Source: Monocercomonoides exilis PA203 (Eukaryota; Protista; Preaxostyla). Taken from it: 64,000 nucleotides of DNA. The position numbers and the translations under genes are program-made. Positions 1 through 64,000 of this stretch are shown here, piece after piece. Every line of letters begins with the position of its first letter. Position 1 is the first letter of the stretch. Location of the stretch: assembly GCA_001643675.2 (NCBI GenBank), contig LSRY02000033.1, positions 1,052,906 to 1,116,905 of the forward strand, in the 5' to 3' direction. The notes below the pieces were generated by a model. That model saw only the letters and a list, made by a program, of their open reading frames with translations, was not told the DNA's origin and searched no databases.

Positions 1-1477
1 TCTGGCAGATGTTGATGACGAAGAGACTGAAGGCGACCGGCCTCTCTGCTGCGAAGAGGACGAGGCAGGCGATGAGACCAGTGAGAACGAGGTGCCTCCT
101 CTTGCTTCTGCTCTCCTTCTCATCCGTTCCTGCTCTGCCTGCTCTTCTGCCTCTTGTACACGCAGCAGGGCGAGCTCGCTGGAGAAGACGCGAATGCGCT
201 TCATCTGCTGCTCGATGGCATCGCCTGTTTCGATCAGCTCGGCCTTCTTCTTTTCGCGCAGTTGGCGCAGCTGCGTGTCAGACAGCGAGGCAAAGCGAGA
301 CGAAGAGAAATGTGGATGCAGACGATGAGTGGACGAGGAGGACGAAAGAGTCGAACCGAATGCGCTGAATGAGGGTGTGGCTGAGAGAGTGGCTGAAGAT
401 GTTGTTTGGAGAGATGCTGATGAGGGTGATTCAGCCACACCATTCAAAGAGGCAGTCGATGAAGACTGTCTCGAATGTGAAACAGTCTTCTTTTTCTTTG
501 CCAGTCGAGGTATTTTCGATGGCTTTGGCGATGACACAGATGACACAGACGAGGCAGATGAGGCAGAAGGTGTAGCTGCCACTTTTGATTGTGCTTCTGC
601 TGAGTCTTCTGCTGCATGTGTCTCAGCTGTTTCCTTCTTCTTCTTCTTCTTCTTTTTCTTCTTTTTCTTTGTTGTTGTTGTTGATTCTGCAATCGGAGTT
701 ATATCTTCTATTATCACATCTATTTCCTCTTCTTCCTCCTCTTTTCTTTTCTTTTCCTCTTCTTCTTCTTTCTTCTTCTTCTCTTCTTCTTCTCTTCTCT
801 TCCTTTCCTCCTCTTCTCTTTTAATCCTCTCTTCCTCTTCCTTTTGTTTTCTTTCTTCCTCTTCTCTCTTAATTCTTTCTTCTTCCTCCTTCTTTCTCCT
901 CTCTTCTTCCTCTTCCTCTTTCCTCTTCCTTTCCTCTTCTTCTTGTTTCTTTCGTTCTTTTTCTTGTTTTTTCTTTAACTTCAACTCAAGCCTTTCTTTT
1001 CTTTTCTTTTCTCTCTCTTCTTTTCTCTCTTTCTTCTTTCTCTTCTTCTCTTCTTCCTCCTCTTCTTTCTTCTTTCTTTCCTCTTCTTCTTTTTGTCTTG
1101 CCTCTTCTTCCATCTTTCTCTTCTCTTCTTCTTCCTCTTTTCTTTTCTTTTCTGCCTCTTCTTCTTCCTTTCTTTTCTTTTCTTCCTCTTCTTTTCTTTT
1201 TCTCTCTTCTTCCTCTTCTTCCTTTCTCTTCCTTTCCATTTCTGCTCTTTCTTCTTCTTCTCTCTTTCTTCTTTCTTCCTCCTCTTCCTCTTCTTTCTTC
1301 TTTTTCTCATCTTCAATTCTCTTCTTTTCCATTTCTTCTTCTTCCTTTTGCTTTTGCTTTGCTTTTTCTGCCATTTTCATTTTTAACTCATCAACAATAG
1401 ATTGTGCAACAGTGTTATTTCTGCCTTCTGAATTTGCTTCTGTTGAATTATTTTTTTTCTCCTCCTCCTCCTCCTCT

Positions 1478-1512
<35 letters not shown>

Positions 1513-3050
1513 TTCCTCTTCTTCCTCTTCTTCCTCTTCTTCTTCCTCTTCTTCTTCCTCTTCTTCCTCTTTCTTTTCTTCTTTCTGTTTTTTGGCAGCT
1601 GCTATTTCACTCTCTGCTTTTGATGCATTTGTGTCTTTCGAAGAGAAAGCATTATCATTTGCACCTGAAGCTTTCTTTTCTTCTTTTTCTTCCTGTTTTT
1701 GTTTGTTTCTATCCTCTTTAACTTCTTCCTTATGCTCTTCTTCTTCTTCTTCTTCCTCTTCCTCTTCCTCCTCTTCCTCCCCTTCCTCCTCTTCCTCCTC
1801 TTCCTCTTTTTCTTTTTGTTCTTTCTTTTCCTCTTTTATCTCCTTTTCCTTTTCGGCTTTTTGTCCGCTTTTTGGCATCTCAGCATCTGGCCTTTCTTTT
1901 CCATCTTCATTTTCCTGTTTTTGCTGATCAGAAGATATTTCTGTTGTTCTTGAAGCATTTTCATTGTTTTCCTCTTCTCTTTCATTTGTCCTTTGTGAAG
2001 ACGATGACGAGCTGTTTCCTGCTTTTTCGGTTTCTTTTGAATAATTATTCGCATTCTGCTTTTCTTTCTCTTTTTTTTCTTTCTCTCCTTCCCCTTCCTC
2101 CTCCTCCTCCTCCTCTTCTTCTTCTTCTTCCTCTTCCTCTTCCTCTTCTTCCTCTTTCTCCTTCTCCTTCTTTTCCTCTTTCTCCTTCTCTTTCTCCTCC
2201 GGTTTTTCATTTCTCTTATTTTGATCTCGAAGAGATTCAGATTCATTTGCATTTTGCTGTAAATTCGCATCTATCTTAACTTCATCCTTTCCCTCCTTTT
2301 TTTCTTTTCCTTTATTTTCTTCCTTCTCTTCTTCTTCTTCCTCCTCTTCCTCCTCCTCCTCTTCTTCTTCTTCTTCATTTTCTTTTCCACTTTCTTTTTT
2401 TTCATTGCTCGACGAATTGTTTCCATTGTTTTTAACTTCATCATGATTGCTTTCTCTGTTCTCGCTTGAATCTGAAGAACTGGAAGACTCTTCTGGATGG
2501 CCATTATTTGAAGTTAAATTATTGCTATTTGCGTTTTCATTATCATTTTGTTGAGTGTCGTTTTGAGTTGAAGAAGATGAATCACTACTATTTGCATCTA
2601 CTCCACTTAATTGAGGTGTAGAATTATCAATTGTTGAATTTTCATCTGAATTAGTTGAAACGTTTCCTGTCTGTTGTACAACTTGATCTGATGGAACGTC
2701 ATGAGGTAATTCCTCTGAATTTGATTGAGAAGAATCTTGTTTTGGCTTTTCAGAAAGAGGGTTATCTAAATCAAACAAATAATTTGAAAATATCATTTCA
2801 AACAAGAAGATCAAAATTAATCGCCATTTAGTTATTTACAAAGATTCACGTGAAATTAAAAAAAAATACAATATTCAAAATTCACTGGTGATTAAGTCCA
2901 GAAATAAATATAAAATTCAAACCATTGATGGGAACATCTGGAACTTCAGCTGGGGTACTCTGCTCCTTGGAATTCTAAAATAATTAATAATGTTATAAAA
3001 ACAAGCTCAATATTTAATTGCAAAAACATTAAACAAACCGTGCACCCCAT
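1..3050 (-). CDS. Large Glu/Lys/Ser-rich low-complexity coiled-coil protein with N-terminal MGC dual-acylation motif; 3' end lies outside the window
   Basis: ATG at 3050 gives MGCT. GT-AG introns at ~3038-2974 and ~2921-2767 give MGCTNSKEQSTPAEVPDVPINDNPLSEK. The frame then appears open to position 1 (EEEKRKEEE runs). The + strand poly-S/F ORFs are its antisense shadow. Confidence 0.8.
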
Positions 3051-3219
3051 TGAAATTCGTGAAATGATATAATATGGGACTATTTTCGAATTTTTTTCAA
3101 CAGCATTGCTAACATTTTTGTAAAATTAAAAATTATCTCCTTTGAATTAATAACAATAATTGGTTCCTACGCCCATATAAAAAAATAATAAAAATCTTCA
3201 AAAAACTTATTTGAAATTA

Positions 3220-4308
3220 ATGGCTTGCTCTGCTCCTTCTTTTGATGTAGCCGGAGATTTCGTTTGCAAATAATATTTTATTAAATGATATTATTTTATT
3301 TATTTTTGGTGATTGTTTTCTTTTTGGTGCTTTTCAATATTTTAAGTTTGTTCGACGCTCAGAGAAAGTATCACAACAATTTAAGACAATAAAAATTAAA
3401 TTTGATGATTATGTGAAAAGTCTTGCTGCGCCACGAGAGAAGCTTTCTGCATTACTTGCAACTATTGAAGGATACACTGATAGTATATTTTAATATTTTC
3501 TCAATTCACATTCAATAAACTTTTTTAATAATCATATTCAGCTGAAGCCACAGATACTCAAAGCCTTATTACGCATTTTGCCCAGTCAATAAAAGCTTTG
3601 GATGAGATGCATGCTTCGGTGGTTCAATCACTTCAAGTAACTGCAAGCACTCTTTTAAAATATGGTGCCCACGCAAAATCTACAAAAGCATGCGTTTTTT
3701 AATTTGTCTTTTTAAATTTGTTTTCATCTGGCAAATAGGATACGATGGATGCGAGATCACAGGCAATCAAAACGTTTGAATCAAAAGATGCAACACTTAA
3801 AAAAGAGAAACAAAAAAATGCAACTTCACAAAAGGCTGTTCAAGCGCAACAAGAAGCTTTCAAAGCGAATCAGGATGCACAGACTCGGTGCACGATGGCG
3901 CATAAGCAAATGAAAGAGCTCGAAGCAACAAGAGTCAAAGATATCAAGCAGATTGTAAATGATACGGCCATTGCAGCAATGCATTATCATTGTCGTGCAA
4001 TAGAAATGATGACAGATATGTGCAATGCAGAGGCAAGTGTGGATGTTGATAAGCAGCTGCAGACAATAAGTCAATGGCTCAAGCAGCTGAAAAGCATGGA
4101 TGGCTCAATGGACGTTGATGATGGAGCAACAACTGGAAGCAGAGCAGCTGGTGCTGCTGGCACAGACAACGATTCAGATGACGATGATGACGACGATGAT
4201 GATTCAGATGATTTGTCACGAAGAGGTCGGCCATCATCATCATCATCTTCTTCTTCTTCTTCTTCTTCAAGTCAGCTATCTTCTTCAAAAAGAAAGAAAA
4301 AGCCTTGA
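3220..4308 (+). CDS. FAM92/CIBAR-family BAR-domain protein (ciliary transition-zone type), 4 exons
   Basis: Spliced reading FVRRSEKVSQQF..LAAPREKLSALLATIEGYTDTE..LLKYG..LEATRVKDIKQIVNDTAIAAMHYHCRAIEM..VDVDKQL parallels FAM92 ([37 protein letters not shown]). Acidic/Ser tail. Confidence 0.75.
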
Positions 4309-4742
4309 AACAAACATATTAAATTATGAAATATCTCTTTTTATTTAAACAAGATTAGTGTTTTAAATAGACTTTCTTATGTTTTGTTGTGAATCGCATA
4401 GAAAAAAAAATCATAATCATTTCAAAACTCGGGCTTATTATTTTTATTTTAAATTTTTAAAAAAATTGAAATTATTCACGAAAAACTGAAAAAAAAGAAA
4501 AAGAAAAAGATGCTTACAATGAACAAAAGGCAAAAAGACTGCATAAACACATTTTGTGAATGCATAACGATAAATCAAATGCTAACTCATTGAAATAAAT
4601 AACGATGTAGTTGAAAAAAAGTAATAATTTTTCTAGCTAATTTGTGAAAGAGGTTATCTGTAGATGAGATTAAAGAAGAAGTCGAAAATGAAGAAGAAGA
4701 AGAAGAAACAACAAAAAAAGAGGATTTAAACGCAATTTCAGT

Positions 4743-7681
4743 TTAAATTGGTTTTGTAGAGTATCCAAAAGAGGGGCCTGGCTGAGTTACTGGGCGAGGA
4801 ATCGAACGAGACGAGTCGGCAGAAAGAGGAACCGGCTGGCGATGGGCAAAGGAATGGAGAGGGTTGCTGTGGAGAGAGGAAGATGGCGGAGAAGAAGATA
4901 GAGAAGACAGAGAAGAAGAGAAGGAGGACGAGGAAGAGGAGGAAGTGTCGACAAATAGATACGGCTGTGTGGTGATTGATTCTGTCTCAGGAGACGGCAG
5001 GGCGGGTGGGTCAGAGAGATGGCATGCGTTCTCTTCACTCGCAGGAGACTGTCTCAGCTGGTCGTTGTGCGGCCTGTCTGCGACAAACGAGGCAGACGAC
5101 GGGTGAAGTGGAAGAGGTGCATTGAGTGAATGTGAAAGAGGCGAGCGAGGAAACGTCGAAGTGTGCGACTCTACAGACAGACGCTCGCCGTCGATGTGGA
5201 GAAGAGAAGAGGCGATGGATGAACGTGTTGAGATGGATGAAGAAGAAGAAGAAGATGATGATGATGATGATGAGGGAGAAGAAGAGGCAAATGAGGAAGA
5301 GGAAAAGCCAGAGGAGGAGGAAGAAGAAGATGGCAAAACAGGAATGGTGACAGACTCCTTCCACGATGAAGGGCCAGCAGAGCGTCTTGAGATTCTTGTT
5401 GTCTGCTGCTTTGTGGCTGAAGACGATGTGTTTGAGTGAGATGCATTCAGCGCAGTGGACAAGACGGTGCTTGGCCGAGTGAATGGCGCAGAGGAGCGGT
5501 CAGAGAAAGAGAGAGGATTTGCCTCGTCGGAAGAGAAGTGTGTTGTGTGGCCGTCGCCCAACTTGGGACAAGAGTCGTCGTCGTTGCTGGGCGTGTCCAT
5601 CAGGTCCATCCGCACAGCCGCCTTCGACTTCTTCGCCAGGTCTGTCGGGCGGGCAAAGGAGTGTGCTGATGTCGTGCCTGGTGTGAATGAAGAGAACGAA
5701 GAGGACGTCACAAAGCCATCTGCCCGAAGAGGAGACTGCGACGTGACACGAGTGGAGCGACGGACACTCCGATTGCCTTTGCGCTTCTTCTTTTTCCTGC
5801 GCTGTGCATCATTTGGTGGGCTTTTGGTTGACAGCTGTCGAGCAACAGGGGAGAAGTCAGAAGAAGACGAGGAAGAGGACGATCTTGTGGATGCAGCACT
5901 TTGGATGTTATCGTCTTCGCTGAAATATGAATGTGATTGTCTTCCACGAGACTTCGTTTTGTTTCTGTCTTTGGCGCCTTTCTTCTTTTCTCTCTCGCTC
6001 TTCTCTGTGTGGCCAGCATCATTCACATCGGCAAGGAACTTTTCCAGTTCTTCGTCTGCAAGAAATTCGTCATTGCTTCTTCCATCTTCTTCCTCATAGC
6101 CATCTTCATCCTCTTCGCCTGCATCATCGACTTCATCACCTATCACCACATCCCCCTCTTCCAATAAAAGCTCAATGTCATCGTCGTCGAATGATAGCTT
6201 TGACATGCTGAAGGAGTCGATCACCAGCTTCAGACGGACAGCAGATGCAGCAACAGCAGCAGCACACATGCTGAGGAGAAACAGGAAGTCAAACACGACA
6301 GCGACAATCAGAAGAGCTGCGTTCGGTTCAGGTGTCTCAGTGAGTGTTGACAGCGACTGATGAAAAGATATCTTTGAACTCTGTGTGATAGACAATAAAG
6401 AAGAAGAATTCTTTGCATCAGAAATGAATTGTGCTTTTGAGGTAGTTGTAGTTGTACGAAATGAATGAATATTTGTCTGAAAAGATGTTGTAAGTGAATA
6501 AATATTAATGAATGTTTTCAATGAAATGTCAGATTGTTGTTCTTCATCTTCTGCTGTCTCGGAATGACGATCTGTAAACAAAACAATTGAAGATGCACCA
6601 GTTGCAGCTAATCCAATAGCAACGATCAAAGCAACTCCGACAATCACTTCACTGCTCATAATTTTGGCTCCCGTTACTGTTTTTTTGTTCCTTAGCATAT
6701 GTATCAATCCCACAGTTAATAGAGCAAATGAAAATATCCACAATATTATAAGAAATGCAAGAAGCAAAACATTTCGCTTAATAAGAACGGAAAAAAATAT
6801 AGAGAACATGAGATTTGGCACAGAAAATAATGACATTAATTGAAGAGGAACTAAAATGAGATACAGCAGAAGAGAAATAATGCCTGAAAGTGAAAATGAA
6901 TTGAGTAAAAAAGTGTTCCCGAGATGAGTTTTAACAGAGCTCAATGTTAGAACTCCAACAATCGACGATAAGAGAGAAAGAACCATTGAAGAAACATGAA
7001 AAATGATAAGTATTATATTCTCATTATCAGACATTTCAACTCCATTTAAATACAAAACTTGAAAAAGAGTGAAGAAAGAATTGAATCCTGTCCATAACGT
7101 TATTATGAATGTGGATATTGTCCCAATTAAAAAGCATATATTTTTTGTCTTATTTTTCCAGCTGGATTTTTGAGCAACAATACCAAACGGAATGAGTGAA
7201 CCAAATATAAATATGGCAACAGGTATAGCCAAATTGCATCGTATGAATGTTATGGTTAAGCCGTGCTGAACAAACAAAAGAATTGAGAGCAACAAAGTAA
7301 TTACTGTTAAAGAAATTGATCTCTGCAGAAATGAACGTGAAGACTGAGGAGCTGAATTGTAATATAATATACAATTCAAAACAGTTTTAATACTCCTATA
7401 ATTTAATAAAAATCTGTAGCAAACTTTGAAATGAGTTAAGTTCGAGAAACATTGCATTAAATATAATTGAAGGTAAAAATAAATGACTGTCTTGCTATCT
7501 TTCTCAATGTCAAAAAAGCTGTGAATGTTCTTAATATGTGCTTTGTCCTTATCTGCACCAACAGCCCTCTACCTTGTGAGTATCGCTCAAGGTAATGATT
7601 ATATTTACAATAATGGAAAAGTAGCCCAATACAAATTTTTATGATGAACTGATCATTATGAACTATTAATTTTCTTCGCAT
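4743..7681 (-). CDS. Multi-pass membrane protein (~8 TM) with long Ser/Pro-rich disordered C-terminus; start and 5' exons uncertain
   Basis: 904 aa ORF 4743-7457 has ~8 hydrophobic segments, then an acidic and S-rich tail. Upstream AT-rich exon/intron structure not fully resolved. Confidence 0.7.
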
Positions 7682-7789
7682 ATGTGATAAAGTTTTCAGA
7701 TGAATTTAATCTTAAGAGATTTGAAAGAACATTTCGCATAAAATTCAAGCTTCGCAATTTTTTATCTTCTATTTGGCCAAAGATAATTC

Positions 7790-9291
7790 ATGGGTTTGCT
7801 TTTCTATTTGTAGCAAACAGATTATTGAAGTATTTTTTTTATTAGCACGAACAAAAGTTTTCTCACGATGTCTTTTACAGACAGCAAATTTATTTTTCCT
7901 CATTTTTGGTGGCATTATCCTTGGATTTTCGATCACTTATCTTGCTAAAAGAAACTCTGCTATTCCTGCTTATGTTATTTCAATTGTTGGAAGCTCTATA
8001 TTAATAGTTCTTTCATTGATTGGTTGTTGCGGAGCTGCGTATGATTCTTCATATTTAATTATTTTTTAAACATTTATTTCTATAAAAGTTATTCTTCTGA
8101 AGATCATTCAAAGAGATTGTCTTGCCTCGTGATTTATTCACTCGTCAGCTTTTCTCTAATGGGAGCTTTTCTTGCAATTGGGATGATGGGTTCTATTTTC
8201 CCTGATATTCGAAGGCTTTGGATGGCAGAGCTGAATTATGATCCTGCCAAAGCCAAAGCACTCTCAACAGCAATTGAAAGCGAAAAAATTAATTTCATCG
8301 CAGAAACAGCGCAAAAGCCTGCTATTCTTGCTATTCTTCTTTATGGTTTTGCGGCTGTTTTTCTTATTGTCAGTCTTTTGAGTGGTTCAATAATGGGAGG
8401 CAAAAATTACATGAAGGTATCCGATTGATTTTAAAATTCAAAGCTTTATTTAATGTTTGAATTTTTACAATTATTTTTGCTCTCTTATTATTTTGCATTT
8501 TTCATAGACTCTTCTGTCTCTTGGATCGGTTACGGAGATTGTTCTTGGAGCAATCACATTTGTGGTTGGAATATATTTATTTTCGCGATGTGTGACAACA
8601 TAATTGTTTTTATTAAAAGAATTAGAATTATTTAAAAATTAATAAATTTATATTTTTCTTTCTTTTTCTCTCAGATCGTATCGCTCATACAGGAACAACG
8701 AAGACATTAGCAATAATACTAACCATCGCAGGCAGTGTTATCATCATTCTTGGTGTTATGTCGCTCCTTTCGTCAATCAGAGTGGACAAGTCGGTGTTTC
8801 TGCGAATTCTCGCTCTAATAACTGCCTTCTTGATTTGTGCTGGGGCTGTTGCGGGAGGAGTGATGGCGCTTGTTTCGAGTGCCCAGCTGAACACGCCTGA
8901 GCAGAGAGAGAAGATTAAACAGTGGATGCAGCGGATGTGCGTCACTAACTCACCTTCAGTGAAAGGCGTCTGCCAAAGAATGGCAGACAGAAGAGTCGTC
9001 ACATCTGTTGTGGATGCTCTGCTGACAAACATGAAGATCGTAGGTATTGTTCATTCTTTGTTTTAACTTTGATAATTTATTGATAAACTTCATCTTTTCA
9101 ATACTCATAATATTTTTAAAGGTTTCTCAATGCTGTTTTATGCCTCTTTCATGCTGTTGATGTTTGTGTTGTTGTGTGCTTCGTTTTGCTGCAATTGGCA
9201 GCGCAGTGACGAAGAATATAGTTATCGCCAACGAAAAGCTCGAAAGAGAGATATTGCGGCTGTATTAAGTCCATATTCATATGACGAATAA
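7790..9291 (+). CDS. Tetraspanin-like membrane protein with two tandem 4-TM modules
   Basis: ATG G|intron|CA gives MARTKVFSRCLLQTANLFFLIFGGIILG..LSLIGCCGAAYSSEDHSKRLSCLVIY, the tetraspanin TM1-TM3 signature. GT-AG splicing continues into a second 4-TM block ending SPYSYDE* (TAA 9289-9291). Confidence 0.65.
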
Positions 9292-9481
9292 ACATTTTTA
9301 ATATCATGTGATTGTCATGTTGTATTTTTCAAATTTTGCATTGAAATTCTTTCATAAACTTATTAGTTAACTTTTAAAATGTATGTATTATATTTTTAAT
9401 GCAAAAATTGAAAAAGTTACAAAGATAAGTATTGTTGTTATGGTAACAAAGATCAAGGCAAAACAAATATCTCAAATTTTG

Positions 9482-12400
9482 ATGGATTATTCTGACTATT
9501 ACTTCCAATCTGTTGCTCTAAAATTTCCGGAAGCAATTAGAAAGAGACCTGTTCCACTTGTTTTTATGATTGGCCTTTCTGACATTGGAAAGTTGATCTT
9601 TGGCGATAGCTATCATCCTGATTCGAATACCACTATTCGTTTTGAATTTAAAGGTCTTGATATTTCAATTCAACGAAAACCAAAGAAAGAAACATTTGAG
9701 AAGCCTCAATATGAAAGTTATGGTGTTTTAAAGTCAAGATGGTTTGAAAAGCATACAAAATCCATTCCATCAGGCATGTGTTACTATTCACATTTAACGT
9801 CTTCAAAGCGATTAATTTGATTAAATTTAATCTTTTATTTTCTCACAGTCATTGTATTTTTGGTTCAGGGCATTGACTCTGTTTCAGAAGCTTCCATCAA
9901 TGAATTTGAAACCTCGGTAGTCATGAGTCTTGCTAGAATTAAGTATATTTCTACCACTTGAAGTAAATTTTGAATCTTTAATATTTTTAATTTATTTATT
10001 TTTAGAGAACAAATGAAAAGTCACATCACAACACACTTTTGTAAAATAATGTGTTTTGTAATTCAATCAAAGCCATTAAGTATGCACTTATTTTATTAAT
10101 TATATTTGTATTATTTTTGCGGAAAATTGTACAGGCGAGCAGGACAAAAATGAATTTTTAAGAAGATTGAAACAAAAGCCAGAACTTGATCCTATCTTTA
10201 TCATTTCCGCAACAGAGCCACAATCGCAAAAAGAAAAGTGTGTACTTCTGCTTCACTATTATATGAAATTATTATTGTTGTGTTATTCCGAAAAATTATT
10301 TATAATACAATAAATAAATAAATAGATATCTTTCACAAATAGCTTCTCTTGCAAAACAACATTATTCTGCAGCAGCTAAATCATATAAAAACTTTATGAT
10401 CGCGGCAGACAAAGCACAATTATACATTCTTAAGAGTCGGTATGAAATCTTTTTTGAAAAAGAATTCATCTGTAATTTCATAAAAATGCTTTATTGTGTA
10501 ATTTTCACTTTGTTTTGCAGATATGCCATAAAACGTGCTTTCTTTATGGAAATTCTTTCTGATACAACACGTGCTATAAAGTGTGTTTCTTTTATTGTCA
10601 AATATTTTGCTATTCATAAATGATTTTTATTTGTATTTCTCTTTATTTTCTTTACACATTTTTAACATGTCAATTTAATTATTTTTCTTAACTTCTGAAA
10701 ATCATGTTATTTTCTTGGGTGCATCGATTTTTGTAGGAATTATGAGATAGCAAATCAATCATTAAACTACGCAAACATTCCAGCTACTGAATATTTCACT
10801 CTCAAAAACTACATTGGATACAAGGTATTTTCATTATTCATTCGCATTTTATTGTTGTGGTTGCTTATTTATAAAATATTTTGTATCTATTTTTATTTTT
10901 TGTTGTTGTCTGTTCACTTCCACTTTTATTTATTTATTTATTTCTGTTATTCTCTGATGTTATTAAAAGATCATGGCTCTGACACGACTTATGTATCCAC
11001 CTCCTCTGGCCTCTCTTCCGTCTGCCTTCAGCTATTCATCCTCAATCCCTCGTTCCACCCTCTTTTCTTCTCTCTTCGAATTCCACCGGAGACACATTTC
11101 AGCCGCGTCTGCCCGCAAAATCCCGCCCGTCTTTGCCTTTCTCCTCCACCTCTTTCTTGCCACCCAGCGCCGCATGTTTGCTGAGATCATTCGCGAAGTG
11201 TTTGTCGGCGCTGACATCGGCTTCGGACCTTCTGACACGAACATCCCACGCGCACTGACAGTCCCCCTCACTTTGTCCTCCACCTCTCCTTCTCCACACC
11301 CCTTCGAGATTGAGCCCTGGTACTATCTCTTCCTCTCTGCCTACAACATCGTCACTTCCCGCACCACACTCAACCAGTTCTTTGCCTCTCCGTCTGTCGC
11401 ACCGAAGCTGGTGGCCTTTCCGCCCGACGCTGGCAACGCCATCCGGCGCTGTCTCGGCCCTGAGCTGTTCATCGGGCGCATCACACTCGCCGACGGCTCC
11501 TTCAGCGCACCCGAATTCATCACGATTTCCGAGTGGAAGCAGCCTGGGCGCTTTGTGGACGTGGCAGTGGCGCTGCTGGAGAGAGAGCGAAATCGGAGCG
11601 AGGAGGTTGTGATGCTGCTGAAGATGGCACTTTCCCAGCAGACACAACTGCATCCTCAGCACGCACGCATTCGGGTGCTCATTCATCAGCTGCTGGGAAA
11701 TGAGTATCTGAAGATGAGGAAGCATGCAGACAGTCTGTGCGAGCTGAGGAGGGCGCATCTTGGGCCTGTCTTTTGTGGAGACAGCGAGTCAGACAGCGAA
11801 GCACTCGGAGTGAGGGAGATTGTGCAGATGAAGTGGGAGAGCGAAGAGGAAGCAGCTGAAAATGAAAAGGAATCTGTTGAAGGAGAAAACAATGGCAATG
11901 CAGAAGAAGCCAGTGAAAAGAGAAAGCCAACACTTGAAACGATTCTTTTTGACAACTGTGGATCAGTCATGTCAATTCTGAATGACTCTGTTGTGTGCAT
12001 TAAGCCTCTTCCGTTTGAACAACCTCTTCCTTCTCCTTTGTGCTTCTATTCGTCTCCGCTGGCGTTGCTTCCTTCGCTTCATTCTGGTCGCATCTGCCAT
12101 TCGTCTCTGCCTCCTCCTCTTCTCTCTGCTTCTTCTTCTGCTGCTGCTGCTGCACCTTCCTCTTTCTCTGCAAGTGCATCGTCATCTGAGAACAAGCAGG
12201 GTGTCTCGTCTGCTGCTGTTGTGCTGAGAGACGGGCGGTGGGGCACACTCACATCGAATGCACTCACAAAAGCCAGACTGGATGTGGCTGAGATGGGCGA
12301 CTCGAAAAGCCAAATTGCAATTTTGCTGCGTTTGCTGGCTGACTGTGGAGTGTCTGCGAGGAAGATTCCGCAGGTGTATGAGAACATTCTGAGCATCATC

Positions 12401-15400
12401 CGCAGCGGAGGTAGCGACCAAGCACATCAACAGGAGCAACAACAACAGCAGCAGCAAAAGAGAAGTCAGCCGATTGTTGTGGATGTGCCGCTGAACTGGC
12501 CGATCTTCAGCTGCAATGCCCACTTCACAGCAGCTGCGGTGTCTGCCACGAAAGAAGTGCGTGTGAATGTGATGATTGCGAGCCACGTGGCCATTCCGCT
12601 GGAGTTTGAGACTGTGACACTTTTGTTCAACCACCCCGCACTCAACACAACACTCACAAATGAGCAGCTGGCTGAGCATTCTGTTTTGTACCAGGCACTT
12701 GCAGCGAGAGAAAAGCAAAACGAAAAGAAGACAGAGGATGGTGAGGGTGAAGGTGAAAACAGCAAAGGAAATGAAACCGGAAATGAAGTGTCTCATCACA
12801 GTGAGTCTAAGAATTCAATTAATAATTCATCTTCGTCTGATGATTCAGTTGTTCAGTCTTCGCATTCCTCGTCTTCTGGATTTGTTCTGCGTGATGTTTT
12901 GAAAGCGCTGACAGAACAATCTCTTTGGGCACAATTCAATCAGAACTGGACTTCTCTTGTGGACTCTTATCAACTGGGATCGCCTCATAAATCATCATCT
13001 TCATCATCAGAAACAACAGCTTCTTCCAAATCTTCTTCAAAAGCATCAAAAGCTTCTTCCAAGTCTTCTTCGGAGAGTGCTTCATCTTCGTCTTCGCCTT
13101 CATCCATCATTTCTCAAACTGATTCTCTTCTTCCACCTCCCGATGTGTCTGCTCCTCCACCCCTCACCTTTGAGAAGGAGTATCCTTTGGCCTTTTCTCT
13201 CTCCTTCACTCCGCCTCCATCGATGACACACTCCTCCATCTCTCTCACAGACATCCTCCTTTCTTTCCCCCGTCGCAATCCAAACGATCTGCCTGTCTCT
13301 TTTTCTCTTCGGCAGTTTCTTGCTGTGTCGCTTGACGATGACGAAGAGAGTGTGTTTGCATCGCTGCCTCATGTTGATGATGAAAGTGATGACAACACCA
13401 GCAGAAATGAAATAAATCAGAAGGGAATGTCAAACAATCCGTCTGCTTTGCTTGTTGAGAATCTTCTGCATCCACGTTGTCTTCTCCGTTGGGCAAGGCG
13501 CATTCAGCAGTTCTCTCCACACAGCCGACCGTCTCTTTTTGTGCTGCAGCCACCGGCGCCTGTGATGCTGAGTGCAGTTCATTCGACACCTGCTCTTGTG
13601 AATGAAGTGTGTGCAGTGTGTGTGCTGGCGAAGAGCAGAGGAGAAGGCGCAGAGAATGTGAGGCTGTGGATCAAATGGGATGGAGATGATGAGAAAACAG
13701 AGAAAACAGAGAAAGAGGAGAAAGAAGGAGAAAATGAATGTGCCAACGAGAATGGCAATGCAATTGAAGGATTTTGGCTGATATCAAATAGAAAAGAATT
13801 GAATGAAAAAGATGAATGCAAAGAAGACAGTGTCACATCACGCAATGCAGAAGATTCTTCTTCATCGTCTGAAGCACCGCAGTTCCATCCGATCACATCT
13901 GAAGGAATATTTCTCTCTTCAATTGCTGCTGACAGTTGTGTTTGTGTTGCGCTGCTTCTTCTGTCGCGTGTGCCATCGTCTGGCACTCTGACCATCGCAG
14001 CCACTGCCACACACCCTGCCCTGCCCTCTCTCCGTGCTGCTTCTGATCCTTTGATCATTCCTTTCTCATTCGTCTCTCCCTTCTGCCCTGTTTTCCGCCT
14101 CCACACGCCATCTGGATTCAGCGATCCTCTTCCTGTGCTTCCTGTGCCCACTCCAAAGGGTGTTATGTGGAGTGGAAGCAAATGGAAGATGAACAAGAAA
14201 GAAGACTCAAAATCAGTCTCACAAATTGCAGAAGGAAATGATCAAAATACAGAAGCTGTTGTGAAGATGTCTTCTTCTCTGTCAAAATCATCTGATTCGC
14301 AAATTGAAGAAGAGAGCGATTCCGAAGAGCAGCAGCACATCAAACAGGAAGTGAAGAGAGAGTATTCTGATGCAGACATTCTCGATTACTTTGGCTCTCC
14401 TCGTTTTGTCCGTCTTCCGCCCATTCCAAACTTTGACCCGACGATGCGACTTCCAACACTTCCTTCTTCTCCAGCTGATTTGGATTCCTCTTCTACGAAC
14501 ACATCCACTAGCTCATCCTCTTCCTCTTCCTCTTCTTCCTCTTCAACATCTTTGTCTTCTCTCTTTGCCTCCATTTCTCTTCCAGCAAATGAAGACATTC
14601 TGATGTGGGTGGGTCTCCCGTGCACTTCACCTCATCCGATCTCTCTTTTGAAGGTGGAATATTTGGAGCATACTTCTTCATCAGAAAATGGCAATACAGA
14701 AAATGCAGTTGATGATGATACAAAACCAAGTTATGTCAGATTGCTTGGTGCGAGTGAATATGATCCATCAACATTGTCATTCTCAGAAAAGGAATCTTCT
14801 TCTTCTTCTTCTTCTTCTTTTTCAGCAACATCTCTGAATCTCAACACCACTTTGGTTGAAGGCGAATGGTGCTGCTTTCTTCTTCTGCTTCGCTTCAATC
14901 AACCTGTCGACATGAACTCACTCGGCACTCTTCGCATCTTCTACAAAAGAACACAAATTCCTCTGTTCTCATTCCCTCATCAATCTGAAAGTATGTCGAG
15001 TTTATTTCTCTGAGAAAATATTTTTTTTTCCTGATTATTGTTCATTTATTCTTCAATTTTAAATTCAATATCATTATTTCCTTTTATTATTCAATTTGTT
15101 TTGTATTTGCATTATTGTTATGTATTTTTTTATTGAATGATCCATTTAGAATTGATGACTGTCCAACAGAAAGAGCAGTTCAGAGAACAACAGAGACAAA
15201 TCAGCTATCTTTCAAAGCGAATAGTTTCGCTCTTTGAGCGCCAAACGCCTTTAACTGTCAGCCTTCCACCAGCACACATCATCTTCCCTCCGCTTTCCTT
15301 CTCCTTCCCCACGTCTCTCTCCATCACCTCACTCAAAGACACCAATCGTTCCTCTTCTTCATCTCCAGCATCTGCCTCTCCCTCTTCAGCAGTCCATCAT

Positions 15401-16396
15401 TCGTCTCGCCATTTTGCCCAGCCGCTTTCTGCCTCCAAATGCCAGATTGTTGAGAGCATCCCCTTCACACACACCACCGTCCTCCACAACAACTCCCTCA
15501 GCGGAGTGCATGTCCTCCTCTGCTTAATGGAGACCTCTGGCTTCTTCGTGTCTGGCCCTCTTTCGAGACACATCTTCGTTCCTCCTCTTTCGTCTGTCAC
15601 ACTCTCCGTCAACTTGTGCCCTCTCACCGCTGGTCATCTGCTGCTTCCCCGCTTTCTGGCTGTGTTTGCCTATCCACCTCATTTTTACCCTCCCCTCTTC
15701 GTCTCCTCTTTTCTGGGCGCTCTTCCTCATCCTGCATCGCTTGCTCCATACAGCTCCTCTTCTGCACCACAATCGAGGCAAAGCCCGCAAGGCAGACCTG
15801 GTGGCTCAGGAATTTCTTCCCCTTTTTCTTTGCCTTCCAATCTTTCATCCACTTCTTCTGCCTCTCAGCAATCAAAGAAAGAGGAGTCCGACAAAACAGA
15901 AACATCGCTTTTTGCACATCGCACGACCTCTGCTGACGCGTATCCTTCTGTGTCTTCTCTTTCTTTGTATCACAAAACCATCCTCAGCCACGCAGCCCCT
16001 GATCCTCAACTAAACTCACGACTTCATCAGAATTCTTCTGCAACTTCTTCATCCACTATCAATCCCAACGCCACTCCTTTGATCTCATCACTTCTTCCAA
16101 CATCTCCTTATTCACTTCTTCCTTTCGATTCTCTTCCTTCATTTCCTTCTTCATCATCCTTGGCATCTGCTATTTCTTCTTCGATTCTTGATCCTTCTTC
16201 TTCATTCACTCCTCTTTTATCTCATCCACCACCTTTCACTCCAGACAATCAGACATTTACGTATCCAGCTCTAATTCACAAGCATCCTCATGTGACTCTT
16301 TTAATGAATAATCTTCCTCCTCATCATGTTCCTGCTGTTTTGTTGTCTCCAATGTCGCATTTGTTTGTTCTTCCTTTTGCTTCAAATCATGAATGA
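9482..16396 (+). CDS. TRAPPC11: TRAPP III complex subunit 11 (Foie gras/Gryzun), multi-exon, inflated by low-complexity inserts
   Basis: FPEAIRKRPVPLVFMIGL, GVLKSRWFEKHTKSIPSVIV, RYAIKRAFFMEILSDTTRAIKNY and C-terminal GFFVSG..VNLCPLTAGHLLLP match TRAPPC11 motifs. Joins ORFs 9383, 10973 and 15137 via GT-AG introns. Confidence 0.85.
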
Positions 16397-16563
16397 GTAA
16401 ATATTTTTTCAACTATATTTTTTTATCCCAAAAATTCTTGTGAAATAAAAGTGTTCTAGATTTTATTTTTCTTGTGAATTGAAATAATAAATCCAAAAGA
16501 TTTAACATTAAATGAGAGAAATAGATGAAGAATTGTAAAACAAAAATAAAGAAACAAGATTTT

Positions 16564-16987
16564 TCATTTCTTTGACTTAATTTTTCGACGATAATGATAC
16601 GGTTGGTGAGAAGGCTTGCTAAACAAATTAACTCCTCCATCATCTCCTTTTTTCTTTTGTTGAATGAAACTTTCATTGTATTGAAATGGAAGTGTTTCTT
16701 GTTCCTCAATTGCTTTATCTGGATATATGGAAAATTAACAAAAAAGAATTCAAAATTAAACAATGATTCAAACCCTTTATTTCTATATGCAGTTTTTCGG
16801 TTTTTTGAGTGATTTTTGGTGTTGATTTAGGTGTTTTCTTTGCGTGACTGACTTCCTTATTTGAAAATGTTTTTTTCATCTGTTTTATTTCTGCTGGTGT
16901 TAGCTTTCGCTTTTCTTGATAGCGCTCACTTAGAGATGTAACTTTAGTTGTGCTTTTCTTCGGTATTTGCGTAGAATTAACTTTCAT
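16564..16987 (-). CDS. Small Lys-rich hypothetical protein (~125 aa, 2 exons)
   Basis: ATG 16987. Intron AAGG|GTTTGA..CCAG|AT gives ..HIEIKDKAIEEQETLPFQYNESF..YRRKIKSKK* (TGA 16564-16566). Confidence 0.55.
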
Positions 16988-17423
16988 TAAAAATTATGTT
17001 GGGATTGACAATAAATTTTATGTCGTTAAGGAGAATTCTCGCATTTGTGAAAAATTCAATGATATGCTCCAATCTTTTCTGCTATCACATCATTATAATT
17101 TTTTCATTCTCGTGCAAAATTAAACTTAGAAAAGAAAAAAAGTTGAGAAAAATCTTTGAATGAACTATGTTGAACAAAATTCAAAAAGCAAAAAATTTTG
17201 TTCCATTTGTGAACAGTTTTAAATGGAAAAAAATTGATTGAGACAATATGCAAATTTTTGTATATCAAAATTTTTGATAAATTCTTATTGTTTTTGCGAT
17301 TTATTTAATAAAATGAGATTTAAATGAATAATCTTGTTGCATTGCATATGAATTTTTTTTGCAAACAAAAGAATCATTTTATTTATAAATCCAGAATGTT
17401 AAATAACTATTTTTTGAAAATTG

Positions 17424-17838
17424 ATGCAAATACAGATGTCGCATAAAATACAGGACATCGCACAAAATACTAAACAAGATCGATTTCACAACAACTGCAA
17501 GAGGAATAATTCTGACAGTATTCCTCAGAATATATCTCATCAATGCAAACTCAACTGATAAATGAGACTTTCATTCCGTTGGTTATTGAATATTTATAAA
17601 ATAATAATTGAAATCTTGGAGAAACTAAAAATCCTATTACTCCGAGATTTTAAAAATAAAATTTTTCTGAACATAAAGGAGGAAATTTTGAAAGTCTCGT
17701 TTATCAGTTGAGTTTGCATTGATGAGATATATTCTGAGGAATACTGTCAGAATTATTCCCCTTGCAGTTATTGAGAAATCGATCTTGTTTGGTATTTAGT
17801 GCGATGTGCGGGATTTTATGCAATATCTGTATGTGCAT
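17424..17838. repeat. Long inverted repeat (foldback/MITE-like): ~150 bp arms, ~115 bp spacer
   Basis: 17424-17573 is the reverse complement of 17689-17838. The inner ~80 bp is near-perfect (GGAATAATTCTGACAGTATTCCTCAGAATATATCTCATCAATGCAAACTCAACTGATAAA). Confidence 0.9.
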
Positions 17839-18083
17839 ACTGATTTTTTGTGCAATTTTTGTAATTAAAATAAAGAAATCATTTCACAAATAAATAGGTG
17901 ATTATTTTAGAAATCATCACTTTTTTCGGGATGTTTATCATAATGAAAATTTATTGTCATTTGCAAAATAATTTTCTTTCAAGTGTCAAATGTTTCTCTT
18001 TCGTTTCAAAAGAAAAAGTTAGATTAAAATAAGTGGGAGGTGCGTTTACAATAAGATCTATCAATTATTTTGGTTCATTATAG

Positions 18084-18127
18084 TATACCTCTGTGACCTG
18101 ACAAATAACTTGAAGCCTCGTCTGTCA

Positions 18128-18214
<87 letters not shown>

Positions 18215-18620
18215 TTTCATTTAAATTAATATTAAATAAACTATTGCTAAAACTTCCAAAGACTTTTCAAAGCACTATGGAAAAGATTCGTTGATAGCAT
18301 CTGTAATATCTTGTCGTTTTTTCTCTTTTGTCAGTGACCGTCAGTGACTGTCAATGACAATCACAGACTAATTGAGACAAAATTATTCCTCAATTGACAT
18401 TTCGTGTCAAACAAAATAAATATTGGGAACCCGATCATTTTATTTTAATTTTTGTTTTTTAAAAATAATAAGAATTATTTCATGAAGATTTTCAAATTAA
18501 TTATTATAGAAATTAAGAATTATGAAATCGTTATAAATAACCCTTTTTGACAAGTCATAAATATCTTGTCAGTCATTTTGTCATTTTTTCAATTTTCTCT
18601 TGTCATGTCACAGAGGTGTA
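18084..18620. mobile_element. Non-autonomous DNA transposon (MITE) with 8-bp TSD, hAT-like
   Basis: TIRs TATACCTCTGTGACCTGACAA / TTGTCATGTCACAGAGGTGTA. Direct repeat CATTATAG at 18076-18083 and 18621-18628. Many internal TGAC/GTCA motifs. Confidence 0.85.
18129..18213 (+). repeat. Poly(A) tract (~39 nt) followed by (TAA)n microsatellite, inside the MITE
   Basis: Directly visible. Confidence 0.95.
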
Positions 18621-19382
18621 CATTATAGAATATTCATAACAAATATTCAAACCGAAAATTTTGACAGAAAAAATCGGGATTAAAAAAAATCACTGAATTT
18701 TAATAACATATTTTTTTGTCAATAAATCTTTTTAATATATCATTTATTATTTATGCAAAAATTTTATGTAATTTTTCACACTTGAAGAAAAAAAAATGTT
18801 GTATCTTTAGCCTTTTGAAAAAATAAAAAAATTAAATTAATTAATTGTTCAAAAACAAATCATTCATTTTTTGGATATATATGAATAATATTTCTCATTA
18901 TTTTTAAACAATAAAACAAAACAAAACAAAATAAAATTAAAAAAAAAAAAAAAAAAACAATCTATGAAGAATTTGAATTTGAAAAAGAGAGATTTTCTTG
19001 TTTTTAATTTATAAAAAAAAATTATTCATTATAACTAGCTTTAAATAAAAAAGTTTAATAAATTTCTTTCAAACTACATTTGCAATTTGTTGAAATTTAA
19101 AAAAAAAAATTATAAAAAAAAAATGAATCGCTATTCTATCAAAATTTATAAAAATATTTGCAAAAGATACAAGGAACAATTTATTAGTTATAATAAAAAA
19201 TACTCAGTTTCGTCTCTGTTTCATTTAAATATTATTCTTTGCTACAGAGTCAATAAATTATGTGGAATCACTTTGCCTATATAACAAAACTATCTTTGAT
19301 AAATATAATTAAATTCATGCAAATATTATTTGGGGTTAATGTTCGTAATTTCAATTTGTTCAAAGCAATTTGCACATTGAAT

Positions 19383-22300
19383 TCAGCTAAGTTTTTTCCG
19401 ATTACTGGAACTGTGTTTCAGAGAAGAAGATGTTGCACGTTTTTTATCTTTTGAGATTTTTGATGAATGACGTTTTGATTTTTCTGTAATATTTGAGTTG
19501 TCAAATTTAACATTTTCTCCCTTAGGTGAAATTGAACGAGATTTGTGTGTTTTACTTTGTAAACTGTCTATTTCACGCTTATCCTGAATGTCTGAAAGAG
19601 GATTAACCATTGACAAACTCCGTTTCAGCTCGGAATGAATACTTGATAGTAATAATTCCTCTTTTTCCGCTTGTTTTGCTGCCTTCACTTCTGCATGTTT
19701 TATTTTCCTTTTCTGTTCTTCCTTTTCTTTTTCCATTGCTTCATATTCTTGTAAAGCATGCATTTCCTTAAGTCTTTGTTCAAATTGTTGCCGATAATGT
19801 GTTGAAACTTTATGCATTTAAGAATAATTATTGATAAGAATATTTTCATATTAAAAAACAAATATGAAAACAGAGTATTTGTTGCACTTAAAATATTAAA
19901 TTATTCAAACTTTCAAAGCGTTCTTTTTGCAAAGAATCTTTATGAAGCTTTTTCAAACGTTCCGTAACTTGATAAACCTCTTTCTCAAGTTGTTTTGAAC
20001 TTTCTTCTCTGATTTGTTTCTTAGGTTTGAAAAATTTATGAAACAACAAAAAAGAAAAATAATTCAAACTGAAAGTTCTTCGATTACAGAATTACGATAT
20101 CTTTCATGCTCCAAATGGATACTTTGCTCCCTTTCAACCATAAATTCGTTAGCCCTAATAAAAGCAGCTCGCATATCCTTAAAAACGAATGTTAAAACAA
20201 AAATTAGATTAATAATCAAACTTCAGAAAACATTGATTGATTTAGCGAATGCTTTATGTTTGATTGATGGAGTAATGTTTTATATTTTGCTGCTTCCCTT
20301 TTAAACTCTTAGAAAAAAATTGATTACAAAATAGAACGTTAATAAATACTTAAAACAAACTGTATATTAACTCCTCACTTTTCTGCTTGTATTTATGAAT
20401 CGCATCGTTTGTTTTCTGCTCGTAACTGATAATAATATATTATAAAAAATTAAAATGGGAAAAATAAGTAATTGTAAATGAAAAAAAAACAAAAATATTT
20501 GCATCAGCCGGGAATTGAACCCGGGCCCGGCGCGTGGGAGGCGTCGATTCTGCCACTATACTACTGATGCTTTCTTGAAAAACAAAACTTAAAATATAAT
20601 TTTTATTAATTATACCATTTTTCCACTTCGTTCAATCTTTCTTCTTTCTCTTTCATTATTTCTTCATATTCATTCTTCATTTTTGTTATTCTTTCAATCG
20701 ATTCTTTTTCTAATTGGCGAATGTAAACACGGTCTTCTTGAGTTGCCTTTTCAATTAGGATTGTTGACTTTTCGCGTTCTGCTTTCCTCATTGACTGATG
20801 TAAAATCTGTTCATATTCTTGTTGCTTGAATTATTTATCAATTGAATAAATAAAGTTTAATGCCGTTAAGTTCAATTACAAAATGCTTATACCATTTTCG
20901 CAATTCGTTCAACAAGCGAGTCAACTTCTCCTTGTAATCTTTCTCGATCAAATTTAAGTTCAATCAATTGAAGAGATTCAGGTGCAGCTTCAACTTTTTT
21001 CAGATGTTTTATCATTTCTTCTTTGGATGGAGAAGTTGTTGGATCAAGCTGAACATTTTTGTCATGATTTTCGGTTGTTGCTGTTTCTTCTTCTTCTTCT
21101 TCTTCTTCTTGGAATTCTTTCATAAGGTTCTCTGAAGAAATAGATTTTGAACTTAACTGCTGCTTAAGAACTGCTATTTCCATCTGAAGTCCTTGTCTCT
21201 CTACGGCGCACCTATCTTCCATCAGTTGAAGAGATCTCTGGATTCCATTTAACATTTATTGAAATATTAGAATTGAATTATAAATAATAATTAAATCTAT
21301 GCATAACAAAAATAATGAAATACTTTTGTTGCCATGTGAGAATTTAATCTAATTTTTGATATTTCTGTTTCTTTTTCATTAATCCGCCACTGATGCAGTT
21401 TAACTAACGCTTCAAGAGCTTTCCCAATCCTGAAATAAATTAAAAACAAAAATGGATTATTGTCTTATTCTTTTAACTATATAAAAAAACCTTTCTTCTG
21501 TCGGCTCAGCTGTATCTTTCGTCTCCAGCCATTCTGATAAGTTTTCAGGTGTTCGACGAGTCACACACTCTGTTGCTTTATTTGATTGTGAAACTTCGCT
21601 ATCTGTTTGCATTTGAGGTGCAGAAGATGAATAAAGAAGTTGAGTGACAGCTGCTGTTGTTCCTTTGTCAAGCACAATGAGATCTTTTGGAGTTATCTTT
21701 ATTTGACTCAGCGCATCTAAAGTCCGATGCCACACACGCAATAAAGCACGAACCATTGCTACACTTGTTGTAGATGCTGCAGAAGATTCCATCATCTTTG
21801 TTGATGATAATTGACTCATTGATGATGCGTTTATTTGTTTATCGGATCCTGAGTCTGTTTTGCATTCGTTCTGATTTGCATCTCGAATTTTCTGAAGTTC
21901 ATTTTGTAAATTAACGTTTTCTTTGCATGTTTTTGTTAATTCTTCGACTTTTTTGTCAAGTTCTGTTTGAAGGAAGTTGAGTTGATTTTTCAAAACATCA
22001 ATTTCGTTCCTTGCATCATTTCTTATTGGAGATGCAGGTGACAACGAAAGCGAATCCTCCAATTCTTCAATTGCACTCAACCCTCCATGCCTTTCTTCCA
22101 GCTCTTTTTCTTTCCTTATTTTTTCTTCCTCATCTTTCAGCTTTGCCTCTTGAATTTCTTTCAGCTGCTGTTCGAACATCTTCCTTGCTTCTTGTTCGCG
22201 TTCTGTGATTTGTTGAATTTCTCTTTCCTTTTCGTGCAGTTGTTGTTCGAACTGAATGACTTCTTGCTTTCTGCGCTCTCGTTCTCTCTCCACTTCCATT

Positions 22301-23279
22301 TTCCAGCCTTCAATTGCCCCTTGCATTTCTGTCTCAGTTAACATTTCATTTTTCATCTTCTCTTCAGAAAAAGCATCTTGAATCTTTTTTATTGATGTTC
22401 TGAGTTCATCGATCTCATTTTCTCTTTCAGCGATATTTTTTTCTCTTTGCTTAATTGCATCGTCTGCTTCCTTCAGTGAATCACGAAGTTTTTCAGAAAT
22501 TTGTCGTTCAACTTGTAGTTGACCTTCATAATTCATTCTTTGCTGCTCCAATTCTTGTTCCAATTTTCGACATTTTTCCTCTGATGCCAAAAATTGTTCT
22601 TGAACATGATTAATCTGACACAAAAATCAAATATGCATATAAATAAATTGTCAATGCAATGCTCAGTTTAAAATGTAAATACCTGTTCATCTTTTTCATT
22701 CAAAGTATTTTCTGCCTGCTTTATTCGAAGAAGCAGTGCCTCATTTACTCCTTGAAGAGCATTATTTTCTTTTTTATTCTCTTTAAGTTGTTCACTCAAC
22801 GCAAAAAAAGTACCCTGCACAGTAATTTGAGGTTTCAACTGGTTGTGTTTAAGTCCAAACGGTATTTTATCTCGAGAAACGCTTGAATTAGAAAATGAAT
22901 TAATTGTTTTCCCTGAATTTAGATCCGGAAGTAATGAAGGTATTTCTCCATGATACTTTGTCGCCATCATCTCTTTTGCCATAAGCTGCTCTTCGTTTTC
23001 ACGTTGCAACCTTTCCAAGGAGTTCAAGATTGATTTATCTTTGTTTTGTATTTTCATTTCTGTTGATGAATCAGAATAAGAATCAGATTCATCATCACTT
23101 TCATTATATAATGAATCTTTTTCTTTAAATGAAGATGCAAGTGATGGACTTTTTAATAAATGGCTCTGTTATTTTTTCATTAAAAAAGAATTATGATAAA
23201 TTGACAAACACTAAATTGAAAAAAATACCCTTGAAATTTGAGAGGAAATCGCACTATAAAATGATTCTGTCTCTGACAT
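19383..23279 (-). CDS. Multi-exon coiled-coil protein (possibly basal body/cytoskeletal)
   Basis: ATG 23279 MSETESFYSAISSQISR|SHLLKSP. ORFs 22668, 21457, 20887, 20606 and 19383 are heptad-rich exons linked by GT-AG introns. Confidence 0.7.
20500..20570 (-). tRNA. tRNA-Gly(CCC), located in an intron of the coiled-coil gene
   Basis: GCATCAG/CTGATGC acceptor stem, D-arm TAGTATAGTGGCAGAATC, anticodon loop CT-CCC-AC, T-arm CCGGG-TTCAATT-CCCGG, discriminator A, T-runs downstream. Confidence 0.93.
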
Positions 23280-23361
23280 TTCAAAAAAAATTTCTCCTTA
23301 AATTCTTTTACTTCTTGTTTTCTTTAGTTTAAAAAATTAAAAAATATAATATGGGTAAATT

Positions 23362-24783
23362 TCATCCTTCACTTGACTTTCCAAAAGTAGATAACTCCCG
23401 CACTTCATCTTCATCCAGATGCTCAGGAGCAAAAACAATAAATGAACAAAGAAGAGACGAATCAACTTTCATGATTGCTCCTCTGTTATCGTAGGTTCCA
23501 CAGTAATTAGGTGCAGAAAAAAGCGTAACAAGTCTGTTTTTCAACGAACAAAAACACAACATTTGTGTTTTACACACGTATCAAATAATGCAATGATTTA
23601 AAGAATAACCAGAAAATTGTCATTGAAATATTTTTAAAACAAAAAGCTATTTATCGATCGAGCAAACCTGTTATCAAAATGAAGATGAAAACCTTCAAGT
23701 GCAACTTCATGTGCTCGAACAAATAAATCAAAATTGTTTCTTAAAAGAAAATTTTGAAGAGCTTTACTTCCAAACAGGCATGAAGACCCTCTCATTGACA
23801 TTTCTGACCATAGATCAACTGTGCAATCGGGATCAGCCCAAACAAGATCAGATAGAAGACCTAAATGAAAAAAAATTCAAATTATAATAGCAAATTCATA
23901 AAGTAAGAGATGACTAATAACACATGCCGTGATCTGGTATGTCAGTTGGCCTTATAATATTTCGAATCTGATCGAGAGAATGTAACATTGGGGATAATCC
24001 TCCATGAGTACAGAATATTTTTTTTCCAATAATCTGTTTTTAAAAAGTTATATAGAGAAATAAAATTATGAGCGGATGCACATTTTTTTCCATTAAAAGA
24101 ATTAAAATTACAAAAAGATAACAATAACTCCAAACAGCACAAAGAGGAAGTGTATTAAAGCAATCTGTGAATGATTTCCAAAGGTTTAAAGTATATCTGG
24201 CTTTACCTGAATATAAAAAGGAGAATGTTTTATGTTTTAATAAGTAATATGAAAATAAGCATACATTCATCATAAAAACCAAAAACCCTTTGAACTATTG
24301 GACTTTCATGATTCCCTCTCAAAAGGAATACCCTATCAGGATATTTAATTTTATAAGCCAGTAGTAGACATATAACTTCGATGGATTGACGACCTCGATC
24401 AACATAATCTAAGTTAAAAATACATGTTTATAAAAGTCACTAAAAAACTCTTACTTACCTCCAAGAAACAAATATTTTGTATCCGGTGGAAATCCACCAT
24501 TCTCAAAAATTCTTAAGAGATCATAATATTGTCCGTGTATATCACCACAAATTGTGAGTGGATTAGTTAATTCAAGAAGAACGGGATCTTTCATAAATAA
24601 CTCTTTTCCAACATTTAAAAGACCTATATTGAATAAAACATATATGCAATGTTGATACGATAATTTTTAAAAACCAATTATTTCTTCTTCAGGCAACTCA
24701 ACATTAGGAGTTGGACGTTTATCTTTCACTGAAAGAAGCTTTTCTATTATTCTATCCACATGGGGGCAACCTTGCAAAGTCAT
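23362..24783 (-). CDS. PP1: Ser/Thr protein phosphatase 1 catalytic subunit (PPP family), multi-exon
   Basis: [59 protein letters not shown] at 24783. Confidence 0.93.
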
Positions 24784-24970
24784 TTTTAAATATAAATATC
24801 TTTTTCTTTTACGTATTTATTTTCGTATAACAATAAGAAATTACAATTTGTTTCGATCAATGCCCATGATAATAGTGGAAGGAGTTTTTTTACCCACAAT
24901 ATATTTACTTCAAACTTCAGAATCATTTTAGTGGATAAGTAAATTGTCATTTTTTCTATAGCTTTGACTT

Positions 24971-27900
24971 ATGAGTCAAAGGATAGATTCATACGCAAAT
25001 ATTGGGGATATACAGCCATTAGCCCCTTCTAGACTTGTTACATGGCTGGCAACATTATATTATCCTCTTTATCATCAGGTTATTTTTAAATTTTTCAATT
25101 ATTTTTCTTCACCTTCCAACTATATATCTATTTTTCAATTTTCATTTTGTTTAACTTTTTATGTCTTCTTTTTTTATGTTTAAAGCCAAAACATCCAAAT
25201 AAGAAATGGAGCATTATTTTGTGGGCAATTGAAACATTAGAATTAATTTCACTTGCCGTACATGATATAAATATGCAAACACATAATTCAGAAGAATTTT
25301 CATATGTATGTTTTTTTATTCTTATTCTTCTCAATAATTTGTTTTTGCCAACAGTATTTTGGATTTTTGAATGGAACAACGTACTCTTTGCTTTTAGGAA
25401 ACTACTCTTATATTCTGTTCTATGTTTTAATTGCCTTTCAGCTTTGCGTGCTATTATTTTGGGGATTTTCAGCATTGTTCTATCGTCGAATTATGAACAC
25501 TCAACCATGGATCATTGAATGTCTCAGAGGAACAATTTTAGCAATTAACACAATTCTTTACATACCGTTTATAAATATTTCAATATCCAGTTTTGACTGC
25601 TACAAAAATTCATTTTCAAAAAATATTGTTCGAGGAAGTAACATTTCATGCTTTAGAAATGATTATTTTCAAATAATCACTGCAGTTCTGAGCATCTTAA
25701 ACGTTTTAGCGTTTTTCTCTTGGACGGTTATTGTACGTCGCATGATTTTTATTCATAATCCTAAGCATGGAGGCTATTTTTCCAAGCCAAGTGGAACATT
25801 TTCTTCAAATTTATATATTCTTACATTTGGGCTTGTCTTTTGCATGCGAATGCTAACCGACTGGCCATTTTGGCGAGGCGTAGTTAGCATTGGGGTGTCT
25901 GTTTTGGTGGTGCTTTTTATCATTTTTAGGCAACCGTTTTACAAAGTCAGCGGAAACATTTTGAAAGCATCTCAGTTTGTGTTGTTTGGATGTGTAAGAT
26001 TTGGAGCAGAAATTGCTTCGAATACAAAAAAGTATGTGAAAAATAGAATTATTCTTTTTGTGGGATGTACGCTTGGTGGAGTGTGTGGGGGAAGTGTGCT
26101 CATCGTGTTGTGCTTGAAGATTATCAAAAGGCGAAGAATAAAACTATTTCTGTTGGACGAACAATTGCAGCCACTCGCTGATCCATCGCTCTATCAATCA
26201 AAAAAAGAAAAAAACGAAGCGAAAAAAGTGCCTTCCATTCAAAAGAATTGCGAAGAGGATAGGCCTGAAATAGAAAATGAAACGAAGAAAGTCAATTTGG
26301 AGAAAGTTGGAAGCGATGATGAAAATACCAAAGATGAACTGAACCATATTGGAGAGTTGTTCAAAGGAGCAGAAGTTATACGAGAAGAAGATGAAGAAGA
26401 GTTGTCAATCAATGAAGGCAAAACGAAAGAAGAAGGAGATGATCGCTTTGAAGTTTCTGATGAAAATAGAGGAAAGAAAGAGGACGATAATTCAAGTGGC
26501 GAGCTTATCATTGCGCACTCTCTTGCTGAGATGATGAGTGTGACACTGCACAGCCAAGAGCAACCACTGCCTGTGACATCCGAGCTCAGCTCAACACTTC
26601 ACCCGAGCACAACTTCAAACAGCATCACGCCACATTCGACATCTCTTCCTCACTCTTCTCAATCATCCTCATCTTCCTCATCCTCCTCATCGAACTCTGC
26701 AGCAGGTGCAACATGCTCTCCTCTTCTGTCATCCAATTCAGCAGGCTCCTCTTCTGCTTCCTCTTCTTTGAGCCACGATCTGATCCATCGGCTGCGTCTG
26801 AAGCATCCTTCGCTTCTTGAACCAGGCACCCGCTTCCTGCAGGACCCTTCCCTTTGCACTGAGCCCTACATCGCTTATGTGACCTTTCTGCACAAACAGA
26901 ACATACTCAGAAATTCACAGTCTGCGCAGTCTGTGATCGAGTTTGCGATGTTTCAGCGGTATTTCGTGAAGGACATGAAGAAGTTCCGCACAATCATGAA
27001 AGGAGCACGCGAATGCTTGGAGCGGTCGATGGGCACTCGGTTTGAGCTGTTTTGCTGGTGGAAGGAATATTCAGAGCGATATCGCAGCGAAGAAGAAGAG
27101 GAGGAGGAGGAAGAAGAAGGCAGAATGAGTGAAGAAGAAGAAGAAGATGATGATGATAACGTTGAGGAAGATGATTTTGGAGAGAACGAGTTCAACGTCG
27201 ATGAAGACTCCAACCGCGAAAATGAAGAAGACGAAGAGGAGGAAGAGGAAGGCAATGCAGACAATGCAGACGATGTTGGGTGGAAGAATCCGAACATGCT
27301 GAATGATGTGAATCCTTCCAGCAGCTCTCATTCAGACAGCATCAATCGGATGCCCTCGCTGACTCCTTCACTCTCATCGTCTTCTTCACACAGACAGTCA
27401 CATTATGTCCCTCGTGGCGGAAGAGATGGAACGAGAGAGCCGAGCGATCTGAGGAACGAAAGAGACATTGCACCAGACGCAGCAGTGGCAGCAGGAGGAG
27501 GAATAGCTGTTATCACCGAAGAGGCAACAGAACACTTCAAAACAGCACTTTCGATGAAGAAGTCTGTTTTTCTGCAGCTTCTGAAGATGAAGCGTTCTGT
27601 CATTCAGCTCAAAAAGGAAGAAAACGAGTTGCGTTCAAACAGCTTTGACGGATACAAAGATGCAGATGACAAAGATGAGCTGCAGAGGATAACAGGAGAG
27701 ACTGTTGTGCACAATTCGCTTTCGAACATCGCTCGCTTCCTGTCTCAAATGACAGCAGAGGCAGAAAAAGCACACGAGCTGCTGAACATGCTCCTGCGGG
27801 CAGACCCGTACAACATCGCCTTTCTGAAGATGAGGGGCATTCTGAGCAGAGAAGTGCTGGGCGACAGCGAAGAGGCAGAGATTCTGCTGATACGCGCATC

Positions 27901-30900
27901 ACAGCTATCGAAGAAGACAGACGAAGAGGCTGAGCTGCTGAATGCACTGGAAATTGTCTCCAAAGAAAAGCGCGAAGAGGCGAGTGTTGCTGCCGAACAG
28001 CGCTGGGTGAAGAAGATAGACTCAGAGAAGCTGAAGGAGAAGGCAAGCACAGAGGCACTTGAGGCAGAGCTGGCGAGAATGACTAAAAGATTGCAGAGTC
28101 TGAAGAATGAGAACAAAAACGAGAAAAAAGAAGGAGCTGAGTCGTTGCACAAGCGAGACGAAAAGAGAAGAAACGAAAGGAGGAAGACGAAGACACAGCT
28201 GATACAAAAGGCATCGACATCTTCCAATGAAAACACTCCAGCGAGTGTTCAGAGGCAGAACACAAACAGCCATTTCGATTGGGCACGAATGATAAACGAT
28301 GCCCCATCATCAGCCTCAGAGAATGTGCACTGCCATTCTCAAAGTGCAGGATTGGGGTTTGAAGGGCTGAGAGACTACAGCGAAAGCAACTCGATGTCTG
28401 TGGAAAGCACCAATCGCCTGGCCATTGCACCGCCAATCTCTCCGATCAGCCAGGCGCAGTCAGCAGCAATGCAAAGGAGCTTCCAAAAACTGAACATTTC
28501 TCTGTCATCCACTCGGCGCTCTTCCTTCCAGACTCCAAGGAGCCAGCTGTCCACACCTTACCTGACTGCCTTCGAAGGTGGAGAAATGGAGCAATTCGGC
28601 CCAGGAAGCGAGATGGAGCCGCTGATGTCTGTCCGCAGCGATGCCTCGTTCCGCACGTCGCTGTGGGAAGACGAGGACAGCCCGAAGCTGTTTGTTATGC
28701 CACGCTGCTTTTCAGACGAGTACGACGAAGACATCAACCGAGATGCAGCACGCACTGACCGCTCTTCTCTGAGCGAGGCGTCGTTCTACATCGGCAGCGG
28801 CAATCACTCGCCTTCTCGTCGGAATGCCAACGCCATCACATCGCCCCGCACAGGCAATGCATTCGGCGCCAACCGCAAGGAGACATTTGAGCAGCAGCGA
28901 AAGAGAGCAGCAGAAACAATGAAAGGACTGCATTCAGTGCACACCTGCGATCAGATGGCGTATCTGCTACAGAGAAAGAGTGTGGCATCGCTTCGGCCAG
29001 TGCGGACAGGTATTGAGTCTCTTCTGACGAGCAAGTTTGTGGGAAAGAAGAAGTCGAAGCAGAAGGAGATTGTGCGATCGATGAATGAAGAAGAGAAGCG
29101 GAGCCTTCTGAAAGAGGCAGAAAAACGAAAGGAATTCATCATCAGAGAAAGAAAAGAGAAGAAGAAGGAAGAAAGGCGAGATTCGTGCTTTTCCAATGAA
29201 GATGACACAATCATGAACGACTTGATGAGAACAAGAGAATCCGATATTTATTCTGGTCGCAACTCGAATGAACAGCCATCTTCTTTTGCCTCAACAACAT
29301 CACAAAATGGTGCACGCTCTCAACCGTTGGGCCTTTCTTCTTCTTCCTCCTCCTCTTCCTCAAGCACTTCCTCTTCTGATTCGCTTGCCCCTCGTAAATC
29401 AGATATTTCTCCTTCATACATCCTCTCCAGCTATCGCAAGCAGACGATGGCTGTGCATCATGCCACACTCACCCGCAAGTCCTCTTCCTTAACGTGTCTG
29501 CAGGTGTCTGTCATTCTCCTCAATCTTCTACTGGCTGCTGTCTTTCTGTCTTCAATGGTCATCTTCATCGTCCTCACAAACACTCAACAAAAGCACATCC
29601 AACAGCTGAGCGATGTCTGCAGAATATCAACATCAGCCACTCACATCGCATCTTTTGCATTTCAAATACTGACTCATATTTATCAATCAACCACTTCATC
29701 CTCATCTTCATCCTCATCCTCATCCTCGTCTTTGTCTCCTCCTCCTCCTCCTCCTCATTCTTCTGCAACAGAACACACTTCACACACTTCTTTGAATACT
29801 TCAAATTCATTTCCAAATCAGTCTTCATCAAACATTCCATTTCAGCCACAACATCTTTCTCTTGCTTCGTTGGATGCATCATCTGAGCATCCTTTTCTTC
29901 TTCCTCTTTCCAACATCTCCAAACACATCAAAGAACACGAACTTCTATTGGATCGTCTTGTTCCTCAGCTCTACTCGTTTGTGGGTGAGTGGTCCCCCTG
30001 GGAGACATACAACCTCCACACTCTCGTCTTCGTCTTCGAGAACCAATCAACTTCTGCTTCGAATTCTGCTCTGGCATCAAATAACACACTTGTTTTAGCA
30101 TCTTCACCGCCATTTTCGACCTCACCGTGGGTGGTGCAGAGTGTCATGAACCAAACACAGAACGTGTTCACTGGGCTTCTCACAGCTGCTCAAATGGCTG
30201 GACGGCTGGGTACAGTCAGCGACGCAACGCTGTTGGACGATCCTGAGCCGATGCTGGCTGACTCGCTTTTCTGTGTCACTAACATTTTCCAGCCGATCCT
30301 CCAGGGAATGAAGAGGGCTGTGCTGGGTTTTTATGACGAGACGATCAAAGAATTGAGCAGGATCATCACAATTGTGCTTGGCATTGCAATCGGAGGAACA
30401 TTGTTTTGTGTTCTGCTTTTGTGCTTGGCGTTGCTGTATTTTGGGTTTGTTGTGACAAAAGAGAGGAAGCAAGTGATGCAGCGGGCTGTTGGACTGTCAC
30501 AGACACAGGTGCACATCATTTTGCGAGCAATGGCAGATGAAGAAGAAGCAGAAAAGAAACGAACCGAGGAAGAGCAAGAAAAGATTGAGCAAAGAGAGAA
30601 GGAACACGAAACAGTGATGGCAATAGAAGGAGAAAGGGAAGAGCAGAGGCGTCAAGTGAAGGAGCAGCGAAGAGAAGAAGCAAAGAAATGGAAAGAGGAG
30701 AAAGCAGTGTTGCGGAAAAAGAGAAAAGAAATTCGCCAGAAAATGCAGAATTTGCATGCACAAATGAAAGAGGAAAGGAAGCTGCAGAAAGCCAAACGGG
30801 GAGGATCACATTCACATTTGCCGAGTGCTTCTTTGCGCAAGTCTCCACTTGAGCAATCCTCCACAGCAATGGCAAAAGTGTGCCCGACTACCTCACCTTC

Positions 30901-33900
30901 TCTCGGCATCCTCACAAAATATGCGGCAGACGAGAGACAGACACCTCACACAAGGATAGCCAATCATGCTGGTCTGTATCAGTCACACGTCTCCCAATCA
31001 TTTCAGCACTTCAGTCCGCATCCCTTTCCCAAACAGTTCTATTCTGCTTCATCATCACCACGCTCACTACAGATCTTCCATCCGTATGAAACACCGCACA
31101 GCACAACGGACTCTCCTCAGTCGTATTTTATTCCAGACGAACGAAGCGAGATTCTCTCTCCTTATTCACCCACACGCTGTGTGGAGTCGATGAATCCGCG
31201 GAGTGCTCGAATGAGAGACAACTTCTCACCCTTTTTTCCGGTGCAGGCATCACCTCGCGTCGGATACCCAATTCTGTATGCCTCAACTTCTCAAGTCAGT
31301 CTTCCTCAGTCGAACTCAGCCACTTCGCTTTCTAAGCTCACCCACCAACAGACACCAATAATGCCAATTTCCACCTCCCCGTCTGTATCTCCTCGCTTAT
31401 TCTACAGTCCAATACCCCATCCGCAGCAGGACATTCCATTCACACAACGTTCGACATCATACCAGCAGCTACCACCGCCTCTGCATCCATTCGTATCTCC
31501 ACTTTCGACTGGAAACATCGCAATGTACCAGCAACAGCAGCAACCGAAGCATCCACTTGCAGTCTCTTTCAATTCAGGCTCTGACTCAACATCGGTGACT
31601 CCTGCAAACACTCCCTCAATTTCTCTATCTCCGTCGGCTTCTCCTCAGCCAATTCTTTCCACAGACTCTCTTTCCAACCTTTGCGAGCCTTTCGTGCCTA
31701 ACAGAAACGCTGCGTTGTCTCGTCCAAACTCGTCGCACTCGATTGCTCCTGCCTCTTCTTCAAATTCATCCTCCTCCTCCTCTTCTTCTTCTTCTTTTCA
31801 CCCTTCGCTTTCTGCTGTTCCATCTGATTCTTCAGCTGCTGCTCCATTTTTGAATCAGTCTCAAAACAATACAATTTCTCCGTCTTCATCTGAACATCGT
31901 TATCAGTCGGATCTAAAAAATGCACATTCTCCTGAAATACCACAAAGTTCATTGCAAACTTCTTGTAATGAAAGCAAAGAGCAAACTAAGCTTAATCAAT
32001 CTTCATTGAACAACCAATCTGACACAAAGATTCCTCAACCGGTTTCTGCTGAAGCACATTTTCTGCCTTTCAAATCACAGAAAGATTCGAATTCTTTGTC
32101 AGAATCGAAAATGGAAGCAACAGAAAAAACTCTTCAATCAACTCATAAATCTGATATCCCGCAAGAGATGGAACAAGAGAAACGACAGAAAGCAGCACAA
32201 ACTTCGTTGAGAAATGAAACTTTGCAACAGTCTCATTCAACTTCTGTAATTCTGACTGGATATCAATCGAAGGATATTCTTGCTCAGCCTGTTCCATTTG
32301 AGCCTCCCAAGGAATTAAGTGTTTCATCTATTCCTCCTTCGAAGGAAGCAAATATGACGAGCACAAATAACTTAAATAAAGATAATTCATCAAATGAAAA
32401 CAACAATATGCCAGAGTTTCGTGTTGATTCTGTTGGAAATTCCACTTCTGAAAAAAAGGCAGCCTCTTCTTCCGAAATACCCAACATAAAACTGTCGAAC
32501 GCGATCGACACTCCAATGGCCAATTCATCTTCTCCATTTGCACAAGTTGCACCTGCAGAGTTGTCTCCAGTCACTTTGAGTCGTCTTGAAGCAACGTTGA
32601 CAGCAAAAGACGAAGCATTTACCGCACAACTGCTTCAGCAATTGGAGGAAATCCAAAAAGCACAGCAGCAACCTCTTTCATCAGAGCAAGTGGTGCTTGT
32701 GCAGAGGATTATTGAGAATCACCACGAAGAGATGAATCTGATGTGGAGTCAGATGGTTGTGGAAGAGCAGAAAGCGAAAGAGTCGTCGATGATGCAGGAA
32801 ATGATGGTGCAACAGCAAGGAAAAATGGAGCAGCAGCTGGAAAAAGTATCTTCAGAAGCTGATCAATCGATTCAGCAGACAATGGAACGGATCAAAGAAC
32901 TGAAAAGGATGCAAATTGCTTTGTCGAAGCAACAAGAAGAATGGGAAAAAGACGAAAAAGAAAGACGTGAGAAAATTATGTCTCTTATTCGCACAAGCCA
33001 CCCATCAGTTCAGCATCCAACAGAAGTCCATCAAACAGCCACAACGACAGCTGCAGATGCAACTTCAAAGGACGGTGCTACAATTCCTCTACCAAAGCTT
33101 CCTCCAATGCTTTCTCTTCCAAAGATGTCTGAACTGAATTTAAATAGCATTCAATCACCTTCCAGCAAGTCTTCGCCTCAGGTCGCCTCTCCTCATTCAC
33201 CAGGATCCGTTGTGCCTTCCACTGAAACAGATCCAAGCAATCTAGAAATATTAAAGCAGCTGTATGAACAACTTGTGCAAAGGCAACAATTGCTAAGGCA
33301 ATTAATGATGACAATGTCACCGCAAGCACTTGCAGCTGCAAAAGTGGAAGATGAGCAGCTGCAACAGCAAATCACTCAAACGGCACTGGCTTACGAACTT
33401 CAACAACAAGAAGTGATACAACAACAGCTGTTACTGCAATATCAGCAAGCACTGTTAGCTCAACAGCAGGAGCTCGTCAAAAAGAATAAAGAAGCTGAAA
33501 GGAAAGCAAAGGAAGAGCAAGAGATGAGGGAAAGAGAGGAAAGAGAAAAGAAAGAGAAAGAGGAAAGAGAAAGGAAGGAAAGAGAAGAGAGAGAACGAAG
33601 AGAGCAAGAAGAAAGAGAGCGAAGAGAAAGAGAAGAGAAAGAAAGGGAGGAGAATGAAAAAAGAGAAAGAGAAGAAAATATGAGAAAAGAACAAGAAGAA
33701 AGAGAAAGACTTGCCAGAGAATCTGCTTGTCAGCAAGAGCTCCAATTCAGCGAAGAAGAAATGACGGAACAAGAAAAGCAGTTTCAACAGATTTTGCTTG
33801 ATGGGATGCAAACTCAGATACAACTTCTTCAGCAGCAACAGCAACTGCTGGAATTACAACAGCAGCACCAGATTCTAACTGAGCATTTGCTTTATCATCA

Positions 33901-36124
33901 GAATGATGTCATACCTCAAAATGGGGAATTGCATCAAAGTCTCAAAGAAGGCGAAGGAGAAAGCTCCCACGCAACTTACCCTGCTGTCCAACAAAAGCAA
34001 TCAAGCTCAGAGAAGTTGATGGACTATCAACCGTCAAATGGAGGCGTTCATTCACATAACCAGATGTCCACGTTGAATGATTACGATAACTTTGAGTCAC
34101 TGATCATTCCGCAATCTCCTATGGGAAATCTTCCTTCTGAAACAACAGAGTCATTTGGCGAACCTTCTCCAGTTTCGCCACATGTATCTCCAACATCCCT
34201 TGTGCTTCCTCAATGCCCACTTACATGGATATACAATGATATTACCATTACGTACGATGATGGTGACCCTACAAAAGAACTAAATAGGGGAATATTCCAT
34301 GGAAACGATATTATTGATGATTCTGAATGGGAAGCTGAATTTAACGAAAAAGTTTCTGAATTAAACGCTGCTTTCACATTAATTCCGTCAATTTTACCAA
34401 AATCCTTTTTTGGCCAATTGTTTGTAACTGTGCTTGTTCCATTCATAACAATTGCTTCTTTAACTGGGTGTGTTGCTATAATGGCCAACGATCAAAATGA
34501 TATGAGCACAACTCTCATCCTTTCATCTTATCGCCCATCAATTATGCAGATTCTTCTCTATCTATCACTCCGGATGGTATACAACATGTCACAAATAGAT
34601 ATACCTCTTCATGAATTTCCTCTTTCAACAAATCCTGTTTGGAGGGATACATCACACCTTTCAAGTGACATTGAAGTTTTAGCGAATCTTTTGCAGGAGT
34701 GGAGCATTTACAATACAAAAGTTAATAGAAGGGTATTTTATGGAGCGAACGAGAAGACCAACACAACAGATGAGTTGATTGATGGAATAAAGGCTCAAAG
34801 ACTTTCATCTGACATAAATGCTGAGCACCTTCTAAGCGAGAAAAATTGCTTTTTGAGCGACCTGTGGAACGACACTGAGCTTGGGTATCCGACAGAAGAA
34901 ACAGGTTGTAATAATCTTGATCCAAATAGGATAGACACCCTTTCACCTCCATTCTTTGGATATGCAATGCTCCAATCAAAGCTGCAACAACGCATATCAG
35001 TTCTGTGCAAAAGGTTGAAATCGAAGGAAATTGACTCATTAGTTCCAGTGTATAGTGACCTAAGTTACGTAATGAGTTCGATCAGGAATGATGCTACAAA
35101 CGCGGTCGATGAACTCTCACAGCAGATCATTAACAGACAAAGATTCCAAATAAAGCAAGCACAAATTGCTGTTAGTGGAATCGTGACCGTTGGTCTGATT
35201 CTGTGCTTATTAACAACTTGCATGTGCGGATTGAAAGCTAAAAAAACACTTGATTCAATATCTGTCGAGACAAAGCAACTTCAGGGAATGATTCCTCCCA
35301 CAGTATTCTTCTCAACTGACACTTCAATTGTTATGGAGAGTTCACTTTCAGAATCAACAGAAGAAATGATAATGCCTCAAGAAACAAATGATCTTTCGGT
35401 GAAGAAATCTCAGTCACCAACAAATTCACGTATGAAGCAGTATTATGTATCTCCTTTGACTTCTATTCCTTCTTCCACACAATCACTTCTTTTGAATACA
35501 AACGCAAATCAACAATCATCTTCTCATCTTACGTACAAGCATCTGTTTCCTTCGATGATTACTTCTGTTCCTCTTTTTGACCGGGGCAGAGAACGGATTT
35601 TGGCTTCAGTGGAAACAGTGCTGAGCATTCTTGACAACAATTGCAACAAGGATTCCACACTTTTAACGATTGAGCAGCTGATTAACTTTGTTCACAAACA
35701 ATTCTGTTACGAAGAGCATTTGATGGAGATGATGAAAGAGAGAGTGTCTCAACAGAAAAATCAACAGTTTTCATACAACAATCAGCAATCTACAAGCTCT
35801 CTTTCAGCAGTTCTACCATTTTCTGCAAGATCAACATGTACAGTTACATCTGCACAAAGGCAGTTAGTATCATCTCCTCATTCACCCACAGATACCAGCG
35901 AATCTTCGTCTTCCTCGGCTTCATTTTTTGCTTTGCTTTCTCATCACCACACGCAGCATATGATTATAAGGCACAGGCTAACATTTCTGGTGCCACATCT
36001 TTTGTCGTCTCGCAATGCTTCCAGAATTGTTTCAACGAAAACTCTTATTTCTATTTTTGATTCTCATTTTTCGTCTGATGACGTTCTGTTGAGCCATCAT
36101 GCCCAACAGATATTTCGTCTCTAA
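24971..36124 (+). CDS. Giant (~3700 aa) TmcB/TmcC-like multi-pass membrane signalling protein with C-terminal hemerythrin-like domain
   Basis: Two short 5' introns join to the 3606 aa ORF. N-terminal TM bundle, a TPR-like block (AHELLNMLLRADPYNIAFLKMRGILSREVLGDSEEAEILL), two TM-pair/extracellular modules, and C-terminal TSVPLFD..QFCYEEHLM..HHTQH..SHFSSDD. Confidence 0.7.
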
Positions 36125-36543
36125 TTAATACTTTTACAATATTATTTTATAATGTTAAAATAATTATCTTTTTTTGAAGTATGTATGTCGTTGTTTGAGT
36201 TTGTTGTGTATGTTGTTATGAAGTTTTTTATTAATTGTTAAAAAGATGCTTGTCAAAGAGTGGATTAAATTCTTGGCCTCATAATTTTTATTATAAAGGA
36301 TTTTGTTTCAGCAATGCTATTTTTCTGCGTTGAAATCAAAAAATGATAATCTGTCACAAAATTTTTGAGCAAATACAAACTTAAAAAATACATCAAAAAA
36401 AGCAAAACGAACCTCAAAAAGGAATAAGAAATTAAGCTTAATAATTCAATATGAAAATATAGTTATAATTACTGCGCATGAAAAGAATGCTTTAAAAAAT
36501 AAAGGTTCAAAAAATTTATTGAATGTATCTCAATCTAATTGTG

Positions 36544-39500
36544 TTATTGAAGCAGAACTGGAGCTAGCAGCAAAGTTGGGTCTGTGGTGGTGATTTGTGG
36601 TGTTTGTGATTTGTCAGTCGTTTGTTCAAGATATGCTAAAAGCGCATCAAAAGTTCCATTTGGAAATTTGTTTAAAAATGTCGTCAAGAAACGAGTAAGC
36701 CATCCAATTTGATCATCCTTCCCAACTGATCCAATTTGATATGCAACTTCTTCTTCTGGTGTTGCTCCGATGTGAACAACATTCGGCGTGCCTTTTTCGA
36801 TGATATCATCTTTCATTTGTGTGATTGTTGACAAATTAAACATCGAACCAGAATGACAGCAATCAGATATCAAAACTATTCGCGTATCACGATATGCTTT
36901 GCTAACTATCAAGTCACAAAGGCACCAATCTATAATTACTCCAGGGTACAACCCTTGCACAGTCATTTCAAAATCTTCAAATAAAAGCCCCTCACTACCG
37001 CGTGATGTTGCCATCATTTCTCTTTCTGTTATCTCTTCATCGCTCATCCCTTTTCTCCTCATTGACTCTGTCAGCTTTGCTTTGTCTGCCATCGACACAG
37101 GAAATGAATAATATGAGCATTTCCCCCTCTTTTTGATTCCTGTTGGATCGTCTATTTCTCCGCCATGACCAGAGAAAAACTGAATGAATTCGTCGCCAGC
37201 ATGGTCCAACAGCCAGTCCATCCACTGATAACACTCCAACGAAGAACCATCACACCTGTAAAAGATCGTGTATCCTCTTTGCCTCAAAATTTTCGCCAGC
37301 ATCAGTGCATTATTCAGTGGTCCTGCTTCCAAACTATTATCTCTTCCCTCGTAAGGATTGATAAACATCCCACACAATCTTTCAAAGCGATGTCTATTTG
37401 GAAGCTGCTCCTTAGACAAGCGTGCAAAGTTGATGCATCCTAAGCCATCTAATCTGCGCAGTTTCTCACCGTAAATGGTGTTTTCATAAGGGTATGGCTC
37501 TCTCAACACATCTAACAAATTTAACCATCTGCTTTCCTGTCTCAGTTCTTCTATTGGAGTTAATCCAACAAATTCGGTTGGAAGTTCTATTGTATTGTCT
37601 GGGCCAAGTGCTTCTAAAGCATCAACCAACATTTCTGGAGAGATATCATTCAGCTGCATCTCCCTTTCACCAGCGATCAGTGGTTGAATAATCGGATTGA
37701 TAAGTAACTCGTCCGATGTAGTTGTGGTTTGCATGTGCTGTTCATTTTCCAGTGCTTTTTTCATCAATGCCTCCAATTTAAAGAAAGAAATACGTGGAAT
37801 TGCTTCAATCATTGAAATAAAACTCATTGTGAATACATCTTTGTATTTTCCACCTCCATAGCTCCGTCTACGTAATGTTTCTCCGTGCCTGCATGCACCA
37901 ATATGCACAATATTTGGCAATGTGCGTTCAAACATTGCTTTATATTCAATGCTAGTTGGATCCATTGTGTCCAGCTCATCTATGCCCAAATTGAACATGT
38001 CTCCGGATGTGTTAGCAATTGTAATCAGCACAATTCTCATTCTTGGAGAATAAACTTTCCTCATCACAAGATCATGTAAAATGGTATCTTGAATATAATC
38101 ATCTCCAATTCCATTCACTTTCTTCCGCATCTTGGCACCTTGTTCCGCTGTAGTTGTTCCAGGTTCTTTGCCTTTTTCTCTCAATTCTCTGAGCCAATCG
38201 TCTTTCGCATCCTCATTCATAAACATCAGAGCATCTGCTTTATTTCCTCCCTTTAGTGTTTTGACACCAACTACATTTGTCGACATTCCATTGAAAATAC
38301 TCACAAACTCGCGTTTAACATGCTCCAGAAGCCAATCCATCCAATGATAATACTCTGTTGCTGTGGGGTCGATGAAGTAAAGCACTCGATATCCTCTCTT
38401 CACATACAGCTTGGCATACAAAATGGCATCATCCACAACTGCTGCTTTACTTGAATCTTGTTGCGGGTTCATCGATTTCGTGTTTGTTGTCACGAACAGC
38501 GCGCAGCAGAAGTTGACAGTCACATTCGGAAAAGTATCAGTCGTCAGGCGATCGAGATTGATGCATCCAATTGAGTCCAGAAATTGCATGTGCTTTCGGA
38601 AGCGCGAGAGATATTCAAAGGGTCGCCTCATCAAATCTGCAAAACGAATCCATCTGCGTCGCTGTGCAAGTCCTTCATCAGCTGTAAACACATCAATCTT
38701 TGGCAGTTCGTACAATTTCTTAAAATAATTTTCACGTGCTTCGTTTGGATCAACCACAGGAGCCTTACGATGTGCATCTGCTGGCTGTTCAGCAATCAAA
38801 TAGTTGATCATCTCGTTTGTCTGTCTCTCTTGTTCTTCGAGTTCTTCTATTTGCATCAGAATTGCTGGAAGATCATCTTCCTCTTCACCTTCGTCTGCAA
38901 TAAAAGGAAGCATGTCTTTTATGAATCTTTCTTCTTCTTTCTGTTTTTCTTTTTCTTGCTTTTCTCTTTCCTCCATTTCTGATATCAGCTTCAGTGCTTC
39001 CTCCAATTCTTGATCGACAGCTTGATTTTTCGCTTCTTTCCCTTTTTCTGCTTTCTGCTTTTGTTTTTCTATTTCCTTCAGTTCTTCTTGCTCTTTTCTC
39101 TCCATCTCTTCAATTTGGGAAAGTGCTTCAGCAAACCACAATTCTTCCTCCGGATCTTTTTCCTTCCATTCCTCCATTTCTTTTTCTTTTTCTTTTTCCT
39201 GCTTTTCAAAAGGGTATCTTTCTTCTCTTTTTTCATTTGGAGCAATTTCTTGTCTCTCTAACTCATTTTGTTTGTTAGCATTTCTTTTTCCAACTGATTC
39301 ATTTTCTATCTCTCCTTTGAATTGGGTTTCTTGTGCCTCGCTGTTCACCCAATCCAGCTGACATTTAAAGAAATGCTCATCAAATTGCTCGACCGTCTGA
39401 AAGTGTTTGTGGCAAATGCAGCATTCGATATTATTTGTCTGAGGTTGTTGTGTTGAGGATTTTTCAAATGATGTTGAATAAGATGAAGAAGAGGAAGAGG

Positions 39501-41282
39501 AAGAAGCTGAATGAAGATCATGTGGTTTATCCAATGAAGATGAAGTCGAAGGATTTCTTGGATGAATCGGCTTGATGAATAAAGATGGTTTTATCATGCT
39601 TGCATCTACCATTTTATTCATGTATTGCTTCGCCAGATAGTTTGATGGATTTGTATTTATTGTCTCGCGTGTTGCAGCAAATGGAGGTTTTTTGTAAAGT
39701 CCAGATGAATTGCTATGCGAAGAAGGAGTCGAAGAAGAATCAAATGGAATAAATGGCTGAAATGGTTGGGCCTTTCCTCTGCCCAGCGATAAATTTTTCG
39801 GAGTTGAACGAATTTGGTGTTTTTGAGCAGTTTGTGGGATTTTTGTTTGAATTGAATTGTCTTTAAAAACATGCTGTTGATATTGATGTGAAAGATGTCC
39901 AGGAATTGAAGAAAAAGAAGGAGATGAAGAAGAAGATGATGATGAATAAGAAATAGTTGTGGTTGAAGAATATGAAGATGATGACGATGACGACGACGAC
40001 GACGAAGATGCAGATGAAATTTCAGAAATTGCAGAATTATTCGAAGAAACAGAAAAAGAAGGTGATTTTGAATGATTGAAGATATCGAAAAGCCCGGTAA
40101 TGCTTTCTTTTCTGCGAGTTTTCTTCATTTCATCTATTTTTGGTTGGATGTGTATGTTATTAAAAATTGCACGAAGTGAAGGACGATGTTGAGGTATCTA
40201 AAAAAAAGTTATAAAATATGAGTTATCACAATTCAGAAAATGTTAATCAGTGGTGAATGGGTCATAAATGCAGTGTAATTAACAAATAAATAATACAAAC
40301 AGGATGCATCATCGCTTTCACCAAGTCATTCAATTCTGAAGAATAGGATGATGGAAGAGATGGCAGTATATTGCGTTTTTGCGAAGAAATCACAGAAGCA
40401 ACAGAGTTCCCGGAAAACGGAATTGTATTTGTACATATGAAATAAATAATTGCACCTAAAGAATATATGTCAGATTCTCTACATAGCCTTTTTATTCAGA
40501 TTTCAAATTTTGAAGAGTTATTTAATTCAGATAATTTCACATTGTCACACACTCTTTGCGCTCATTAACTTCAACAGCTCTAAAAGGCAAAATGTTTCTT
40601 GAAACATTCTCCGTCCATTGCGTTTTTTGAATCCATTTTGATAAACCAAAGTCACCTTTTATAAATAACCAAATATTTATTTGGAAAATACAAAAAATAA
40701 AAATAAAAATAAAAGCTTACCGATTCGTACCACGTTTCCGGGCATTATAAAAACATTGCCAGGATGTAAATTACTATGAATAATATTGTGTTGGTGAAGG
40801 AATTCAATTGCCAAAACTAACTGTGAAAATATCTTCCAGATAAACTTTATCAATTGATAACGAAAGAATAAACAAATGAACTGATCTTTATGCAAACCTC
40901 TTCGTGAAGCGCCTTTCTGTACATTTCCATGGACATTAAATTTTTTAAGTTTGACATTTTACAGTCATCCATTAAAAGATAAACATAATCTCCTCTTGAA
41001 AAGCATTGAAGATAATTCAGCAGTCCGTCGTTTTCAATTTCTTCAAGCCTTTTCAACGTTTTTATATCTGAAACATTCAATTTTAATTGTGTTTTGTCGA
41101 GTGATTTCCATATGAAATATGACCTGGTGTAATTATTCCAGATTCTTGATGTTTCTCCAACGGTTCCTTGATGAAACGTAAATTTAATCTTAACTTAAAA
41201 TAAAGATGATAGATAATTTTGATAGCACTTCCTTAGTTCTTCAATATTTAAAACAAAACATACAATCCTCAAATCGTCTCAT
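36544..41282 (-). CDS. NEK-like pseudokinase fused to zinc finger, UIM-like helices and two tandem C14 metacaspase domains
   Basis: ATG 41282 MRRFEDF. Exons give IWKIFSQLVLAIEFLHQHNIIHSNLHPGNVF, GDFGLSK, SDIYSLG, YSSELNDLVKAMMHP|IPQHRPS, spliced in frame into ORF 36544-40128, which has FFSGHGG and ISDCCHSG. Confidence 0.8.
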
Positions 41283-41781
41283 CGATAATTAAGTTAATAA
41301 TTATATTAATTGATCTGAATCACAAAATTTCTCAACATTTTGAATATCAAACAACTTTTTATTATCATGTAAACACTTGTTCTTTCAGTTTTGTTTGAAA
41401 TTTTCAATCAAGAATTATTTTTTCTTGAAGTTTTCAAAGAATAAAAATGTGAATATCAAAATAATTAAAAATGAAAGAAACGAAAAAGAATGAAAACCAA
41501 GATCATTCAATCTCATTCTATCATCTTTAACTACAAGGATTTGCTGAAAAGAAATTTATCATTGAATTTTATAAATTTGTTAAAAAAAGTTAATTGCAAA
41601 ATGTTTTTTAAAATATTTCCCCGTTTTCTTTTCTTTCCTTCGTTGTGCTTCTATTTTAGTTTCTAATTTGTCAGAGTAGATTGTAAAAGAATATTTATTT
41701 TCATCCACAATAAATGAGCATTGTAAACATTTTTCTGTTGAACATAAATGAACAAAAAACGTTCAAACAACTTGAACTGTG

Positions 41782-42196
41782 CAATTTTGGGAAAGATTGC
41801 ACATATGCGGACCCTTTTGATCACAGATCCATAATAATATTTTTAGGGAATAAATGAATTATTTTTCTGACTTTTGTAATTGTTTTAGGGTTAGGGTTAT
41901 CATAAAAATCTTCTTTAAAAAGTTGTTTTAGGTTGTAGGGTTGTGTCTCGAATCTTCTTTTTAGGGTTTTGATGAGAAAAGTGAGTTTTTTAATAGACCA
42001 AATTTTTAGTGTTAGGGATATAGATAAAAGAGTATGTGAAAATAGAACCCTTTGGGGTGCATAAATAGTACAACAGGGTAGGGTGTTGGAATAGGACGAG
42101 AAGGGTGCGGGTTCGATTCCTTCCGCATTCTTCTTTTTTTTGCAAAAATTTTCAAAAATTATGAGGTCCGCATAAGTGCATTCTTGCCCAATTTTG
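41782..42196. mobile_element. Degenerate MITE-like element with ~32 bp imperfect TIRs (possibly Tc1/mariner-derived)
   Basis: CAATTTTGGGAAAGATTGCACATATGCGGACC vs GGTCCGCATAAGTGCATTCTTGCCCAATTTTG. The right end is followed by TA; the left is preceded by TG. Confidence 0.55.
42054..42131 (+). pseudogene. tRNA-like relic with Pol III B-box
   Basis: GGGTGC..GCATTC ends pair, GGTTCGATTCC T-loop and T-run follow. D and anticodon arms do not fold canonically. Confidence 0.4.
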
Positions 42197-43739
42197 TAAG
42201 AATAGTTTGCAAAAACGTTGGAGAATTCTTAAAAAACCCTCTTCCAGAGAAATTTCCTTCGATCAAGAACAATTCAGCAGTAGCAGCTTCTGTGTTTCCG
42301 GTCAAAGCTAATTTATATCGCAGGAAACTCGACACTTCTGGTGGGTGCCCAGTGTAAATTGTAGTACAGCTTCAAATTTCTTTTCCAAGTTGATCAAAAT
42401 TTAAGTTGCAATCCAATATGAACGATTGAAATTGTTTTTCGTTTTTGATTGTTTAAAAAGCACAATTAAGTTGTTCTGAGCAATAACATTCATGAAATTT
42501 CAAGAGAATTTTGGTAGTTATCGGCCTGTGTGTCATTATATGTCAAAAATTAAAAAAATTCAATATTTTTCAGAATAGGTTAATAACAATCTCCAAAAAA
42601 TCATGAAAAAATAAGTATACATTAAATATTCAAAATACGTATTTTCATTGTTCAACTGTGAAATTTTTGCATCATGCGAACACTCCTGAACAAAAGAATT
42701 CTCACGCTGTTGTAGCTAAATGTCATGGATTTTTGTTGTTGATTAATTATGAAACATGACCCAGATATTCCAGATTGAAGTTTGAGGAGGAAAAAAAGTG
42801 TCTATTCTTCAAACAAAATTGTTTAATAATGAATGCAAAGGAAAAGTAATAATAAAATCGCTCAAACTGGTTATATGCAATGTAGTTGTAAATAACATGC
42901 ATAGGACTACTCAAATATTCAACAAATTAGCTAAACGTTATCATCTCATTTACAAAGCTGTTGTTTTCAACTAATCATGTGATCTATTATGTATCATGAT
43001 CAAATTTTTCATCAAAATGAATTCTTGATAAAAACATTTCATTTTCACAAGTAATACTCTTTACAAAAAGTGGAAGATGACATTTTATAGATTTTAGACC
43101 ATATATGATTTGTTGAATAGAAAATTCTCATTTTAATTTGAACTTGAAATATGTACAATAATTTTTGCCTGGCTATTGAAAAGATAAATGAGAATATTGG
43201 TAAAGGGGTCATGCCTGAGAAGGACGGATTAGACGAATCCATGTTATCAGAGGGCTGTGCGTCTCAGAGTGTTTTGTTTGCACGATTTACTGAGGCTTAA
43301 CTCTGAATATTGTCCGATATTTTTAAATGACTAAGTAGGAAACGAAAAAAAAGTCCGTTAATCTTCTCACAAGTAAATGTTTTAAAATTCATAGATATTC
43401 TCTTTTCAGCTTGAAAACGTATGAATGATTGAATATAAAAACATTGAAAAAAAACATTAACGACGGATGATTGGAAAGCCTTAATAATACCATGGATGAA
43501 GTACTACCCCCCAAATAAATTGTTTTTTTTTTTGGGAAAGGAAAAAATAAATGGGAATTTGAGGGAATCCAATGTGGGAAAAAGTGAAAGGGTTTTTTTT
43601 TTGAATTACGATGTGGTCATCCATTGTGGTTTAAATGATGATAACTTTGAGTAATTTTTTTTTTTTTTGTATCTTGACTTATGATTTTTATAGTGAATAA
43701 AAATCGGAAAAAATAGGTCAAAAATGACAGAAAATGAAA

Positions 43740-44880
43740 AAAGTTTCTAACCCTCCCCTTTAGGAGATAAAAGAAACTACTTCAAAGAGTTCAATGAAAT
43801 GACATAAATCAAATGGATCTTCATTTTTGGTTGATGTTCATTGAAAACTTTAAAGTATTTTTTGAGTCAAATTTTTAACCCCAAAAAAGTCAATTTTTTG
43901 ACTTCAAGAAAAAAAGTTTCTGACTTCTGAAAAAAATTAGAAAGGGGAAAAAAATAAAGGAATAAGGAAGAAACAGGCACGTGGGGTGGGGGCCGCGCGA
44001 CAAACGCGGCAAAAGGGCGGGGAGCGAAAGCGACCGAGCTTTTGCCGTGTGGAGCGTCGGCCATTGGGTGGGACTCTTACCCATCAGAAAAGGCCATTAT
44101 TTTCTTTAAAAATAACACCCCCTGCGTATCACTTTTATGATATACAAATTTGAGGGTTTTCAAATTTTTGTTGAAAAAATTTGCCGCTCCCTCCCAAAAA
44201 TTATTAATGAAGATAATTTATTTCTTTTTTATAAACTTTATGTGATTTTCTTCTTTTTTTTCGCGAGATGGATGAAAATCTGCGCGCAGGATTGATGTGC
44301 GCAGATTTTCATCCAGCGAGCGCTACCGGAGCAGTAGCGCGAGTGATGTGACCCTGACCTCGCGGTTAGCGAGAAAATTTTGAAAAATAAGGAAAAAAAG
44401 GGGTCATTTTCAATGGAGAAAATCGATATTTTTGTGTTTAAATGTGAAAAAAAATCAAATAATTTCTGAAAAAAAGTAATATGAAGAGATATCTCTTACG
44501 TATATTTTGATATAGTTTTTATTTAAATCTTATGAGTATATGTGGAGTTATGATCATATTTTATTTTTTTCAATTTTGTTATTTTTTAATAAAATTTTTA
44601 TAAATTTTTAGAAATTGATGAAAATTGGATAGAAGATATATGATATGATAATATTAATTTAGATGATATTATTGTGAGAATATTGATAGTTGTGGTTGAA
44701 TAATAATGAAAAAATAACATTCTGAAATATTAACAAAAATAAGATACTTTTTTGTTTGCTCAGAACCAACCATCAATATCAGTATTCTTATATATTATTA
44801 TCATCTATATTTTATCTATTATGTTATATAAGAAAACCAATTGAATTCAACTATTCTTTAAAATGTTATAATTTTTTTAA
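43740..44880 (+). ncRNA. Candidate structured RNA region (series of hairpins with G-U pairs) in the rDNA-upstream spacer
   Basis: Stems ACGCGGCAAAAG/CTTTTGCCGTGT with a GC-GAAA-GC tetraloop, 20-bp TGGATGAAAATCTGCGCGCA/TGTGCGCAGATTTTCATCCA, and a long AT-rich imperfect hairpin ~44590-44880. Confidence 0.35.
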
Positions 44881-46779
44881 TTTTTTTCATTTTTTAAAAT
44901 ATTTTTTTATCTCAACAACTGACTTTTTCTTTCTATAGAAAAAATTCAACAATAATGATATTATGATATTGTATATAATATATTTTTTTGATGTTAGTCT
45001 GTCCATCAATTTTTGAGATAAAAAAATAATTTCAATTTTTTGTTAAAAACAATAAGAAAATTATTTTTTTTGTTTTTATTTATTTTCAATACATCTCAAT
45101 TTTATTGTCAAATAAATAGCAATCATATAATATCTCTCTATTATTTTTATTTTTAAAGTTGAACATCATTTCATTTTTTTTATAATTTTTTTACCAAAAT
45201 TTTCAATCTTTATTAATATTTTTCTTTTTATTCCATGGACAGATATATTTGAAAAAAATATTCTGTATAGGTTATGAGGGGTGGGGAATGTGTTGGTGTA
45301 TAGTGAGATTGATTACAAACTGTTTTTGAAAAGTCGAATTCTTAACATAGAAAAATGGTTTTGATCAAGATCAAACTTTTTTTCAAAAAATGATATTTAA
45401 TAAAGAAGTAGGAATTAGTGGTTGATGAAAAGTTACGTATAAGGGTAATATTATGAGAGGAATTGATTGGTGTAAAAATCAGAAATTAATTGATTCAAAT
45501 TGTGGAATGATATGTTAAATAAAAAAATTTCAGTCAAAATTTTCTTAATTATTTTTAAAATATCTCGATAAATAAATTTTTCTAAGTCGTGAGACTTTAC
45601 AGAAGTGTTAGTTGGACCATTTGTGAATTTTTGAAGTCAGGGTCAAAAATTCGAAAAATGTGAAATTTTCATTTTTTCAGATTAAGTTGAATTTAGCTCA
45701 AGTTAATCAGAAAAATTGCAAAATTGGTGAAAATCGGTTTTTATGAAAGTTGTGATCGAAACTTATGAAAACACAAAAAGTTCGGATAATTCGTGAATAG
45801 TCCGCTGAATTTTTTTCTCGGGCCAGATTGGTCTGGTTAGTGAGAAAATGTGATATGAAGATTTTGACTGAAAAAGTGGTGATCTTAGATCAACGACCGA
45901 AAAACATGAGGTCTCAGATTCCTTTGATAATTGGCAGATGGCAAGGACGTGAGCCCCTTATAAACATACTCGAATCTAAAATTTTTCTACCGAGCGGTTG
46001 TGGCAGGGCAGTACGGACAAGTTGTTCATTTTGACTGAAAAATCGAAAATAATTTTTTTTCTCGAAAATTTCAAAGTGAATATAAAATATGATTAAACAC
46101 ATGAATATGCGTTGTAATGTTGTATATTGGTGATTTTTGGTTGGATATGCTTATTTGTAGTTTCTGAGTTATAATCGAAGTTTTGAGTGGAAATGGTCAT
46201 TTTGGAGGTAAATCGAGTATAACTCCAGAAGTTGTGGCCAGATAAATTTGATATTAATATATGATATATGCACATATAGTGCGGTAATAGCATGTATATG
46301 GGTGTTGGTGGCGGGGGTCTGGCAGGCTGTCCAGAAAAGAAATAAAAATCTCAAAGGTGACTGGGGGTGCCTGGTTGGTGAAGTCACAGAGAACGAACCA
46401 GGGGCAAGTACCTGAATCGAAACACATATGACCGGCACAGTAACCCATGCCCGGATGTGGCCAAACGGGGTTTCGATCGGCCCAGTGGTTGCTGAGAAAT
46501 CCGAGCAGCTAGTTGTTTTGAGTTCAGTCATGAAAATTTACATAGAAAAGTGAGTGGGGGGTATTGACTTTGGAGAGCTGTGGAGTGTGAAGGGAGGGCA
46601 AGTGACCAGAGTCAGAGGGATATGTTGGGGTATGTTAGTGGATGTGGGATGTGGTGTAATTGCTAAGAGATTGGTCCAGCAAATATTTCTCCACACATCA
46701 GTTAGTATAATTTTTCTATGAAAATTGAATTTTTTCTATGATAATTTTTCTATGTGATTATGGCTGCCCGACCTCGAAG

Positions 46780-49400
46780 TGCCATCTTTTTCGAAAAACT
46801 CACAGACTCAATTTGAGTTTGACTGAAAAAGGAGTTGAGTGGAGGATATCTGTGGAAGGGCTGATGGGCCTGGCTGGCAAAGGCCACAGGGCAAGTGGCG
46901 AGTGAGGCGGGCTGTATGCTGGGCCTATGGCTGGGCAGGCCCTGTGGCTTGGCCTGGCTCTATTCCACATATACTGTATTTCCCCAGTCAGAAGAAGTGA
47001 GTGAGGGTGGTGTGTTGGAAGGGTCGTGGAGCTTTGCTGGTGAGAGCCAGAGCTCCAGAAACAAAAGTGACAGTGTGCGCACAGACTGTGGCTGCACGCT
47101 GGGCAGGGTGCTGCTGGGCGCCTCTGGATCCTTCTGGCTGGGTGGGTCAGACACTCACTTTTTTCACTGGGAAAACAGACTGGAAAACCATCTTCATTGG
47201 GGTGTATCTTTTTATCGGTCATAACTTACAGCTTGGCTGATGTGGGCAGAGCGAGCGTGTGGGCAGTGGCTACAAGGCTGGATGGTGGGAGTCTGGCTGG
47301 GCTGGCTGGCTGGGCTGTGGTGTGAGAAAAAGTGGGTGAAAAATGACTGGGCCAGCCATTGAGGTACCCCCTCTCTTTCAACGAACCTATCTCCTCAGGT
47401 GTTGGAGGGAGAGCTCCAGAAACAAAAGTGACGGTGTAGCGGGGGACCAGGACTGTGCAGTGGGCGGGGTCTGGTTTGTGGGCTGTGGGCCGGGCCGGCT
47501 GGGTGGGCTGTGCACTGGGTTTTGTTCAGTCACTTTCATTGAAAAAACCTCAAATATGGTTAAAGACCCCGGGTGCCCAGACCCGAAAATCCATCTTTTT
47601 CGAAAAACTCATAGACTCAATTATACTACACTGAGGTTTCCTCGATTTTTGTGACTTTTGATACTAGAAATGCACTACGAAAATGGGGTGTCTGAAAAAC
47701 CTGCTTTGATACTAAAAAATGGGAAAATTACACTACGCCGAGGTTTTTGTGTCGTAGTGTTATAAGGATGAATTTGATACTAGATATTTGAGCTTCTAGG
47801 AAAAGTGACCCAATTACACTACACTTCGAAAACCTCGGCGTAGTGTATTTCGAGGTTTTTGATACTAGAAAATTTTGTCTATGTAATTTCTCTATGAAAA
47901 ATACACTGTGGACCCCACATGTTCACAGACTCATAGCGCCTCAGGGGCAAGTCAGCGAAACTTCTCGTTGCCATAGAGGGTCTCGCTGCACACTCGCTCT
48001 GCACAATGGTCGCAACCTGGTATCCATCCTATGTGATGCCCTGAAGTTACACACCAAATACTCATATCTTTCCTATCAAAAACCCTTTCTCAATGATATT
48101 TTATGCTATGGACCCTGTATATTCCATGAGTCATAGGGAATTACCTTTAAGAGCTGGAAAGTTCTAGATGCCATAGGGCAAGTGGCTATGCTCTTCGAGT
48201 ATCCAATGGTAGTAATATCTTTGCCCTCGGTCCATATGCCTTTTCACTATACTCAATATACTGACATTCATATATGATTTTTTCACTTTTTTGATAGGGG
48301 ACCCCTTATGTTCCCGCTCTCATATCTTTTAATCGGTCATAACTTACAGACATGCCAATGATGGTGTGGGGTGGGCATGTCCTGCGGGTACAATGTGGCA
48401 CACATTCGGCTGGTGGGCTGTGGCTCGGCCAAGGGCAGTGCCAGAAAAAGTGAGTATTTTCCATTGACTTTTCCAGTGACTTGGACCCCCCTCATTGGCT
48501 GGCCTGTAGCGAATCACACAGGAATCTGGGAAAGTTCTCGATGCCATAGGGAAACTCGCTCCACACTTGCTCTATCCATTGGTGCTATCGCCATTGACAC
48601 TGCTCAACTTCCCTTATATCTATGGTCGATATACTAGTATCCTTCCTATGAAAAACTCCTTTTCAATGAAATTTTATACAAGGACCCTCTTATGTTTGTT
48701 GGTTCATAGCTCCACAGGGATAAGAGCTGGAAAGTTATAAATGTTATAGAGGGTCTAGCTGCACACTGTGCCTAGCCAATGGCAGTATTCCCATCTGGCT
48801 CCTATGTCATCCCTTGCCACCACACTCAATATACTACTATCTTTCCTATCAAAAATACACTGACAAAATATTGATTGGTACCCTTTATGTACCAACCCTT
48901 GTACAACCTCAGGCTTGAGAGTGCGAGACTCGAAAATGTTATAGAGGGTCTAGCTATTCTCTCCCTCTATCCAATGGTAGTGGTAGGATAACAACCTCTC
49001 TATTGGCCTTGGAGCCATAGGCAAAATACATGAACTTTTCATAGAAAAAGTGACTGACCTCCCCTGCGTTCCCACTTTCATATCTTTTTATTGGTCATAA
49101 CTTACAGGCTAGCTGATATCACTGCAATGTGCCTACACACTGTGCCCACAATATGGCACACATCCAGTGTCTATGCCCTGCCTGTGTATTCCACTACAGC
49201 CATTATACTAACTTTTCATAGGGAAAGTTGACTCAGACCCCCTTATGTTCCAGCCCTTGTAGCTTGCCAGGCTTAAGAGCTGGAAGGCTGGAACAAAAAA
49301 CCAGATGAAAGGCAGTGAGGGCATACACAAGGTGGTGTGGTAGTGGCAAGGCTTTGGTGTGTCCCCATCCCAAGAAACACTATGGAAGGATACTAAAAAT
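46780..49400 (+). repeat. Degenerate ~180-200 bp tandem repeat array (rDNA intergenic spacer repeats)
   Basis: Anchor GACCC..ATGTT at ~47911, 48111, 48300, 48484, 48683, 48878, 49056, 49236. GGTCATAACTTACAG at ~47217, 48335, 49093. GAGCTCCAGAAACAAAAGTGAC at ~47050 and 47411. Confidence 0.8.
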
Positions 49401-49727
49401 TTTAACCTTGTTTGAACCTAGTATCATTTTTGGGCATTTTCACTACGCCGAGGTTTTCGCGGCGTAGTGTATTTGGGGCACTTTTGATACTAGCCGACAT
49501 TTTCTAGTATCACAATACTCTTTATTACACTACGCCGAGGTTTTGGTGGCGTAGTGTAATTTTGAGATTTTTTAGTATCAAAGCAGGTTTTTCGATGACC
49601 TCGTTTTTGTAGTGTAATTGTAGTATGAAAAACGGAAAAAAACGCGAAAACCTGGGCGTAGTGTAATTGAGTGTATGAGTTTTTTGGAAAAGATGGTGTT
49701 TGTTGTGCGGGCTGTCGGGGATTTTTA
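47561..49727. repeat. Pair of ~310 bp inverted arms (47561-47868 / 49418-49727) built from CACTACGCCGAGGTTTT and TTTGATACTA motifs
   Basis: AAAAACCTGCTTTGATACTAAAAAAT (~47695) vs ATTTTTTAGTATCAAAGCAGGTTTTT (~49567). CCATCTTTTTCGAAAAACTCATA vs TATGAGTTTTTTGGAAAAGATGG. Confidence 0.85.
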
Positions 49728-51263
49728 CGGAAGTATACTTAGGGGGACACCCCCCGAAAAAATTTTTTTTCTGACTTCATTTTTTTTCGACAAAAGTTGT
49801 CTGGTGAGGATAGTCTGAGCCAGGGCTTATGTGATATGGGGCTAGTATAGAAGTGTGACTTGTATATGAAACTCCATAGGGAAAAAAGTGGATTTTGAAT
49901 GAAAAATTTATGTAGGGGGCTGTCTATTAGACTGAGGGATTGTGTAATAGTGGTCTATTGTATATATATGTATATAGTATTATGTCATATGTATAGCAAA
50001 TAGGTGAGTAGGCTTGTATGTTAAGGAAGATAGTATATGGTATTTGAATGGGAATAATATGTATATGTCTCTTTGAATGAAATACCTTGCATGATTATAC
50101 AGAAACTCACTGAGTGTGAAGTATAAATGAAGGTGGTTCAAAAAGGGTGGGTTTGTTGGGTCTGATAAGAATGAAAAGCAACATGTGATTGTATATAAGG
50201 GCTAAGCAATACATGTTTTATGAAAACATCTTCTGGTAGCAATGGCTGATCAGATGGGTCGAATAATAAAGTGAGTTGTTTGAATCTTTGAGTCTGATAT
50301 GAAAGTGTCAGATGAAGAGATTTGGATGACTCTAATAAAATCGATGTGTCTGAGAAGTTGTTGTGAGAGAGTGCTATGCTAGTAGTGAATGTGTGTTGTG
50401 AGGCAGTATAGTATATGGTTATGTGGGGTGAAGTAGTTTGAGTTGGAACATAATGAATCCATCTTGGAGAACTGTCTGATTTTAGAAAAGCAATAATGTG
50501 GGGATGTGTGTGAAAGTGTTGGGGTGTTTTGTACTTGGAAATACATGTATGTTGACTTGTTTGAATATTGTAGAAAAGAGTACTTCATGAAGTCGAGACC
50601 TTGTCTATATGTATGGTGTGGTCGATATGTATATGTGTATATCATTGATTGAGTTCAGATGGATTGTTATTGCACAATGGAGTTTGGTTGGCTAATATGT
50701 GGGGGTTGGGTTTGACTATCGAGAGATAGAATGTGACAATGATGAAATCAAAATGAACAAATGTTTTATTGTTTGTTTGTTTGAAGACATAAATGTCATG
50801 TTTCTATTTGTTGAAAGTATTTGAACTGTTACAATTATTTGCCACTTTTTTTACAAGGTGAAAATATAATTGTAAGTTGCGAATGAAAAATCATATTGTA
50901 ATGATCTATCAGAGCTTTTTTATATTATCTGTTTTGATGATGAGAAAAGTGTTTTGATATTGAGATTACATTGTGATAATACAAATATTAATGATTATGA
51001 TTGGATGACTTAATAACTATAAAATCAGTTATTAAGTTGATCTGAAAGAAAATAATGTGTTAATATTTGAGAAGGGAAAATATTGTGTCTATTCTTAAAA
51101 TATCATCAACATGTTTGTGAATGGTGATGTTTTAATAATTATGACTAAAATACTATATTATGTTGTCTTTAACAAAACAATATGATATATATTATTTTAT
51201 ATTAGAAAAAAGCATAAGTTGAATGAACAATTTGACAGATGTTTTTTTTTCTATATATAAATG

Positions 51264-64000: not shown

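Follow-up and report, generated by a model that had tools for sequence, protein, structure and literature searches.

On the reverse strand of the window, the 64,000-nucleotide stretch of the Monocercomonoides exilis genome that we analyzed, we read an intact six-exon gene whose predicted product, a cytosolic multidomain protein of 1460 residues, belongs to the metacaspase family (Table 1). As judged from the translation, its domains run from a kinase fold lacking the catalytic Asp through a Ser-rich, disordered linker to a C2HC finger; beyond a charged helical spacer come a dead metacaspase-like module (module 1) and a second module that bears the His-Cys dyad (module 2). We consider it reasonably probable that the dyad-bearing module 2 is the only protease of the chain, that the conserved dead module is its non-catalytic partner, and that the kinase-like domain and the finger are binding or targeting parts. 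The dead module could then serve as a scaffold, as a substrate-docking site or as a regulator of its active neighbor, and the kinase-like domain and finger would act not as enzymes but as parts that set where or when the protease acts.

Table 1. Exons and protein features of the gene, in window coordinates.
Feature	Position	Strand	Description or basis
Exon 1	41264..41282	-	ATG plus six codons (MRRFED) plus one base of the next codon; donor GTATGT; read from the sequence
Exon 2	40898..41193	-	Kinase N-lobe; degraded glycine loop QGTVGE; beta-3 Lys in FIWK
Exon 3	40721..40844	-	Kinase catalytic loop, IIHSNLHPGNVF; HSN at 40778-40770 instead of HRD
Exon 4	40553..40655	-	DFG (40653-40645) and activation segment; read from the sequence
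Exon 5	40301..40487	-	Kinase C-lobe, SDIYSLG ... MMHP
Exon 6	36544..40197	-	Opens with kinase tail IPQHRPSLRAIF; runs through the stop
Ser-rich low-complexity linker	39424..40128	-	Residues 1-235 of the 1194-aa ORF; translation
C2HC zinc finger	39361..39423	-	CCICHKHFQTVEQFDEHFFKC, CX2CX12HX3C; ligand pattern and conservation with MONOS_9428
Glu/Lys-rich, probably helical spacer	38719..39333	-	27% E, 13% K; three similar acidic motifs
UIM-consensus match	39109..39150	-	EEELWFAEALSQIE; sole exact fit to the UIM consensus
Module 1, dead metacaspase-like	37633..38676	-	His to Met in FNGMS, 38295-38281; Cys to Asn in TIANTSG, 38022-38002
EREMQLNDIS linker motif	37639..37668	-	Follows every full-length non-terminal module in the alignment shown; modelled with module 1 at pLDDT 91-97
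Module 2, metacaspase-like with dyad	36547..37551	-	FSGHGG, 37176-37159 (His); DCCHSG, 36864-36847 (Cys)

The six exons, read at 41282-36544 of the minus strand, are separated by introns of 70, 53, 65, 65 and 103 nt (in order from exon 1 to exon 6), all five of which have GT..AG ends and keep the reading phase, and the coding total of 4383 nt, stop included, forms a single open frame of 1460 codons. Exon 1 is predicted to supply the sole start codon upstream of kinase strand beta-1. The initial annotation had proposed that splicing joins a kinase in frame to a 1194-aa open reading frame across an intron at 40300-40198. That intron was rightly placed, falling between exons 5 and 6 of our predicted model, and the in-frame join is supported at the sequence level by the agreement of exon order, the order of Pfam matches and the presence of the kinase tail in the exon of the reading frame itself. 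Exons 2 to 5 also align in order to the Streblomastix protein P0019 (exon 2 to residues 21-96 and exon 4 to residues 152-180, gapless after exon 3), with gapless exon 3/4 and exon 4/5 junctions and an exon 2/3 junction that is off by one residue.

Since the 1194-aa frame possesses an ATG of its own, the locus could alternatively be two adjoining genes misread as one, a kinase-like gene at 41282-40150 and a separate metacaspase gene starting from ATG 40128. We regard this as highly improbable, because the kinase would lose its final conserved part, a tail that opens exon 6, 23 codons 5' of the ATG with which the 1194-aa frame starts, in frame within this same exon and with no stop ahead of that ATG. 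The equivalent RP-motif piece of the M. exilis paralogue MONOS_9428 likewise lies inside a giant open frame, and the identical fusion is annotated both in this paralogue and in a second genus. Two protein searches returned no protein identical to the product of the intact six-exon gene, which suggests that the gene may be unannotated. Its position is approximately 20 kb from the telomere.

Profile searches support the kinase fold, with three exons matching Pfam Pkinase in order: exon 2 to profile positions 9-92 (E 7e-4), exon 3 to 102-139 (E 2e-6) and exon 5 to 177-245 (E 1.5e-5), at bit scores of 19.5, 27.9 and 25.0 that, with the exons searched singly, each lie below the 31.7-bit cut-off. 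As the initial annotation had described, HSN stands in place of HRD, so that the catalytic Asp is missing, and DFG is retained, as is the beta-3 Lys. The glycine-rich loop, previously reported as lost, is degraded rather than absent, with QGTVGE retaining two of the three glycines. Loss of the catalytic Asp extends to all four kinase-fused proteins compared (HSN, HGR, HLN and HLN). HER3 also carries Asn for the catalytic Asp yet keeps weak activity, and by this precedent the substitution is no proof of a dead kinase. Assignment to the NEK family is weakly indicated at best; the best solved-structure matches were Nek7 for exon 3 (E 3e-6) and Nek2 for exon 5 (E 1.6e-4), but GCN2, PKR and PknB scored almost equally, the MONOS_9428 kinase exhibited no NEK preference, and a search of solved structures with the exon 2 sequence found nothing useful.

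Downstream of the kinase tail, the Ser-rich linker gave no meaningful Pfam match and is not conserved in the homologues. The CxxC..H..C finger that had been claimed is present and is conserved even though the linker around it is not, with 12 of 43 columns invariant relative to MONOS_9428 and all four ligands among them. Its suggested identity as a UBZ domain, in contrast, was not supported: despite fitting ligand spacing, the finger profile matched only classical C2H2 fingers among all solved chains (E 2.4e-5) and no UBZ structure. Pfam searches of the finger and of the three acidic helices yielded nothing meaningful. These helices lie in the spacer, which has no paralogue within the genome, and had been taken for three UIMs. 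One of them, the first, fits the consensus, a pattern that came up in 0.015% of shuffled versions of the spacer; motifs two and three break the UIM spacing, no Pfam UIM match was obtained, and the motifs are missing from MONOS_9428 and the Streblomastix homologues.

The two metacaspase-like modules are homologous (30% identity over 335 residues, E 2e-35), and each has a helical lead-in of approximately 50 residues, RW..F...KP..Y...LD..G.INL.R. This agrees with the earlier description of two repeated C14 domains, the first dead and the second intact, as the His-Cys dyad is lost in module 1 (FNGMS, TIANTSG) and present in module 2 (FSGHGG, DCCHSG). The caspase/hemoglobinase fold was recognized in module 2 by Pfam, where Peptidase_C14 (PF00656) detected this module only (E 1.2e-9), and in module 1 by a predicted structure. 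The AlphaFold2 model of module 1 reached a pLDDT of 90 and a pTM of 0.91, and its top Foldseek matches were all metacaspases (AtMC9, Yca1 and TbMCA2, E 4e-10). The initial annotation would have been abandoned had its first domain not adopted a caspase fold, and the model predicts that this domain has one, of the metacaspase type.

Closer inspection of module 2 revealed KKRGKCS at the acidic loop where the family reads ExDGxSE, a non-acidic stretch that aligns opposite EEDGMDD of Yca1. We take the Yca1 loop to be a calcium site, and the assignments of calcium- and P1-binding residues are likewise our assumption. With the acidic loop opposite this site gone from module 2, calcium control like that of other metacaspases would be doubtful. 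At the 'ND' motif, module 2 has Asn where the family has Asp, a change that may alter its activity or specificity; DCCHSG keeps its Asp.

A profile search of 1.84 billion sequences identified 25 family representatives with E < 1e-30, and the family profile also matches yeast Yca1 (E 6.5e-11), aligning through the p10-like part. All named members are Preaxostyla proteins, a limit that holds for named members, the others coming from runs SRR14212508 and SRR14212495 or carrying no source name. Each member of this small family has between two and four modules in tandem, of which the final one almost always bears the dyad and the earlier ones are mostly dead. Depending on the subfamily, the N-terminus holds a C2 domain, an EF-hand together with a C2 domain, or a kinase-like domain. 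A related copy, C10, bears an in-frame stop.

The kinase-fused members are two further M. exilis loci and two Streblomastix proteins. The initial annotation knew of no protein with such an architecture; the layout is nonetheless already public, in MONOS_9428 (KAH7820415.1), where kinase residues 22-269 are followed by the finger and then by four modules, and in Streblomastix P0011 (KAA6380207.1), which has the same order of Asp-less kinase, dead module and active module. Streblomastix P0019 (KAA6382983.1) is a truncated record that holds the kinase and the beginning of a dead module, and P0015 was rejected as an orthologue at an identity of only 27%. MONOS_9428 and KAA6380207.1 are true relatives of the gene's product, with 35-45% identity in the modules; the finger is common to MONOS_9428, which has three dead modules as opposed to one here, whereas the Streblomastix proteins lack both the finger and the charged spacer. 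A literature search for earlier accounts of a metacaspase-pseudokinase fusion, or of a metacaspase with two p20 units, retrieved none. Judged from these sequences, the protein is a lineage-specific variant of metacaspase architecture, the mechanism of which we infer.

In the tree of the kinase subfamily, dead and active modules form separate clades with support of 99/99 and 100/98, which places their split before the divergence of Monocercomonoides and Streblomastix. The end branch is shorter for module 1 (0.41) than for module 2 (0.80), indicating at the sequence level that the dead module is not decaying. The absence of inflated branch lengths also argues against the gene being a drifting, functionless subtelomeric paralogue whose odd motifs reflect decay rather than design, as do the 1460 open codons, the GT..AG ends and phase of all five introns, the undamaged dyad of module 2, and the kinase Asp-to-Asn and module 1 Cys-to-Asn changes held in common with homologues of another genus. 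We therefore judge such decay very unlikely, even with the proximity of the telomere, the acidic loop and one Asp missing from module 2, the stop in the C10 copy and the lack of an identical protein in the protein searches counted in its favor.

Compared with the type I metacaspases (Yca1 and T. brucei MCA2; MEROPS C14B), the protein has the same fold and, in module 2, the FSGHG and DxCHSG motifs, but its modules are arranged in tandem with helical lead-ins and no Pro-rich or LSD1-type prodomain. Dead metacaspase homologues have likewise been retained by evolution in T. brucei MCA4 and in the cyanobacterial pseudo-orthocaspases, the latter with Tyr in place of His and Ser in place of Cys (PMC6426788), residues that several dead modules of this family also carry. 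MCA4 and the pseudo-orthocaspases are separate proteins, however, whereas here one chain carries both copies, the dead fused ahead of the active. In separase (family C50 of clan CD), an inactive protease-like domain sits beside an active caspase-fold domain in one chain, behind a large regulatory N-terminus, but the enzyme belongs to a different family and its pseudo-domain did not arise by recent duplication of the active domain.

An active caspase-fold protease and a dead paralogue also occur together in caspase-8/cFLIP(L), and the initial annotation had proposed an intramolecular switch of this kind; on that model, the dead module would activate the active one via a caspase-type dimer interface, and the pseudokinase, UBZ and UIM would gate it in response to ubiquitin signals. 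Caspase-8 and cFLIP(L) are two chains that meet through the caspase dimer interface, whereas the AlphaFold2 model of modules 1 and 2 in tandem, built from only 13 sequences, reached a pTM of 0.56 compared to 0.91 for one module and offered neither such an interface nor a confident arrangement. Solved metacaspases are monomers whose caspase dimer face is hidden beneath additional strands, further counting against the switch, and its ubiquitin arm is weakened by a finger profile that finds classical C2H2 only and by UIM-like motifs that lack a Pfam match and are missing in the homologues. We consequently regard the proposal as unlikely, notwithstanding the conserved tandem of dead and active modules, the fold that the dead module is predicted to keep, the one exact UIM consensus and the UBZ4-like spacing of the finger's C2HC ligands. 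Similarly improbable in our estimation is an oxymonad-own single-chain protease switch, in which the long-conserved pseudokinase and finger would sense a signal and the dead copy would control the active one, giving regulated (possibly cell-death) proteolysis independent of caspase/cFLIP and of mitochondria.

Whether or not a switch operates, the reading that we prefer, with module 2 as protease and module 1 as its non-catalytic partner, touches on a wider question. Outside animals, the caspase relatives are chiefly metacaspases, the control of which is poorly understood. Throughout this family dead copies stand ahead of live ones while the sensor domains in front of them (C2, EF-hand and kinase-like) are exchanged, a natural series that makes the regulation of active proteases by their pseudo-protease twins directly testable, and the family bears on regulated proteolysis in a mitochondrion-less eukaryote. 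We count at least five loci of the family in the M. exilis genome, including three kinase fusions, compared with the 'two metacaspases' counted for this species in one survey (PMC7539657).

The 1194-aa ORF occupies 40128-36544 on the minus strand, and its frame remains open upstream as far as 40197, with the added stretch encoding IPQHRPSLRAIF, which is the final conserved kinase segment. Using three-frame translation and splice signals, we located four further coding pieces and a short first exon upstream of 40197, giving six exons that total 4383 nt (1460 codons plus a stop) and five introns of 70, 53, 65, 65 and 103 nt, all GT..AG. Exon-by-exon comparison with Pfam and homologues placed Pkinase matches in E2 (profile positions 9-92), E3 (102-139) and E5 (177-245). 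The kinase exons also aligned in order to P0019, a truncated Streblomastix kinase-metacaspase homologue (KAA6382983.1), without gaps at the E3/E4 and E4/E5 junctions and one residue off at E2/E3. The initial annotation had proposed in-frame splicing of a kinase to the ORF across an intron at 40300-40198; this is the 103-nt intron between E5 and E6, and the kinase end shares the E6 frame with the metacaspase modules, in agreement with a six-exon fusion model that rests on sequence and homology. The kinase RP-motif piece likewise shares a giant open frame with the modules in the kinase-fused M. exilis paralogue on contig C30, MONOS_9428 (KAH7820415.1).

Exons and metacaspase modules of the fusion gene
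Feature	Position	Strand	Basis or state
E1	41282-41264	minus	translation and splice signals
E2	41193-40898	minus	translation and splice signals
E3	40844-40721	minus	translation and splice signals
E4	40655-40553	minus	translation and splice signals
E5	40487-40301	minus	translation and splice signals
E6	40197-36544	minus	continuous with the 1194-aa ORF
Module 1	ORF residues 485-832	minus	dead: Met for His, Asn for Cys
Module 2	ORF residues 860-1194	minus	dyad kept: FSGHGG, DCCHSG

The catalytic loop of the kinase-like domain reads IIHSNLHPGNVF, in which the HRD Asp is replaced by Asn and the Arg by Ser. Elsewhere in the domain the beta-3 Lys (FIWK) and the DFG motif remain; the HSN and DFG motifs first reported were both read in the kinase exons. 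The glycine loop, described earlier as lacking GxGxxG, is degraded but not wholly lost, as QGTVGE keeps two of the three Gly. The catalytic Asp is likewise missing from all three homologues whose kinase domain is complete (HGR in MONOS_9428, HLN in P0019 and the second Streblomastix protein, P0011, KAA6380207.1). This shared loss is therefore ancient and tolerated, as expected of a pseudokinase rather than of decay. Assignment to the NEK kinases has weak support: the top structure matches for E3 and E5 were Nek7 and Nek2, respectively, but by a thin margin, and the MONOS_9428 kinase showed no kinase-family preference.

Modules 1 and 2 share 30% identity (E 2e-35), and the dyad was found lost from the first and kept in the second, as initially read. 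Module 2 passes Pfam Peptidase_C14, and module 1 had no Pfam match. The caspase fold on which the initial reading of domain 1 depended was recovered in a confident AlphaFold2 model (pLDDT 90, pTM 0.91), whose best structural matches were Arabidopsis MC9, Geobacter GSU0716, yeast and Candida metacaspases and T. brucei MCA2 (E down to 4e-10), followed by MALT1 and caspases. Together, the model and its matches predict that the dead module keeps the metacaspase fold; alignment of the family profile to yeast Yca1 extends across the p10-like part (E 6.5e-11). Relative to the family consensus, module 2 carries KKRGKCS for the acidic loop ExDGxSE and Asn for the Asp of the 'ND' motif, both places that we take to be important in solved metacaspases. 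A cFLIP-like intramolecular pairing of the dead and active modules, as first proposed, could not be supported by modelling: the AlphaFold2 tandem model reached a pTM of 0.56, and to our knowledge solved metacaspases are monomers.

We searched a profile built from eight modules against 1.84 billion representatives and recovered 25 proteins at E < 1e-30, with ordinary metacaspases coming after. Among the 19 at E < 1e-44, 15 have two modules, one has four and three, all short (237-307 aa), have one. Members with a named source belong to M. exilis, Blattamonas nauphoetae and Streblomastix strix, and others come from sequencing runs. The N-terminus varies by subfamily, being C2 (P0002, P0003), EF-hand plus C2 (P0001) or kinase-like. 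His and Cys are kept in the terminal module of every full-length member except one; non-terminal modules are mostly dead, Tyr often replacing His, with intact exceptions in the M. exilis paralogue on C13 and two Blattamonas proteins. Within the kinase subfamily (this gene, MONOS_9428 and P0011), dead modules formed one clade (99/99) and active modules another (100/98) in a tree of modules, which places this division of labour before the Monocercomonoides/Streblomastix split; the lost Cys is Asn in both this gene and P0011. In the family alignment, all full-length non-terminal modules shown are followed by an EREMQLNDIS-like linker motif, which AlphaFold2 models at high confidence; its Arg, conserved in the kinase subfamily, might at a guess be a processing site. 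Nearly all tandem C14 proteins checked outside the family carry His and Cys motifs in both copies; P0069, P0077, P0102, P0106 and P0110 do so, and the N-terminus of some of these is an EF-hand or CCCH-finger. On Streblomastix contig SNRW01006479.1 (879-2343), the P0019 gene is immediately preceded by one for a DDE_3 transposase.

The linker (ORF residues 1-235) is Ser-rich and unconserved. The predicted CxxC..H..C finger is present at 39423-39361 (CX2CX12HX3C) and matches MONOS_9428 in 12 of 43 columns, among them all four ligands and those of the pattern FD.HF..CQ..W, with unalignable flanks. Its proposed UBZ identity was not borne out, as a two-finger profile matched classical C2H2 fingers (ZBTB20, E 2.4e-5) with no UBZ among its matches. 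A 200-residue spacer follows (27% Glu, 13% Lys), in which three UIM-like helices had been described. One, EEELWFAEALSQIE, fits the UIM consensus exactly (seen in 0.015% of shuffles), but the other two break the Ala-to-Ser spacing, Pfam returned no UIM and no counterpart occurs in the homologues. Because a single motif fits the UIM reading, ubiquitin binding by the spacer is hypothetical.

Across the genome (82.3 Mb, 101 contigs), in which the window is C29:1052906-1116905, we identified a C2-type gene on each of C13 and C26 and the MONOS_9428 locus on C30 (about 1062900-1064000), ~32 kb from where that contig ends. One paralogue in this genome translates to a sequence identical to an NCBI protein assigned to Monocercomonoides exilis. 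A close MONOS_9428 copy on the minus strand of C10 (142000-151999) repeats the kinase, finger and four-module arrangement; a single in-frame stop within the third module (about 4020-4022 of that piece) breaks its long frame. This stop may reflect a nonsense mutation, a very small intron or an error in the assembly. A published Pfam count gives two metacaspases in M. exilis and does not mention the architecture (PMC7539657). Our literature search found no description of a metacaspase-pseudokinase fusion or dead/active tandem, and none of the matches in our protein searches was identical to the product of this gene. The initial statement that no described protein with this architecture was known agrees with the literature search, but automatically named relatives are already present in public protein sets.

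The analysis shows the architecture, its conservation, the modelled fold of the dead copy and an unbroken dyad in the last module. Module 2 is probably the protease and module 1 would be a retained non-catalytic partner, with the kinase-like domain and finger possibly targeting or regulating the protease.

The window closes with a TTAGGG telomere array starting at 61195, which puts this gene ~20 kb from the end of the chromosome. About 600 bp upstream of the start codon, an isolated two-unit telomere repeat (TTAGGGTTAGGG) was observed at 41885-41896, distant from the terminal array. The upstream interval 41300-46100 (nearly 5 kb) is AT-rich (GC 27-31%) and holds no ORF of at least 100 aa on either strand. 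Downstream, a 3606-aa single ORF on the plus strand (25304-36124) converges with the gene's 3' end across a 420-nt gap and encodes a product with several hydrophobic segments, long runs of Ser/Glu/Gln and Glu/Arg/Lys repeats resembling coiled coils.
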